Part shown: one piece after another, positions 1-64,000 of the stretch
Layout: the number at the start of each line of letters is the position of its first letter
Position numbering within the stretch: the stretch's first letter is position 1
Source: a virus
Virus record (IMG/VR): IMGVR_UViG_3300042308_001049
Location: 32,001-96,000 of that record
Strand: one strand, 5' to 3'
Length of the DNA stretch: 64,000 nt
The notes under the pieces: generated by a model
Databases searched by the model: none
What the model was told of the DNA's origin: nothing
The model's input: only the letters and a program-made list of their open reading frames with translations
Position numbers and translations under genes: made by a program

Positions 1-2
1 AG

Positions 3-140
3 GACGACGGAGAAGGAGGATACGATGAGAATAAAGAGTTCATCGAGGTACTATCTAAAAACGATTATGAGGACCTAGAACAAACGGTAGCCGAGTATCG
101 AGAACAGGGAGTATTGGATGAGTATTATGTTGTGAAATAA
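3..140 (+). CDS. 3' end of an acidic hypothetical protein (truncated by window edge)
   Basis: Open frame DDGEGGYDENKEF...YYVVK* ending TAA at 138-140. Confidence 0.6.
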   Translation, partial: DDGEGGYDENKEFIEVLSKNDYEDLEQTVAEYREQGVLDEYYVVK

Positions 141-496
141 TAACACCGGAATTTAACGCGTACGTACGTAGTACGTACGTGGTACTGATGTACTGATGTG
201 TGTAAAGTGTGTGTGGGGTGCTGGGAAAACTAGCACCCCATATCTATGGATTTAAGTAGATAATGAGATATAAAGATAATTAGATAATAATATAGGAAGA
301 TAATAATATAAGTAGATACAAATGTGGTCTGCTACATATAGATGTATATTGGGAGATAAGGAGATACGGATGTGTGTGGAAAACGGGCGGACGAGTGGGT
401 GGGGTGAGGGGTGGGGGGAGTGAACCCCCTCAACATGCACAAGCCAAGCCTTAGTCTCGATAAGAGATATAAGGATATATCAAAAAATGATAAAAG

Positions 497-728
497 TTTT
501 GACAGGGTTTGTTTGGCTTCCCCATCTCTTTTGACATTCTTTTGACAGAGTTTTGACAAAGTTTTAAAAAAAGAACAAAAAAAGCTGACAAAGGGGTTTT
601 ACCCCCGGGGGATCTTCTGGGGGAGGGGGAGATCTTTCCACGCGATAGGCAAACCCTGTCCACCCCTATGGTTAATAGGCAAGATCTATCACCATTTTTT
701 TGACATTCTTTTGACAGAGTTTTGACAT
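497..728. repeat. TTTTGACA 11-bp-period repeats (two triplets plus one single copy)
   Basis: TTTTGACATTC-TTTTGACAGAG-TTTTGACA at about 529-558 and 698-727, single copy at 497. Confidence 0.85.
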
Positions 729-860
729 TTTGTTTGGCCCCCTAAGAAATCTTTATTATCTTTATATTGGGGAAACCTACCCCGGGGGGGGGAGAGGAAA
801 GTAGGTTTGGCTTCGTAAGAGAGGGATGTTATATTTAGGTGTAATTAAAAAATAAATGTT

Positions 861-1040
861 ATGAGTATTGAAAACAGTTTCTCAGGTATCACTTTCCAAA
901 TGGCTAAGGCGTTAGGTAAGTATCAAGGCTTTGCTCAGTTCTTGAAAGAAGGAAATGACACAATGACTAAAGAACAGATCATTGCTCGTTTAATTGAGAT
1001 TGATGAGGAGTTTGAGGCCAATGTTAAGAAAAAATCATAG
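861..1040 (+). CDS. Small early protein, 59 aa (paralog of 1096-1275)
   Basis: MSIENSFSG...ALGKYQG...TKEQII...KKKS*; follows the conserved leader. Confidence 0.8.
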   Translation: MSIENSFSGITFQMAKALGKYQGFAQFLKEGNDTMTKEQIIARLIEIDEEFEANVKKKS

Positions 1041-1095
1041 GCTTGGCTACCCAAAAGATAGATGTTATATTTAGGTGTAATTAAAAATTAAGGTT

Positions 1096-1275
1096 ATGGG
1101 AAACGAATTCATCAACATGCTCCAAACAGCAATGCGTTTTGCAAGTGCATTAGGTAAGCACGAGGGTAATATCAAATTTATCCTAAATGAACAAGATAAT
1201 CTCTCCAAAGAAGATATTATTCGCTACTTACAGGAGACATATGATGAAGTAAATTCAATACTTTCTCAGGAATAA
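1096..1275 (+). CDS. Small early protein, 59 aa
   Basis: MGNEFINML...ALGKHEG...SKEDII...SQE*; follows the conserved leader. Confidence 0.8.
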   Translation: MGNEFINMLQTAMRFASALGKHEGNIKFILNEQDNLSKEDIIRYLQETYDEVNSILSQE

Positions 1276-1337
1276 GTTTGGCTACCCAAAAGATAGATGT
1301 TATATTTAGGTGTAATTAAAAATTAAAAATAAAGGTT

Positions 1338-1502
1338 ATGGCAAACATGAGTTATTGCAGGTTCGAAAACACTTACCACGATTTGGTAGATTGTTTTGAC
1401 AACATTTGGAGTGAAGCTGAGAATGAAAGAGATGAGCGTTACCGTCAACGAATGATTGAGTTTTTGAAAGAACGGATTGATGATATTGAAGAAATGGAGT
1501 GA
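1338..1502 (+). CDS. Small early protein, 54 aa (MSYCRFENT motif)
   Basis: MANMSYCRFENTYHDLVDC...; follows the conserved leader. Confidence 0.8.
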   Translation: MANMSYCRFENTYHDLVDCFDNIWSEAENERDERYRQRMIEFLKERIDDIEEME

Positions 1503-1556
1503 GGGGCTTGGCCCCCCACTTTTTTCTTATTATATTTAGACGTAATTAAAAATTAA

Positions 1557-1793
1557 ATGGTTATGAAGATTATTAAAGTTACAAGTCTTAAAGACAAATC
1601 ATCAATATACATAAATGTTGAACAAATAGGGCATTTTTTTAGAGTTCCTAAAAGAATGAATTACGGTCGTGTTGAGGAAGAAGAAAATACCAGAGTAGGA
1701 GTTACAACTCATAATAATGGTGGATTTTCAATAGTTGAAACTCCTGAAACATTGTTAAAGTTAATTGATAAGGTTTTGGCTCCTCAAAAGTAG
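1557..1793 (+). CDS. Hypothetical early protein (likely start 1563)
   Basis: ORF track; conserved leader. Confidence 0.8.
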   Translation: MVMKIIKVTSLKDKSSIYINVEQIGHFFRVPKRMNYGRVEEEENTRVGVTTHNNGGFSIVETPETLLKLIDKVLAPQK

Positions 1794-1829
1794 TTTGTTA
1801 TATTTAGACGTAATTAAAAATTAAAGGTT

Positions 1830-1901
1830 ATGAAAAAGCAAGCATTTGTTATCGCGGTGATCACATTTATCTCAACTGCTATTGTGTTGTACGCAAAATA
1901 A
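1830..1901 (+). CDS. 23-aa hydrophobic micropeptide
   Basis: MKKQAFVIAVITFISTAIVLYAK* exactly fills the gap between two promoter modules. Confidence 0.7.
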   Translation: MKKQAFVIAVITFISTAIVLYAK

Positions 1902-1958
1902 GGTTTGGCTACATTAAAAATAGATGTTATATTTAGGTGTAATTAAAAATTAAAGGTT

Positions 1959-2126
1959 ATGAAACATCCAGAGTATTCAAGAGCAAATAATGAGTATCAA
2001 GGTCGTAGTGAAGCGCCCCGTATTCCAAGAGAAGCAAGATTAGCTTTGAAACAGAGAATGATTGATTTTGGAGTGCATTTGAAGGCACTTGAAGAGAAGA
2101 TTAAGAGAGAGAAGCCAGTGTATTAA
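1959..2126 (+). CDS. Small basic early protein, 55 aa
   Basis: MKHPEYSRANN...KPVY*; conserved leader. Confidence 0.8.
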   Translation: MKHPEYSRANNEYQGRSEAPRIPREARLALKQRMIDFGVHLKALEEKIKREKPVY

Positions 2127-2150
2127 GGTCACTTAAGAGGTAAGTGATAC

Positions 2151-2174
2151 AGGGGGGCGGGGGCCCCCCTTTTA
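2151..2174 (+). terminator. Intrinsic terminator
   Basis: AGGGGGGC-GGGG-GCCCCCCT followed by T run. Confidence 0.7.
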
Positions 2175-2221
2175 TATTCTCCCTGGGGCTACTTACAGAC
2201 TCCTGCCTAGGGTTCCCCACC

Positions 2222-2253
2222 TAAATATACGTAAATTTTTCCGGCAAGCCAAG
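2222..2253 (-). promoter_or_regulatory. Minus-strand early-type promoter, back-to-back with the + promoter at 2254
   Basis: CTTGGCT-N17-TATATTTA on - strand; palindrome AGCCAAG|CTTGGCT at 2247-2260. Confidence 0.75.
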
Positions 2254-2309
2254 CTTGGCTAACAGGGGGATTATTCGTATATTTAAATGTAATTAAAAAC
2301 GAAACGGTT

Positions 2310-2465
2310 ATGTATCATTTAAATTGCCCTTACTACAAAAAGAAGTTTGAGACCATTTATGAGTTGTTAGATGATATTGTGTTGTCAGGAATGGACCCTA
2401 ACTATACAGTATACAAAGATGGTAAGAGTGTAGGGACTAAAGCTATTCACTTAATTCAGTTTTGA
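2310..2465 (+). CDS. Small early protein, 51 aa
   Basis: MYHLNCPYY...SGMDPNY...IQF*; conserved leader. Confidence 0.8.
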   Translation: MYHLNCPYYKKKFETIYELLDDIVLSGMDPNYTVYKDGKSVGTKAIHLIQF

Positions 2466-2515
2466 TTTGGTTACCCAAAATATATTTTGTATATTTAAAT
2501 GTAATTAAAAATTAA

Positions 2516-2713
2516 ATGGTTATGGAAGATAATAAAGTTGTAGTAGACACAGTAATTGATTTGCTAAACAATATGGATTGTGATGGTGAAACAATGCAAT
2601 TTATACTTAAAAAAGTAGGAATGGAATGGCAGATGTTAAGGCAGTTGATGTTAACTATGCCTATAGAACAGGTAGAATATCTGATAGACGAACGGAAGGA
2701 TTTGGGTATTTAA
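2516..2713 (+). CDS. Hypothetical early protein
   Basis: ORF track; conserved leader. Confidence 0.8.
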   Translation: MVMEDNKVVVDTVIDLLNNMDCDGETMQFILKKVGMEWQMLRQLMLTMPIEQVEYLIDERKDLGI

Positions 2714-2752
2714 GAGAACGTTCGTATATTTAATCAAATAAAAATAATGGTT

Positions 2753-2920
2753 ATGAAAATAGGAGACAAAGTAAAGTATGATGGTGAAGCTCACCTAATT
2801 GTAAACATTGTAGATGGTTACCCAGTAGTGGTACCTATGAGTGTAATTGATGATGAGTGTTTTATCATTGAGTATGAAGGTGATGGGTGTCACGAATTTG
2901 ATTTGATCCCGATAAAATAA
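2753..2920 (+). CDS. Small early protein, 55 aa
   Basis: MKIGDKVKYDG...PIK*; leader ends GGTTATG. Confidence 0.75.
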   Translation: MKIGDKVKYDGEAHLIVNIVDGYPVVVPMSVIDDECFIIEYEGDGCHEFDLIPIK

Positions 2921-3145
2921 ATGGTTATGAGTAAAATTAAGTTTTTAAAAGAAATGTTTATTGAATGTTGTATTGGATTTGATGATTTTGGAGATCCAAT
3001 AATGGAAGAGGAAAAAGTATTAAAAGGTGAGGAATTTGAAGTAGATATTGTTAGTGATGAAGTTGATGAAGATATTATCCAAATTCAATTTGGGAATGGT
3101 TCTGTTAGTTTTATTGATAGAAATGATATTGAAATAGAGGACTAA
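2921..3145 (+). CDS. Acidic hypothetical early protein
   Basis: ORF track; ATGGTTATG start. Confidence 0.8.
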   Translation: MVMSKIKFLKEMFIECCIGFDDFGDPIMEEEKVLKGEEFEVDIVSDEVDEDIIQIQFGNGSVSFIDRNDIEIED

Positions 3146-3222
3146 TAAAATAAGGGTGGGGAGCAGGTTTGGCTTCGCCAGAGAGGGATGTTATATTTAG
3201 ACGTAATTAAAAATTAAAGGTT

Positions 3223-3714
3223 ATGAAAGCAAAAGAAATGTCAGAAGAGGTTTATGATGAGTTGATCCGTTTGGATTACCACCGCAAAGTGAATTCAGTG
3301 TATGAAGTTAACACCTCAGTAGATTTTAGTAGTTTTGATAAAGAAACTCAAAAGGCAATTAGTACGTTTCCTGTTCTTATGTTTAATCCAGATACTGACT
3401 TAATGGATATTGAGAATCTAGATGGGGAACAGCAGTTTTATATTTTGTTTACTCGAAATAGAAACTATTTGATTGATACTCAAGGTTATACTTACCCACG
3501 TTATATTATTGGGTTGAATAACTTGAAGTTCGAAGAAGATGAAGACGACATCTACGAACGTATGGAAGGCTTGGTTCGTATTGCCGACAGTAAGATTTTT
3601 GATGAGGTAACAAAGAGTTTGGCTTTCGAATTAAATAAAGAAGACTTTGACCACGAAGATATTGTAAACTATTTGTTTATGAAGGTTCAATTAGCGCTTG
3701 GCTCACACCGATAA
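3223..3714 (+). CDS. Hypothetical early protein (DTQGYTYPRY motif)
   Basis: ORF track; conserved leader. Confidence 0.85.
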   Translation: MKAKEMSEEVYDELIRLDYHRKVNSVYEVNTSVDFSSFDKETQKAISTFPVLMFNPDTDLMDIENLDGEQQFYILFTRNRNYLIDTQGYTYPRYIIGLNNLKFEEDEDDIYERMEGLVRIADSKIFDEVTKSLAFELNKEDFDHEDIVNYLFMKVQLALGSHR

Positions 3715-3752
3715 TTTTATTATATTTAGGTGTAATTAAAAAATAAATGGTT

Positions 3753-3917
3753 ATGAATGGAATGTTTTATGTAGTGGTTGAACAAGATGTGGCCTCAGTT
3801 GTAAATGCTAGTTTGGCTTTGACTCTCGAAATGGATCCATATTTTGATGGTGAATTGTATGGTGCTTATTCAAGTTATGAACAGGCTGCTGATCATGCCA
3901 ACCAGGTCAATCTCTAA
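3753..3917 (+). CDS. Small early protein, 54 aa
   Basis: MNGMFYVVVEQD...VNL*; conserved leader. Confidence 0.75.
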   Translation: MNGMFYVVVEQDVASVVNASLALTLEMDPYFDGELYGAYSSYEQAADHANQVNL

Positions 3918-3980
3918 AGATTGATTTGGCTACCCAGAATATTTTTGTTATATTTAAATGTAATTAAAAATTAAAAGGTT

Positions 3981-4676
3981 ATGAAAGAGCAACTGATTGA
4001 GCAAATTGAAGGTTTAAAAGCCATCAAAGAAGAAGCACGCAATAACAAGGCTATGAAAATTAGTTCTTTGTTTCATGAGGTGTTTGATTTGAAAGATGTA
4101 GAATATTCAAATCTGAATATTGGTTCTGAACGGGCTGAGTTTAGCTTCAATAATGAATATTCTGGTCAGTTTACAGTTTTGTATTACGAGACATATGGTG
4201 ATGATGAGACCAAATTAGAAGTAAGTGTACCATCATCTTACAGTGAAGATGTTTCACGTTTGATTCAGTGGGGTAAGATTGCAGAACAAATTGAATTGAA
4301 GGGTAGTGAGTTTTTAACTAAACTAAAAGTACTCCGAAACGAATATAAAGCAGGAATTGAGGTCACTAACAACATGTTGTATGAGGCTGAAACTAGATTG
4401 AAGTTTATTCAAAATAAAGAAAATGCAGTTGATTTAGAATTGACTAAAACGGCTTTGAGAACTGTAGGTCATCAATTTGAAACAGGTCATTGGGTGCAAG
4501 TAGGAGCAATGGATAGTGTTTATACTGACAGTATCCGGATTGAACAAACACCAGGTAAGAAAACATATAAAGTTCATTATGTAAACTTAGGCCGCCCGGC
4601 TACATATGAACGAGTACGAGAAATGTATATCAATAAATTGGCTCAAGAATTGGTAAATAACTCTAAAAACGCCTAA
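3981..4676 (+). CDS. Hypothetical early protein, 231 aa
   Basis: ORF track; conserved leader. Confidence 0.85.
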   Translation: MKEQLIEQIEGLKAIKEEARNNKAMKISSLFHEVFDLKDVEYSNLNIGSERAEFSFNNEYSGQFTVLYYETYGDDETKLEVSVPSSYSEDVSRLIQWGKIAEQIELKGSEFLTKLKVLRNEYKAGIEVTNNMLYEAETRLKFIQNKENAVDLELTKTALRTVGHQFETGHWVQVGAMDSVYTDSIRIEQTPGKKTYKVHYVNLGRPATYERVREMYINKLAQELVNNSKNA

Positions 4677-4678
4677 CC

Positions 4679-4810
4679 ATGAACCAGCAAGAATTAACCA
4701 CCAAGTTGATTGAATTGAAATCACAGGTAACAGGCACAACACCTTACGCATACGGTTTGTTAGACGGTTTAACAATGGCAATAGAAGAAATAGAGAGTCC
4801 CCGATCATAA
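4679..4810 (+). CDS. Small protein, 43 aa
   Basis: MNQQELTTKLIELK...YGLLDGLTMAIEEIESPRS* starts 2 nt after the previous stop. Confidence 0.65.
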   Translation: MNQQELTTKLIELKSQVTGTTPYAYGLLDGLTMAIEEIESPRS

Positions 4811-4842
4811 CCATTTTTAATTACACCCGCGTTATGGGGACT
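4796..4842 (+). ncRNA. Hairpin with loop antisense to the shared early-gene leader
   Basis: AGTCCC/GGGACT and CATAAC/GTTATG stems; 4806-4827 is the reverse complement of GGTGTAATTAAAAATGGTTATG. Confidence 0.55.
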
Positions 4843-4909
4843 AGGGGAGCCAGGTTTGGCTCCCCACTCTTTTATTGTTATATTTAGACGTAATTAAAAA
4901 TTAAAGGTT

Positions 4910-5176
4910 ATGCTGTTAGTAGAGTTTAAAGAAATGGTTAACGACGGTAAAATATTCTCCGTTGTATTTACTAAGAAGGATGGTACGATCCGAAAAATGG
5001 TAGCGCGGTTAGGGGTGCGTAAGCATCTTAAGGGAGGCGAATTGAAATACGACGCCGCTGCCCGCAATTTATTGCCTGTATTTGATATGGAGAAAGAAGA
5101 ATATCGTATGATTAATGTTTCAACCATACAAGAAATTAAAGTGGGTGGTGCTAAGATTGATTTGGCTACGCTATAA
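4910..5176 (+). CDS. SH3/WYL-like beta-barrel protein
   Basis: FSVVFTKKDGTIRKM...VFDMEKEEYRMIN pattern typical of phage WYL_2/SH3-barrel proteins. Confidence 0.7.
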   Translation: MLLVEFKEMVNDGKIFSVVFTKKDGTIRKMVARLGVRKHLKGGELKYDAAARNLLPVFDMEKEEYRMINVSTIQEIKVGGAKIDLATL

Positions 5177-5215
5177 TTTGATGTTATATTTAGACGTAAT
5201 TAAAAATTAAGTGTT

Positions 5216-5461
5216 ATGAAAAAAGTGCAGTTTAAAAGTGACGTTTATGGTTTCGTTTACGATTCAGTTTATGGCGAAGTTAGTAAAGTGTTTAATACAC
5301 CTTTAAATGAATCAGAATTAGAATTAATTGAGAGTGTATTAAGTGAAGATGATTGTATTTTCACAGATATTGATTCAGTAAATGCAGTGTTTGAATTTGA
5401 TGAGAATAGTTTGGAGTGTGATGTTGAGGGTTTGAATACAGTATTAGAGTACGCAGAATAA
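5216..5461 (+). CDS. Very acidic early protein
   Basis: ORF track; conserved leader. Confidence 0.8.
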   Translation: MKKVQFKSDVYGFVYDSVYGEVSKVFNTPLNESELELIESVLSEDDCIFTDIDSVNAVFEFDENSLECDVEGLNTVLEYAE

Positions 5462-5542
5462 AATAAAAACAAAGGTGGTGATGAGCTTGGCTCACGCCAC
5501 CTTTTTTATTATATTTAAACGTAATTAAAAAATTAAAAGGTT

Positions 5543-5812
5543 ATGAAAATGATTGATTTAAATGTTGCTTTTAGAGAGGCGATGGATGTAGCATCTTATG
5601 AAGATGTATTGGGTATTATAGAGAGTTATGAGGATGAAAGTATATTAGATGACTTTAAACTTGAGTTTGTTGAAGGTGAAGATATTAGTAAAGATGACTA
5701 TAGTTACTTCTCTATTAGTTTGATAGATGATATAAGTGAAGTTGGTTATATACAGGCCAATTGGATTTATATTTGGGATAAGGATATTTTTGAAAAGACT
5801 GAGTTACTTTAA
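5543..5812 (+). CDS. Very acidic early protein
   Basis: ORF track; conserved leader. Confidence 0.8.
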   Translation: MKMIDLNVAFREAMDVASYEDVLGIIESYEDESILDDFKLEFVEGEDISKDDYSYFSISLIDDISEVGYIQANWIYIWDKDIFEKTELL

Positions 5813-5885
5813 AATAAAAACAAAGGTGGCGATGGGCTTGGCTCACGCCACCTTTTTTATTATATTTAACCGTAATTAAAAATTA

Positions 5886-6152
5886 ATGGTTATGAAAGCA
5901 AAAGGAATTAAAGCAATGATGACGTTGCTGGAGAAGAAGGGTTGCAAGGTGTGTGGCACCACAGAGGATTTTTACGGCCGCCATAACAGCACACCAGGCG
6001 TTTGGATCGCAGCAGACCACACACCTGAATTGTTCAACTACTGGAGTTCAAATGGAGTATTGATTAGTGGTAAGTTGAATAGGGCAGTTCAGAAAGCCGG
6101 ATGGTGGTTTGAGTGGCACGATCCAGGAACGATTATGGTATGGCCACACTAA
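5886..6152 (+). CDS. Hypothetical early protein (GWWFEWHDPGT motif)
   Basis: ORF track; conserved leader. Confidence 0.8.
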   Translation: MVMKAKGIKAMMTLLEKKGCKVCGTTEDFYGRHNSTPGVWIAADHTPELFNYWSSNGVLISGKLNRAVQKAGWWFEWHDPGTIMVWPH

Positions 6153-6231
6153 CCAGGGTGGGGAGCCGGTTTGGCTCCCCGCTTATTTTTTGTTATATTT
6201 AGATGTAATTAAAAATTAAAAACAAAAGGTT

Positions 6232-6426
6232 ATGACAGTTCAAGAATTGATTGATAAGTTGAGTCAGGTTAAAAACAAAAACTTAGAAGTAGTAGTTCAG
6301 GTTACTGACCCAACAGATTGGGAGTACAACAACTCAATTGAATTTACTGAGGTTCAAAGTGTATTATTGGTTGAGGATGATGATGATGAGACTGAAGTAT
6401 TTGTAATTAATGGGGGTGATGTTTGA
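6232..6426 (+). CDS. Small acidic early protein (MTVQELIDKL)
   Basis: ORF track; conserved leader. Confidence 0.8.
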   Translation: MTVQELIDKLSQVKNKNLEVVVQVTDPTDWEYNNSIEFTEVQSVLLVEDDDDETEVFVINGGDV

Positions 6427-6484
6427 TCACCCCTTATTTTTTTACCCCAAAAAGGGATGTTATATTTAGACGTAATTAAAAATA

Positions 6485-6823
6485 ATGGTTATGAAAAACG
6501 AAAAAATGATCGTGAATGAAGAGTTGATCGGTAAATACATCAACCAGGTATTGTGGAGCGATGTTAATCCGGTAGGCAAAATTATCGCAATCAAAGGCAA
6601 AACCAAAGTATTGATTCAACCGGTTTGTGCCAGCAAAAATAAAGCCAAAATGGAATTCGTACCGGGTGGTTTTTCAGCGGTGTGTTTGAATCAAAATGAA
6701 CAACATTACGATTTCATGGAGGTGGGAGAGGTATTTGAAACGACTCTGAGCCATGCCAAGATGAAAAAAGCGTTCTGGAATATTGACGACGCACCATATA
6801 AGCAATATGATTATAACTTCTAA
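6485..6823 (+). CDS. Hypothetical early protein (ends YDYNF)
   Basis: ORF track; conserved leader. Confidence 0.8.
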   Translation: MVMKNEKMIVNEELIGKYINQVLWSDVNPVGKIIAIKGKTKVLIQPVCASKNKAKMEFVPGGFSAVCLNQNEQHYDFMEVGEVFETTLSHAKMKKAFWNIDDAPYKQYDYNF

Positions 6824-6842
6824 ATAGAAGATACGGAGAGGG

Positions 6843-6873
6843 GAAAGGGCCGAAAGGCTCTTTCTTCTTTTTT
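6843..6873 (+). terminator. Intrinsic terminator closing the early array
   Basis: GAAAGGGCC-GAAA-GGCTCTTTC then TTCTTTTTT. Confidence 0.8.
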
Positions 6874-7227
6874 GGAAAAGAGGGGTGTACGTGGTACGTG
6901 ATATATACTTTATATGTGGTATATCCCCCCGCGCGCTGTTATCCATACATGCTTGGATACTGGGAAAGAATTTTTTTGATGTAAGGATGAAATAAAGGTA
7001 ACTTCCACCATCGGATAGTATATACTTATATATTTGCACCGCCCACCATACCCCCATACCACACCATCCTATACCATGCCCATCCCCCACACCCACACCC
7101 CAATTTCCGGATTTGCCCTTTTACCCATTTTTTCCAGCTCCCTAAATCCTTCTTTCTTAAAAAAGTTTGGCTACCATAAGGTATATACATATATTCAGGT
7201 ATTAATGAAAACAAAGTAAATAAGTTT

Positions 7228-7446
7228 ATGTGGGCATTTGCAGTTGTAGGAGCATTATTACTATTCGCGTTTATTAACGGTTTAATTCACTTATTTAAAC
7301 CAGACAAACCCACTATCATTAGATGTATCGCCTTTATGGTCGGGTTGGTATTATCCAATATTTTATTTGATTGGGGAATTGAACGTATGGAATGGTTTTT
7401 AGGACTGTCTATTACTATGGTGGGTCTTTGGAAATGGTATGAGTAA
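7228..7446 (+). CDS. Small membrane protein
   Basis: About 3 hydrophobic segments; promoter variant at about 7167. Confidence 0.7.
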   Translation: MWAFAVVGALLLFAFINGLIHLFKPDKPTIIRCIAFMVGLVLSNILFDWGIERMEWFLGLSITMVGLWKWYE

Positions 7447-7564
7447 GGAGCGTATATACGGATATGTGGATGTGGGTGGGATGCAAGGAAACTTTCGAGC
7501 TGAGGCTTGGCTTCCCAAGATTTTTTCCATAACTTCACCCCACTGGAGTTAATAAATTAAGGTT

Positions 7565-7723
7565 ATGAAGATTCGCTTTAATGATACATTTCTATTTATT
7601 ATTGGAATTATATTTTTCATAGGAGGATATTTTACTGAGACTATAGGTTCATATTTTGTATTTGGTTTATGTCTTGGTACTTTAATTAATCACGCTGTCC
7701 AAGATTTTAAGAATAAAAAATAA
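7565..7723 (+). CDS. Small membrane protein, 52 aa
   Basis: MKIRFNDTFLFIIGIIFFIGG...KNKK*; AAGGTTATG leader; TAATG overlap with next gene. Confidence 0.7.
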   Translation: MKIRFNDTFLFIIGIIFFIGGYFTETIGSYFVFGLCLGTLINHAVQDFKNKK

Positions 7724-8226
7724 TGAGTTACTATTCAGAAACATCTATTAAACATCCTATTCAAAAGATTACTTATGAAGAGGCTAAACAATATATTCCC
7801 TTAAAAGAAGATTATACTGGTGTAACAGTAGATAAATGTCCATACTACACCATGACTGAAGGTGAGGACGGGTGGACTCTGGTGACATATTACACTGGGA
7901 GAAAACGAGCGAGGTATGTTAACCTAGATAAAGAATATGATTCATGGGTTTATGTTATATCTAACCCTAGCATTCCTGGTCAAATAAAAATTGGTTATAC
8001 TGATCTTACTCCTGAGAAACGAGCTCAACAATTGTCTCGATCAACAGGTGTTCCAACTCCATTTATTGTTGAATGGGCATTCCATTGTTTTAATGGGGCT
8101 CAATTGGAAGGTGAGGTTCATCGTTACTTAGAGGCATCACGTGTGTCTGGTAATAGAGAATTTTTTGATACTTCTATTAGTGAAGCTAGAGACACTATTG
8201 TTAGGTTCGGACAAAATTATCTTTAG
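7723..8226 (+). CDS. T5orf172/GIY-YIG-like domain protein
   Basis: WVYVISNPSIPGQIKIGYT...RAQQLS..TGVP.PF...REFF. Confidence 0.85.
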   Translation: MSYYSETSIKHPIQKITYEEAKQYIPLKEDYTGVTVDKCPYYTMTEGEDGWTLVTYYTGRKRARYVNLDKEYDSWVYVISNPSIPGQIKIGYTDLTPEKRAQQLSRSTGVPTPFIVEWAFHCFNGAQLEGEVHRYLEASRVSGNREFFDTSISEARDTIVRFGQNYL

Positions 8227-8282
8227 GTTTGGCTACCCAAGAATATATACATATATTTAGGTGTTAATTAAAAATTAAAGTT

Positions 8283-9467
8283 ATGAGTAAAACAAAGAAA
8301 CATGATCTGGTATCGGTAAACGTGAATGAGCTCAAAGAGTTCCTTACCCATATCATCAACAACAACCGTTACCTGCAAGAGAATGGTAAGCCATCAGTTT
8401 CAATTGAAGTTGTAGGTGAATCAGGTATTGGTAAAACATCTTCAATCATCCAGCTAGCTAATGAGTTGGATTTGCATTTTGTTAAATTGAACCTCGCACA
8501 AATTGAAGAAATTGGTGACTTGGTTGGTTTTCCAATCCGTCAATTTGAACTTACAAAAGGTTCTGATAAAGTATGGGTTGATGAGAATTTGATTAAAGAA
8601 TATCAAGATCAAGGTTTTAAATCAACTGGTTTGAACCGAATGAGTTACTGCGCACCTGAATGGATTAGTGGTAAAGAAAAAGGAGGTATTTTGCTTCTGG
8701 ATGACTGGAACCGCGCTGATATTCGTTTCATTCAAGCTGTAATGGAGCTGATTGATCGTCAACAATATATTAGCTGGACATTACCTAAAGATTGGCATAT
8801 CATTTTGACTGCTAATCCTGACACAGGTGAATATTTGGTTAATAGTATTGATAACGCACAAAAAACACGATTTATTTCAGTTAATCTAAAGTATGATGTT
8901 GACTGTTGGGGTAAATGGGCTGAAGAAAATGAAATGGATGGTCGTTGTATCAACTTCATGCTTATGCATCCTGAATTGGTTACTAAAGAGATAAACAGCC
9001 GAAGTGTTAGTATGTTCTTTAATTCTATTTCTTCACTTAAGAATTTTGAAGAGTCATTGCCTCTAATTCAAATGGTTGGAGAAGGATCAGTTGGTTCTGA
9101 GTTTAGTACTATGTTCACTATGTTTATTAATAACAAGTTGGACCGTATGATTACTCCTGAGAATATCTTGAACCAAGATGAAAAGTATGTTATGAATACT
9201 TTAAAAAGTTTAGTTGGTAAGGAAGATAAATATCGAGCAGATATTGCCTCAACACTCTCAACTCGATTGGCTAACTATTTGGATATTAAAGCTAAAACTG
9301 AGAAAATCTCAAATGAAATTATTAACCGTATCTCGGCACTGGTAAAGGAGGAAATTTTTACCACTGATATCTGTTACAATATGGTTAAGAATATCTACAA
9401 TAGTAATCCGACACAGTTCAAGATGATGATGGTAGATAAGAATTTGGTTAAATATATTATGAAATAA
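8283..9467 (+). CDS. MoxR-like AAA+ ATPase
   Basis: Walker A GESGIGKT, Walker B LLLDDWNRA, TANP. Confidence 0.85.
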   Translation: MSKTKKHDLVSVNVNELKEFLTHIINNNRYLQENGKPSVSIEVVGESGIGKTSSIIQLANELDLHFVKLNLAQIEEIGDLVGFPIRQFELTKGSDKVWVDENLIKEYQDQGFKSTGLNRMSYCAPEWISGKEKGGILLLDDWNRADIRFIQAVMELIDRQQYISWTLPKDWHIILTANPDTGEYLVNSIDNAQKTRFISVNLKYDVDCWGKWAEENEMDGRCINFMLMHPELVTKEINSRSVSMFFNSISSLKNFEESLPLIQMVGEGSVGSEFSTMFTMFINNKLDRMITPENILNQDEKYVMNTLKSLVGKEDKYRADIASTLSTRLANYLDIKAKTEKISNEIINRISALVKEEIFTTDICYNMVKNIYNSNPTQFKMMMVDKNLVKYIMK

Positions 9468-9470
9468 GTT

Positions 9471-10532
9471 ATGAGTAAGAATACATACGCTATATATTCA
9501 ATAAGAAATTACAACAATGATATCATTATATATGATTCAAGTAGCCAGACAAAAGACCCATATAAATTTAAAAGTAATTTTGCCCCACTTGTAGAGTTCG
9601 CTGGAGAGCTTCTTAAAGATAAATCACAAAAGCCTCATGGGAATGTTTATACAGCCACTACTTGCAAGATTCCACGTGATAAAATGAAGGTTTATTTTCA
9701 AGAAAATAATCTTAAGAAAACTACTCGTACTTATTTAGCTGATACTGTATTGATTGATCTAGAATCTCTTGATAAGGTTCTTAGAATATTTCCAAAACAA
9801 CATAGTTGGACTAAAGGATTTATGATCCCTTCAGAGGATGTTGTAAAGAATAGCCATCTTTTTGATATTGATCATAATAGAAACAATTCATGGTCTCAAC
9901 CATATTTTACAATACATGATCAAGTACTTAAAGGAGAACATGATGTTTTTATTAAAACATATGATGATAGAGCTACTCAAATTGTCAAATCGTCATTTCC
10001 AGAGGCTGAGAAAATTGAAATTTTAAGTTATCCAACTGGAGATCTTCTTAAAACACTTGAACTTCTAACTTTCCTTAAAAGTCACCCAAATATTACAGTA
10101 GTATTTGATACTACTTTAAATGAGGGGATGACTAATGAAGGTATTGAGATGGATGACGAGATTGAGAAACAAGTAATGCAAATGCTTAAATCTACAGATA
10201 TTAATGACACTAAAATGGCGATTGAGATTTGTAGTAACTTTGATTTAGAAAAATCATTGTTTCGTATTGCTTTTATGTTTAACAAACATAAGAATTGTTT
10301 TATTGGTAAGCAAAGTATGCTAACTAAAACTAGTTACAAACAAATTGATGCTTATATTCGTAGTAAAGGTATTGGTTGGATGAGTGATCGAGATACATTC
10401 TTAAGTGATATGTTTGTACTTTATAAGGATGATGAAAAAATTACTCCAATTATTAAACGACACATCCAGGACTATCTTCAATCTCAACTTAAACATACTA
10501 AAATTAAACTAACTGACATTAGTTTGGCTTAA
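9471..10532 (+). CDS. Hypothetical protein in MoxR/vWA operon
   Basis: 353-aa ORF between the ATPase and vWA genes. Confidence 0.8.
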   Translation: MSKNTYAIYSIRNYNNDIIIYDSSSQTKDPYKFKSNFAPLVEFAGELLKDKSQKPHGNVYTATTCKIPRDKMKVYFQENNLKKTTRTYLADTVLIDLESLDKVLRIFPKQHSWTKGFMIPSEDVVKNSHLFDIDHNRNNSWSQPYFTIHDQVLKGEHDVFIKTYDDRATQIVKSSFPEAEKIEILSYPTGDLLKTLELLTFLKSHPNITVVFDTTLNEGMTNEGIEMDDEIEKQVMQMLKSTDINDTKMAIEICSNFDLEKSLFRIAFMFNKHKNCFIGKQSMLTKTSYKQIDAYIRSKGIGWMSDRDTFLSDMFVLYKDDEKITPIIKRHIQDYLQSQLKHTKIKLTDISLA

Positions 10533-10571
10533 CCCAATATCTTACTTATATTTAGGTAAAAGAAATAAGTT

Positions 10572-11741
10572 ATGAATGTATATGAAGAAGTAGTTAAACA
10601 CTCAAAGAAGTTAATGTTTGACGAACCATTCTATGGGTTGATGCTCATAGCGATGAATAAGGAACTTAGTGAGCGAATTGACACTGCATGTGTTACTCGA
10701 GATAATATCAACACTAAGTTGATGGTCAATCCTGAGTTTTGGGCTACATTGGATGAGAGTACTAAAACAGGTGTTCTTAAACATGAGTTGCTCCATATCG
10801 CGTTCTTTCACCTACTTAATATGGATGGTTTTCCAGATCGTAAACTACACAACGTAGCCGCGGATTTGGAAATTAACCAGTATATTGAGGATAATTATAA
10901 AGGAGAAAAATGGGATGGTTTAGAGATTCATAAGGAACCATTTGCTAAACTTAATCTTGAACCTAAACAAGGTACTAAGTATTACTACTCAATGCTCCAG
11001 GAGGAAATTCAAAACAATCCTGAAGGTGATGTAGCCAAGTTTATGGAAGGAATGGATCCGATGCATGAGTTATGGGAAGCATTTGATGGTTTGTCTGATG
11101 CTGAAAAGAAGCTTATTGCTAAACAAATCGACCACCAACTCAAAGAAATTGCTGATCAGGTTCAAAAGAGCTGTGGTACTATACCAGGTGAGTTGAAAGA
11201 TTATGTTTTAGGTTTGTTTGAGATGGAAGAACCAGTATTGGACTGGAAAGCTTACCTACGACGTTTTAATGGTATGTCTCAAAAGATTCTTACTAAAAAG
11301 ACTCGTCGTAAACCATCTCGACGTTACCCATCTAATCCCGCCCTTAAAGTAAAGCCTAAGAAACGTACACTTGTTGCCATAGACACATCAGGTAGCGTAA
11401 ATAACGATGAATTAAAGGAGTTCTTTAATGAAATCTATCACATGTATAAAACCGGAACTGAGATTACAGTGGTTGAATGTGACGCTAAAATTCAACGAGA
11501 GTATGAATATAAAGGTAAGTTAGAAGAAATTAAGGTAGCAGGACGTGGTGGTACTGATTTTGAACCAGTGATGGTTTACCTAAAAGAACATCAAAACAAG
11601 TTTCAAAACCTAATTTATTTTACTGATGGTGAATGTAGTGCTCCTGAAACAAAACCGATGAAACCTATTTTGTGGGTTCATAGTTCACGTTCACCTATCA
11701 ATGAAGAACTCCCAGGAGCTAAAATTAAAATTACCCGATAA
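10572..11741 (+). CDS. Metallopeptidase-like + vWA domain protein (DUF2201-like)
   Basis: HELLH, NVAADLEIN, MIDAS DTSGS, GRGGTDF, FTDG. Confidence 0.88.
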   Translation: MNVYEEVVKHSKKLMFDEPFYGLMLIAMNKELSERIDTACVTRDNINTKLMVNPEFWATLDESTKTGVLKHELLHIAFFHLLNMDGFPDRKLHNVAADLEINQYIEDNYKGEKWDGLEIHKEPFAKLNLEPKQGTKYYYSMLQEEIQNNPEGDVAKFMEGMDPMHELWEAFDGLSDAEKKLIAKQIDHQLKEIADQVQKSCGTIPGELKDYVLGLFEMEEPVLDWKAYLRRFNGMSQKILTKKTRRKPSRRYPSNPALKVKPKKRTLVAIDTSGSVNNDELKEFFNEIYHMYKTGTEITVVECDAKIQREYEYKGKLEEIKVAGRGGTDFEPVMVYLKEHQNKFQNLIYFTDGECSAPETKPMKPILWVHSSRSPINEELPGAKIKITR

Positions 11742-12526
11742 TGGCATCGAAAATTTCATTAAATAATCCTAATCCATGGAAACAACCTCTAGATGTGATT
11801 CCACTACCCTCTAATATTGAGGAAATTGTATATCCACTATTGGGTATGTGTAATAAGTTGGTTTTAGGTGGTAGTTTAGGGCTGTATGTTATGGACATTA
11901 TGGAATACAATTTTAATAAGCGTAAACCTGATATTGACTTTTCCTTAACTGAGCCTTTAACAGTTGAAGAACTTAATACTATTAAGGATTTCTTCCAGTT
12001 GGGGTTTGTATTAGGAAATAATGACTATGATTTTGAATCAGTTCAGGCTAGTCCTACTGGAGATAAAATAATAAAAACAAAATCAGCAGAACACTTCTTA
12101 ACTAAAGAACTTATCCAACTTTCGAAGTTGGATGAGAAGGGAAATGTTCTATATACTATTGACTTCTTTAATTCACAATATATGAAGTCAAAAGATGTAG
12201 TTGAGGTGAGAATACCATTTCAAGATAACCCATCTTCTAAATTCCCACTTCGAGTAAATCACCCAGCTATCACAATCTCATACAAGGCACGATACGCTTA
12301 TGATACTCGAGTAGGTAAACAGTTTAAACACTGGGAAGATATTGAAAAGATTGATAAGAAGAAGTACTTTCAAATCATTAAAAAGATTAAAACTAAACAA
12401 GTTAAGTCTACAACAACAGATACTTCTTCTAAAGACTCTTACAAGACCAAATCATACTTTGATCCATACGATAATATGGAAACAGCTTCCTCAAGTAGTA
12501 TGAGCTGGGGTAACTTACCATTCTAA
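11741..12526 (+). CDS. Pol-beta-type nucleotidyltransferase-like protein
   Basis: LGGSLGL...PDIDF motif; KHWED near C-terminus. Confidence 0.55.
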   Translation: MASKISLNNPNPWKQPLDVIPLPSNIEEIVYPLLGMCNKLVLGGSLGLYVMDIMEYNFNKRKPDIDFSLTEPLTVEELNTIKDFFQLGFVLGNNDYDFESVQASPTGDKIIKTKSAEHFLTKELIQLSKLDEKGNVLYTIDFFNSQYMKSKDVVEVRIPFQDNPSSKFPLRVNHPAITISYKARYAYDTRVGKQFKHWEDIEKIDKKKYFQIIKKIKTKQVKSTTTDTSSKDSYKTKSYFDPYDNMETASSSSMSWGNLPF

Positions 12527-12583
12527 AGTTTGGCTACAGCGTAAATAGATGTTATATTTATATCATAGAAAAAAATAAATGTT

Positions 12584-12781
12584 ATGGATAAGTTTAAGCA
12601 AACGTTAGTTGAAGCAATTGAGGAGAATAAAGAAGAAATGATTTCTCCATCACGCGAATATACAGATAATGAAATCATCTGGATGCGTGGTTACACTCAG
12701 GCGCTTCAAGACATGTTAAATGACTTCACTGAGGACTATAACAAGTTCATTGAAGATCTTATTAAAGTTCAACTTAACTAA
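12584..12781 (+). CDS. Hypothetical protein
   Basis: ORF track; promoter at about 12529. Confidence 0.75.
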   Translation: MDKFKQTLVEAIEENKEEMISPSREYTDNEIIWMRGYTQALQDMLNDFTEDYNKFIEDLIKVQLN

Positions 12782-12796
12782 TATTTATATTTTATT

Positions 12797-12876
12797 GCAC
12801 CCGTGGTGAAACAGGTAGACACAAGGGACTTAAAATCCCTCGCGCAAGCATGCCGGTTCGATTCCGGCCGGGTGTA
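12797..12876 (+). tRNA. trnL: tRNA-Leu(TAA)
   Basis: AGGGA-CTTAAAA-TCCCT arm, long variable arm, GGTTCGATTCC. Confidence 0.93.
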
Positions 12877-12881
12877 CAAAG

Positions 12882-12941
12882 AAGGGGAGACTAAGGTTTC
12901 CGGCTACAAGTTGTTCGCGACAATAAGGTAGGTAGCCCCTT
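12882..12941 (+). ncRNA. Small structured element between tRNAs
   Basis: AAGG/CCTT closure, GGAGAC/GTTTCC, GGCTAC/GTAGCC and TTGT/ACAA helices. Confidence 0.45.
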
Positions 12942-12948
12942 AAAACAT

Positions 12949-13022
12949 GGTCCGGTAGCTCAGTTGGATAGAGCATCGCACTTCTAATGCGACGGTCGAA
13001 GGTTCGAATCCTTCTCGGATCA
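12949..13022 (+). tRNA. trnR: tRNA-Arg(TCT)
   Basis: TCGCA-CTTCTAA-TGCGA arm; canonical D and T arms. Confidence 0.95.
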
Positions 13023-13030
13023 CTAAATAC

Positions 13031-13107
13031 TGGCAAGTATCTCCTCAAGCTTATACCTTGTAGAAAGAGTAACTGGTCACATGAGGGTTCGAGTCCCTTC
13101 TTGCCAA
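13031..13107 (+). ncRNA. Non-canonical tRNA-like RNA with TAT (Ile) anticodon loop and no normal D arm
   Basis: Acceptor TGGCAAG/CTTGCCA; T arm GAGGG-TTCGAGT-CCCTT; CAAG-CTTATAC-CTTG arm. Confidence 0.65.
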
Positions 13108-13108
13108 C

Positions 13109-13233
13109 AGAGAGAGGTAGTGAAGCTGTAGTTGGGAGGTAGAGTGTATTAGTTACTGAAAAAGGGTTTATAGTAGGTAGGCGTCACTTATTGCACTCAA
13201 CCAGAAACCCTGAAAGACCCGAAACCTCTCTTT
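13109..13233 (+). ncRNA. Putative pseudoknotted ncRNA
   Basis: AGAGAGGT/ACCTCTCT closure; crossing helices 13142-53/13186-98 and 13163-69/13205-11. Confidence 0.5.
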
Positions 13234-13236
13234 AAA

Positions 13237-13322
13237 GGAAGGTTACTCAAGTGGCCTAAGAGGATGGTTTGCTAAACCATTAGGGTGTAACAGCCGCGAG
13301 GGTTCGAATCCCTCACCTTCCG
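13237..13322 (+). tRNA. trnS: tRNA-Ser(GCT)
   Basis: ATGGT-TTGCTAA-ACCAT arm; long variable arm; G73. Confidence 0.93.
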
Positions 13323-13339
13323 CATAATACCACGTTATA

Positions 13340-13801
13340 ATGAACTCAATATTCCGAAGCGGCACAACTCATAAACCAATACAGTTAGTACCTTATCTAC
13401 TGGATTACATACGAAATAATCCAGAGACAAAAATATATGTTGGTTCTGACTCTCAAAACCGTGGTCCTGAAACTGTTTACTGCACAGCAGTAGTACTCCG
13501 ATATAGAAGCAGAGGTTGTCATGTTTTGTACCACAAAACAAAAGTACCAATTGTTAGAGATTTTTGGTCGCGTTTATGGAAAGAAACAGAATTGTCAATC
13601 GAAGCTGCTCTATTCATTACAGAAAATAGCCCACTTAAAATCGAATCAATCGATCTGGATTTTAACGACGATGAATATAAAGCATCTAACAAACTTGTAG
13701 CAGCATCAAAGGGTTGGGTGCAAGCAACTGGCTTTAGAAGTACTACAAAACCAGCTCTTCAAATCGCGACAAGAGCTGCCGACCATATTATACGGACTTA
13801 A
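13340..13801 (+). CDS. YkuK-family RNase H-like protein
   Basis: IYVGSDSQ, RLWKE, IDLDFN, AADH motifs. Confidence 0.8.
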   Translation: MNSIFRSGTTHKPIQLVPYLLDYIRNNPETKIYVGSDSQNRGPETVYCTAVVLRYRSRGCHVLYHKTKVPIVRDFWSRLWKETELSIEAALFITENSPLKIESIDLDFNDDEYKASNKLVAASKGWVQATGFRSTTKPALQIATRAADHIIRT

Positions 13802-13885
13802 CAAACAAATTTGGTTATCCAAAATATTGTTCGTATATTTATATAGTTGAAAAAGCAACATGTTATTTGACATATTGGTAAAAAT

Positions 13886-13965
13886 GCCGAAGTGGTGGAA
13901 TGGTAGACACGCTGGTCTTAGGAACCAGTGCCTAGTGTGTGTGGGTTCGAGTCCCACCTTCGGTA
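13886..13965 (+). tRNA. trnL: tRNA-Leu(TAG)
   Basis: CTGGT-CTTAGGA-ACCAG arm. Confidence 0.93.
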
Positions 13966-13973
13966 CATAAATT

Positions 13974-14045
13974 GCTCTTGTAGCGCAGCGGTAGCGCAGT
14001 TGACTGTTAATCAATTGGTCGTTGGTTCGAATCCAGCCAGGAGCG
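13974..14045 (+). tRNA. trnN: tRNA-Asn(GTT)
   Basis: GTTGA-CTGTTAA-TCAAT arm. Confidence 0.93.
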
Positions 14046-14052
14046 CAAATAT

Positions 14053-14124
14053 TGTGGGATAGAGCAGAGGTAGCTCGCAAGGCTCATAACCTTGAGGTCG
14101 GGGGTTCGATTCCCTCTCCCGCTA
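14053..14124 (+). tRNA. trnM: tRNA-Met(CAT), initiator-like
   Basis: CAAGG-CTCATAA-CCTTG arm; unpaired 1:72 position. Confidence 0.85.
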
Positions 14125-14129
14125 CAAAT

Positions 14130-14206
14130 AGTCAGGTGGGCGTAATGAGGCATTGGTGGCCGAATCCTATATGGTTGCTTCCCCGGTTCGAGTCCGGCCC
14201 TGACTA
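14130..14206 (+). ncRNA. tRNA-like element (acceptor stem and T arm only)
   Basis: AGTCAGG/CCTGACT and CCGG-TTCGAGT-CCGG; no recognisable anticodon arm. Confidence 0.6.
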
Positions 14207-14218
14207 CAATAATTACAA

Positions 14219-14306
14219 GGAGGTTTGGCAGAGCGGTCGAATGCGGCAGTCTTGAAAACTGTTGACTGTAACAGGTCCCGGGGTTCGAATCCCTGAGCCT
14301 CCGCCA
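14219..14306 (+). tRNA. trnS: tRNA-Ser(TGA)
   Basis: GCAGT-CTTGAAA-ACTGT arm; encoded GCCA end. Confidence 0.95.
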
Positions 14307-14379
14307 CGAGATGTAGCGCAGTTGGTAGCGCACCTGGTTTGGGACCAGGGGGTCGCAGGTTCGAACCCTGTCATCTCGA
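14307..14379 (+). tRNA. trnP: tRNA-Pro(TGG)
   Basis: CCTGG-TTTGGGA-CCAGG arm. Confidence 0.95.
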
Positions 14380-14385
14380 CTATAT

Positions 14386-14456
14386 TACCCTCTCGTCTAA
14401 TGGCAGGACAATTGGTTTTGGTCCAATTAATTGGGGTTCGAGTCCCTGGGGGGTAA
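14386..14456 (+). tRNA. trnQ: tRNA-Gln(TTG)
   Basis: ATTGG-TTTTGGT-CCAAT arm. Confidence 0.9.
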
Positions 14457-14462
14457 CAAAAT

Positions 14463-14544
14463 TGGAAGGTGGGTGAGTGGTTAAAACCGGCAGACTGTAA
14501 ATCTGCTCCCATTGGGTACGGCGGTTCGAATCCGTCCCTTCCAA
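14463..14544 (+). tRNA. trnY: tRNA-Tyr(GTA)
   Basis: GCAGA-CTGTAAA-TCTGC arm; long variable arm. Confidence 0.92.
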
Positions 14545-14549
14545 CAACT

Positions 14550-14623
14550 GGACCTTTAGCTCAGTCGGTTAGAGCAGTTGACTCATAATCAATTGGTCGG
14601 GGGTTCGAGCCCCTCAAGGTCCA
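14550..14623 (+). tRNA. tRNA-CAT, probably Ile2 (lysidine type)
   Basis: GGACCTTTAGCTCAG...GACTCATAATC resembles bacterial Ile2 tRNAs. Confidence 0.85.
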
Positions 14624-14696
14624 CAAAATAAAGTTTGGCCCAGTCAGATTTTATTTATATATTTATATCATTAAATAATTAATTAACAAAAACAAA

Positions 14697-14843
14697 ATGA
14701 AAAAAGCATTTTTCGCAATCGCAATCGCTGCTGTAGCTGTAGCTTGTTCCAACGAAGCAGCAACTACTGAATCAACCACAGTAGACACTCTTGTAGTATC
14801 TACCGATACCACAGTTACAGCTGACACTACAGTAGCAGAATAA
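14697..14843 (+). CDS. 48-aa Thr-rich lipoprotein
   Basis: MKKAFFAIAIAAVAVA-C lipobox; own promoter at about 14634. Confidence 0.8.
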   Translation: MKKAFFAIAIAAVAVACSNEAATTESTTVDTLVVSTDTTVTADTTVAE

Positions 14844-14919
14844 TACTGAGTCTAGCCTGAAAAACGACCTCCTCCAGGTTCTTTGAGAACGTATGCTTGA
14901 AGTTTTGTAAGGGAGATTT

Positions 14920-14992
14920 GCCTCAATAGCTCAGTTGGTAGAGCCACTGATTTGTAATCAGTAGGTCGCTGGTTCAAGTCCGGCTTGAGGCT
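14920..14992 (+). tRNA. trnT: tRNA-Thr(TGT)
   Basis: ACTGA-TTTGTAA-TCAGT arm. Confidence 0.93.
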
Positions 14993-14994
14993 CA

Positions 14995-15289
14995 AAAGTA
15001 ATGTGGCTGAATAAAGGGTTGAGAGCTCTTAAGGCACTGGTTGAACTGCTGAAAAGCAGGAATATTGGGTCATACAGACATGTGAGGTAAAACCACCTAA
15101 ACTACAGGGTAGAATGCGCAACCTGGTAGCCTCTAGGGTCCCGTCAAGGTTATATTCATGATCTCTGCCGCGGGTGTTGGTAAGCAATCCAACCAATCGT
15201 TAACAGCAGAATTAGCTACTCTGTTGGGTTGTGGGTGAAAGGGGGCATGTCCAGGACGTATGGGTAGTCAGGATTCCCATCATTACTTT
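14995..15289 (+). ncRNA. About 295-nt structured ncRNA of unknown class
   Basis: AAAGTAATG/CATTACTTT terminal helix fills the Thr-Gly gap; several internal helices; GC-richer than its surroundings; no ORF. Confidence 0.65.
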
Positions 15290-15291
15290 AT

Positions 15292-15364
15292 GCGAAAGTA
15301 GCTCAGTTGGTAGAGCATGACCTTGCCAAGGTCAGGGTCGCCGGTTCGAATCCGGTCTTTCGCT
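15292..15364 (+). tRNA. trnG: tRNA-Gly(GCC)
   Basis: TGACC-TTGCCAA-GGTCA arm. Confidence 0.95.
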
Positions 15365-15412
15365 CTAATTTTACCTATATGTTTCTTGATCTACGCATAT
15401 ATGTATATGCAA

Positions 15413-15850
15413 ATGGATATAAATAAAATATTTAATCTATTCGATTCAACAGAATTTGATACTCCCTTAGAGCAAAAAGCTAAGGCAGCTGATGAACTTA
15501 TTTTAATTCAAGAAACCCCTATATTTTGGGTAGGGATGCTTAAAAAAATTATATTAAATAATAAAGCTTTCTACCATCAACTTAAACATCATCTTCCTGA
15601 ACAATTAATTAAAGAAATAGCTGGTTTAGATGATATAGCCGATTTAGTCACTTATTCAAGGGTGTGGTTTTATGCTTCTAAATTAAATTTAAAACGTAAA
15701 ATAGATATAGATGCTATAAAAACTTTTGCTGATGATAATTTAGTATTTGCCTTAGTTATGGCTATTAAATTCTTTGAATGTAAAGAAGAGTATGAGAAAT
15801 GTGCTCATTTAAAACAAATCCAAGATATAGTTGAGAAATTTATCAAGTAA
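15413..15850 (+). CDS. Hypothetical protein with C-terminal UVR-like motif
   Basis: EEYEKCAHLK; start moved to MDINK because the upstream ORF-track start lies inside tRNA-Gly. Confidence 0.7.
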   Translation: MDINKIFNLFDSTEFDTPLEQKAKAADELILIQETPIFWVGMLKKIILNNKAFYHQLKHHLPEQLIKEIAGLDDIADLVTYSRVWFYASKLNLKRKIDIDAIKTFADDNLVFALVMAIKFFECKEEYEKCAHLKQIQDIVEKFIK

Positions 15851-15904
15851 ACTTGATTCCAACATATATCTACATTACATTATAACCCAACAAAAATATT
15901 AAAC

Positions 15905-16078
15905 ATGAGAAATCCAGATCTAGCAGTTCAAAAACTAGAGAAACTTGAAGGCAAGTTAACCTCTATGGGTGTTTTAATTACACGCCCAACCACAACTAAA
16001 GAACAATACCAAAAACTTATTGCAGAGGCACATGATATTATCAGTGACCTTAAAATGATGGTACAACGTCAAAACTAA
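15905..16078 (+). CDS. Small coiled-coil protein, 57 aa
   Basis: MRNPDLAVQKLEKLEGKL...QRQN*. Confidence 0.7.
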   Translation: MRNPDLAVQKLEKLEGKLTSMGVLITRPTTTKEQYQKLIAEAHDIISDLKMMVQRQN

Positions 16079-16093
16079 TTTTAAATAAAAGTT

Positions 16094-16864
16094 ATGAATC
16101 TTACAGCAGAACAAATCCAAAACAATTGGGAAGTATTTTTAGGACTTATTGAAGAACATATCTCTTCACCTCGTAAAGAAAAACTCCTAGACTTCTATAA
16201 TCAGTACGCTGATCGCTTAATGCTAATGCCTGCTGCCCATAAAAAAGAATACCATAATGCTTTCCCAGGTGGTTATGTAGAACATGTTATTCGTGTTGTA
16301 CGTTGTGCTCTTAAACAACATCAACTATGGGCTGATGAAGGAGTAGATACAAGTACATACACTATGGAAGAACTTGTTTTTGCTGCAATCAACCATGACC
16401 TAGGTAAGATGGGTGATGAAGAAAATGAAGCTTATATTCCCCAAACTGATGAATGGAGACGAAATAAGCTAGGTGAAGATTATATGCATAATGATAAAAT
16501 TGCATTTGCCTCAGTTCCTGACCGTGGTCTTTATCTTCTTCAATCTCATGGCATTCAATATACCTTTAATGAGATGATAGGTATTCAAACTCATGATGGT
16601 TTATATGATGAAGCAAATAAGAAGTACTTTATGGGATTCACTCCTGAGGTTAAACCGCGTACTTCACTTCCTTATATTCTCCATTTTGCTGATATGATGG
16701 CTGCTCGTATTGAGTTTGAACGTGAATGGTTACCTAAGTTTAAAAATGGAACTGCTAAAACAGCCCCAGTTAAAAAAACAACTAACACTCCTTCAGTCAC
16801 CAAGCAAAAAGCACTTAGTGGAGTTAGAAGTGAAGGATTAAAAAATCTATTAGATAGTATATGA
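16094..16864 (+). CDS. HD-domain phosphohydrolase
   Basis: YHNAFPGGYVEH, NHDLGK, THDG, LHFAD. Confidence 0.88.
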   Translation: MNLTAEQIQNNWEVFLGLIEEHISSPRKEKLLDFYNQYADRLMLMPAAHKKEYHNAFPGGYVEHVIRVVRCALKQHQLWADEGVDTSTYTMEELVFAAINHDLGKMGDEENEAYIPQTDEWRRNKLGEDYMHNDKIAFASVPDRGLYLLQSHGIQYTFNEMIGIQTHDGLYDEANKKYFMGFTPEVKPRTSLPYILHFADMMAARIEFEREWLPKFKNGTAKTAPVKKTTNTPSVTKQKALSGVRSEGLKNLLDSI

Positions 16865-17154
16865 TAATTACCATTATTATACTTTTGGTTGCGGTCGTGA
16901 TCTTAGGATTCACGACCTTTAACCTTCTTAAGAAAGTTGAACGATACGAAGACGAACTTAACAAAAGACAAGAAGCTATTATCTCATACCAAGACTATAT
17001 TAATGGTTTAGGTAGTACTGTAGAATTTATGATTAAGCGGATTGATGAAGTTGATGCTAAAGGTACTTTTAAAAGTGATGATGAAGTAGGATTTTTCTTT
17101 GATCGACTTAAAATGTTAAACGATATGTTAAGACCCTATAACATAAAATTATGA
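16861..17154 (+). CDS. Membrane-anchored coiled-coil protein
   Basis: N-terminal hydrophobic helix; FKSDDEVGFFF. Confidence 0.75.
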   Translation: MIITIIILLVAVVILGFTTFNLLKKVERYEDELNKRQEAIISYQDYINGLGSTVEFMIKRIDEVDAKGTFKSDDEVGFFFDRLKMLNDMLRPYNIKL

Positions 17155-17873
17155 GTGAAGAAATAATCCCTAAAAAGAAAAAAGGTGTACAATACTTCAC
17201 TCAGGAAACAGAGGATGCTATTGTAAGATATAATAAAGCAACTAATACATTAGAAAAAGAAAGAATATATCATAGATATATTCATTACCCATTTTTTAAA
17301 CTTACTGAGAATATTATTCATACCTTTAAATTCTATTATACAGAAGTAGAAAATATTGAAGATCTTCAGCATGAGGTAATTACCTTTCTTCTCTCTAAAA
17401 TACATCTATACGATCAGACTAAAGGATCTAAAGCATACTCTTACTTTGGTACAATTGCAAAACGTTATTTAATTATATCCAACACACGAAACTACAAGCG
17501 TAGAATCGATAAGGCACCTGTTGAAGGATTAGATGAGAATGAAAAATTTTCTTATCAAATTGAAGAAACATTACAAGATGCTCATGATGATAAACTATCA
17601 TATTATATAGATGAGTTTACAGTGTATTGTACTGAGAATATTTTTGAGTTGTTTCCTAAAGATGAAGATGCTCAAATTGCTGATGCTATTTTAGAACTAT
17701 TCCGTAAACGTGACAGTATAGACGTTTTTAATAAGAAAGCATTATATATCTACATTAGGGAACAGATAGACGCTAAAACCCCAAAAATAACTAAAATAGC
17801 AGGACAATTATACAGTATATTTAGATCCAACTATATACATTATTTAGAACACGGTTATGTAGAGTTTAAATAA
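17151..17873 (+). CDS. Phage sigma factor, T4 gp55-like (late transcription)
   Basis: Region-2-like segment EDLQHEVITFLLSKIHLYDQTKGSKAYSYFGTIAKRYLI. Confidence 0.65.
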   Translation: MSEEIIPKKKKGVQYFTQETEDAIVRYNKATNTLEKERIYHRYIHYPFFKLTENIIHTFKFYYTEVENIEDLQHEVITFLLSKIHLYDQTKGSKAYSYFGTIAKRYLIISNTRNYKRRIDKAPVEGLDENEKFSYQIEETLQDAHDDKLSYYIDEFTVYCTENIFELFPKDEDAQIADAILELFRKRDSIDVFNKKALYIYIREQIDAKTPKITKIAGQLYSIFRSNYIHYLEHGYVEFK

Positions 17874-17876
17874 ATA

Positions 17877-17884
17877 TATTTATA
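17877..17884 (+). promoter_or_regulatory. Late-type promoter TATTTAT(A) without -33 box (representative copy)
   Basis: Also at 12782, 20271, 35194, 41164, 44617, 46048, 52291, 57825, 59724, 62922, each just upstream of a gene. Confidence 0.7.
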
Positions 17885-17887
17885 ACC

Positions 17888-18223
17888 ATGAGCCAGTTTG
17901 ATAAAACCGTATTTGGTAAAAAGAAATTCTCTGATTTATTAGAGGAAATCTATGACAATCAAAAGAAAAAAGATAAGCAAATAAATGCTCTTATCAATGA
18001 ACTAAAACCTATGATTGAAGAAATAGGTGACGCTACTCTCTTAGTTCCCTTAATTAAAGAATACCTAGAAATGGGCATCAAAAATGATGACCTATTAATT
18101 AAAATGGCTGCCCTAGCACAACGTGCAATGAATAGTGAAGCAACTGATGCTGGCTTAGGAATTTCAGACGAAGAAAAACAACAATTACTTGATGAGATAA
18201 GTAAGTTTAAATCTGAGGAGTAA
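17888..18223 (+). CDS. Hypothetical helical late protein
   Basis: ORF track; late motif immediately upstream. Confidence 0.8.
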   Translation: MSQFDKTVFGKKKFSDLLEEIYDNQKKKDKQINALINELKPMIEEIGDATLLVPLIKEYLEMGIKNDDLLIKMAALAQRAMNSEATDAGLGISDEEKQQLLDEISKFKSEE

Positions 18224-19422
18224 TGGCTAAAACAAATAGGTCAGGTGGTGTTTTAGGGGCTTTACTTGATAAGTCTAGATTTTCTATAGCTTTTCCTGTT
18301 CAAAATGTAGGTAGAGTAGTTAGCATAGTATTAGATGAGACTCATCCGCGTTGGAAAGAACTTGGTGAATGGAATGGTTTAGGTACAATTGAATATGTTT
18401 TAGTTGACCAACCTGTATCTCCAAACCAATCTTATCCTACAGCTAAACCCTATGATCCTTCTACTAGGAATTTACCTTTAATAAATGAGATAGTATTTAT
18501 CTCTTCTTTCCCAAATACTGATATAGGTGAATTTGCTTCATCTAAGACAGCTTATTATATGAGTGTTGTGGGTATTTGGAATCATCCCCACCATAATGCT
18601 TTTCCTCAAAACTCTAATATATTACCTCCCTCACAACAAAAAGATTATGTTGAGACAGAGTTAGGTAGTGTAAGAAGAGTAACAGATCAATCTACTGAGA
18701 TATTTTTAGGAAGAACATTTGTTGAAAGAGGGAATATACATCCACTCTTACCATTTGAAGGAGATAGAATTTTTGAGGGTAGGTGGGGTAATTCAATCCG
18801 TTTAGGATCTACTGTTAAAAATACTCCTAATACATGGTCTTCTATAGGAACTAATGGCGACCCTATTACTATTATTCGTAATGGTCAAGGTAATCAAACA
18901 GATGAAGGATGGATTCCAACTATAGAAGATATTAATAATGATGATACTTCTATATATTTTACTAGTACTCAAAAAATACCTTTAAAAGCCTCTAGTACTT
19001 CTTACTCTAGTTATACTTCTAATCCACCAACCCAACCTAATGAGTACTCTGGTAAACAGCTTATTCTAAACTCAGGCCGTTTAGTATTTAATACTACAGA
19101 AGATCATTTACTTTTATCATCAACTAAAACTGTAAATATCAATGCTTTAAACAGTTTCAATGTTGACTCACCACAGTCAGTGATTCAATCCAATAGCGTG
19201 TTATTAGGTGGGGCTAATGCGGTACAACCATTACTTTACGGTGATACTACTATAACTCTTTTAACTCAATTAGTAGACCAATTATCTCTTTTAAGTGCAA
19301 CTTTAACAAATATCCCAGTTTCTACAGTTGCATCAGCAGCTGGTCAGTTTATAACTTATTTAACTACCTTAAAGGTTCAATTAGAGACTACAACTAAATC
19401 GAATATAAGTAAAACTCTGTAA
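18223..19422 (+). CDS. Baseplate hub/spike protein (gp5/gpV-like)
   Basis: LPLINEIV OB-fold-like segment, EGDRIFEGRWGNSIRLG, beta-rich C-terminus; position next to wedge genes. Confidence 0.6.
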   Translation: MAKTNRSGGVLGALLDKSRFSIAFPVQNVGRVVSIVLDETHPRWKELGEWNGLGTIEYVLVDQPVSPNQSYPTAKPYDPSTRNLPLINEIVFISSFPNTDIGEFASSKTAYYMSVVGIWNHPHHNAFPQNSNILPPSQQKDYVETELGSVRRVTDQSTEIFLGRTFVERGNIHPLLPFEGDRIFEGRWGNSIRLGSTVKNTPNTWSSIGTNGDPITIIRNGQGNQTDEGWIPTIEDINNDDTSIYFTSTQKIPLKASSTSYSSYTSNPPTQPNEYSGKQLILNSGRLVFNTTEDHLLLSSTKTVNINALNSFNVDSPQSVIQSNSVLLGGANAVQPLLYGDTTITLLTQLVDQLSLLSATLTNIPVSTVASAAGQFITYLTTLKVQLETTTKSNISKTL

Positions 19423-20264
19423 TGGCTGGGATTGATATAACTTCTATACAAAATGCTATCTCTGATCCTAAATCAGCTTTAGTAAAATTGTCTTTACTAT
19501 TAATTAAAAAAACATCAGATAACGAGAATTTAATTAAATTACCTTTAGAAAATTTACTAAAACAAATCCCAACAGACGGCACTTGCCCAGATCCTCAAAC
19601 ACTACAAAATATTATAGACAAACGAAACAATATTGTAGAGTTTCTAAATAAATTTAGTACATTTTTAGATACTGTAATTTTTACATATACTGGAGTTAGT
19701 GTTGCTTTTGATGTTGCTTTATCTACTATAACTGGGTTGAAATTAACTAAAACCACAGCTTCAGGTGGAGTAAAAATTTTACCCACAGCACCCGGTTTTG
19801 TTACTGCTCTTTTAAGTGATTTAGGTGATTTAACAGATAATTTAACTTATAATTCTTTAGGTGAATCTAAATTAGTTAAAAGAAAACAAGACCTAGATAC
19901 TTTAGCAATTGCTTTAAATATAGTATCTTCTTTTGTAAAAAATGTAGTGACTATTTTAAATTCTTTAGACGCGGCACTTTCATTATGTTTACAACCAAAC
20001 CAAACTCTAAATCCTGTAAGTGATAATCTTCAAAAAATATTAACAGATAATCAACAATCTGTAGATAATTCAACTTATCAAGGTTTTATATTCAAAATAG
20101 AAGAAGTACCTTTCAGCTCTACTGTTACTCGTAGAAAAGCAGTTGCATTTAATCAATCCGGTATTCCTTTAATAGAGACACCTCTATCGTTTACAACTAA
20201 CGATCGAACATTAATTGATGAACTTAAATTAATTATTGACAGAGACAATTTAAAAGCCTACTAA
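19422..20264 (+). CDS. Hypothetical virion-module protein
   Basis: ORF track; coupled to neighbour. Confidence 0.75.
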   Translation: MAGIDITSIQNAISDPKSALVKLSLLLIKKTSDNENLIKLPLENLLKQIPTDGTCPDPQTLQNIIDKRNNIVEFLNKFSTFLDTVIFTYTGVSVAFDVALSTITGLKLTKTTASGGVKILPTAPGFVTALLSDLGDLTDNLTYNSLGESKLVKRKQDLDTLAIALNIVSSFVKNVVTILNSLDAALSLCLQPNQTLNPVSDNLQKILTDNQQSVDNSTYQGFIFKIEEVPFSSTVTRRKAVAFNQSGIPLIETPLSFTTNDRTLIDELKLIIDRDNLKAY

Positions 20265-20282
20265 ATTCAATATTTATAACAG

Positions 20283-20651
20283 ATGAAACCAAGTGAATTA
20301 AAATCATTTATCAAAGACGCAGTTAGAGAAGCTATCCAAGAGGAACTAAAAGATATCCTTTTGGAAGCAGTTCGTGCACCTAAAACACAAGTGGTTGAAT
20401 CATATACTCAACCAATTCAACCTCAACCAAGTACTACATCAGCAACTGATAAAAGAGCTATGATGGAAAGTATTATGGGCGATATGAGAAGAGGACAAGA
20501 TACTCTTTCATTTAACTCAATGGATGCTAGAGGAATGGGTATGAATCAAACTACAATGCAAGTACCTTCAGGTGCTATGCCTGGTAGTGATTTACCAGCA
20601 GGTAATGTTGGTTTAGATATGATTATGGGATTAATGAAAGGAGGTAAGTAA
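20283..20651 (+). CDS. Hypothetical late protein with MKxSELK...IQEE tag
   Basis: ORF track; late motif at 20271. Confidence 0.75.
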   Translation: MKPSELKSFIKDAVREAIQEELKDILLEAVRAPKTQVVESYTQPIQPQPSTTSATDKRAMMESIMGDMRRGQDTLSFNSMDARGMGMNQTTMQVPSGAMPGSDLPAGNVGLDMIMGLMKGGK

Positions 20652-21058
20652 TGGCATTTGGAGCACAAAAGATATTTCCAATTGATACCAAACCAGGAAC
20701 AGCTGTTGGTGTTGCTATTCCTTTTAATGCTCCAGGTGTTTTTTATTCTACCTATACCACAAAAGACGCTATAAGAAATAATCTTATAAATTTTTTTCTA
20801 ACTAACCCACCCGAAAGATATCTTAACCCTACATTTGGCTCAGGTTTAAGAGCTTTTATTTTTGAACAAATTACTACTGGTAATTTAGATGGTCTTAAAG
20901 AGAATATTCAATCACAACTATCTCGTTTTTTTCCTAATGTACTTGTAGCTAGTTTAGATATATTTCAAGACCCAGACACTAATACTATAACAGTATCCTT
21001 AACTTACAATGTTATAGATACCGCTATATCAGACGAAATTCAAATAGCATTCAACTAA
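20651..21058 (+). CDS. Baseplate wedge subunit, gp25/GPW-like
   Basis: NLINFFLTNPPERYLNPTFGSGLRAFIFE. Confidence 0.85.
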   Translation: MAFGAQKIFPIDTKPGTAVGVAIPFNAPGVFYSTYTTKDAIRNNLINFFLTNPPERYLNPTFGSGLRAFIFEQITTGNLDGLKENIQSQLSRFFPNVLVASLDIFQDPDTNTITVSLTYNVIDTAISDEIQIAFN

Positions 21059-22923
21059 TGGCCGTAAGACGTAACATACAGTATATAAACAAGGATTTTA
21101 CCGAGTTAAGAGCGAGTTTAATTAACTACGCTCGTACTTATTTCCCTACAACCTACAATGACTTTTCTCCAGCATCACCAGGTATGATGTTTATGGAAAT
21201 GGCAGCTTATGTAGGTGATATTATGTCTTTCTATTTGGATAACCAAATCCAAGAGACATACTTACAGTATGCCCGTCAAACAAATAATTTATATGAGTTA
21301 GCTTATATGTTTGGTTATAAACCAAATGTAACTCAAGTTGCTACAGTTGATATTGAATTTTACCAACAAGTCCCAGCAACAGGATTTATAGGATCTCAAT
21401 CTCCAGACTTTAGCTATGCTTTATCAATACCAGCTAATACTGTAATATCTTCTACACCTCCTAATAGTGTCTCTTTTATTATAGAAGACCCAGTTGATTT
21501 TAGTGTTTCATCTTCAGGTGACCCTACAGAAGTAACAGTTTATCAAGTATCAAGTGGAGGTTTAGTAGTGGACTATTTCTTATTAAGAAAAGTTCGTAAA
21601 GCTATATCCTCTACTATTAATACTACCTCATTCTCATTTGGGGCTCCTCAACAGTTTGCTACAGTAGAAATAAATTCACCTAACATAGTAGGTATTTTAG
21701 ATATAGTAGATAGTAATGGAAATGTCTGGTATGAAGTAGATTATTTAGCTCAAGATACTGTTTTTGACTCTATCAAGAATACTAATGTAAATGATCCTAA
21801 CCTATCACAGTACCAAGGTGATACCCCATTCCTTTTACAATTAAAACAAGTACAAAGAAGATTTACAACTCGTTTCTTAAACAGTACTACTCTCCAACTA
21901 CAATTCGGAGCTGGAACCTCAGCTGATACTGATGAGGAAATTTTACCTAACCCAGATAATGTTGGTTTAGGTTTACCGTTTGAGATTGATAAATTAACAA
22001 CAGCATTTGCTCCTTCAAACTTTGTATTTACTAAAACATATGGTATAGCCCCATCAAATACCACTTTAACTGTTAGATACTTAACAGGTGGAGGAGTCTC
22101 AGCCAATGTACCAGCTAATACAATTACGTCAATTACAAGCGGTACTCCCCAATTTTTAAATAATAATTTAAATACTAATACAGCCAATTATATATTTGGA
22201 ACTTTAGCTGTTAACAATTTAGCAGCAGCTGATGGGGGTGGTGATGGAGACACAGCTGAAGAGATTAGACAAAATGCTTCAGCAAACTTTGCAACTCAAT
22301 TGCGTAACGTAACTCAAGATGATTATTTAGTAAGAGCACTTTCAATACCTTCTAAATTTGGAGTAATAGCTAAAGCCTATATAGAACCTACAAAAGCTCA
22401 ATCAGTACAATCCGGAGCTGCAGCTTCTGTACTTGATTTGTATGTTCTTTCTTTTGATATTAATAGTAAACTAAGAACAGCCTCAGTAGCTCTTAAACAA
22501 AATCTATCTACTTACCTTTCTCAATATAGAATGGTAAATGATTCAATCAATATTAAAGACGCATTTATTATTAATATCGGGGTTAATTTTGATATTATAG
22601 TACTTCCAAACTTCAACTCAAATGAAGTACTAACTAGATGTATTTTGGCTATGCAAGATTTTTTTGCTATTAAGAACTGGCAGATTAATGAACCTATTAT
22701 TCTAAGAGATTTATATGTTATCTTAGATGAAATTGAAGGAGTGCAAACTGTTAAAAATATTACAATATCAAATAAAGTAGGTGTTAATTTAGGATACTCT
22801 GAGTTTGCTTATGACATTCCCGGAGCTACAGTTAATAATGTAGTTTATCCATCAATAGATCCTATGATTTTTGAAGTAAAATATCCTAATACTGATATTC
22901 AAGGTAGAGTAGTAAACTTATAA
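21058..22923 (+). CDS. Baseplate wedge subunit, gp6/baseplate J-like
   Basis: KDFTELRASL, YLTGGG, GGGDGDTAEEIR, RNVTQDDY. Confidence 0.88.
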   Translation: MAVRRNIQYINKDFTELRASLINYARTYFPTTYNDFSPASPGMMFMEMAAYVGDIMSFYLDNQIQETYLQYARQTNNLYELAYMFGYKPNVTQVATVDIEFYQQVPATGFIGSQSPDFSYALSIPANTVISSTPPNSVSFIIEDPVDFSVSSSGDPTEVTVYQVSSGGLVVDYFLLRKVRKAISSTINTTSFSFGAPQQFATVEINSPNIVGILDIVDSNGNVWYEVDYLAQDTVFDSIKNTNVNDPNLSQYQGDTPFLLQLKQVQRRFTTRFLNSTTLQLQFGAGTSADTDEEILPNPDNVGLGLPFEIDKLTTAFAPSNFVFTKTYGIAPSNTTLTVRYLTGGGVSANVPANTITSITSGTPQFLNNNLNTNTANYIFGTLAVNNLAAADGGGDGDTAEEIRQNASANFATQLRNVTQDDYLVRALSIPSKFGVIAKAYIEPTKAQSVQSGAAASVLDLYVLSFDINSKLRTASVALKQNLSTYLSQYRMVNDSINIKDAFIINIGVNFDIIVLPNFNSNEVLTRCILAMQDFFAIKNWQINEPIILRDLYVILDEIEGVQTVKNITISNKVGVNLGYSEFAYDIPGATVNNVVYPSIDPMIFEVKYPNTDIQGRVVNL

Positions 22924-22927
22924 GACA

Positions 22928-24031
22928 ATGGCTGTATATAAAATTTTCCCAGAAAAAGACGCTACTATATATTCGTTGTTCCCAACAATGAATACTGGTA
23001 TTGATGAAATCTTAGATATTTCAAATTTAAATTTTTCAATTAGTAGTAACGCTCAAGTAGCTAGATATTTAATTAAATTTAATCAAGAACAACTTAATAA
23101 TGCTGTTAATAATTTAGCAGATGGGGCTCAATGGGATGCTGATTTAAGATGTTTCATAGCTACTGCTCAAGGTATCAATATAGACTCTTATTTAGAAGTT
23201 TACCCAGTCTCTGGATCTTGGGGTATGGGTACTGGGAAATATTTGGACCAACCTATAGTAACTAATGGTACAAGCTGGCAGTGGAGAACTTTTGAAGGTG
23301 GGATAGCATGGGCTACATCATCTGCAAATCCCAATGTTACAGCTTCATACTCTGGGTCTAATTATGGAGGAGGTAACTGGTATGGCACCCCATCAGCAAA
23401 TCAAGAATTTACTTATAATTCAGATAAAGACTTAAAAGTATCTGTCACTGATTTTATTGACACTTGGTATAGTGGTACTATATCTAATGATGGATTTATA
23501 GTAAAGTGGGAAGATATTATAGAATTTAATCAAAATTTAAATGTACAACCTGTCCTACAGTACTACTCAATGGACACTCATACAATCTATCCTCCATGTA
23601 TAGATTTTAAATGGAATGATTTTACTTATAATACTTCATCTAATATACCATTATTAACAACCCCTCAAGCTTATCTTTCTATAGCAAATAATAATGGATT
23701 TTTCTATAGCCAAAGTGTTCAAGAATTTAGAGTAGATTGTCGTCCTCAATATCCACCTATTGTTTTTCAAACAGCCTCTATCTATACTCAAAACTATTAC
23801 TTACCTACAGCCTCATATTGGGCTATTAAGGATTTAGATACAAATGAGTATGTTATAGATTTTGATTCAACTTATACTAAATTAAGTGCTGATACTACTT
23901 CTAGTCTTTTCACAGTGTATATGAATGGTCTACAACCTGAGAGATATTATACAATCCTAATTCAAACTACTATTGGAGGAACAACTCAGGTGATAGATAG
24001 TAATTATAACTTTAAGGTTATTAATGGATAA
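22928..24031 (+). CDS. Virion structural protein (DNRLRE-like beta domain)
   Basis: PEKDATIYS...NTGIDEIL...RYLIKF; baseplate context. Confidence 0.55.
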   Translation: MAVYKIFPEKDATIYSLFPTMNTGIDEILDISNLNFSISSNAQVARYLIKFNQEQLNNAVNNLADGAQWDADLRCFIATAQGINIDSYLEVYPVSGSWGMGTGKYLDQPIVTNGTSWQWRTFEGGIAWATSSANPNVTASYSGSNYGGGNWYGTPSANQEFTYNSDKDLKVSVTDFIDTWYSGTISNDGFIVKWEDIIEFNQNLNVQPVLQYYSMDTHTIYPPCIDFKWNDFTYNTSSNIPLLTTPQAYLSIANNNGFFYSQSVQEFRVDCRPQYPPIVFQTASIYTQNYYLPTASYWAIKDLDTNEYVIDFDSTYTKLSADTTSSLFTVYMNGLQPERYYTILIQTTIGGTTQVIDSNYNFKVING

Positions 24032-24387
24032 TGGCTCAACAGGTAACTTTAACTAAACAAGTCTATGATAAGAATCAATACCAAAAGGTAATTGATACTT
24101 CATTTACCCAACTTGTTCAACCTACTACAACTACTACTGATTCTGCTTTACCTTCAGTAGACCAATTCTTTGATTATTATAATCAATTATTTTTTGATAT
24201 ACCTAAATTTGGAGAAATAAATTCTCATGAGTATCTTATCAAGACTAGCCAAGAATACATTGGTACTTCAAATATAGTAAATGATGAAATTCAAGCGCTA
24301 ATTAATGAAATAACAGAGTTAAGACAAGAAAATTTAGAATTACAACAACAATTGTTTACCACAGTCCAAAATACAAGTAATGGCTAA
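24031..24387 (+). CDS. Hypothetical structural protein
   Basis: ORF track; C-terminal coiled coil. Confidence 0.75.
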   Translation: MAQQVTLTKQVYDKNQYQKVIDTSFTQLVQPTTTTTDSALPSVDQFFDYYNQLFFDIPKFGEINSHEYLIKTSQEYIGTSNIVNDEIQALINEITELRQENLELQQQLFTTVQNTSNG

Positions 24388-27300
24388 TACAGTAACTATA
24401 AATAATATTCCAAGTAACTTTTTTGAATTGCAGGACTACTCAATTCAAGATGATAATCTTATAACTAATAGTACTGTACAATCTACTTTTGATCCTTTAC
24501 AAAATTATGTTTCATATTTTATTTATAATTTAAATAATGAAATAATTTACTCTAATGAAGCTGGGTTTAGTGGATGGAGTTTTATAAATGGTCAGGTTTA
24601 TCTTGATCCTCAAAGAGATCTTGAGCGAGTAGGATTTACTATAGGTGAGTATAATACTTTATATACATTCCTCAATAATGAGGCTTCTAGTTCTATCTTT
24701 AACCAATACTACATTGAGACTATCTCCCCAGATAGAACTGAAATTAGGCTTAATACTACTCAGATTCTTAATGCTAATGTAATAAATGGGGTTAATGCTT
24801 TAGCTACTAAAATCCAAAATAGCCCACTTACATATTTTGACTTTTACCTTAACTTTGGAGAAAATCAATTAGTAATTGCTAACAATATTCTGTTAGATAC
24901 TACCAACCCAAATGACCCAACTGTTCTAATTAAGTTATATGAACCTCTTCCTATAAACTTTACTTTAAAGGATGAATGTTGGATTGTCACTCAAGTAGCT
25001 CAACCTATTGCTTATAACATTAATATTGTTGAGATATTTGAACCACTAAGTGATTTAACTTATTTAAAAGGTCCTAACTTAAACCTTAATGTTAAAGACC
25101 AGATAAATAACTCCACAGCGTATACTAATTATGATACTTTATCATCTTCAACTTATGCTGCAGGCCCTAACAATCTACAATATCAAGTTAACAGTATTTT
25201 AGCTGAACGTGGGGTTGAAATTAATATTGATTACTCTGATTATAGTAATTTTATATATTTTTCTTCAGCGTTAACTCGTTTAGAAAATTTCTATTATAAA
25301 CTCCAATTAATTGAAGAATACAGTTACAGTGCTAGTTTATCTAACTTAGCGGGTTCTAGTGCTCAGGTTGTTACTAGTAAAAATATTTGGGAGGAAAAAA
25401 TTAATGAAATTATAACTACATTTGATGGTTATGATTATTATCTTTACTATTCTTCAGGTTCAACAGCATGGCCTAAAACCAATTCAGTTTACCCCTACAA
25501 CAATGCTACTACTGACTCGGTTGCAGGATTAACGTTTATACAAAGTCAATCTTTAGTAGCGGCCGATTACGACGAAAATAATAACAATGCGTTAATCAAC
25601 GCTATCCCAGCGTATTTAAGGGAAGATGAAGCGAATGCTCAATACGAATTGTTTATTGAGATGTTAGGTGAAATGTTTGATAACATTTGGATCTATTATC
25701 AAGATGTAACTGAAAAATGGAATGCTGATAACCGTTTACAATATGGTGTTTCTAAAGATATTGTAGCAGACGTCTTAAGAGATCTCGGTTTAAAAATCTA
25801 CCAAAGTAGTTTTGGTTCAGCTGATTTATATACTGCTCTATTAGGGGTTACTCCTTCAGGAAGTGATTTTCCATTCCCTTACATGACAGGTTCCTTACCT
25901 ACCCCAACAGGATTTGAGTACATTAATTCATCTATCTCTGCTTCAAATGGGGCCGTTCCTTTAGAAGACATTGAAAAAGGAACATATAAGAGATTATACC
26001 ACAACCTACCACTTCTTCTAAAGAAAAAAGGTACAACAGTTGGTATTCAAGATCTTATTACAGTTTATGGTATTCCAAGTACAATTTTAAGAGTAGCTGA
26101 ATTTGGTGGTAAAGATAAAGATGAATCAAACGATTGGGATTACTATAAGCAGAGATATAACTATAAGTTTGACACTAGAACTAATGGTTGGATCCAAACC
26201 GAATGGGCTTTAAATAGTGATTGGGGGGTAACTCCTGCTAAATCACTCGAATTTAGATTCAAAACCCCAGGATTAAATTCAGCTTTATCATTTGTTAATC
26301 AATCATTATGGAGTTTAGATGATGGCAGCCTAACTAAAATAGTATTAGAATATACAGGATCAGGATATGCTTCAGGTTCATATAGTGGATCAATAGCTAA
26401 TCCTTATAACGAATATGCTAATCTAAAACTTATTATAGGATCAGATTCAGCAAGTGTTTATTTACCATTCTTTGATGGAGATTGGTGGTCAGTTGGTGTA
26501 ACAGTAGATCATTCAAATGGTTCTGCTAATTTTACACTTTATGCAGCTAATAACATTTACAATGGTAATGATGGTTCTACTATAGGATTTATAGCTTCAT
26601 CTTCAGTAAACACTAGTAATTCAACTTGGAACGCTGGTACTACTTCATATTTCCCATCTGACTCTAGAAATAATATAGGTAAATATAGACCATTTACAGG
26701 ATCTTATCAAGAAATAAGATACTATACAGAAGTTATTACAGATTCTCTATTTAGAGACTATACAATGAACCCAGATTCAGTTGAGAGTACTTCAACTGAT
26801 CCTGAGTTAACTAAATTAGCATTTAGAGCTTCTTTAGGAGGTGAACTATATACTGGGTCAGTTTCAATACATCCTAAAGTAACTGGTTCTTGGGTTGCTA
26901 CTTCATCATTTGCTTCAGATAGTAACTTTACAGTTACAGGAGGTGATTATACTTCAAATACTGAAACAGTATACCTAGATCAACCAGCAGCTGGTATTAA
27001 AAATATTGTATCGAATAAGATACAAGTTGTAGATATGAACCTACCTTCAGGTAGTACTTTATCTCAATACCGCTCAATTCAACAACAACCTCCTGGTGGT
27101 AGTACTTATACTGAGAACTTAGCATATACTGAGGTAGCTTTCTCTCCACAAAACGAAATCAACGATGATATTATGGATCAACTTGGTTTCTTTAATATGG
27201 GAGACTATATAGGTGATCCAAGACAACGCTTTAATCAAGATACTTCATATCCTGATTTGGATAAGTTAAGAAATGCTTACTTTGAAAAATATATAGGTAA

Positions 27301-29866
27301 CTATGACTTAAACGACTATATCCGTCTTATCAAATTCTTTGATAATTCGTTATTTAAGATGATTAAGGACTTTACTCCTGCTAGAGCATCTTTAGCTTCA
27401 GGAGTAGTTGTTAAGCAAACTCTTTTAGAAAGAAACAAATACCCACAACCAGAGGTAGAATGGGCTAAGTATGATTATTCTGGTTCTATAAATACAGCTT
27501 TTATCTCAGGTGGTGCAGGAGGTTCAGTAAATAAATTAAACGGTTTAAACACTAACCCATATTACTTAGCTAATGGTTTATCTAATAATTACGGTTTAAC
27601 TCAAAGTTGGGTTGAAGGAGTTGTAAACACCTATGGCTTAGCTTATGTTTCTCGTTCAACCCAAGAAGAATTTTATAACGGTGAGTATAGTGGTTCAAGT
27701 TTTGTAGTTGAAAATGGTGAGTTAAATGAGGCTAACCCTTATAAACAACCTGTTACTCAACCTCTATTTTATGATGTAACTGTATACGATTCAAGAGCTA
27801 TCTCAGCGGGAACATACTTAAGCACATATTTTACCACCCCAGGCCAAATAAATATTTGGTTTGAAGAGGGACCACCTCCTAGTCCTGTTGATGATCCTAT
27901 TTTTATCCCACCCGGCCTTCAATATGGTCCAACTTATGCTAAAATAAGTTATGAGGATAAAAACTCAGTATATTCTAAGACTGAGATTCTTAATATGTCG
28001 GAATTTACTTTAATTGTTCCTAATACTTCTGTTCCTAGAACTTTTAAAGTTATAAATGCTATAGATGAAGCTGATATAAGAGCAGTTTTAACTTTACTAC
28101 CAGATGGAGGTACAGTTACAAATAATGCCTCATCTACTGATGTTTTGGTTTCAATTGAACCTTATTTACCTGAAGTATTTGTTAACTCAGATTATAATGT
28201 ATTAATTAATAATAGTGAATTAAACAGACCAAGTCAATTCATTCAACAAGTTGATTACACAACAGATCAATTAGTTCCTGTTAATTTTGCCCAGATCATT
28301 TCAGGTTCTGCTTTCCTAGCATCTATTCCTGATTCAAACTATACTATGAGAAAGCATATCTATCCAAGATATGTTGGTAGTAAAAACACAACAGATGATT
28401 TTAATATAGCATCAGTAAACACTGCTAATGATATAGAAATTAGTCAAAATGTTGATTTAGGAAACACACAACTTGGTTTACCATCTGTAGATCTAAACAG
28501 AACATATTTTGCCTACTTTAACTGGGCAGGTGGTACTGCACCAGAATGGGGTAATATCTACGAGGATAAAACTACGTATAATTTACGTTATATAATCGAT
28601 GAAAATGGAAATATTATACGCCCACTAAATGACTCGACAGGCATTAACTTAGGTATAATTAACCAGAATTTCACCGAAAATACTACAGCAGTATCAGCTT
28701 TAACTAATACTAATATATTTGGAACTAATCTTTCAATATTAAATGGATCATATAATATTTTTAAGAGTGGTAAAACAATCCAACCTATCCTTTACAGTCA
28801 AACTCAAAGCTATGATGGAAATGGAAATGTGTTAGGATATGGTTTTACTAGTTCAATCAATTTTAATATTCAGTTAGGTACAACAGGGGTCACAAATTTT
28901 GCATTTAATGCTTATAAAACTAGTGCTCAAAGTTATACCTCAACATCTGATACTCTTATAACATTCCCTAACGAATCATTTGATTATACAAGTGCGTATA
29001 ATACAGGAACTTCAATATATACTTTCACCCAAGATACTAATACAGCTGTTTCATTTATAGCTAATTTAAGAACTTCAGTATCATATGTTTATGATCCCGA
29101 AACCTCCCGACCTCAAAAAGTTAGTGTAACATTTGCTATTCAAAGATCAACTGATGGGGGTACTACATGGAATAGTTTAACAACTGGTGGAGCTACATTT
29201 AGTCAGGATTCTGGTGGAGTTAAAACTATTACTATGGTTACCCCATTCCGAAATTTTAATATAAATGATCAAATTAGAGTAGTATCCACAGGATATATTA
29301 TTAGACCTAATGACCCTGACAACCCCACAGCTACAATTAATATAAGTGCAACTAACACTTACTTTACAAATAAACAAGCACAAGGTGGATTTACAGTCCC
29401 AACAGCTTCAGTTACACCAACTCAAAATTATTGGGAGACAGGATCTGTAACTAGTACAGTTTTAACAGCATCTCTTGAATTAACAAATCTATATGGTTAC
29501 TATGCTTCTGGTATAGAAGATAGTGGATTCAGCTCTATAAACTATCCATTTACAATCCAACCATACGACGAGATAAGATTTGAAGCAATTGAACCAAACG
29601 CTTATACAATAATTTCAGCATCTCTTGATGACAAATTATATTTATATCTTGATAAGGCTATATCACCAACAGGTAGTAATGCTAATTTCTTCCTAATTAG
29701 AAGATATGTTGATGATCCTGCTTTTATTGTCCTAGATGTGGATAAACCTGCTGGTGATTCTGGTGAAGGAATTTTAAAACCAGAATATATAGCGGGTCGC
29801 GTTGAAGGTAAAATAGATCAAATATTAGAGAATCTACAAGAAAGAGGATTAATATCTCCTCAATAA
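24380..29866 (+). CDS. Large baseplate/tail structural protein, 1828 aa
   Basis: LLKKKGT...IQDLITVYGIP (gp7/P2-gpI-like), LamG-like and C1q-like beta-rich segments. Confidence 0.7.
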   Translation: MANTVTINNIPSNFFELQDYSIQDDNLITNSTVQSTFDPLQNYVSYFIYNLNNEIIYSNEAGFSGWSFINGQVYLDPQRDLERVGFTIGEYNTLYTFLNNEASSSIFNQYYIETISPDRTEIRLNTTQILNANVINGVNALATKIQNSPLTYFDFYLNFGENQLVIANNILLDTTNPNDPTVLIKLYEPLPINFTLKDECWIVTQVAQPIAYNINIVEIFEPLSDLTYLKGPNLNLNVKDQINNSTAYTNYDTLSSSTYAAGPNNLQYQVNSILAERGVEINIDYSDYSNFIYFSSALTRLENFYYKLQLIEEYSYSASLSNLAGSSAQVVTSKNIWEEKINEIITTFDGYDYYLYYSSGSTAWPKTNSVYPYNNATTDSVAGLTFIQSQSLVAADYDENNNNALINAIPAYLREDEANAQYELFIEMLGEMFDNIWIYYQDVTEKWNADNRLQYGVSKDIVADVLRDLGLKIYQSSFGSADLYTALLGVTPSGSDFPFPYMTGSLPTPTGFEYINSSISASNGAVPLEDIEKGTYKRLYHNLPLLLKKKGTTVGIQDLITVYGIPSTILRVAEFGGKDKDESNDWDYYKQRYNYKFDTRTNGWIQTEWALNSDWGVTPAKSLEFRFKTPGLNSALSFVNQSLWSLDDGSLTKIVLEYTGSGYASGSYSGSIANPYNEYANLKLIIGSDSASVYLPFFDGDWWSVGVTVDHSNGSANFTLYAANNIYNGNDGSTIGFIASSSVNTSNSTWNAGTTSYFPSDSRNNIGKYRPFTGSYQEIRYYTEVITDSLFRDYTMNPDSVESTSTDPELTKLAFRASLGGELYTGSVSIHPKVTGSWVATSSFASDSNFTVTGGDYTSNTETVYLDQPAAGIKNIVSNKIQVVDMNLPSGSTLSQYRSIQQQPPGGSTYTENLAYTEVAFSPQNEINDDIMDQLGFFNMGDYIGDPRQRFNQDTSYPDLDKLRNAYFEKYIGNYDLNDYIRLIKFFDNSLFKMIKDFTPARASLASGVVVKQTLLERNKYPQPEVEWAKYDYSGSINTAFISGGAGGSVNKLNGLNTNPYYLANGLSNNYGLTQSWVEGVVNTYGLAYVSRSTQEEFYNGEYSGSSFVVENGELNEANPYKQPVTQPLFYDVTVYDSRAISAGTYLSTYFTTPGQINIWFEEGPPPSPVDDPIFIPPGLQYGPTYAKISYEDKNSVYSKTEILNMSEFTLIVPNTSVPRTFKVINAIDEADIRAVLTLLPDGGTVTNNASSTDVLVSIEPYLPEVFVNSDYNVLINNSELNRPSQFIQQVDYTTDQLVPVNFAQIISGSAFLASIPDSNYTMRKHIYPRYVGSKNTTDDFNIASVNTANDIEISQNVDLGNTQLGLPSVDLNRTYFAYFNWAGGTAPEWGNIYEDKTTYNLRYIIDENGNIIRPLNDSTGINLGIINQNFTENTTAVSALTNTNIFGTNLSILNGSYNIFKSGKTIQPILYSQTQSYDGNGNVLGYGFTSSINFNIQLGTTGVTNFAFNAYKTSAQSYTSTSDTLITFPNESFDYTSAYNTGTSIYTFTQDTNTAVSFIANLRTSVSYVYDPETSRPQKVSVTFAIQRSTDGGTTWNSLTTGGATFSQDSGGVKTITMVTPFRNFNINDQIRVVSTGYIIRPNDPDNPTATINISATNTYFTNKQAQGGFTVPTASVTPTQNYWETGSVTSTVLTASLELTNLYGYYASGIEDSGFSSINYPFTIQPYDEIRFEAIEPNAYTIISASLDDKLYLYLDKAISPTGSNANFFLIRRYVDDPAFIVLDVDKPAGDSGEGILKPEYIAGRVEGKIDQILENLQERGLISPQ

Positions 29867-29869
29867 TAT

Positions 29870-32800
29870 ATGGGTGAACAAAGAATAGTAAATAAACGTC
29901 TTGACACTGATGGAGGTGCTTGGATTGATAGACGTTTGGCTTTCAATAAGGAAAACCTTTCAGTCTTAGATCAAGGTTGGAATGATTATGCTTTAACTAT
30001 TGATGAGTTTGGGGTTACTTCTTTAACTCCTTTAAGTAATCAGTTTTTTTGTATTCAATATGAGTATACTTCTAGTATTGATACTTTACTTAACCCATCA
30101 AGTAGCCACTTTTCTTTAAATAGTTTAACTTCATCATTAGTAACCACAGCTTCCTTTAACTATACTAGTTCAGCAGGATTACCTATGCTGTCATATTTTC
30201 AAATGACAGACCCAGTTTATAGTGGATCTTTAACTATTGTTAATAAAACTGATGCAAGTAAATTTGTAATTTTTGAATTTGATGGTTTTGTTAATAAAAC
30301 ATCATTTGGAGAATTTCATTTTGTTTCATCTTCAAATAATACTAGACTCTCCTCTTCAGCTTTTATAACTGATATATTTACAGATGATACTCCTGTTTGT
30401 ATAAGTTTAGATTTTTTTGGAGCTGGGGCAGGTGGGGGAGGTAGTGTAGGTCCACAAGGAGCACAGGGTGCACAGGGTGCCCAAGGTTCCCAAGGTACTC
30501 AGGGTGCCCAAGGTCTACAAGGCGCCCAAGGCGCTCAAGGACTACAAGGTGCTCAAGGAGCACAAGGCGCAAATGGTTCACAAGGTGCACAAGGAGGAAC
30601 AGGTGCCCAAGGCTCTCAAGGTCTACAAGGAGCACAAGGTGCTCAAGGAGATATAGGAGCCCAAGGTGCCCAAGGAACACAAGGTCTACAAGGAGCACAA
30701 GGCGCTCAAGGAGACACAGGTGCTCAAGGAGCACAGGGTGCAACTGGTTCACAAGGTGCAACTGGTTCACAAGGCGCACAAGGAGACACAGGAGCTCAAG
30801 GTGCACAAGGTGCTCAAGGAGATACAGGTGCCCAAGGCGCTCAAGGAGATATAGGAGCACAAGGTGCCCAAGGCGCTACAGGTGCCCAAGGAGGAACAGG
30901 AGCACAAGGTGCAACAGGCGCTCAAGGCGCACAGGGTGCTATAGGTGCCCAAGGTACTCAGGGTTTACAAGGCGCTCAAGGTGCGCAGGGAGACATAGGA
31001 GCTCAAGGTGCACAAGGTAATACAGGTGCACAAGGTGCTCAAGGCGCTCAAGGTGCGCAGGGAGACATAGGAGCTCAAGGTGCACAAGGTAATACAGGTG
31101 CACAAGGTGCTCAAGGCGTGCAAGGTGCCCAAGGAGGAACAGGTGCACAAGGTGCTCAAGGTCTACAAGGCGCTCAAGGTGCTCAAGGCGCCCAAGGAGA
31201 CATAGGAGCTCAAGGCGCCCAAGGTGCTACAGGTGCTCAAGGTTTACAAGGCGCCCAAGGCGCCCAAGGAGACACAGGAGCACAAGGTGCTCAAGGTGCT
31301 CAAGGAGATACAGGTGCTCAAGGTTTACAAGGCGCCCAAGGAGACACAGGAGCACAAGGCGCACAAGGTTTACAAGGCGCTCAAGGCGCACAAGGTTTAC
31401 AAGGCGCTCAAGGCGCCCAAGGAGACATAGGAGCTCAAGGTGCTCAAGGTTTACAAGGCGCCCAAGGCGCCCAAGGAGACATAGGAGCTCAAGGCGCCCA
31501 AGGAGACATAGGAGCTCAAGGTGCTCAAGGTTTACAAGGCGCCCAAGGCGCCCAAGGAGACATAGGAGCTCAAGGCGCCCAAGGTTTACAAGGCGCTCAA
31601 GGTGCACAAGGTTTACAAGGTGCTCAAGGTGCTCAGGGAGCACAAGGTCTACAAGGAGCACAGGGCGCCCAAGGTGCACAAGGAGGAACAGGTGCTCAAG
31701 GTGCGCAGGGAGCACAAGGTCTACAAGGAGCACAGGGCGCCCAAGGTGCACAAGGAGGAACAGGTGCCCAAGGTGCTCAGGGAGCACAAGGAGCACAAGG
31801 TTTACAAGGAGCTCAAGGCGCTCAAGGAGCCACTGGTGCTCAAGGTGCACAGGGAGCTCAAGGTGCTCAAGGAGGAACAGGAGCTCAAGGTGCTCAAGGT
31901 TTACAAGGAGCACAGGGTGCACAGGGTGCGACAGGCTCCCAAGGTGCTCAGGGTGCTCAAGGTGCTCAAGGAGGAACAGGAGCACAAGGAGCACAAGGTT
32001 TACAAGGAGCTCAAGGCGCTCAAGGAGCCACTGGTGCTCAAGGTGCACAGGGAGCTCAAGGTGCTCAAGGAGGAACAGGAGCACAGGGTGCCCAAGGAGG
32101 AACAGGAGCACAAGGTGCACAGGGTGCTACAGGTGCCCAAGGAGCCCAGGGTGCTCAAGGTGCTCAAGGCACTACTGGACCTACAGGAGCCCAAGGTGCT
32201 ACTGGTAATCAACTTGATATTTACTACACTGGATCTCTTACTAGGGCAGATGTTGATTTTATAAATTTTGTAGATCAACTCTATGCTATACCATCAGGTT
32301 CAACTGGGGTTGAAGTAGGAATTAATCCTCCAGGATTAGATAAAGAAGTATATTTTAAATCAGGTAGTGAATGGCATGCTACTGCTAGTTTGTATTATGA
32401 TTATGATAATACTACTTTATATATCTCTAAAAGTTATGACTCAAGAGATCCCGGGGTATTAGGATTAATTGTAACTAGCTCTGAAGTAGGAGATGCCCAG
32501 TTTGTTAGGGTTGGGCCTCCTATAGGAAATGGTAGAAATAATTCATATGCTCAAATAGGAGGACTTGAGATTAATGGTGGTGGATTTATTGGAGGTAGAA
32601 CACCTAATAGCTCATCAGGAATTTGGGTAAATCTAAATAATGATGAAAGAATAACTATTCCTACTTCTATAAGCCCTTATTTAATAATAGGCAGTGATTA
32701 CGCTAGGTCTAGATTTATAAGTTTAGCTATTTCTGCCTCAGCAGGACTAGCTAGTTTAAATGACAAATGGTCGTTTGTAGCTGATTCTCAGTTTACTAAA

Positions 32801-35161
32801 CCTCGATTAATTACATCTGCTTCTTTAGCTATATCAAGCTCAGGACAAATATATGGACCTCATATATCTAATATTACTCAACCTCATTTAATTGGATTTA
32901 ATACATCCTCTGGAGAATGGACATATTTTTCTTCTTCCCTTTTACCTTTCTCTAATGTTAACATCTATAACTCAGATGGTTCTTTAACAGGAAATAGAAC
33001 TGCTGATTTAAACAGCTATAATCTATCATTTACCTCAAGTATAGCCACAATTTCTCCATCTAACCAACCTGTTTTATTCTTAAGTTCATCAGGAATAATT
33101 GGTATGGGAACTAATACTCCTGCTAGTAATCTCCATGTTTTAGGAACAGGATTTGGTAATTCTAATGTAGGTATTACTGTTACTTCTCAAGCACAAGAAA
33201 ATGAAGTATTCCTTTTACTATCCGAAGAAGGAGCTACAACTACTCAAGGTACAAGAATAACTTATGACTCTGATTCTAGTATAGCAGCTACATATTTTAA
33301 TAATATAAGAACTGTTGGTGGAAATGGTACTTCATTTGAATTCCAATCCGGTAATTATGGAAGTGGTACTCAATTAGTTACTTTCCGTAGAGATGGAAAA
33401 GTCGGATTAAAATACGATACAGCATATTTCAATGGCACACCACCAAATGCTTTATTATTTGTTTCAGGTAATATCCATGCTTTAATCCCTTCATCATCAC
33501 AATCTAATATATTAGGTTATAATACAACTACAGGATTATTTTCTTATTTTAGTACAGGATCTATAATAGCAACTGCTCCTAACATTTATAATAGTGATGG
33601 CACTTTAACAGGAAACAGAACTGTTTTAGCTATTGATGATATTCTAATGTTTAGATTATCAGGTAGTAGTGAATTTCATATATCAGATGGAGCTATAGCT
33701 GGACCTAATTCGTATGATTTCTTTATATCAGGTGGTGGGATATTTGCTCAAAATTTATTACCTAATATAACCACCCCTAATGTTGTAGGTTTTAACCTAA
33801 GTACAGGACGATTAACATATTATAGTACTAGTTCATTTGGTGGATCTGTTAATACTGGTTCTTTATTAGTAACCGGCTCTGTATCTAATGCTACTTTAAC
33901 ATTTACTAAAGGTAATGGAAGTACTTTCCCTCTAACTATAAATAATGTTAACAATGCTGTAAGTGCCTCATTTGCTACTACTGCTTCATTTGCTCCTAAT
34001 ATTTACAATTCAGATGGTACTCTAACAGGAAATAGAACAGTTAATTTCCCTTCTAATACTTTTCTAAAATTTAGAGCAAACAATCCAGGAGCTATATTCC
34101 AGGTAGATTCCTCAACTAGTGGTGATGTAATAATTACTAATTTACCTTCAGGCATTTCTAGTTCTTTACTAGCATATAATACTGCTACAGGTAAGGTAAT
34201 ATCTATGGCTACTAGTTCTATTCAAAATGTTGTTAGTGCTTCATTTGCAACTAGTGCCTCATTTGCAACTACAGCATCATTCGCTAATTTAGCTGCGTCT
34301 GTATCTCAATATTTCATTGAAGTAACAGATGAAGGAACTGATATAGGAGGCCCATTTACTACTCTTAACTTTACAGGTTCAGGGGTAATTGCTAGTAACG
34401 CTGGTGGGGGTGTAGTTGATATCTTTGTAGCCTCCTCTGGTAGTGGTGGTGGAGGTACACCTGGAGGATCGGATGGTCAAATACAGTATAATAATGGAGG
34501 ATCATTTGGGGGAGCTATTTCAATGTCATATGATGATGTTAATAGTAGAGTAGGTATTGGTACTTCATTCCCTGGACATACTTTAACAGTAGTTGGTGCT
34601 ATCTCTATTACAGGATCTAACTTAAATTCTACATCTTTAAGATTCCAGGATACAGGAGGAACTTCTAGAAATGCTATGTTTGTAAGTTCTTCAAACTGGT
34701 TAACTGTAGGTAATATTAATTATACAGGTGTAGATTTAATAAAAAGTGCTAGAATTAGTGGATCTCTTTTTGACTCAAATAATAGCTCAGGTAGTGCTAA
34801 TCAAGTACTTACTTCAACAGCTACTGGTATAGCTTGGGCTACCGGAGGTGGGGGTAGTGTATCAGGTTCACAATATTTTATCCCATACTTCAGTTCATCT
34901 ACAGTACTTGGAGATACAACAAACTATTTTGAACCTTCATTTGGATTTACAGCATTTAACGGAAATACTCCCAGATCAGTTGTAGACATAGACAATACAG
35001 CAGAACCTGCTAATGGTTTTAGAATTAGAGAACCTTACACTCCTACAGGTAATAGCGATAGTAATGGCTTCCAGGGACAGATAACTTGGGATGAAGATTA
35101 TTTATATGTTAAAACCGCTGCTAATGGTTGGAAACGAGTTCTATTAGATGGTTCTTTCTAA
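29870..35161 (+). CDS. Collagen-like tail fibre, 1763 aa
   Basis: About 195 G-X-Y triplets; three NIYNSDG(T/S)LTGNRT motifs; C-terminal [16 protein letters not shown]. Confidence 0.85.
30449..32205 (+). repeat. 9-bp GGN-GCN-CAR collagen tandem repeat
   Basis: GAQ-dominated triplets. Confidence 0.95.
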
Positions 35162-35225
35162 TTTAAACGTGCCACTAATTTTTTCTTTTTGTATATTTAT
35201 AACAAAACCTAGACTTTAAACAACA

Positions 35226-35879
35226 ATGGGATATTTAAATAACGCAGTAGTAACAGTAGATGCTATCTTAACAGATAAGGGTAGAGAGTTACTTGCTAAA
35301 AATGACGGTACATTCCGTATTACTCAATTTGCTTTATCTGATGATGAGATTGATTATACTCTTTATAATCCAACCAATCCTTCAGGTTCAGCTTATTATG
35401 GTCAAGCAATTGAAAACATGCCTCTTCTAGAAGCATTTCCACTTGTAACTCAAGAAATGAAGTATGTGTTGACTACACTACCACGTGGAACTTCCAAAAT
35501 GCCAGTACTAGATTTGGGATACGCGGCAATTACTCTAAAACAAGGTGCTTCACTTGCTATTACACCTGAAACATTAAATTATTTAGGTGGTAATGCTACA
35601 TTTGAGTCTTCAGGTTATACAGCTACTATTTCAGATGTTAGAACATTAAGTCAATTTAATGGTGTAGGCATCAATACTCCAGATGCAACTGCTTTAAATC
35701 AAACTACAACAGTTGGTACTAACGTATCTAAAACAGTAATTGGTACTACAATCAACTTAACTGCAACTACTGTAAATACATTATTTGGTTCAAACAATAT
35801 TTTACAAGCTACTTTAACAGTAGTAGGTAGAGATTCAGGTGCTCGTTTAACAATCCCAGTAACTATTACAAAACAATAA
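35226..35879 (+). CDS. Virion structural protein
   Basis: LTDKGRELLA...ITQFALSDDEIDY. Confidence 0.7.
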   Translation: MGYLNNAVVTVDAILTDKGRELLAKNDGTFRITQFALSDDEIDYTLYNPTNPSGSAYYGQAIENMPLLEAFPLVTQEMKYVLTTLPRGTSKMPVLDLGYAAITLKQGASLAITPETLNYLGGNATFESSGYTATISDVRTLSQFNGVGINTPDATALNQTTTVGTNVSKTVIGTTINLTATTVNTLFGSNNILQATLTVVGRDSGARLTIPVTITKQ

Positions 35880-35888
35880 GATTAAGAT

Positions 35889-36902
35889 ATGTCATTCAAA
35901 AGATTAACCCCATCCGATTTCTTAGTCTCAGCTGACTCAGTTACAGCACCTTGTTGGACAAATAATGTTTATAACTTAACTACATTTTTTACTAGTTCAG
36001 TTCAAGTAAACAGTTCACAGGGTAGCTATGTTTTAGCAACTTACCAAACTGCGTCTACTTTAGATACAGCTGCCATCCAATTTTATGTTGGGTACGCTAA
36101 TGCTGTAGGTTCAGGCTCGGTACCATACGATGCAAATGTTGTAGGGTATTCACCATCTAAAACTTTATATGGTCAATATCGTAATTTACTTTTAGAAGAT
36201 GAAAACTCTTCATTTATATTTGGTAATGTTACCCAATCAGCCTTCCATATTATTTCTGTAGAAAGAGCAAATTATAAACAATCTCTTTTTCCAGGTTCAC
36301 TTAATTTAACTTTAACTAAAAGTGGTACTACACTTAAATTAACAGATAATAGTAATGATGTTTCTGTAGTACCTTATGTTAATGGAACCCGTGTTTACCA
36401 AATCGTATCAGGATCTAATGGTTCAGCTTATACTGGAACAGGGTACTCAACTAACTCAGGTTCATATGGTTGGTTTATTCCTGATATGGGAACTATCCTA
36501 TTGAACTCTGCCGCTTTAGCAGTTGCAGGTGGTGCTGGGGGTGGTATTGGTTTAACAGTCACTACTACTAATTCAAATAATACTGCTAACTATGAAGCTT
36601 TATTTGATGCTATTCAAACTGGTGCTTCATTCACTTTAAACTCTCAAGAAAATATCACCTCAGATTATGTGTTTATAAGACCACAGAATGCTGAGTTTAA
36701 TTATACAACTAATCCATCATTTATCTCAGGTTCAACTGGTGAGGTGATTTATTCATCATTTATAAACAATCCACAAACATATATTACAACTGTAGGTTTA
36801 TATAATGATGCAAATGAGTTGTTAGCTGTAGCTAAATTATCTAGACCACTAGTTAAAGACTTCACTAAAGAAGCCCTTATTAGAGTAAAGTTAGACTTCT
36901 AA
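35889..36902 (+). CDS. Baseplate/tail-collar-like protein
   Basis: C-terminal YITTVGLYNDANELLAVAKLSRP (gpH/DUF3751-like). Confidence 0.7.
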   Translation: MSFKRLTPSDFLVSADSVTAPCWTNNVYNLTTFFTSSVQVNSSQGSYVLATYQTASTLDTAAIQFYVGYANAVGSGSVPYDANVVGYSPSKTLYGQYRNLLLEDENSSFIFGNVTQSAFHIISVERANYKQSLFPGSLNLTLTKSGTTLKLTDNSNDVSVVPYVNGTRVYQIVSGSNGSAYTGTGYSTNSGSYGWFIPDMGTILLNSAALAVAGGAGGGIGLTVTTTNSNNTANYEALFDAIQTGASFTLNSQENITSDYVFIRPQNAEFNYTTNPSFISGSTGEVIYSSFINNPQTYITTVGLYNDANELLAVAKLSRPLVKDFTKEALIRVKLDF

Positions 36903-36906
36903 ATGA

Positions 36907-37902
36907 ATGAGTGCTTGGAAACAATTTTTAGCCTCTGATATAATTGTTACACCGTTTACGGTTAACAAAGGTTTTGATTTTCCTTATTCACAATGGGCAA
37001 CTGGGTCTGATGGGCAGTTAGTTGGTATTGATAGATTTTTAGGTATAAATGTTAATTGGTTTGAGGATAAATCAACTACAGGTACTTTATCTACTGAATA
37101 CCAGGCTTTAATTTACCAATCAGCTAAACAATTATATTATAGTAATTTTATATCTTCTAGTACAGGAGATAATGTAGCTCAACCTGTATTATTTCTTGGT
37201 TCTAATCCAAGTGGAGATGTTTTAATTGGTGATGTACAAAGCCCACTATATGATAATTTTCTACCTAGTACTTTAATTCCAACTCGTTTTTTCCCTACAG
37301 CTTCAGGAGCCACTATAGGAGTTATCTCTATACCATCTAAACTATATGGTGATTACATAGTACCTAATACTTTTAGATTTACCTCAGCTAGTGTTTCTTT
37401 AATAGATGATGGAGAAGGTAATATTATAGTTGAAACTAACGGATCTAATTTTGGTAATATTATATATAGCCAAGGAATTATTATTTTAACCAATTCAGCT
37501 TCATATGCTGAAGGTAGTGGAGGTGGAGCTACTTTTGAGGGATATGGGTTTGATGAGTATGGAGTAAATGTTTATGGAGCAGGAGATGCTGTTCCATCTA
37601 TTACAAGTTTTTTAACTTCAACTAATGTCACTTGTTCTTTTTCAAGCTCAATAACTATTTATGAAGCGCAATATAAATGTACTATAAGAGAAAACGAATT
37701 TAATTTTACTTTAAATTCATCAGCTAGAGATAGTAATGGTAATTTAAATAGTAATGTAGCTGGTCCATTTTTCTCACCATATGTCACAACAGTAGGGTTA
37801 TATGATGAATTACAAAATTTATTAGCTGTAGGTAAATTAGCTCAACCATTACCAACTTCTAATACAACAGATTTAACAATTTTAGTAAATATAGATAAAT
37901 AA
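36907..37902 (+). CDS. Paralogous baseplate/tail-collar-like protein
   Basis: C-terminal YVTTVGLYDELQNLLAVGKLAQP. Confidence 0.7.
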   Translation: MSAWKQFLASDIIVTPFTVNKGFDFPYSQWATGSDGQLVGIDRFLGINVNWFEDKSTTGTLSTEYQALIYQSAKQLYYSNFISSSTGDNVAQPVLFLGSNPSGDVLIGDVQSPLYDNFLPSTLIPTRFFPTASGATIGVISIPSKLYGDYIVPNTFRFTSASVSLIDDGEGNIIVETNGSNFGNIIYSQGIIILTNSASYAEGSGGGATFEGYGFDEYGVNVYGAGDAVPSITSFLTSTNVTCSFSSSITIYEAQYKCTIRENEFNFTLNSSARDSNGNLNSNVAGPFFSPYVTTVGLYDELQNLLAVGKLAQPLPTSNTTDLTILVNIDK

Positions 37903-37903
37903 A

Positions 37904-38968
37904 ATGGCTCAAGTACTATCAAAAACTGGAATAACAACTTCAAATACTATTGAAGCCTGGCATGTTTCTCAATCAATAGATGCGTTTACAGGTGTGGCTG
38001 CTTATGATATTTCATTAAGTGGTAGTTTAGCTGTTACAGGATCTATTATAGCAACCCGAAGTGTTTTAGGGGCATTTACTGGGTCGTTTATGGGTAATTT
38101 GAGTGGTACTGCATTATTAGCCACAACAGCTTCATATGCTTTAACTTCGTCATTTGGGTCTACTTCTATAAGTGCTTCATATGCTTTAACATCGTCATTT
38201 GGGTTTACTTCTATAAGTGCTTCATATGCTCAAACTGCCTCATATGTTTTAAATGCTGTAAGTGCTTCATTTGCAACCTCAGCTTCTAGAGCAATTTCTT
38301 CTTCTTTCGCTACTACAGCGTCATTCGCTAGAGTCTTCCCTTACACCGGCTCAGCTATAATTTCAGGAGGATTAGAGGTTTATGGTAATTCTTTAATAAA
38401 TGGAGTTAATGTAGGTCTTAAAAATGTTTCAAGTACTCAATTAGGTAATGCTGCTTTATTCTCCCTAACTTCAGGAGATGGTAATACTGGTGTAGGATAT
38501 CAAGCTGGGAATAACCTTCAAGGAGGAGGTGGTAATACCGTTATAGGAGACTCAGCTTTACTTCAAGCATTTTCTGCAGATAATAATACAGCTATAGGAT
38601 TCTATTCTCTTTATAATATAACTACAGGAACTGGTAACATTGGTATAGGAGTAAATAACGGTTTCAATAATGATACTGGTAATTACAATATCTACATTGG
38701 TAACGAAGTATATGGTGTTTCTAATGAATCTAATAAATTAAGAATTCATAATTCTGTTTCCAACGTGACCAATCCTCTTATCTTAGGTGATTTCTCAACT
38801 AGAGATTTAACTATAAATGGAGACTTAATAGTATCAGGTTCACAAGTATTAACTTTAGTACCAACCCATCCACTCCCAACAGGTATTGCTACAGGGTCAT
38901 TTGCTGTGTCAGCAAGTATTCCTCCAAGACCATATATGTGGGATGGATCATCTTGGTATGCTTTATAA
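37904..38968 (+). CDS. Short tail fibre/adhesin
   Basis: ASYA/ASFA repeats and YadA-like NTAIG/NTVIG repeats. Confidence 0.7.
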   Translation: MAQVLSKTGITTSNTIEAWHVSQSIDAFTGVAAYDISLSGSLAVTGSIIATRSVLGAFTGSFMGNLSGTALLATTASYALTSSFGSTSISASYALTSSFGFTSISASYAQTASYVLNAVSASFATSASRAISSSFATTASFARVFPYTGSAIISGGLEVYGNSLINGVNVGLKNVSSTQLGNAALFSLTSGDGNTGVGYQAGNNLQGGGGNTVIGDSALLQAFSADNNTAIGFYSLYNITTGTGNIGIGVNNGFNNDTGNYNIYIGNEVYGVSNESNKLRIHNSVSNVTNPLILGDFSTRDLTINGDLIVSGSQVLTLVPTHPLPTGIATGSFAVSASIPPRPYMWDGSSWYAL

Positions 38969-38977
38969 ATAATTTTT

Positions 38978-39418
38978 ATGTGGTTATATAATGATAAAGA
39001 AGTATCCTGCCTAGATGATTTCCCAGTAGATACTTATGGTTTTATTTATAGAGTCACCCACAAACCAAGTGGGATGTCCTATATTGGTAAAAAATCGCTA
39101 CACCATAACGTAAAGAAAAAACTCACTAAAAAACAACTCGCTGAACAAACTGGTAGAGGTAGAAAACCTACTACTGAGGTGGTTCAGAAGGAAAGTGATT
39201 GGAAAACCTACTACGGCTCAGCTAAACCTATCCTAGAACTGATAAAAGGTGGAAGACAAGATGAGTTTGAAAGAACTATCTTACATTTGGTTCCAAATAA
39301 AAAATTATTAACTTACTATGAATGTAAGTATTTGTTTACATATGGTGTGTTAGAAAACCCATATGATTTCTATAACGATAATATTTTAGGTAAGTTTTTT
39401 ACAAAAGATTTTGCTTAG
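38978..39418 (+). CDS. GIY-YIG endonuclease-like protein
   Basis: YGFIYRVT...YIGKK, W..YYGS, FYNDNI. Confidence 0.75.
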   Translation: MWLYNDKEVSCLDDFPVDTYGFIYRVTHKPSGMSYIGKKSLHHNVKKKLTKKQLAEQTGRGRKPTTEVVQKESDWKTYYGSAKPILELIKGGRQDEFERTILHLVPNKKLLTYYECKYLFTYGVLENPYDFYNDNILGKFFTKDFA

Positions 39419-39455
39419 TTTTGCTTAGTAGGATATTTTTCGTATCTTACCGCGT

Positions 39456-40388
39456 ATGATAAATCAGCTAGTAGCAAACTTAGTTAACTCAGTCTTAGGA
39501 CATGGTAAGCCAACCGCTCGTGGTAACCAGGCTCATACCTGCCCATTCTGTCATCATCATAAACCTAAACTAGAAATTAACCTAGATGAAAATGCCACTC
39601 ACTATCAAAAGTGGCATTGTTGGGCTTGTAATAAAAAAGGAAGTAAACTACTTAGCCTATTTAAAGCAATTGATGCCTCTATAGATAAGATAGAGGAACT
39701 AAAGTCCCTAGTTGGGTCCGGGTTTAGGATTGTAACCCAAGAACAAAAGACTGATCTTAAATTACCAGAAGAATTTAAACCGTTATCTGAGATTACAGAA
39801 AATGATATTGTAGGTAGACATGCTTTAGCTTATCTAAAAAAACGAGGCGTTAGTAAACACGATATACTCAAGTACAATATAGGATATTGTGACGGTGGTG
39901 CCTTTGATAAGATGATCGTTATACCATCGTATAATAACAAAGGTAAATTGAATTACTATGTGGCTCGTAATTTCAATCCTAACTCTAAGGTAAAATATAA
40001 GAACCCAGCACTAAGTAAAAACATTATACCTTTTGAACTATATATTAACTGGTCTTCACCTCTTATCTTATGTGAGGGACCATTTGATGCTTTAGCCATC
40101 AAACGAAATGCTATCCCATTATTAGGAAAACACATCCAGGATAGCTTAATGAAAAAAATTGTAACATCAACTGTGAAGCAAATCTATATTGCTTTAGATA
40201 AGGATGCTATGAAAGATGCTTTACGTTTTGCTGAGTTGTTATTAAATGAGGGTAAAGAAGTTTACCTTGTAGATTTGGATGAAAAGGATCCAAGCGAGAT
40301 GGGCTTTACCCACTTTACAAACCTTATTCAAAACACTCAGCCTTTAAATCAGTATAACTTAATGTCTAAAAAATTACAATTAGTATGA
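39456..40388 (+). CDS. DNA primase
   Basis: CPFC...HCWAC zinc finger; TOPRIM CEGPFD and LDKD. Confidence 0.9.
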   Translation: MINQLVANLVNSVLGHGKPTARGNQAHTCPFCHHHKPKLEINLDENATHYQKWHCWACNKKGSKLLSLFKAIDASIDKIEELKSLVGSGFRIVTQEQKTDLKLPEEFKPLSEITENDIVGRHALAYLKKRGVSKHDILKYNIGYCDGGAFDKMIVIPSYNNKGKLNYYVARNFNPNSKVKYKNPALSKNIIPFELYINWSSPLILCEGPFDALAIKRNAIPLLGKHIQDSLMKKIVTSTVKQIYIALDKDAMKDALRFAELLLNEGKEVYLVDLDEKDPSEMGFTHFTNLIQNTQPLNQYNLMSKKLQLV

Positions 40389-41161
40389 GTAAAATTATCA
40401 AACACACTCACAACCGTATTTTAGAAGTATCAGATGATGCTCAACAAATTACCTTACCAGATTCACGTTACTATAGACGTAATGGAGAATATTATCCTTC
40501 AATCACTTATGTTTTAAGTGCTTACCCTAAAGGAAAACACTTTGAGGAATGGCTTAAGAATATGGGTAGAGCAGCTGATCATGCTGTTAAAAAAGCAGCT
40601 GAGGAAGGAACTCAAACTCATGAACTTATTGAGAATTATTTAAATGGAGAAGAGCTTCATTTCCTAGATAGTAGAGGTGTACCTCAACATAATACAGATG
40701 TATGGCAAATGTTTTTACGTTTTGTAGATTTTTGGGAGACATATAAACCTAAACTTGTAGAAGTTGAAGCCCACCTATTCTCAGATGAACTCAAAGTAGC
40801 AGGCACTACTGACTTAGTATTTGAGCTAAATGATGAGTTATGGATTGTAGATAATAAAACTTCAAATAATCTACAAACCTCATATGATTTACAAACCGCT
40901 GTTTATGCTAAATGTTATGAAGAATGCTATGGTAAAAAAGTAGACCGAGCTGGTATTTTATGGCTTAAATCAGCTAAGAGAGGCCCAGATAAATCAGGTA
41001 AGAAAATCCAAGGTAAAGGATGGGAGTTGTATGAATCTGATCGTTCTATTGAAGAGAATCTAGATATTTTTAAGAGTGTAAAGCGTTTATTTGACCTTGA
41101 AAATCCTAACCATTCACCTTCATTTACTGAACTACGAACTGTAGTTAAGAGAGAATTATAA
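40385..41161 (+). CDS. PD-(D/E)XK exonuclease
   Basis: YPSITYVL, GTQTH, AGTTD, VDNKTS, QTAVY. Confidence 0.85.
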   Translation: MSKIIKHTHNRILEVSDDAQQITLPDSRYYRRNGEYYPSITYVLSAYPKGKHFEEWLKNMGRAADHAVKKAAEEGTQTHELIENYLNGEELHFLDSRGVPQHNTDVWQMFLRFVDFWETYKPKLVEVEAHLFSDELKVAGTTDLVFELNDELWIVDNKTSNNLQTSYDLQTAVYAKCYEECYGKKVDRAGILWLKSAKRGPDKSGKKIQGKGWELYESDRSIEENLDIFKSVKRLFDLENPNHSPSFTELRTVVKREL

Positions 41162-41197
41162 CATATTTATACGGAGACACAACTTATATTTTAAGCT

Positions 41198-41569
41198 ATG
41201 AAATTATCCGATTTTAAAAAACTCATTATAGAGGCTATCGAAGACGAGAAAAAAGAAACCACTATGGAAATAATGGAACCAGATGATCAAATTGGTACCT
41301 TCATGATTGTAAAAAAGCCTAGTGGACAATGTAGAACTATGGAAGATATACTTCAAGAAGTATCTATCTATGATTCAATCATGAAAGAAGAAATCATCAT
41401 GGCTACCACTAATAAGTCAGCTGCTCGTAAGTGTGCCACAGAAGCTCTTAAAGAATATGAAATGGCTAAAGAAGCTCTTAAAAAAGAAATGGAAGAGTAT
41501 AGAGAAGCTAAAAAAACAATCGCAGCCAAAAGAGATAAAGCTAAAGAGACCATTATGCGTCTTAAATAA
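41198..41569 (+). CDS. Tagged late protein (MKLSDFKKLIIE)
   Basis: ORF track; late motif at 41164. Confidence 0.8.
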   Translation: MKLSDFKKLIIEAIEDEKKETTMEIMEPDDQIGTFMIVKKPSGQCRTMEDILQEVSIYDSIMKEEIIMATTNKSAARKCATEALKEYEMAKEALKKEMEEYREAKKTIAAKRDKAKETIMRLK

Positions 41570-43483
41570 ATGGACCAACTTACTAAATATTTAATTAGTG
41601 AACTTATAGATGGTAGAAAAGTAACCGCCGTTTATGGAGGTGAATTTAAACCACCTACTAAGGAACATTTTAATTTAGTAAAAAAAACTTTAGAAGATAA
41701 TAAACAAATAGACAAAGTCATTGTTTATGTAGGTGATAAAGCCGAAGAAGGTATAACACAAGAACAGTCTTTACAAGTATGGGGTTTATTTAAAGAGATG
41801 TTAGGGGATAAGATAGAAATTATCCCCTCTAACCAACCTTTAAATGATATTAAAACTTATATAAAGGATAATCCTAACGATATTAATATTGAGATATCTT
41901 TTGACAAAGGATTAAATAGTATAGGTGCCCGTAAAGCTTTAAAGTCCCGCAATAAAGAAAAATTCCTAGAATACCTCCCTGAAGAAATGCCTGACACTGA
42001 AAAAGAAAGTGTATGGAGTGTCTTTGAAGATGTTATACTTAAAGAGGGGGATCCTAAAGTAGGTACAGGTAAAAAACCTAAAGGATCAGGTCGTAGACTA
42101 TACACAGATGAAGATCCTACAGATACTGTAGCTATAAAATTCTCTAGTAAACAAGATATTATAGATACCCTATCTAAAACGTCTTTTAAATCAAAACCAC
42201 ACAATCGCCAATCTCAAATCATAAATGTGATTCATCAACGAGTTAGAGCGGCTTATGAACGAGCTAAAGATCCTGAGGTAAAGGCTAGATTAAAGAAAGC
42301 TTTAGATTATGCTGAAAAGAGAAAAGAAGCATCTAAAGAAAAAACACAACGTCTAAATAAAGAAAATGTAGCTCCTAACCATACTGGTAAGGCTGCTCCT
42401 TATGGCTCAGGTTATAAAAAATTAAAAGAAAATACTATTCCTTCAATTGACATAGTTCAAAAATGTGCTGAGTTGACTCAACATATGATTGATAAGGGGT
42501 ATAATATCCGGCCTTTACCTTCAATTAAGTTTATAGATGATGATGTAGAAAACGCCGGAAATTTCTTAGGTAAAACCGCCTATTATAAACCTGAAGACAA
42601 AATGATAGTATTATATACCTATGGACGTCATCCTAAGGATATAGTGCGTTCTTTTGCTCATGAAATGATTCACCACATGCAAAACCTAGAAGGCAGAATC
42701 GGGAATGGGGATATTAAAACTACCAATACAAATGAAGATGATTATCTGAAAAAAATTGAAGCGGAAGCTAACTTAAAGGGTACTATGACATTTAGGAATT
42801 GGACAGATAGTTTAAGAGAAGATGGGAAGAAAGTATCCATTAAAAATATGGATAACTATAAAAAACAAAATAACCCAAGCGGTAAAGTAAAAGATCCTTT
42901 TGGTTTAAATCAGTATGCTCGTGAGTTAACTATAGGTTTACAAGAGGTTGGAGAAGCCACCTTAAAACCATATGAATGGGAAGAATATACAGGTAAAGAA
43001 GGTTATTATAATATTGGATTTATGACTGATTATGGTTTAGAGTATGATGTGGATCTTGAATTAAAAATATACACACCAGAAAATTCAACATCAAATATTC
43101 AAGCAATAGAAATTGGATTTGCTGTAACTGCTGAAGACGAGGATGGGTATAGTTACTCAACTACTGATGCCGTGGTTAATAAAGGTGAAATGTATAGAGT
43201 AATGTCTACTATAATAGATATACTTAAAGTTTATATTAAAAAATTAAAAGCTGAAGCTATTATCTACTCACCTTCTAAAAAACAAGGAGAAGAGTTTGGG
43301 TCTCAAAGAGATAATCTATACAAAGCATTTATTTCTAAAGCATTTCCTGGAGTAAAATTTGAACAGAAAGGAGATATAGTAGCGGTTATTTTACCTAAAA
43401 CAACATTGAGTGAAAATAAAGACCCATTTGGTTTAAATCAATACGCAAGAGAATTAGCTCAAGGTTTAGAAGAGACAACTTAA
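41570..43483 (+). CDS. Multidomain protein: degenerate cytidyltransferase-like, basic domain, HExxH metallopeptidase, C-terminal module
   Basis: YGGEFKPPTKEH; GTGKKPKGSGRRLYTDE; AHEMIHHMQ; duplicated KDPFGLNQYAREL. Confidence 0.75.
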   Translation: MDQLTKYLISELIDGRKVTAVYGGEFKPPTKEHFNLVKKTLEDNKQIDKVIVYVGDKAEEGITQEQSLQVWGLFKEMLGDKIEIIPSNQPLNDIKTYIKDNPNDINIEISFDKGLNSIGARKALKSRNKEKFLEYLPEEMPDTEKESVWSVFEDVILKEGDPKVGTGKKPKGSGRRLYTDEDPTDTVAIKFSSKQDIIDTLSKTSFKSKPHNRQSQIINVIHQRVRAAYERAKDPEVKARLKKALDYAEKRKEASKEKTQRLNKENVAPNHTGKAAPYGSGYKKLKENTIPSIDIVQKCAELTQHMIDKGYNIRPLPSIKFIDDDVENAGNFLGKTAYYKPEDKMIVLYTYGRHPKDIVRSFAHEMIHHMQNLEGRIGNGDIKTTNTNEDDYLKKIEAEANLKGTMTFRNWTDSLREDGKKVSIKNMDNYKKQNNPSGKVKDPFGLNQYARELTIGLQEVGEATLKPYEWEEYTGKEGYYNIGFMTDYGLEYDVDLELKIYTPENSTSNIQAIEIGFAVTAEDEDGYSYSTTDAVVNKGEMYRVMSTIIDILKVYIKKLKAEAIIYSPSKKQGEEFGSQRDNLYKAFISKAFPGVKFEQKGDIVAVILPKTTLSENKDPFGLNQYARELAQGLEETT

Positions 43484-43525
43484 GTTTGGCTCCCCACCTT
43501 TTTTCCCGTAACTTCATCCCCCATT

Positions 43526-44038
43526 ATGAGACTAATTGAAATGCTTAATGAAATAAAGGAGAAAGAAGGGTATATAATATACTCGGACATGGATGGGGTA
43601 ATAACGGACTTTGATAAACGTTTTATGAAGTACTCGGAGGGTATCCCTCCCGCTCAATACGAACTTGAGAATGGTGCTAAAGCATTTTGGAATCTTATAA
43701 ATAATGCCGGGGTTAAATTTTGGTCCGAGATGAATTGGATGCCTTACGGTAAAAAATATTGGGAACGTATCAAACAATATAATCCTATTCTCCTATCTGC
43801 TCCTTCACAAGATAAATCATCTTATATTGGTAAAAAGGAATGGGTTAATAAGAATTTACCTGGGTCTGAGCTTATCTTAGCAGCTGCTGAGGATAAACAA
43901 AAATATGCTGCTCCTAATCATATTCTGATAGATGATAGAAAATCAAATATTGATCAATGGGAAGCTAAAGGTGGTATAGGTATTAGATATATATCACTCA
44001 GTCAAGTTATAGAAGATTTAGAAAAATTAGGTTTATGA
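43526..44038 (+). CDS. HAD-family 5'(3')-deoxyribonucleotidase-like protein
   Basis: DMDGVITDF, LSAP, GKKEW, ILIDDR. Confidence 0.85.
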   Translation: MRLIEMLNEIKEKEGYIIYSDMDGVITDFDKRFMKYSEGIPPAQYELENGAKAFWNLINNAGVKFWSEMNWMPYGKKYWERIKQYNPILLSAPSQDKSSYIGKKEWVNKNLPGSELILAAAEDKQKYAAPNHILIDDRKSNIDQWEAKGGIGIRYISLSQVIEDLEKLGL

Positions 44039-44616
44039 GTAAAGACAATGTTTTAAAAAAACAATTCCAGGAAAAAGACGTTCAACGTTTAAGAAATATA
44101 GTAAAAGGTAAATATGCAGATAAATCCCAAGTATCAGTCGGTTTTACAAAAGAACAAGAACTCTATCATACGGAAGGAGATACTTGGACCGAAGGAGATA
44201 AGACGTGGACAATTAAGGATGGCATTAAGCAAAATGTTACCAAACTTGATAAAGCGCGTGAAGCGGTCAATTTCCCGATTTTTTGCCCGTCTTGTAAAAA
44301 ACCGATGAAACCACACTTAGATAAGAAGTGGTTTAACATGTATAAACGTTGTTTTAATTGTCAGATTGATTTTGAAACCAATTTACGTACCCAAGGTTTA
44401 TGGGAAGAATATCAAACATTCCTTCATAATTCAGATGTAGAGGGTTTAATTAAAGAATTTGAACTTTGGATAAATGAAGAAATTCAACATAGTAATATTC
44501 AATCTTATATCACCGAGGCAGGTGATATAGAAAAATGGACAGGTTCAACTAAAAATAAACTTCTTGAATCAAAAGAAGAAACTATTAAATATTTGCAAAG
44601 TTTAAAGAAAGGTTAA
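44035..44616 (+). CDS. Zinc-finger hypothetical protein
   Basis: CPSC...CFNC. Confidence 0.75.
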   Translation: MSKDNVLKKQFQEKDVQRLRNIVKGKYADKSQVSVGFTKEQELYHTEGDTWTEGDKTWTIKDGIKQNVTKLDKAREAVNFPIFCPSCKKPMKPHLDKKWFNMYKRCFNCQIDFETNLRTQGLWEEYQTFLHNSDVEGLIKEFELWINEEIQHSNIQSYITEAGDIEKWTGSTKNKLLESKEETIKYLQSLKKG

Positions 44617-44647
44617 TATTTATTATATATACCTAAATCCTAATATA

Positions 44648-44914
44648 ATGAGCTTTGATGTAGCTAAATGGAATAAAAAACGATACCTAGCAGAAGCTGG
44701 TCTTCTTGAAAATGAAGAAGCAGATAAGGTACATGATCTTATATATGATGCTAATCCATCATACCCTAATTTAGCCAAAGCTTTAGCTAAATTTCTTAAA
44801 GGTACAGAAGAAGATCTTGATAGTGGGTTTTCCTTAGATCAAATAAAAGATTTTATGAAAATTCTTCATACTGAATTAGGTGTAAATAATATGAAAGAAG
44901 AATATTTACCTTAA
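44648..44914 (+). CDS. Tagged late protein (FDVAKWN..YLAE)
   Basis: ORF track; late motif at 44617. Confidence 0.75.
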   Translation: MSFDVAKWNKKRYLAEAGLLENEEADKVHDLIYDANPSYPNLAKALAKFLKGTEEDLDSGFSLDQIKDFMKILHTELGVNNMKEEYLP

Positions 44915-44930
44915 TCTACATTAGATAATT

Positions 44931-46040
44931 ATGAAAGACTTAGATAAAATCAAAGAATTCTTCTCTCAACCAATCCCAGGTGAGGACGCCATTGATACAA
45001 TCTCAATGGATGTTCCTCTTTTTCTTCGTATGTTAGAATATGCTAAAGAAGATGCTCAAGAAGATGTAGACCTGCATGATGTAACACAACGTGCTACTGA
45101 ACTAAGTAAGACTAAGCCTTTCTTGTCAATGGAGGACTATAATGAGATTGTAGCCGCCTCTCAAGAAATTGATGAAGAAGTAGGTTACCTTTCCTTAAAA
45201 GATGATAACCCATTTGATGATGTCCCTTCAATTGACATCCAAATCATTGATGATAAAGAAGGAGTTAGCTCACCTAAAGCATTTGTAAACTTTAGTTCTA
45301 TGTACCATAGTGGAGACAATGGTAAGATGGAAATCTTAAAAAACAATCCTGCTCTACAAGATAAGGTAATGATGGCTCTTCAATCAGAGTTTCAAAAGAC
45401 ATTTAGAAGAGTAATTCACGGTATTTTAGGTGAACCATTTGGTTTAAGAGAAGATGCTTTTGAAGACACTTGGGCTCTTAATAGAAAAAAAGCACAATCA
45501 TTTATAGAAAAATATCCTAATGACACTGGTATAAACTATGTTAAAGCATACCTAGACATAGATGATATGGTGGATGCAAACCGATATTGGAATGATTTTG
45601 TTAGAAAAATTATTAATAAGTCTCCTAATAATGAATCTTTAAAAGAAAAAATCAAAGAAATTCTTTTAGAGAAAAAAAAAAAGAGAGACCGCTGCCTTAG
45701 AATAGCTGATCGTAGATATAAAAAACCATCTGCTTATAAATCAGGCGCTGTAGTTAGATGCCGTGATGGAGAAATTTGGAAAAATTTAAAAGAAGCCATT
45801 CAAGAAATCATCCAGGAGGATGAATCCCTCTACAAATGGTTTAAACGTACAGGCACCCCAGGCAAAGAAGGAGGTTGGGTTGATTGTAATGCCCCTATTC
45901 GTAAAGATGGTAAAATAACAGGTTATAAATCTTGTGGTAGAAAAGAAGGAGAAAAACGTGCTAAATATCCTTCTTGTCGCCCTACAGCCGCTAAATGTAA
46001 AGACCCAGGCAAAGGTAAAAAATGGGGAAAAACAAAATAA
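44931..46040 (+). CDS. Modular late protein with basic Cys-rich C-terminal domains
   Basis: MDVPLFLRMLEYAKED; PSAYKSGA; KWFK..GGWVDC..CGR..YPSCRP. Confidence 0.75.
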   Translation: MKDLDKIKEFFSQPIPGEDAIDTISMDVPLFLRMLEYAKEDAQEDVDLHDVTQRATELSKTKPFLSMEDYNEIVAASQEIDEEVGYLSLKDDNPFDDVPSIDIQIIDDKEGVSSPKAFVNFSSMYHSGDNGKMEILKNNPALQDKVMMALQSEFQKTFRRVIHGILGEPFGLREDAFEDTWALNRKKAQSFIEKYPNDTGINYVKAYLDIDDMVDANRYWNDFVRKIINKSPNNESLKEKIKEILLEKKKKRDRCLRIADRRYKKPSAYKSGAVVRCRDGEIWKNLKEAIQEIIQEDESLYKWFKRTGTPGKEGGWVDCNAPIRKDGKITGYKSCGRKEGEKRAKYPSCRPTAAKCKDPGKGKKWGKTK

Positions 46041-46079
46041 CTATACATATTTATAACATATACTCTAATTGAACATACA

Positions 46080-47891
46080 ATGGATAATTTTGATTTAAGA
46101 AAATTTTTAACTGAAGGTAAGCTATATAAAGAAAATCTAGTAAATACAAGATCTGAAGCTGAACAAGACGCTCAAATCTTCCATAAGGATTTAGTAGTTA
46201 AATATGGCTTTGATAATGTAGCTGATGCCTTAGAGGCACTTTATGATAATGCTGAAGAAGGTGGTGCTAGCTATGAAAACATAGCTGATCTTCTTAAGAT
46301 GGATAACTCCATGCTTGTAGACATGATTGTAGACAATTTAACTGAAGGTAAGCTATATAAAGAAAATCTAGTAAATACAAGATCTGAAGCTGAACAAGAC
46401 GCTCAAATCTTCCATAAGGATTTAGTAGTTAAATATGGCTTTGATAATGTAGCTGATGCCTTAGAGGCACTTTATGATAATGCTGAAGAAGGTGGTGCTA
46501 GCTATGAAAACATAGCTGATCTTCTTAAGATGGATAACTCCATGCTTGTAGACATGATTGTAGACAATTTAACTGAAGGTAAAGATAAGTCTTCTAATAT
46601 TCAAAAACTAATGGCCGCAGGTTATTCAAAATCAAATGCTGAAGATTTTGCTGATGAATTTGAACAGGGTGGATCAAAAGTTCCTCAAAGAGTAAAAGAT
46701 ATTTTAACAAACGAATCTGTTAAATCAAAAATGAAAATGTCTGAACTTAAGGCTAAAATTCGTACTGAAATCTTAGCTGAGCTTTCTCTAAATGAGGATG
46801 AAGAAGACAACTTTATGGGTGGTGCTGAATCTGAAGCAGATGTTGACCCAGTTTACGAGGCGACCAAAGACGGTGACGGTGAAGTCCCAGCCAAAGATGC
46901 AGACACAGACGTTGACATCATAGATAAAGAAGAAGTAGACATTGACATTAAGAAAAAACCTAAAATGTCTATGAAAGTAGATGATAATTTCTTAGATCAA
47001 TTAGAGGATTTAAAAGATGAAGCTGATGCGATAGGTGATAATAAACTCGAAAGACAAATCGATAACACTATCACTTACTTTACTCGCCAACATATTGCTA
47101 AAGATACAAATGAGTCTTTTGAGTTAGAAGAAGCTTATGATGAATTAGAAGGAAATGATATGGATTTAGTACGTAGTCTAGAAGCTGAACTAATGGAAGG
47201 ATATAGCGAATTCCAGCGTGTTGGTAGAGGTAAAAAGAAAACAGTAGCTAGAAATAAAGGTGAAGAAGAAGTTTACGGAGCCGGAGTTAAAAAAGGTGAA
47301 GAAATTGAAAAAGAAAAACTTGGAGAATCACTTGAAATCCTTAAAATGAAAAAATTAGCTGGCCTTTTATCTGAAGGTGAATACGCCAAAGCATTATTAA
47401 GAGAAATGGAAGAAATATCTGAAGATAAACTCCCAACTATTAAAATTTCAAAAGACATATACTACTTTGATAAATTAGATAGGTTAGATACTAAAGATAA
47501 TGTTGATGAAAAATATCATGATAAGGCTAATTTAATATTTAAAAAAGGTCAAACAGTAAAAGATGACACCAAATATGAAGATTCAGAATATAAAATGATT
47601 ACTTCATCAAGAAGTCTTAAAAAAGGAATAGATTATATCTCACAATCAATCAATGAAGTAGAAACAACATCTGGAGATTCAAATTTTGAATCTATAAAAC
47701 AATCTGTAATAGATAAATTAGAAAGAGAATACCAAAAGGATATAGATAGCAATTATATAGATACTGATATTATAGACCAAGTTAAATCAGCAACAGATAT
47801 TGATTCACTTGAAAAGATTATATTTACCAATATAGATGATCAATATGATTTCTTATTCCCTATCTATAAGAAAATAATATTCGGAAAATAA
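46080..47891 (+). CDS. Acidic modular late protein with internal 77-aa duplication
   Basis: MDNFDLRKFLTE tag; many L-x-E sites. Confidence 0.8.
   Translation: MDNFDLRKFLTEGKLYKENLVNTRSEAEQDAQIFHKDLVVKYGFDNVADALEALYDNAEEGGASYENIADLLKMDNSMLVDMIVDNLTEGKLYKENLVNTRSEAEQDAQIFHKDLVVKYGFDNVADALEALYDNAEEGGASYENIADLLKMDNSMLVDMIVDNLTEGKDKSSNIQKLMAAGYSKSNAEDFADEFEQGGSKVPQRVKDILTNESVKSKMKMSELKAKIRTEILAELSLNEDEEDNFMGGAESEADVDPVYEATKDGDGEVPAKDADTDVDIIDKEEVDIDIKKKPKMSMKVDDNFLDQLEDLKDEADAIGDNKLERQIDNTITYFTRQHIAKDTNESFELEEAYDELEGNDMDLVRSLEAELMEGYSEFQRVGRGKKKTVARNKGEEEVYGAGVKKGEEIEKEKLGESLEILKMKKLAGLLSEGEYAKALLREMEEISEDKLPTIKISKDIYYFDKLDRLDTKDNVDEKYHDKANLIFKKGQTVKDDTKYEDSEYKMITSSRSLKKGIDYISQSINEVETTSGDSNFESIKQSVIDKLEREYQKDIDSNYIDTDIIDQVKSATDIDSLEKIIFTNIDDQYDFLFPIYKKIIFGK
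46106..46582 (+). repeat. 231-bp tandem duplication, identical as read
   Basis: CTGAAGGTAA at 46111, 46342 and 46573. Confidence 0.92.
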
Positions 47892-47897
47892 AAAACC

Positions 47898-48278
47898 ATG
47901 AAAGAATCACTCGAAATCCTTAAAATGAAAAAATTAGCTGGCCTTTTAACTGAAGGTGAATATGCTAAAGCATTGTTAAGAGAAATGGAAGAAGACGTAT
48001 TTGACTATAGTAATCTTGTTCTCGGAACTATCAATCGACTTATTGATATGGAAGAGAAAGGAGAAAATATCCTTAACATACTAGGTAGAATCTCTGAATG
48101 GAATGAATTAGTAGATTTAGCTAGAGAAGAAGAAGGAGATTCATTTGATTATAGTAATCTTGTTCTTGGAACTATTAACCAACTTATTAACATGGGAGAA
48201 AAAGGGCAAAGTGTCCTTAACATACTAGGTAGAATCTCTGAATGGAATGAAGTAGTAGATTTAGCTAGAGAAGCATAA
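47898..48278 (+). CDS. Tagged protein with two FDYSNLVLGTIN repeats
   Basis: N-terminus duplicates ESLEILKMKKLAGLL.EGEYAKALLREMEE from the upstream gene. Confidence 0.8.
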   Translation: MKESLEILKMKKLAGLLTEGEYAKALLREMEEDVFDYSNLVLGTINRLIDMEEKGENILNILGRISEWNELVDLAREEEGDSFDYSNLVLGTINQLINMGEKGQSVLNILGRISEWNEVVDLAREA

Positions 48279-48294
48279 AATAAAAATAAAAAAT

Positions 48295-48468
48295 ATGACA
48301 TCACAAGAACTATATACCAAAATGGCTGAATTGTTTGAAACATTAACAATCGAACATAACAAACCAGCTAAAGCCGCTCATGGTCGTGCTCGTAAAGCAG
48401 CAGGTGAGCTTAAAAAACTTATCACTGAATATAGAAAAGCTTCTACATTAGAGGATAAAGCAAAATAA
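48295..48468 (+). CDS. Histone H1-like (Hc1 family) protein, 57 aa
   Basis: KAAHGRARKAAGELKKLITEYRKAS resembles Bacteroidota Hc1-like proteins. Confidence 0.7.
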   Translation: MTSQELYTKMAELFETLTIEHNKPAKAAHGRARKAAGELKKLITEYRKASTLEDKAK

Positions 48469-48469
48469 A

Positions 48470-49591
48470 ATGACACCAGAAGAAAAAGCTAAAGCGGACG
48501 AAATCTATAAAGCCATCATTGGCAAGGAAAGAAACTCTTTAGTTAAACGTTATGGTAAAGGCGCAACCGCTGAAAGAGTTGCAAAAGGTAGAGCAATAAA
48601 AATAGCCCAAAAAATAGCAGAAAAGAAAATGGAACCATCAAAAGATAGACTTAAAGAAATGGTTAAAGCCGCCCTAATGCAAGAAAAAGCAGGCTTCACA
48701 AACCAATTTGACAACGACCCAGCCTTAAAAGGTGGTCAAAAGAAACTCCCAGATGGTTTACAAAAAGCCATTATCTCTAAAGCTAAGGGTAAGATGAAAG
48801 AAGCTTTATCCTCTAACTCCAACTACTCAGAATATTCAAATGATGCCTTAACAGATATGATTATTAATCTTTCAAGATATGAAGGTACTGAGGACTTAGT
48901 TAAAAGAGTAAAAGACGAGTTAGAAAATCGTCGTGAAAAGGCAAAAGGTGAGATGAAAGAAGATCTTGACCTAGGCCACACTGACAACGAACCACATATG
49001 CTTAAAAGTGATCTATACCATATTGGAAAATATGCTATGGATCTCTACCAAATGGTAGATCAGTTTGAAGGTATGGGTGAGGTTGATTTCCCACATTGGT
49101 GGCAGTCAAAAATCATTAAGGCAAAAGAAATGATGTCTAGTGCTAAACACTACCTTGATTTTGAAACTAGAGAACCAGAAATTGATGCTATGGTAGGTGC
49201 GGTTGATGCTATAAGTATGAATGAAGCTAAACAGGAACCAGTAATGATTGATGGTAAAGAAGTTAATATAGGTAGTATTGAACCTTCTAATATCTCCCCA
49301 GATGATTACCCTGACTTCTCAGACGCATACGCTGCAAACGCTAAATTCATGGATGGGATTGAATTAACTGATGAACAATTAGCCATGTTAGATGATCAGT
49401 ATCCTGATGTTGTAAGAAATCGAGCTGAGGAGAAAATACTTGGAGAGAAAAAACTTACTAAGCCTGAACTTAAAAAAAGAGAAGAAATAGCTAAAGCTAT
49501 GGAAAAAGGTGATCCAAAAATGGATATGGAAAAGAAAATGAAAATAGCAACTTCTATAGCTAAAAGAGTAGCTGAACGACTTAAAAAATAA
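48470..49591 (+). CDS. Modular late protein
   Basis: LKGGQKKLP; DNEPHM...FPHWWQSKI; DYPDFSDAY; EKKLTKPELKKRE segments separated by x-x-E sites. Confidence 0.8.
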   Translation: MTPEEKAKADEIYKAIIGKERNSLVKRYGKGATAERVAKGRAIKIAQKIAEKKMEPSKDRLKEMVKAALMQEKAGFTNQFDNDPALKGGQKKLPDGLQKAIISKAKGKMKEALSSNSNYSEYSNDALTDMIINLSRYEGTEDLVKRVKDELENRREKAKGEMKEDLDLGHTDNEPHMLKSDLYHIGKYAMDLYQMVDQFEGMGEVDFPHWWQSKIIKAKEMMSSAKHYLDFETREPEIDAMVGAVDAISMNEAKQEPVMIDGKEVNIGSIEPSNISPDDYPDFSDAYAANAKFMDGIELTDEQLAMLDDQYPDVVRNRAEEKILGEKKLTKPELKKREEIAKAMEKGDPKMDMEKKMKIATSIAKRVAERLKK

Positions 49592-49596
49592 ACAAC

Positions 49597-50043
49597 GTGA
49601 CTAAAGACGAACTAAAAGAAAAAATTAGAGTCTTAGTTAAACAAGTCTATGTCGATAAAGCTAAAACAACAATAGCGGCAGCCGAATATGATGAGTTAAC
49701 TAAATTCCCAGAACTTAAAAAAGTTTTGGTAGACTTACTTACTCCTGACTTTGATTTTTTCCTAGCCTCGATTGATTGGGTTGCTCCTCGTCCTACAACA
49801 TTCCGTATCAATCTAAAGAATGGTACTAGTTTCTATCTTATCTTTACCCCACGCTCTTGGATTGCTCAAGTAGAAGGTAAAAAATATTACCTCCTAAACT
49901 TAAATGAGGAAGAAGCAGCTTGTGAAGCCATTGCTCGTCAATTACGTTATCAGGTACCTGTTAAAGACAAACCTGAAGGGGCTGCTAGTGAAGTAGATGT
50001 GACTCCAACAGAAACTGAAGAAGAAGTACCCGCAGAAGCATAA
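49597..50043 (+). CDS. Hypothetical late protein
   Basis: GTG start; WVAPRPTTFRINL. Confidence 0.75.
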   Translation: MTKDELKEKIRVLVKQVYVDKAKTTIAAAEYDELTKFPELKKVLVDLLTPDFDFFLASIDWVAPRPTTFRINLKNGTSFYLIFTPRSWIAQVEGKKYYLLNLNEEEAACEAIARQLRYQVPVKDKPEGAASEVDVTPTETEEEVPAEA

Positions 50044-50049
50044 TAGACT

Positions 50050-51138
50050 ATGGCTGAATTAAATACATATGGTGATTTAAAAAAAGTTATTAAGACTATT
50101 TCTCTTCAACAAAAAGGAGAAGAAATTGGTAATGTAGCTATTGATACTATTTTAGGAGCAATTCCTGGAATTGGTGCTGCTAAAACAACATTTGATTTTG
50201 TAAGAGCAGCTTTCTCTAAACGAGATATTGAAAAAACTAACACTTGGTTAGATAAATTAGACATTGATGATGAAATGTCCTCTATTGTAGATGATACAGT
50301 AGAAAATGGATTTTTAAAATATTTAGCTAAATCAATTGAAAGTAAGCCAGATAATACTGAGTTAGAAGCTGACTTTAATATGAATGCTGAAATGGTTGAT
50401 TATTTAAAAAGAACTTATGGGGGTAGAACAATAACAGGCATATCAGAATTTAAAATGAATCCATTCGATAAATTCTTAAAAAGAGTTTCTTGGAAATTTC
50501 CTAAAGGCTATCCTGACATGAAAAATGAACAGGATAAAAAACTTTTATTTGAAATGGCTTACTCTATTTTAGGTGAGGTAGAAGATGAAGTAGAAGATAA
50601 AACAAAATATGGTTATAAAATAGGTGAATTTACAACACCATCTGAAACATTAGCCTCACGTAACTGGACTTTTAACTCAAAAGTAGGCTATTTAGGCACT
50701 GGACATTATTTTTACGGTGACGAAGAAACCGCATCAGAAGATCGTCGTTTCTTAGGAAGATCATCTAATATAAAAAAATTCCCATTAAGCGATTATAAAC
50801 TATATAGGGCCTCAGATCCTGAAAAATTCTATGATAATATAAAACTTATCACTCGTGAATTAGGTTTATATGCCTCATCTGGTGAGGAATTATCTGAACC
50901 TGAACTAAATGAAGCTTTAGAGGAAATATATAATATAATTCAAGATGAATTAGGTTTATCTATACCTAAAGATAAAGTATTTACTATTTTAAAAGAATTC
51001 ATTAGTGATGTCCAAAATAGAAAAGACGGTCCTTTACTTTCTAACCGTTTATTGCAACCACTAGGATACGATGGTATTGATAATACTAATACCAATCTAG
51101 ATAATTACGGAGTAGGCTCAGTTATATTTACTGACTAA
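50050..51138 (+). CDS. Fusion protein with C-terminal ADP-ribosyltransferase-like domain
   Basis: FPKGYPD linker, then GYLGTGHYF...LGYDGID...SVIF. Confidence 0.5.
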   Translation: MAELNTYGDLKKVIKTISLQQKGEEIGNVAIDTILGAIPGIGAAKTTFDFVRAAFSKRDIEKTNTWLDKLDIDDEMSSIVDDTVENGFLKYLAKSIESKPDNTELEADFNMNAEMVDYLKRTYGGRTITGISEFKMNPFDKFLKRVSWKFPKGYPDMKNEQDKKLLFEMAYSILGEVEDEVEDKTKYGYKIGEFTTPSETLASRNWTFNSKVGYLGTGHYFYGDEETASEDRRFLGRSSNIKKFPLSDYKLYRASDPEKFYDNIKLITRELGLYASSGEELSEPELNEALEEIYNIIQDELGLSIPKDKVFTILKEFISDVQNRKDGPLLSNRLLQPLGYDGIDNTNTNLDNYGVGSVIFTD

Positions 51139-51195
51139 AAAGTTTGGCCTCCTAAAAATTTCACATTACATTAATGGTTATATAATAATATTTGT

Positions 51196-52290
51196 ATGGC
51201 AAATAAAGAATTATCATCTCAAGTAACTGATAGAATTGTTACAGTTGAACAGTTACTAAACGCTCATGACATTTCACTTGAGTATTGGGAAATTGAAAAA
51301 CAAATTGTTAACTCTTGGGAAGTTGGAGCTAAAACACCTGATGGTACAATAGCTACAACACCATTATTTCAAGTTAAAGTATGGCTTAGAAGTAAAATTG
51401 AATCTAAACGTTTGGATACTATTAAACAAGAGTTTATAGATGATTTGAAAGCATTATCACCTATAGTTAAAAAGATCAAATATACTAATTCAAGTAGTAA
51501 ACCTAAAAAATTAGTTGAACTTAATATTTTTGACCTCCACTTAGGTAAATTTGCATGGCATGAAGAAACAAATGAGGACTATGATCTTAAAATAGCTATT
51601 GATATTTTCAATAACTGCATTGACCATTTTATAGACTCAATCCAAGGAGTAAATGTAGATAAATTCTTACTCCCAATAGGTAATGATTTCTTTAACTCAG
51701 ATTATTCTTACCCATTTAATAGAACTACTAAAGGTACTCCACAGGAAAATGATACACGTTGGCAGCATATTTTTAGAAAAGGCCGCCAACTACTTATTGA
51801 CAATATTAACAAACTAACTCAAATCGCCCCAGTTGATATTGTTATGATTCCTGGTAATCATGATTATGAGAAAATCTTTTATCTAGGTGATTCACTTGAG
51901 GGATGGTTCTCAAATAATGAAAATGTAAATGTTAATAACATTGCTAATCCTAGAAAATATTATAAGTATGGTAATATACTTTTAGGATTTACCCACGGAG
52001 ATAAAGAACGTATTAACGATCTACCTCTAATTATGGCTCAAGAAAACCCAATGGAATGGGGTACTACTAAACATAGAGAATTCCATTTAGGCCATATTCA
52101 CCATAAGCAGGAAATTAAATACAAATCAACCCATGAGTATAACGGTGTAATTATTCGTTATATGAGCTCACTAGCAGGTAATGACGCTTGGCATCATAGT
52201 AAAGGATATGTGGGTAGTAAACGTTCAGCTGAATGTTTAGTATGGGACTCAGAAAAAGGTCTCGATATACAAATTTACTATACTTTGTAA
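51196..52290 (+). CDS. Calcineurin-like metallophosphoesterase
   Basis: DLHLG, GNDFF, GNHD, THGD, GHIHH. Confidence 0.88.
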   Translation: MANKELSSQVTDRIVTVEQLLNAHDISLEYWEIEKQIVNSWEVGAKTPDGTIATTPLFQVKVWLRSKIESKRLDTIKQEFIDDLKALSPIVKKIKYTNSSSKPKKLVELNIFDLHLGKFAWHEETNEDYDLKIAIDIFNNCIDHFIDSIQGVNVDKFLLPIGNDFFNSDYSYPFNRTTKGTPQENDTRWQHIFRKGRQLLIDNINKLTQIAPVDIVMIPGNHDYEKIFYLGDSLEGWFSNNENVNVNNIANPRKYYKYGNILLGFTHGDKERINDLPLIMAQENPMEWGTTKHREFHLGHIHHKQEIKYKSTHEYNGVIIRYMSSLAGNDAWHHSKGYVGSKRSAECLVWDSEKGLDIQIYYTL

Positions 52291-52309
52291 TATTTATGGC
52301 CGTATAGCC

Positions 52310-53134
52310 ATGGATTACGAAAAAATTATAACAGATTATCGCATTGGTAAAGACTCTAGAGTTGTTTTTGAAAACGACCCTAAAGTTTACTATGTTAAAA
52401 ATATCGCTCCCAACCGTAAAGGAATATTTGTAACTCTCACTGGTAGTGAAAATATTTATAAGAGACTTAGTGATCTAATTACAGTAAATAGTAAAAAAGT
52501 AGTAAAAGAAAATATGTGCAGCTGTGGATGTAACACCTGTAATACGCCTAAAGCTCCGTTATTAAACGAGAGTCTAGTCAAGCGTCAGGCCCTATCTGAA
52601 GGTCTAAATTACCACGTTTCAAAATCAATCCCTTTAACAGAGAATGTTTACAGAGCAGGCTCTGAAAAATATTTCCAACTATGGAAAGAAGCTCGTGATT
52701 TATATGTTCGTGACTTACTAGAGGTACAAGGAGATGACTTAGACATTATCCTAGAAACAGATCTAGGATATACAGGCATTTATGAAGGTAAAGAAGTATA
52801 CTTAGACTTTATCTTTGAAGAAGAAATTAAAGAAGCAGAATACCAAGGTAAAGATGTAGAATTGAACAAACCAAAACGTGGTGGCTCTAAAAAATTCTAT
52901 GTTTATGTAAAAGATCCTAAGACTAAAAAAGTTAAAAAAGTATCATTTGGTGCTAAAGATGGAGGTCAAAACTTACGTGTTAAAATAAATGATCCTAAAG
53001 CGCGTAAAGCATTTGCTGATAGACAAAATTGTTCTCAAAAGAATGATAAGACAAAACCAGGTTACTGGGCTTGCCGTTTACCTCGTTACGCAAAATTACT
53101 CGGTTTAAAATCTAACTTTAGCGGTTTCTGGTGA
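52310..53134 (+). CDS. Modular late protein with basic C-terminal domain
   Basis: IKE-AEYQGKDVELNKP...KKVSFG...PGYWAC. Confidence 0.8.
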   Translation: MDYEKIITDYRIGKDSRVVFENDPKVYYVKNIAPNRKGIFVTLTGSENIYKRLSDLITVNSKKVVKENMCSCGCNTCNTPKAPLLNESLVKRQALSEGLNYHVSKSIPLTENVYRAGSEKYFQLWKEARDLYVRDLLEVQGDDLDIILETDLGYTGIYEGKEVYLDFIFEEEIKEAEYQGKDVELNKPKRGGSKKFYVYVKDPKTKKVKKVSFGAKDGGQNLRVKINDPKARKAFADRQNCSQKNDKTKPGYWACRLPRYAKLLGLKSNFSGFW

Positions 53135-53135
53135 T

Positions 53136-53903
53136 ATGAAACTAACCTATACTAAACTTCTCAAAGAGAATAAACAAGCTATCTTAGAAAATGTAAGACA
53201 GGCTAAACAGTATGAAGCACAAGGTAAACTAACCTCTGAAGAGCTTAAAACTCTTATTGATATAGATCCAACCCCTACTCGTAAATTTGTAGGATGGATG
53301 GCTAAACAGTGGATAAATAAGACAGTTACCGATATAGACGATTTAAGAAACACTGTTGAAGAGTTTAATGTCTTCCTTAATAAAGGAAAAACTAGGACTA
53401 AAGATATCAACCAGTTTAAAACTTTTAATGATCTTTATAGCGAAGTTGAAGCTATAAATAAATCAGGAGAAGGTATTTCAGTAAAAGACCTAGAATCGGA
53501 TTATGAAACTGTTATAGATAATTCAGATTTACTTATAATATCTCCCCACACCCATGAAGCCTCTCGTAAACTAGGTTTATCCCAGTTTGCCTTTAGATCC
53601 ACGGATGATGAAGACTGTAAAGCAACAGGTGGAAAAGATTCGGCATGGTGTACTACCTATAAAGCCCCAGATCATTTTAATGACTACTACTATGCCAATA
53701 ATGTTACATTCTACTACATTAAAGTAAAGTCTAAAGAACTCATAAATAAATTAAAAGAAGCATTCCCTAAGCGCTGGAAAACTCTAGTAGTAACAGCTTT
53801 AGCAGTTCTTCCTAATGGTAAAATAGATGGATATGATGGTTTGGATAAACAGATTAGTAAAAAAGATATTGATACTTTTACTAATATTATAGGCATATCA
53901 TGA
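53136..53903 (+). CDS. Tagged protein with HEASxxLG...WCT domain
   Basis: MKLTYTKLLKE; DPTPTRKFVGWM; KDINQFK; AWCTT. Confidence 0.75.
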   Translation: MKLTYTKLLKENKQAILENVRQAKQYEAQGKLTSEELKTLIDIDPTPTRKFVGWMAKQWINKTVTDIDDLRNTVEEFNVFLNKGKTRTKDINQFKTFNDLYSEVEAINKSGEGISVKDLESDYETVIDNSDLLIISPHTHEASRKLGLSQFAFRSTDDEDCKATGGKDSAWCTTYKAPDHFNDYYYANNVTFYYIKVKSKELINKLKEAFPKRWKTLVVTALAVLPNGKIDGYDGLDKQISKKDIDTFTNIIGIS

Positions 53904-54559
53904 TTAAGCTATTAGACATATTACGTGAAAATAAGATTCTAGTCCCAAGACGTTCTAAAGAAGAACGTCAAAAGAACTACTTAATAGCTACTGAAAAAAA
54001 GATACAACAGTACATTAAGGATGGAAGTAAAGGTGATTTAAATTTACATGGTACACCAATTAAATCCCTTGGAAATCTAACATCAGTTGGTGGTAATTTG
54101 GATTTGGGTGACACACTAATTAAATCTCTTGGAAACCTAACATCAGTTGGTGGTGATTTGGGTTTGTATGGAACACCAATTGAATCTCTTGGAAACCTAA
54201 CATCAGTGGGTGGGGATTTGGATTTACTATACACATCAATTGAATCTCTTGGAGACTTAACTTCAGTCGGGGGTTATTTGGATTTGAGAGACACAAAAAT
54301 CGAATCTCTTGGAAACTTAACATCAGTTGGAGGTAATTTGTTTTTGAGAGGAACACTAATCGAATCTCTTGGAAACCTTCAATCAGTTGGAGGTTTTTTG
54401 GATTCAAGAAGAACACCAATTGAATCTCTTGGAAACCTAAAATCAGTTGGGCATAATTTGGTTTTGGTAGATACACCATTATCAGAAAAATATACCGAAG
54501 AAGAAATTAGGCAAATGGTACCGGGTGTTAAAGGAAACATATACCTACAATATGATTAA
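53900..54559 (+). CDS. Leucine-rich-repeat-like protein (20-aa repeats)
   Basis: Seven I(E/K)SLGNL(T/Q/K)SVGG-type units with 60-bp period. Confidence 0.85.
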   Translation: MIKLLDILRENKILVPRRSKEERQKNYLIATEKKIQQYIKDGSKGDLNLHGTPIKSLGNLTSVGGNLDLGDTLIKSLGNLTSVGGDLGLYGTPIESLGNLTSVGGDLDLLYTSIESLGDLTSVGGYLDLRDTKIESLGNLTSVGGNLFLRGTLIESLGNLQSVGGFLDSRRTPIESLGNLKSVGHNLVLVDTPLSEKYTEEEIRQMVPGVKGNIYLQYD

Positions 54560-54869
54560 TCTATTAGATATATTACAAGAAGCAAAAGAATCATTTGAGG
54601 ATTTTGCTGTAACAAGAGGTAAAGGGGCAGCTAAAATTGCTGAAAACGCTGAAGAAAAAGGTGGTTTATCTCTACTAACATGGCATCACTTTAAAGTAAA
54701 AGCTCCATATTACAAAAAAGCAGCTGAAGGTAAATTTGACAAAGAAGCAGCTAAAAAAGAATTTGATCAAACCCTAAAGAAAATATCACTAGGAATGACC
54801 CAAATAGAATTCCAACGTGAAGTTGGACGTTTAGAGGTATTAGGTGAATTACTTATTAGAGAAAAATGA
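54552..54869 (+). CDS. Tagged protein (MINLLDILQE)
   Basis: Start moved to the ATG at 54552. Confidence 0.75.
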   Translation: MINLLDILQEAKESFEDFAVTRGKGAAKIAENAEEKGGLSLLTWHHFKVKAPYYKKAAEGKFDKEAAKKEFDQTLKKISLGMTQIEFQREVGRLEVLGELLIREK

Positions 54870-55276
54870 TAAAACTAATCAACATACTAAGTGAAGCTGA
54901 ACTAAATAAATGTCCAGCTCCAACTCAAAACATTGAACTTAACCTTCAAAACAGACAAAAGGCAATCAATGAATATGGTTATGGTCCATTAAATCCAAAT
55001 GAACCAAATAACAAATTCTGGCAAGCTAAAGTTGATATGTGGAAACTTGACTCTGTAGAGGAAGCTAAAACATCACTCTGTGGTAACTGTGCAGCATTTG
55101 ACATTACTGAAAAAACATTAGACTGTATTGCTAAGGGAATAGGTGATGATGAAGGTACAGAAGATCCATTTGATGTTATAGAAGCTGGTAAATTAGGATA
55201 TTGCCGATTTTTAAAATTCAAATGTGCCGCGGCCCGAACCTGTGATGCTTGGGTTGTAGGTGGTCCTATTGTATGA
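54866..55276 (+). CDS. Tagged Cys-rich protein
   Basis: MIKLINILSE; CGNC...GYC....FKC...RTCDAW. Confidence 0.8.
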   Translation: MIKLINILSEAELNKCPAPTQNIELNLQNRQKAINEYGYGPLNPNEPNNKFWQAKVDMWKLDSVEEAKTSLCGNCAAFDITEKTLDCIAKGIGDDEGTEDPFDVIEAGKLGYCRFLKFKCAAARTCDAWVVGGPIV

Positions 55277-55593
55277 AACCCTATAAAAAACAACTACTAA
55301 CTATTATAGATGGAATTAAAGTATATTTAATTGATTCATCTATTTTAAGTAGGAAATATCCTGTATGGAACACTTATTTAGGTAGTCATCATTATGGTAA
55401 AAAAAGCTCTCATATACCTGAAGATGAAATATTTATTTCAGATAAAACTCCCTTAAGTGAACTTAAAAGAGTTATACTACATGAGTATGTAGAAAGAGCT
55501 ATAATGAAAGTTTTAGAACTTCAATATAATATGTCACCTGAACAAGCATGGGAAATAGCCCATTATTTTGTTAAAGATGATTTAGGTTTATGA
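55273..55593 (+). CDS. Metallopeptidase-like small protein
   Basis: ILHEYVERAIM...EIAH; ATGA overlap with previous gene. Confidence 0.65.
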   Translation: MKPYKKQLLTIIDGIKVYLIDSSILSRKYPVWNTYLGSHHYGKKSSHIPEDEIFISDKTPLSELKRVILHEYVERAIMKVLELQYNMSPEQAWEIAHYFVKDDLGL

Positions 55594-56090
55594 GACCCTA
55601 CACTGATCTAGATATGATTAAACTATCCGACATATTAAAAGAAATAGGAGACTCAAGTTCTCAACCATATAAATTTGATTTTTATGGTGATTATGCTGGT
55701 ATGAGAGTTTATGGGTTTTATACTGAAAATTATCCATATACTGTAGAATTACAATATGATGATTTAGATTCCTATGACGAGGATACAACTAACGTATTAG
55801 GAGTAAGATTCTATGTCTCAGATGAAGATGAACCGGATTTGGAACGAGATGATATTGTAACAAATAAAGGTGAATTGTTTAGAGTTATGGCAACTGTAAC
55901 TTCTATAGTAAAAAAAGATATATCAGATCACCCCGAAATTGATACTATAACATTCACCCCTGCCAAAAAAGAAGGTGAAACTACAAATGTATCTAGGTTA
56001 AATCTCTATACAAGGTATATTAAAAATGCTTACCCCAATGCAACTATAACTTCTAGAGATCGGGGTAGTATAGAAGTAAAGTTTAAATGA
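55590..56090 (+). CDS. Tagged protein, paralog of the C-terminal module of 41570-43483 (possible start 55614)
   Basis: MIKLSDILKEIGD...TNKGELFRVMATV. Confidence 0.8.
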   Translation: MRPYTDLDMIKLSDILKEIGDSSSQPYKFDFYGDYAGMRVYGFYTENYPYTVELQYDDLDSYDEDTTNVLGVRFYVSDEDEPDLERDDIVTNKGELFRVMATVTSIVKKDISDHPEIDTITFTPAKKEGETTNVSRLNLYTRYIKNAYPNATITSRDRGSIEVKFK

Positions 56091-56347
56091 CCCCATACAC
56101 TGACATAGAAGTTACAGACAAATACATCATCCGAGAATTTACCGAAAACATTGACCCAATAGAGTTAATGTGGCATAGAGATGATGAAGATAGAACAATC
56201 GAGATTCTAGGAGAAACAGACTGGTTAATCCAATTAGACGATCAGTTGCCATCTCAAGTAAAAGGCCCTATATTTATACCCCGACATATGTGGCACCGAA
56301 CTATAAAAGGAACAGGACCACTTAAAGTCAAAATACATCTAGACTGA
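56087..56347 (+). CDS. Small cupin-like protein
   Basis: WHRDDEDR...FIPRHMWHR. Confidence 0.7.
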   Translation: MTPYTDIEVTDKYIIREFTENIDPIELMWHRDDEDRTIEILGETDWLIQLDDQLPSQVKGPIFIPRHMWHRTIKGTGPLKVKIHLD

Positions 56348-56450
56348 TTCATAGCCAGTCGCTTTAAAAAACTTATGACAGCTGTGGCGTCCCCAAATTT
56401 GGAGACGCCATATTTTTTTTATATATTAATATGTAACAAGAAATAAAAAC

Positions 56451-57824
56451 ATGAAGGAAAAGAAAATTGTAATTGTAGGTGCGGGTGTAGCAGGTGTTAA
56501 TGCTGCTACTAAACTCGTAGACAACGGCTACCCAGGTGAACTAATCACAATCATTGATATGGGTAAGGATCCATACAAACGCAAACCTGAAGAAGTAATG
56601 ACAGGTTTCTTAGGTGCAGGTGGTTGGTCTGATGGTAAACTTACTTACCACACAGCAATTGGAGGTCAATTGTCTAAGTATTGTGGTGAGGATAAAGCAA
56701 TGCAATTGATGGATCAAGTTATTACTAACTTTAAACGTTTCCATCCTAAACCAGAGGAAGTACAATGTTCAAATCCTGAAGCAGAACCTGATTTTATCAA
56801 ACCATATTTTGGTTTGCGTTTATTTCCTGTATGGCATGTAGGTACAGATTATCTATCTGAAATTGGAAAGAATTGGTACGATTACCTAGTATCTAAAGGT
56901 GTACAATTCCATTGGGAGACTAAAGTATCTAACATTAATTTTAGACACAACGAAGTTATCATGAAATCAGTTAAACCTGAATTCGCAAATATGGATAACG
57001 ATAATATGTTTTATGATGAACTTATCTTTGGTGTAGGTAAATCAGGTATTGATTTCGCCCAACAACTCGCCCAACAATATGAACTCCCAGACGAACCTAA
57101 ATCAGTTCAAATCGGAGTACGTTTTGAAGCCCCACAAAAACACTTCCAGAAACTAATTGATGTTTCATACGACTTTAAGTTGTATCGCAAATTTGAAGAT
57201 AAAGGTGTTTCACTTCGCTCATTCTGTACAAACAATAATGCGGCTTATGTTGCTGTAGAAGAAACATATGGCAATCACACCTACAATGGTCACGCTAAAA
57301 AAGATATGCGTTACCGAAACGATATGACCAACTTTGGCATCTTGATGGAAATCAATGGTATTGAAGATCCATTTACTTGGTCACGTGATGTAGTAAATAA
57401 ACTTCAATTCAATGGTACTGGTTTGTATTACTCACCAACTCGAGTTCCTTCAACCACAGCAGAAGGAAACAATGTTACATCTTTCCAAATTGATAATTTA
57501 AGTGGAGTAGAAAATGTAATGGGTGAGTATTGGACTTACATTATGGACTTTATCGAGGACATGAAAAAAGTATTCCCAACACTTCAAGATGATTGGGGAA
57601 TTTACATCCCAGAGGTGAAATACCTTTCACCTGAACCCCTTGTAAACTACCGTAACTTGTCTCTAACCAAGTTCCCAAATGTTCACTTTGTAGGAGACGC
57701 TTTGTCTGCTCGTGGTATCACAGTCTCAGGTGCACAAGCAATTTATGTAACTGAAGATATTCTTAATTACTACCATCACCCAGACTTATACCCAGACTTT
57801 CATGAACATCCACTTCGTTCATAA
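56451..57824 (+). CDS. FAD/NAD(P)-dependent oxidoreductase
   Basis: VGAGVAG, GFLGAGGWSDGKL, GVRFE, RSFCTN, FVGD. Confidence 0.88.
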   Translation: MKEKKIVIVGAGVAGVNAATKLVDNGYPGELITIIDMGKDPYKRKPEEVMTGFLGAGGWSDGKLTYHTAIGGQLSKYCGEDKAMQLMDQVITNFKRFHPKPEEVQCSNPEAEPDFIKPYFGLRLFPVWHVGTDYLSEIGKNWYDYLVSKGVQFHWETKVSNINFRHNEVIMKSVKPEFANMDNDNMFYDELIFGVGKSGIDFAQQLAQQYELPDEPKSVQIGVRFEAPQKHFQKLIDVSYDFKLYRKFEDKGVSLRSFCTNNNAAYVAVEETYGNHTYNGHAKKDMRYRNDMTNFGILMEINGIEDPFTWSRDVVNKLQFNGTGLYYSPTRVPSTTAEGNNVTSFQIDNLSGVENVMGEYWTYIMDFIEDMKKVFPTLQDDWGIYIPEVKYLSPEPLVNYRNLSLTKFPNVHFVGDALSARGITVSGAQAIYVTEDILNYYHHPDLYPDFHEHPLRS

Positions 57825-57841
57825 TATTTATAACGAAAAAG

Positions 57842-58318
57842 ATGGCCAATATTGTCTTACTAAGCTGTACTAAATCTAAAACAGACCATGCTGCTCCCGC
57901 CCAGGAGTTATACTCAGCCTCTCCGATGTTCCGTAAAACATTAGAGTATGGTAAAAGACTCAAACCAGACAAGATGTTTATCTTATCTGCCAAGCATCAT
58001 CTTGTACCTTTAGATCAAAAGTTAGAACCATATGATCTAACTCTAAAGGATATGAAAGCAGATGAAAAAGCAGCCTGGGGAGAAAAAGTAATTTCTCAAA
58101 TGAGAGCTAAAGGAATTAATCCTGAAAAAGACACTTTTACTTTTCTAACAGGAAGTGAATATATGAAACCATTGACTGGTGTGATGAAAAATGTTGAAAC
58201 ACCTCTAGCCAATAAAAAATTCGGAGAACGTCTAAAATGGTTAAATGGTCAATTAGGTGAAGCTATCAAATACATTAAAAACCTTATCCATGAAGCTATC
58301 AGCAAAAGATTTAAATGA
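57842..58318 (+). CDS. DUF6884-like protein
   Basis: LSCTKSK...PAQELY..SPMF...ILSAKHHLV...PYDLTL. Confidence 0.7.
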   Translation: MANIVLLSCTKSKTDHAAPAQELYSASPMFRKTLEYGKRLKPDKMFILSAKHHLVPLDQKLEPYDLTLKDMKADEKAAWGEKVISQMRAKGINPEKDTFTFLTGSEYMKPLTGVMKNVETPLANKKFGERLKWLNGQLGEAIKYIKNLIHEAISKRFK

Positions 58319-58529
58319 GAATGTTCGTCTGTTTCTAAACGACATAGATGATTATAGTGATGATGCTCACTACAACCTAATGTGTGAAGCTACTTTAGGT
58401 AAATTTACCCAGTTACTAACTGAGTCAAGTGACATCTATGGTATGCTATTGGAGTCAAGCAAAAACGAGGTTAATGGTCAAGTATTTAAAGATTTCTTAG
58501 ACTATATTGAAACTTCAGACTTGGCTTAG
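58290..58529 (+). CDS. Acidic hypothetical protein
   Basis: Start moved to MKLSAKDLNE. Confidence 0.65.
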   Translation: MKLSAKDLNENVRLFLNDIDDYSDDAHYNLMCEATLGKFTQLLTESSDIYGMLLESSKNEVNGQVFKDFLDYIETSDLA

Positions 58530-58577
58530 TAGGATCTATTTATTATATTTAGATATAATTAATAAAAACAACAAGTT

Positions 58578-58850
58578 ATGTACGGTAAACCCCGAGTTTA
58601 TGAAAACAAAACCATTACATCTAATGGTTGTAAAATTTATCTATTCAAAGAAAAAGATCAAACAGCTTGGAAAATGCACAATTGGGATGGACCAGCTGTA
58701 GAACCTCTTAATGAAGCTGAAAAATCAAAGAAAGAGTATTATTTGTATGGACAAAAATTAACTCTTGAACAATGGGAAGAAGCTCGTAAGAACCGTGAAG
58801 GTTTACCTTGGTATAAAAATCCATCAATGAAAGGAACAACTCGGTTTTAA
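58578..58850 (+). CDS. HxxDGPA-motif protein
   Basis: MHNWDGPAV...EYYLYG; early-type promoter at about 58520. Confidence 0.75.
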   Translation: MYGKPRVYENKTITSNGCKIYLFKEKDQTAWKMHNWDGPAVEPLNEAEKSKKEYYLYGQKLTLEQWEEARKNREGLPWYKNPSMKGTTRF

Positions 58851-58851
58851 T

Positions 58852-59196
58852 ATGAAATATACTGAAAAACGTCCTTGGGGTCAATTTACAGTATTACATG
58901 AGACCCCTATATGTAAAGTTAAAGAAATAGTTGTAAAACCTGGAGAAAAACTCTCATATCAATATCATGAATATAGAGCAGAACGTTGGGTAATTATTCA
59001 AGGTGAAGCAAATATTACAATTGATGATTATGACTTTGATCGAGAAGCTGGAGAAACTATTTATATTCCTAAAGGAGCTAAACATCGAATTTGGAATACC
59101 AGTGATGAAGATTGTATATTTATAGAAGTTCAAACTGGAACTTATTTTGGTGAAGATGATATTGTTAGATTAGAAGATAATTACGGAAGAATATGA
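58852..59196 (+). CDS. Mannose-6-phosphate isomerase type II C-terminal cupin
   Basis: RPWG, LSYQYH..RAERW, EVQTG.YFGEDDIVRLED.YGR. Confidence 0.88.
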   Translation: MKYTEKRPWGQFTVLHETPICKVKEIVVKPGEKLSYQYHEYRAERWVIIQGEANITIDDYDFDREAGETIYIPKGAKHRIWNTSDEDCIFIEVQTGTYFGEDDIVRLEDNYGRI

Positions 59197-59723
59197 AAAT
59201 AGGTTTTTGTGGTACTATGTCTGTAGGTAAAACTACACTTGTAAATGCTTTAAAAGAACTACCTGAATTTAAAGATTATACCTTTAGAACAGAACGTTCA
59301 AAATATCTAAAGGAATTAGGTATTCCTCTAAACACAGACTCAACACTAAAGGGTCAATGTGTATTTCTAGCTGAACGTGCTAGTGAATTAATGCAAGAAA
59401 ATATTATCACAGACCGCACTATCATTGATGTTATAGCATTCGCTAATGCTTCTAAATCTATGAATTATATAGAAAAAGAAGCCTTCACAGATTTTGCTAA
59501 ACATCTTATCTCAGAATATGATTACATTTTTTATGTATCTCCTGAAGGAGTAGAAATGGAAAATAATGGAGTACGTGAAACAAACCTTGAATATCGTGAC
59601 TTAATAGATTTTATAATTAACCATACTATCAAATCTAACAACCACCGTATTAAAAACTTCCATATTATATCAGGAACTACTGAAAAACGTATCAAACAAT
59701 TAAAAGAGGTACTTTCTCTATAA
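59193..59723 (+). CDS. P-loop kinase (AAA_28/NadR-like)
   Basis: GTMSVGKTT, ITDRTIID, NGVR. Confidence 0.8.
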   Translation: MKIGFCGTMSVGKTTLVNALKELPEFKDYTFRTERSKYLKELGIPLNTDSTLKGQCVFLAERASELMQENIITDRTIIDVIAFANASKSMNYIEKEAFTDFAKHLISEYDYIFYVSPEGVEMENNGVRETNLEYRDLIDFIINHTIKSNNHRIKNFHIISGTTEKRIKQLKEVLSL

Positions 59724-59753
59724 TATTTATAAGAAAACCATAATTTATTAGAG

Positions 59754-60671
59754 ATGAAATTATCTGAATTAAAGCGCTCTATCCGTGAGATGATTGTAAG
59801 TGAGCTTACAGAAGCTAGCGCAACAGAATATATAGCTTCAACAACCCAAGGTGAAGAAGATAGAATTAAAGGAGACCCAAAAATATCAAGTGATGTTAAA
59901 AGAGGTGCTCTTCAAGCCTTAAAAACAGCTAAACCAGGAACAAAAGTAGTTGTCCCTACTAATGAAGCCTCACTCAATGAATTTGCAGCCTTCTACAAAA
60001 TTAAAGATGATGTAGATAAAGAAGAAGCAAAAGCTGCTATTGATAAAGCCATCAAAGATAATCCAGGACAAAAGAATTTACAACTTGCTTTAAGAATACT
60101 TAAAGATGAAGAAAAAGTAAACTTTGAGAAACTAGCTAATTCACTAGGTATAAAAAGTGTAGCTACCTTTAACAACCAAGATTCTAGAAAAGTTTTAGAC
60201 GGTGACTTAGCCCCATTTATTAGCTCAGCTAGACTTAAAAAATCTGAACCAGTTGAACCTGGAGAACCTAAAGAACCAAAAGAAAAAGGAGCAATAGGTC
60301 GTCCAATAGGTCGTCCAAAAGGGTCAACTAAATCAAGTGATGCTTTAGCTTATACTATGAGTGGTGATGTTAAAGTAGTAGGTAAAGATCCTAGTAAATC
60401 ACTTATTAAAAGAGCTGTTAAAGCCGCTCGTTCAGTCCAACCTATAAGCACTATCAATACTACAGACCTAGACGCTGTGGAAGCTCAATTAAAAGCTATT
60501 AGTAGTGAGTTAGAAACTAAACTACCTAAAGCAAAAGAAATTGCCGCTAAAGGTAATACTAAAAACTACTCAGAAGAAGAAGCAGCCTTTATGGATGATA
60601 TTAGAACTAAGAGTGATTTGAGAAAACAATTAATTGCTACTCGTGATAAAATTGTTTCTAAAAAAAGATAA
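59754..60671 (+). CDS. Tagged late protein (MKLSELKRSIRE..LTE)
   Basis: AT-hook-like GRPIGRPKGS; late motif at 59724. Confidence 0.8.
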   Translation: MKLSELKRSIREMIVSELTEASATEYIASTTQGEEDRIKGDPKISSDVKRGALQALKTAKPGTKVVVPTNEASLNEFAAFYKIKDDVDKEEAKAAIDKAIKDNPGQKNLQLALRILKDEEKVNFEKLANSLGIKSVATFNNQDSRKVLDGDLAPFISSARLKKSEPVEPGEPKEPKEKGAIGRPIGRPKGSTKSSDALAYTMSGDVKVVGKDPSKSLIKRAVKAARSVQPISTINTTDLDAVEAQLKAISSELETKLPKAKEIAAKGNTKNYSEEEAAFMDDIRTKSDLRKQLIATRDKIVSKKR

Positions 60672-61032
60672 AATTATCAAACTAGATTGGATTAGAAGAA
60701 ATCCTCAGATAGTAGTAATAATTTTATTATTAGGGCTTATAATATTTCAATACTTATTCTTAAGTAATTCTTATAAAAAAGAATATTACAAAATGCTTAA
60801 AGAACAAGAAGTAAAATATGAACAACAAATAAATAAATTACATACATCTAATGATTCTATTTTAGCTCTAAATACTCGTATTAAAAATAGAATAGCTGAG
60901 ATTGATAAAGATATTGCTAAGAAAGAAGCTGAATTGGTTAAATTAAAAAAACAAAATGCACAAAACACTGCTAAGCTTAATGCTATGTCTGACGCTGAGC
61001 TTTCCAGCGCTTTCACAGAACTCTTCAACTGA
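60634..61032 (+). CDS. TM + coiled-coil protein, possible i-spanin (start uncertain)
   Basis: Single TM segment then long coiled coil; overlaps next gene. Confidence 0.55.
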   Translation: MLLVIKLFLKKDKIIKLDWIRRNPQIVVIILLLGLIIFQYLFLSNSYKKEYYKMLKEQEVKYEQQINKLHTSNDSILALNTRIKNRIAEIDKDIAKKEAELVKLKKQNAQNTAKLNAMSDAELSSAFTELFN

Positions 61033-61348
61033 TTTAATTACAGTACCTCGTTCTACAGTTATAAGTGCTATTACCAAGTATAATGATTGTAAACTTGAAC
61101 TTCAATATAGTCAAGAAAAATTATTTGCTACTGAAACTAAAGTAAAATTACATCAAGAAGAAATTCTAAATTTAAATAATCTTATATCTAATAAAGATAT
61201 TGAGATAACTAATTTAGGTGAAATAATTAAATTAAGAGACAGTGAAATAAAAGCTCTAAAACAATCAAAAAGAGCTAAGTTTTGGAATGGTGCATTACTA
61301 GGATTCGGCAGTGGTACTGTCCTTTTATTCACAGTGCTCCAGTTATAA
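60956..61348 (+). CDS. Secreted coiled-coil protein, possible spanin partner
   Basis: Signal-peptide-like N-terminus, hydrophobic C-terminus. Confidence 0.55.
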   Translation: MHKTLLSLMLCLTLSFPALSQNSSTDLITVPRSTVISAITKYNDCKLELQYSQEKLFATETKVKLHQEEILNLNNLISNKDIEITNLGEIIKLRDSEIKALKQSKRAKFWNGALLGFGSGTVLLFTVLQL

Positions 61349-61352
61349 TATT

Positions 61353-62921
61353 ATGAGTGATCAAGATTTAAGAAAAATAATCCAACAGGAATACATAAAA
61401 TGTGCCCAAGACCCAGGACACTTTATGCGTAAATACTGTTACATCCAACACCCACAACGCGGTAGGATCACTTTTAATCTATTCCCATTCCAGGAAAAAG
61501 TACTCCATTTATGGAGAGATAATCCTTACTCTATTGTTTTAAAATCTCGCCAGTTAGGTATTTCAACTCTAGCAGCTAGTTATTCTTTATGGTTAATGAC
61601 TTTCCATAAAGATAAAAACGTATTGTGTCTCGCAACTACTCAGGAGACAGCCAAGAACATGGTTACCAAGGTTCGTTTCATGTATGATAACTTACCTTCC
61701 TGGCTTAAAGTAAAAGAGATAGAAAACAACCGTTTGAGTTTAAGACTAGCAAATGGATCACAAATTAAAGCCAAATCATCAAATAGTGACGCAGCACGTT
61801 CAGAAGCAGTATCTTTGCTGGTAATTGACGAAGCTGCCTTTATCGATAACGTAGCAGAAACATGGGCATCAGCACAACAAACACTTGCCACAGGTGGTGG
61901 AGCAATAGTACTTTCAACACCGTATGGAACTGGAAACTGGTTTCACCAGACATGGGTGAGGGCGGAAGCAGCAGAGAACGACTTCTTACCTATCAAATTA
62001 CCATGGTATGTCCACCCGGAGAGGGATGAGGAATGGAGAAAAAAACAAGATGAATTACTAGGTGACCCTAGAGCAGCAGCACAAGAATGTGACTGCGACT
62101 TTAGTACCTCAGGTGATACTGTTTTCTATTCTGAATGGTTAGAATTTATCTCTCAAACCACTATTAAAGAACCTCTAGAAAGACGAGGTGCTGATAAAAA
62201 CTTATGGGTTTGGGAACCAGCTGATTACTCTAGAGATTATATGGTAGTGGCTGACGTAGCTAGAGGTGATGGTAAAGACTTCTCAGCAGCTCACGTCATG
62301 GATATAGCTACTAATACACAAGTAGCTGAATATAAAGGACAATTAAGCCCTAAAGAATTTGGACATTTCCTTGTTGGTTTAGCTTCAGAATATAATAATG
62401 CTTTATTAGTAGTAGAAAATGCTTCTATTGGTTGGGCTACTATTGAGACTATACAAGAAAGAGGCTATCAGAACTTCTATTTGTCACCTAAGAGTGATCA
62501 ATTAACAGCTGAGTCGTATTTTAATAGATATGAATTCAGCAATAATTTAACTCCAGGTTTTACCATGTCAATGAAAACAAGACCACTTGTAGTAAATAAA
62601 TTTAGAGAATATGTTGGTGATAGAAGTGTCACTATCAACTCTAAACGTTTATTAGAAGAAATGAAAGTATTTGTTTGGAAAAACGGTAGACCAGAAGCAC
62701 AATCCGGTTATAATGATGACTTAGTAATGTCATTTGGTATTGGGATGTTCTTAAGAGATACCTCACTTAAATTCCAACAACAAGGTCTAGACATGACTAG
62801 AGCGGCTCTTAATAACATGGCTAAAAATACTACAGCTGGTGTATTTAGTGGTAATTCAATTCAAAACCCATACATTCAAGAAATGGGAAAACAAAAAGAG
62901 GATCTACGTTGGCTCCTTTAA
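61353..62921 (+). CDS. terL: Terminase large subunit (T4 gp17-like)
   Basis: KSRQLGIST, LVIDEAAF, LSTPYG, ADVARG, NDDLVMS. Confidence 0.95.
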   Translation: MSDQDLRKIIQQEYIKCAQDPGHFMRKYCYIQHPQRGRITFNLFPFQEKVLHLWRDNPYSIVLKSRQLGISTLAASYSLWLMTFHKDKNVLCLATTQETAKNMVTKVRFMYDNLPSWLKVKEIENNRLSLRLANGSQIKAKSSNSDAARSEAVSLLVIDEAAFIDNVAETWASAQQTLATGGGAIVLSTPYGTGNWFHQTWVRAEAAENDFLPIKLPWYVHPERDEEWRKKQDELLGDPRAAAQECDCDFSTSGDTVFYSEWLEFISQTTIKEPLERRGADKNLWVWEPADYSRDYMVVADVARGDGKDFSAAHVMDIATNTQVAEYKGQLSPKEFGHFLVGLASEYNNALLVVENASIGWATIETIQERGYQNFYLSPKSDQLTAESYFNRYEFSNNLTPGFTMSMKTRPLVVNKFREYVGDRSVTINSKRLLEEMKVFVWKNGRPEAQSGYNDDLVMSFGIGMFLRDTSLKFQQQGLDMTRAALNNMAKNTTAGVFSGNSIQNPYIQEMGKQKEDLRWLL

Positions 62922-62944
62922 TATTTATGATAATAAACTAAGCA

Positions 62945-64000
62945 ATGGCTGATACTAGTATTTTTTCAAGATTAAAAAGACTCTTTTCAACTGATGTAGT
63001 CATCAGAAATGAAGGAGGCAGTCAACTTAAAGTAGTTGACACTGATAAAATTCAAACTAGTGGTGAATTTCAAACTAATTCATTAGTTGATAGATTCCAA
63101 AAAATCTATACCAACCCAGCTGCTACCTCTCTTTTAGGTCAGCAGTTTAATATGCAATATCAGTATCTAAGAACTTATTTATATAGTGATTATGATACAA
63201 TGGATACAGATGCAATTGTAGCTTCTGCTCTTGATATTATAGCTGATGAATGTACTCTAAAGAATGATATGGGAGAAATACTTCAAATTAGAAGTAGTGA
63301 TGATGATATCCAAAAAATTCTTTATAACTTATTCTATGACGTACTTAACATTGAGTTCAACCTTTGGTCTTGGACTCGTCAAATGTGTAAGTATGGTGAT
63401 TTCTTTTTAAAACTAGAAATTGCTGAAAAATTTGGTGTTTATAATGTAATCCCTTATACCGCATACCACATTCAAAGACGTGAAAACTTTGACATGGCCA
63501 ACCCAGCCAAAGTTCAATTCTTATATTCACCTGACGGATATTATACTGGTGGTTCAGGTTACTATGCTACACCAAATACTAAACCTTTAGAAAATCAAAT
63601 AGTATTTGATAATTATGAGATAGCTCACTTCCGTTTATTAACAGATGTAAACTATCTTCCTTATGGTCGTTCATATCTAGAACCAGCACGTCGTTTATTT
63701 AAACAATATGTGTTAATGGAGGATGCAATGCTTATCCATAGAATTGCCCGCGCTCCAGAAAAACGTATTTTTTATGTTAATGTAGGTAATATTCCGCCTG
63801 CTGAAGTTGAGCAGTTTATGCAAAAAACTATAGGCACCATGAAACGTACTCCGTTAATGGATGAAAAAACAGGTGAATATAACCAAAAATATAACATGCA
63901 AAACTTACTAGAGGATTTCTATATCCCGGTAAGAGGAAATGATGCCGCTACTAAGATTGAAACTACAAAAGGTCTAGATTACGATGGTATCCAAGACGTA
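62945..64000 (+). CDS. Portal protein (T4 gp20-like), truncated by window end
   Basis: EDAMLIHRIARAPEKRIFYVNVGN...LEDFYIPVRG. Confidence 0.92.
   Translation, partial: MADTSIFSRLKRLFSTDVVIRNEGGSQLKVVDTDKIQTSGEFQTNSLVDRFQKIYTNPAATSLLGQQFNMQYQYLRTYLYSDYDTMDTDAIVASALDIIADECTLKNDMGEILQIRSSDDDIQKILYNLFYDVLNIEFNLWSWTRQMCKYGDFFLKLEIAEKFGVYNVIPYTAYHIQRRENFDMANPAKVQFLYSPDGYYTGGSGYYATPNTKPLENQIVFDNYEIAHFRLLTDVNYLPYGRSYLEPARRLFKQYVLMEDAMLIHRIARAPEKRIFYVNVGNIPPAEVEQFMQKTIGTMKRTPLMDEKTGEYNQKYNMQNLLEDFYIPVRGNDAATKIETTKGLDYDGIQDV

Follow-up and report, generated by a model that had tools for sequence, protein, structure and literature searches.

The 64,000-nt stretch of DNA analyzed here, to which we refer as the window, belongs to a freshwater, Flavobacterium-type phage with a genome of 130.5 kb (a 130,563-bp record). 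It carries an array of small early genes, between which a stem-loop, an early promoter and a start signal are repeated, as in the PeSL arrays of other phages, and the units of this array are exchanged between relatives. A regular-expression search of window positions 1–9000 found 17 promoter-leader cassettes with an exact core, plus a few variant cassettes; an earlier, sequence-only reading of this DNA had spoken of about 18 early mRNAs, a number that is corrected here. The 11-mer core of the leader is present on the plus strand in 17 exact copies, each behind a TATATTTA box, both in the window and in the whole 130,563-bp record. The array also includes divergent promoters that have a palindromic -33 box in common (2224–2290).

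One unit of the array consists of the two genes P0001 and P0002 (Table 1). P0001 matched no Pfam or PHROG family, and its AF2 model (pLDDT 79.2) had no Foldseek match in the PDB at E ≤ 0.001; its closest homologs are P0004 and P0005, with 93–94% identity. The changes seen in P0002 among relatives are, as judged by eye, mostly synonymous. The promoter (3926–3956) and the terminator stem-loop (4844–4866) bracket the unit, and a scan detected no terminator-like sites in between. Among isolated phages, blastn with 3900–5300 identified no close relative, the nearest isolate as judged by TerL being Flavobacterium phage immuto (60.6% identity). A search with TerL yielded more than 600 loci. Two DNA runs (X2 and X12) are identical to the window over 3900–4904. 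In two metatranscriptome runs (X19 and X20), 10–12% of the sampled words were found, in short contigs of a relative at a depth of 3–7; one contig of 151 nt spans 4745–4894 and differs at two bulge positions and by one T inserted in the loop of the hairpin described below. Since these contigs define neither ends nor strand, and DNA may be present in RNA libraries, they were not taken as evidence of transcription.

Table 1. The two-gene early unit, its 3' element and the adjoining cassette (window coordinates)
Feature	Position	Strand	Description
Cassette of the unit	3926–3983	+	-33 box TTGGCT, -7 box TATATTTA (3949–3956), leader, ATG at 3981
Gene P0001 (231 aa)	3981–4676	+	Conserved; 36 homologs
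Gene P0002 (43 aa, 43-codon ORF)	4679–4810	+	Kept in 13/13 relatives
Minus-strand ORF, judged not a gene	4587–4814	-	About 73–75 codons
Hairpin H1	4796–4842	+	Outer stem 4796–4802/4836–4842, 7 bp; 4-nt bulge
H1, inner part	4807–4811/4831–4835	+	Inner stem of 5 bp, loop of 16–19 nt (predicted fold)
Anti-leader	4806–4827	+	Exact antisense of GGTGTAATTAAAAATGGTTATG
Intrinsic terminator	4844–4875	+	9-bp stem 4844–4866, then T run
Next cassette	4856–4912	+	Promoter, leader, ATG at 4910 of a WYL_2-domain gene; neighbor differs in relatives

Between the stop codon of this unit and its terminator lies a hairpin, H1, which contains on the plus strand the exact reverse complement of leader and ATG, GGTGTAATTAAAAATGGTTATG. 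This anti-leader is the sole match at up to three mismatches, with none expected from 100 shuffles, and the only minus-strand copy of the 11-mer leader core, in the window as well as in the whole 130,563-bp record. The hairpin to which the sequence-only reading had drawn attention is, therefore, real, and its description as the leader consensus minus a bulge of 3–5 nt is a fair one, because the length of the leader spacer varies: compared with the inverted copy, the cassette at 6472 has just 3 extra nt, and the others have 3–13. The predicted fold also reproduces the proposed arrangement, with the anti-start in the inner stem and the anti-leader in the loop. H1, an inverted repeat of GTTATG..GGGGACT, has a predicted energy of -11.5 kcal/mol on its own, and together with the terminator (4780–4885) it reaches -36.9 kcal/mol (z -4.59; 0 of 200 shuffles were as stable). 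The TAA stop codon of P0002 (4808–4810) is part of the anti-start, CATAAC. As is typical of intrinsic terminators, 4844–4875 comprises a G+C-rich stem-loop (G-C in seven of nine pairs, 4-nt loop) that is followed by a T run, the tail being ACTCTTTTAT; the loop and 3' arm of this terminator contain the -33 box of the next cassette. An Rfam scan of window positions 1–9000 yielded no family at E ≤ 1. The predicted fold, in which a loop of 16–19 nt is followed by the terminator, places an accessible seed beside a terminator, as in base-pairing sRNAs, and in all eight elements of this kind that were folded, including those described below, the anti-leader is predicted to be mostly unpaired and to adjoin a strong 3' hairpin.

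An in-frame ATG behind leader-like sequence opens the minus-strand ORF listed in Table 1, so that the inverted leader might start a real gene (4814–4587), the translation of which, as the sequence-only reading had pointed out, would count against an RNA element. We consider such a gene exceedingly improbable. Neither a -7 nor a -33 box is present on the minus strand, where a scan for cassette promoters detected only 2224–2252; no TATATTTA box lies upstream of the inverted leader, which had rightly been said not to be an intact inverted cassette. Furthermore, the ORF is antisense to two conserved genes, and it has only 22 codons in the related locus L111 and 27–32 codons in 12 other relatives.

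The sequence-only reading had set a check beforehand, namely whether relatives carry the hairpin and whether its loop varies together with their own leader. Of the metagenome loci that reach beyond the P0001 homolog (52–58% amino acid identity), 13 of 13 keep P0002, the hairpin and the terminator, with a different gene following, and the element follows the relatives' own leader variant. In a clade of 11 loci, the loop is the antisense of GTGTAATTGAAGGTTATG, matching the GTAATTG...GAAGGTTATG leaders of that clade; the variable columns of these loci number 238 of 705 in P0001, 8 of 124 in P0002, 1 of 42 in the hairpin and 3 of 20 in the terminator. Between the window and L111, the loop shows one inserted T and one changed base, the L111 hairpin is shorter by one pair, matched on both arms, and the terminator stems differ. 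A count of pair covariation in the hairpin was uninformative, as the alignment had five rows and three sequence types, with one arm placed out of register by MAFFT. Gene conversion from the approximately 20 cassette copies could imitate covariation between loop and leader, and a recent sweep could account for the low variation that P0002 and the hairpin show within one clade. In locus L018, the element is preceded by a tRNA-like gene, not by a stop codon, a position that suits a released small RNA. In IMG/VR, relatives of P0001 were found neither with the single protein nor with alignment A1, a search of five large related records did not detect P0001, and the exact 22-mer and the hairpin pattern each gave 0 hits. 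The promoter-plus-leader motif, however, is present in many other IMG/VR phage contigs, which speaks against the suggestion that the hairpin is the reason for the conservation of the leader.

The predicted pairing of the anti-leader with the early leaders is strong. Duplex energies of the 22-mer with the 17 leaders, all of which pair, range from -14.3 to -24.4 kcal/mol (mean -18.7), while the 1273 control 22-mers, drawn from the same strand, all fall short of this mean (control mean -5.1, best -9.6); complementarity to several start regions, in step with the leader type of the lineage, is a property of base-pairing sRNAs. When the 26 cassette junctions of this genome were compared, using 34-nt leaders and promoters called by a box regular expression, the anti-leader junction was the one outlier (-25.0 versus a median of -12.6; robust z -8.9), and a control with reversed leaders reached at best -17.4. 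This junction test missed the elements of L012 and L018, whose leaders exceed 34 nt and whose promoters escaped the regular expression, and in L115 and L120 a second junction was equally low, as was the reversed-leader control. The element also exceeds every other antisense cluster in the window in size (11 k-mers, versus at most seven in controls).

The order of stop codon, anti-leader and terminator recurs with other leader types, each element fitting its own leader, in the IMG/VR phage G004 (two elements) and in immuto (one). In G004, where leaders are of the type ATAATTAAAA..CACATG, two sense-strand anti-leaders each follow a stop codon and precede a terminator-like hairpin; they account for the two outliers among its 30 junctions (z -6.7 and -6.2) and follow genes P0040 and P0041, neither of which is P0001-like. 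In a cross-matrix of elements and leaders, the G004 elements score -18.9 and -18.4 with G004 leaders versus -9.4 to -12.6 with the GGTTATG-type sets (window, L115, L120), and the window element has the reverse preference. Flavobacterium phage immuto (vB_FspM_immuto), which is cultured on Flavobacterium sp. LMO8 and has leaders of the type ATCAATAATTAAAA, contains one 15-nt anti-leader, at record position 72,098 or thereabouts, which begins 1 nt past a stop codon, precedes a terminator and is the one outlier among 22 junctions (z -7.5). As this element lacks an anti-start, blocking of the AUG cannot be the whole story. Gene 136 of immuto resembles P0001 by hhalign alone (probability 80%, E 1.4e-5), with no match by BLASTP. 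Ranked by module length, the anti-leader-bearing units are 5th of 24, 4th of 22, 9th of 22 and 2nd of 21, a trend only.

These observations bear on whether the anti-leader is the relic of an inverted cassette, or a plain stabilizing hairpin, whose likeness to the leader was inherited or refreshed by gene conversion and has no role in pairing. The inverted repeat GTTATG..GGGGACT in H1 is what a head-to-head cassette junction would leave, and divergent promoters on one palindromic -33 box do exist in the array (2224–2290). Moreover, counts of the antisense 11-mer core were not enriched in any phage (a fraction of 0.15–0.91 of the permuted controls equaled or exceeded the observed count), and about 20 donor copies make gene conversion conceivable. 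Low-complexity, AT-rich sequence dominates the antisense counts of 9-mers and 11-mers. Against this, the loop is kept at 52–58% amino acid identity of P0001 while the neighboring terminator stems change, and every lineage has lost the promoter half, yet the leader half still matches perfectly in two blocks. The G004 elements are independent ones that follow unrelated genes, the site is always between a stop codon, or a tRNA-like gene, and a terminator, and homology arms of 8–12 bp are short for gene conversion. Since the hairpin and gene pair are kept in 13 of 13 loci, the loop tracks the leader and the minus-strand ORF is not conserved, we do not regard the element as a decaying inverted cassette, and we consider an origin of this kind without any pairing role doubtful.

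If the anti-leader does pair, its partner may be any of several leaders. The sequence-only reading favored a regulator acting in trans. In a scheme of this kind, the 3' end of the unit (hairpin and terminator, approximately 80 nt) would persist as an sRNA and, by pairing of its loop with their nearly identical leaders, silence about 20 early mRNAs together. Consistent with this, all 17 leaders pair with the anti-leader at -14 to -24 kcal/mol, and its best partners are other cassettes; the leader of its own unit ranks only 8th of 26 (-19.6 versus -26.5 for the best), the additional ACC at 4825–4827 fitting cassettes of the GGT type and not the AAT type of this unit. A seed that is predicted to be unpaired and lies beside a terminator is, furthermore, the usual build of base-pairing sRNAs, processing would free the L018 element from the 3' trailer of its tRNA-like gene, and sRNAs described in Bacteroidota repress at start regions without Hfq (PMC7366714). 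The stoichiometry, however, is poor: one anti-leader would face about 20 equally promoted leaders and would need a much higher stability. Nor does the anti-leader have a promoter of its own, since a consensus scan of 4200–4856 detected no promoter of the cassette type. As the element also stays with particular gene units, and its own leader fits best in most lineages, we think it rather unlikely that regulation in trans is its main role.

A second potential partner is the next leader (4888–4912), with which the anti-leader would pair in transcripts that read past the terminator, so that translation of the downstream gene would depend on transcripts from its own promoter, or the duplex would be cleaved. 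The T4 genes e, soc and I-TevI are silenced by such occlusion in early read-through transcripts. In the window, a fold that pairs the anti-leader with the next leader is nearly isoenergetic (-39.5 versus -41.3 kcal/mol), and the minimum-energy fold of the region of one G004 element (G004b) has the anti-leader on the next leader. Against this, only one of 26 junctions has the element, which remains with the upstream unit in relatives whose downstream gene is a different one. Moreover, the unit's own leader is a better partner than the next one in 10 of 11 cases, seven of which are loci of one clade. Among all leaders of a genome, the ranks of the downstream leader are unremarkable (15 of 26 in the window, then 9 of 18, 7 of 30, 12 of 30 and 3 of 22), compared with 8 of 26, 1 of 18, 1 of 30, 5 of 30 and 6 of 22, in the same order, for the own leader; a hand-made Fisher combination over these five lineages gives only p of approximately 0.02, with ranks tied where leaders are identical. 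Occlusion of the next gene thus appears quite improbable.

The preference for the own leader, and the fact that the element travels with one gene unit, point to action in cis. As in icaR-type pairing between 3' and 5' UTRs, the anti-leader matches, in antisense, the start region of the mRNA to which it belongs; with the leader there, the 22-mer forms two blocks of 13 and 8 nt (-18.0 to -19.6 kcal/mol), and the minimum-energy fold of the whole mRNA (3957–4875) closes the 5' end on the 3' end by pairing 4805–4825 with 3959–3984; intramolecular pairing is favored here as a fold prediction only. From sequence, position, conservation, tracking of the leader type and predicted folds, we infer transcript ends, pairing in cells and an effect on translation as follows, and assign a probability of about 40% to the proposal that the anti-leader acts as RNA, pairing in cis with the leader of its own unit and throttling its translation. 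The two-gene early mRNA would start at the cassette promoter, near 3957, and run to the terminator, near 4875. As soon as transcription has reached the 3' end, the anti-leader would pair with the leader of the same molecule, covering the AUG and the A-rich leader, so that further initiation on the unit is throttled; RNase III may, in addition, cleave the duplex. H1 would keep the anti-start in a stem, leaving the exposed remainder of the loop as a possible site of first contact, and ribosomes that terminate at the TAA within the anti-start would reopen the pairing at each passage. The outcome would be a gene-linked brake. As the same strong promoter and leader are used throughout the array, a signal able to set the dose of a gene, and to move along with it in the shuffling of units, could lie only at the gene's own 3' end. 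Given the close similarity of all leaders, the element may also act to some extent in trans on other early mRNAs.

With identical promoter-leader cassettes, all early genes receive one common expression signal, and a gene-linked antisense tail would offer a simple means of tuning single genes. Among the RNA controls described for Bacteroidota phages, such a tail would also be the first of the 3'-UTR/5'-UTR, or one-to-many, type. Bacteroidota ribosomes ignore Shine-Dalgarno (SD) sequences and require unstructured leaders. With considerable reserve, and as an idea that we regard as unlikely, we suggest that anti-leader tails are a general device of SD-less Bacteroidota phages, either for one-to-many shut-off of early mRNAs or as a stop-to-start tether that returns terminating ribosomes. 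Such a tether would be a bacterial closed loop made by RNA pairing, and in the window the TAA stop codon would pair with bases that overlap the AUG. Owing to the recurrence of the element in the cultured phage vB_FspM_immuto, control by a gene-linked tail can be tested at the bench.

The statement of the sequence-only reading that no equivalent has been described goes too far, since pairing as in icaR, Bacteroidota sRNAs that act at start sites and sRNAs derived from 3' ends are known kinds; our searches of open-access papers turned up no account of phage cassette arrays that contain a leader copy in inverted orientation. Among phage RNAs, c4 is located upstream of a single target, ant, and controls immunity in temperate phages; the P4 CI RNA is likewise an antisense RNA that is co-transcribed with its target. 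T4 RegA is a protein that represses many early mRNAs at their start sites; the anti-leader may resemble it in function, as an RNA. The occluding stretches of T4 (e, soc, I-TevI) lie just upstream of single genes, and the likeness is that of a start site silenced by an upstream complement. As with P4 CI and c4, the anti-leader is phage sequence antisense to a ribosome-loading region, with which it would be co-transcribed; the c4 RNA of P1 and P7 is named in a review (PMC12197685). Unlike c4, it is located at the 3' end of an early-array unit and has many look-alike targets.

The array itself resembles the PeSL (promoter-early stem-loop) cassettes of T4-type phages, in which a stem-loop or terminator, an early promoter, a start signal and an ATG are likewise repeated between small genes and units are shuffled. 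In the accounts of PeSL given in PMC2839356 and PMC4122927, direct repeats only are described, and the word antisense is absent from both texts. The phage described here, by contrast, has an inverted, promoter-less copy of the leader.

Seeds just upstream of the terminator of an mRNA or tRNA operon are also found in CpxQ, SroC, DapZ and the tRNA trailer 3'ETS-leuZ. The position of the anti-leader, including that of L018 in a tRNA-like trailer, is the same as in 3'-end-derived sRNAs of the SdhX type (PMC6393394). The latter are enterobacterial, depend on Hfq or RNase E processing and have unlinked host mRNAs as targets.

Within Bacteroidota, RNA pairing at SD-less start regions has been described as repressing mRNAs (PMC7366714), and mRNA structure as tuning initiation (PMC6847099). 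The GibS RNA of Bacteroides thetaiotaomicron (PMC7366714) resembles the anti-leader in that a long, AT-rich, single-stranded seed lies across the start codons of SD-less mRNAs, Hfq is not needed and a Rho-independent terminator forms the end of the RNA. According to that report, however, GibS has an intergenic gene and a promoter to itself and acts on two or three host targets, while the element described here would form the tail of a phage mRNA, as the mirror image of the leader of a repeated cassette.

The closest likeness to the cis reading is that of icaR mRNA in Staphylococcus aureus, in which, as reported in PMC3868564, UCCCCUG, a motif of the 3' UTR, pairs with the mRNA's own SD region; this pairing is proposed to block initiation and could yield a substrate for RNase III. 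In the phage, in contrast, there is no SD sequence, the target being an A-rich leader and AUG in an SD-blind host group; the setting is the early array of a lytic-type phage, the pairing is predicted from sequence, and the match extends over 19–22 nt, versus 7 nt in icaR, with a target that is common to about 20 other mRNAs. What both have in common is a motif in the untranslated 3' end of an mRNA that is antisense to the region where translation of this mRNA starts.

The full virus record, of which the window covers bases 32001-96000, is a single sequence of 130,563 bp with 34% G+C. Because its large terminase is 60.6% identical to that of the cultured Flavobacterium phage vB_FspM_immuto (hereafter immuto) and has relatives encoded by more than 600 IMG/VR loci, its host most likely belongs to the Flavobacteriia. 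Small plus-strand genes form an array at 800-8300, each preceded by the same cassette, comprising (i) a terminator stem-loop with TTGGCT within its loop and 3' arm; (ii) TATATTTA, 17 nt beyond TTGGCT; (iii) GTAATTAAAAA, 3 nt beyond TATATTTA; and (iv) a variable-length spacer followed by GGTTATG. The leaders contain GTAATTA in 17 of 17 cases and mostly read AAAGGTTATG or AATGGTTATG. An exact 11-mer leader core occurs 17 times on the plus strand; its single minus-strand copy is at the site of the anti-leader, an antisense copy of leader and start codon. The promoter-plus-leader motif (TATATTTA, 3 nt, GTAATTAAAAA, ..GGTTATG) also precedes genes in numerous further viral contigs (IMG/VR loci L002, L003, L005, L013, L014, L021, L023 and others), which makes it an expression signal of the whole family or host. 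DNA contigs of runs X2 and X12 (window 3900-5300) link cassettes, as between 3976 and 4856 or between 4905 and 5180; such joins are expected from repeated cassettes, and possibly arise from variants with deleted or exchanged units.

Coordinates of the features discussed (window positions)
Feature	Position	Strand	Description
Divergent promoter pair	2128-2290		Palindrome AGCCAAGCTTGGCT is the -33 box common to both
Minus-strand promoter	2224-2252	-	-7 box present, without leader or ORF; reads into a G+C-rich structured stretch; transcript a candidate small RNA; comparable leaderless minus-strand promoter in immuto (L128:37532)
P0001	3981-4676		231 aa, first gene of early unit 3981-4810
P0002	4679-4810		43 aa, second gene of the unit
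Hairpin	4796-4842	+	7-bp outer stem, bulge, 5-bp inner stem holding anti-start, loop 16-19 nt
Anti-leader	4806-4827	+	Exact antisense of GGTGTAATTAAAAATGGTTATG
Intrinsic terminator	4844-4866 plus T run	+	Directly 3' of hairpin
Early neighbour	4910-5176		Small WYL_2 (Sm-like SH3) protein
Early neighbour	7723-8226		T5orf172/MUG113 domain protein
Early neighbours	within 8283-11741		MoxR-like AAA ATPase, then DUF2201 metallopeptidase/VWA-like protein
Large terminase	61311-62921

The loop of the terminator behind the hairpin doubles as the following cassette's -33 box, and the anti-start contains the TAA stop of P0002. The stretch 4780-4885 folds far more stably than its shuffles (z = -4.59; 0/200 shuffles as stable). 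What the sequence-only reading had observed here, namely the exact antisense match, the hairpin geometry and the anti-start held in a stem, proved correct in every detail. RNA-library contigs of a relative span the hairpin site, which is no proof of expression. The hairpin stems (AGTCCCC/GGGGACT) and the terminator stems (GGGGAGCC/GGCTCCCC) are similar enough for 5-bp partner swaps within 4796-4866, and such swapping might provide an antitermination-like alternative.

P0001 has 36 homologs; this conserved phage protein family gave no Pfam, PHROG or PDB-fold match, and the structure model (pLDDT 79) shows two small beta-sheets flanked by long helices. One metagenome scan returned 15 loci at 52-87% identity, two of which break off within the gene. 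Since the small second gene, hairpin and terminator are kept in all 13 loci that extend further, while the gene behind the next cassette varies, the element is, judged by this conservation, part of the 3' end of the two-gene unit. The same retention speaks against a decaying relic. We rejected a minus-strand gene, the reading that would have told against a regulatory element: no promoter box was found on the minus strand upstream of the leader copy, and the ORF, of 73 codons in the window, has 22 in the relative L111 and 27-32 in 12 others. The missing box bears out the earlier statement that this is not an intact inverted cassette.

Three hairpin types occur among the relatives (the window's, that of L111, and that of a 12-locus clade), and in each the hairpin and its terminator form in the predicted fold (z between -4.2 and -4.8). 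The L111 hairpin has one C-G pair fewer, the loss being matched on the two arms, one new closing pair and one extra T in the loop. Across 11 loci of the 12-locus clade, 238 of 705 alignment columns (33.8%) vary in P0001, compared with 8/124 (6.5%) in P0002, 1/42 (2.4%) in the hairpin and 3/20 (15%) in the terminator; the low variation of the P0002-hairpin segment could reflect a recent sweep. A formal pair count on the five-row hairpin alignment was uninformative on covariation. The loop of this clade is the antisense of GTGTAATTGAAGGTTATG, and its leaders commonly read GTGTAATTGAAAA..(T)GAAGGTTATG, as opposed to GTAATTA in the window; the loop matches the clade's own leader variant, as the sequence-only reading had proposed to check. 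The internal deletion of the anti-leader varies by lineage, and both flanks remain perfect matches.

Pairing energies of the 22-mer anti-leader with the 17 leaders range from -14.3 to -24.4 kcal/mol; their mean is reached by 0/1273 control 22-mers. When the 97 nt ahead of each promoter core were scored against every leader of the same phage, outliers numbered one among 26 junctions in the window genome (robust z -8.9), two among 30 in the related IMG/VR record G004 (-6.7, -6.2) and one among 22 in immuto (-7.5), with reversed-leader controls well above these values. This test did not pick up the L012 and L018 elements, and antisense counts of the AT-rich core showed no enrichment.

G004 (163 kb, TerL 75%) has leaders of type ATAATTAAAA..CACATG and carries two sense-strand anti-leaders of its own type, each immediately past a stop codon and with a terminator-like hairpin behind it, as well as a third, weaker candidate. 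P0001 has no relation to the genes in front of them (a RecA-like ATPase, P0040, and P0041). The pairing cross-matrix separates the types: the elements of G004 match its own leaders, those of window type the GGTTATG-type leaders. At G004 134,600-137,420, runs of GTAGGGGAATC / GTAGGGGTATC-like repeats separate terminator-like hairpins from the promoter that follows. In immuto (leader type ATCAATAATTAAAA), a 15-nt exact antisense of the leader's 5' part lies 1 nt past the gene 136 stop, before a terminator, and has no anti-start. Gene 136 is probably distantly homologous to P0001, a relation returned by hhalign (probability 80%) but not by BLASTP. A regex scan of 127 loci (709 kb) returned 16 rows. 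Four of these, in L111, L006, L012 and L018, are sense-strand elements that lack a promoter box; the remaining 12 were taken, on visual inspection, for ordinary cassettes viewed from the opposite strand. The L006 and L012 elements lie downstream of a 62-codon gene. L018 has a tRNA-like gene at 2745-2815, within an early cassette unit; it matches Rfam tRNA at 38.3 bits, has a shortened anticodon arm and is missed by ARAGORN. An anti-leader comes after this gene, then a terminator. In L012 and L018 the anti-start is exposed in the loops of small hairpins whose stems differ. As a sequence element, the anti-leader is real, is conserved and recurs elsewhere.

Its conceivable RNA targets are the leader of its own unit, the next leader on read-through RNA, and all leaders in trans. 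In the predicted whole mRNA (3957-4875), the fold of minimum energy pairs the anti-leader with its own leader; the element remains linked to particular gene units; and own leaders rank 8/26, 1/18, 1/30, 5/30 and 6/22 in five lineages (combined by hand, p ~0.02, subject to ties and non-independence), the ranks of downstream leaders being unremarkable. Occlusion of the next leader finds some support in read-through RNA, where that pairing is nearly isoenergetic with the hairpin, but the next leader is the poorer partner in 10 of 11 cases. Together, these folds, preferences, ranks and linkages favor, over read-through occlusion, a putative brake of the icaR kind (PMC3868564), in which the anti-leader at the mRNA 3' end would act on its own unit in cis. 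Action in trans on all early leaders is conceivable: the best partners in the window are other cassettes, the element is built like a base-pairing sRNA, tRNA processing would free the L018 element, and start-site pairing represses SD-less Bacteroidota mRNAs (PMC7366714). However, the stoichiometry is weak, with one anti-leader facing about 20 leaders under the same promoter. As the immuto element lacks an anti-start, the common denominator may be covering of the 5' end rather than of the AUG itself.

No inverted leader copy in phage cassette arrays is described in the open-access literature searched. A 2025 review of phage sRNAs names c4 and others, and term look-up in it found nothing on a shared early leader ('leader', 0 times) (PMC12197685). 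The array resembles the PeSL cassettes known from T4-type phages, in whose two source texts the word 'antisense' is absent (PMC2839356, PMC4122927). The best reading of the element is a putative new phage form of antisense control that is exerted from RNA 3' ends on translation starts, in cis or in trans.
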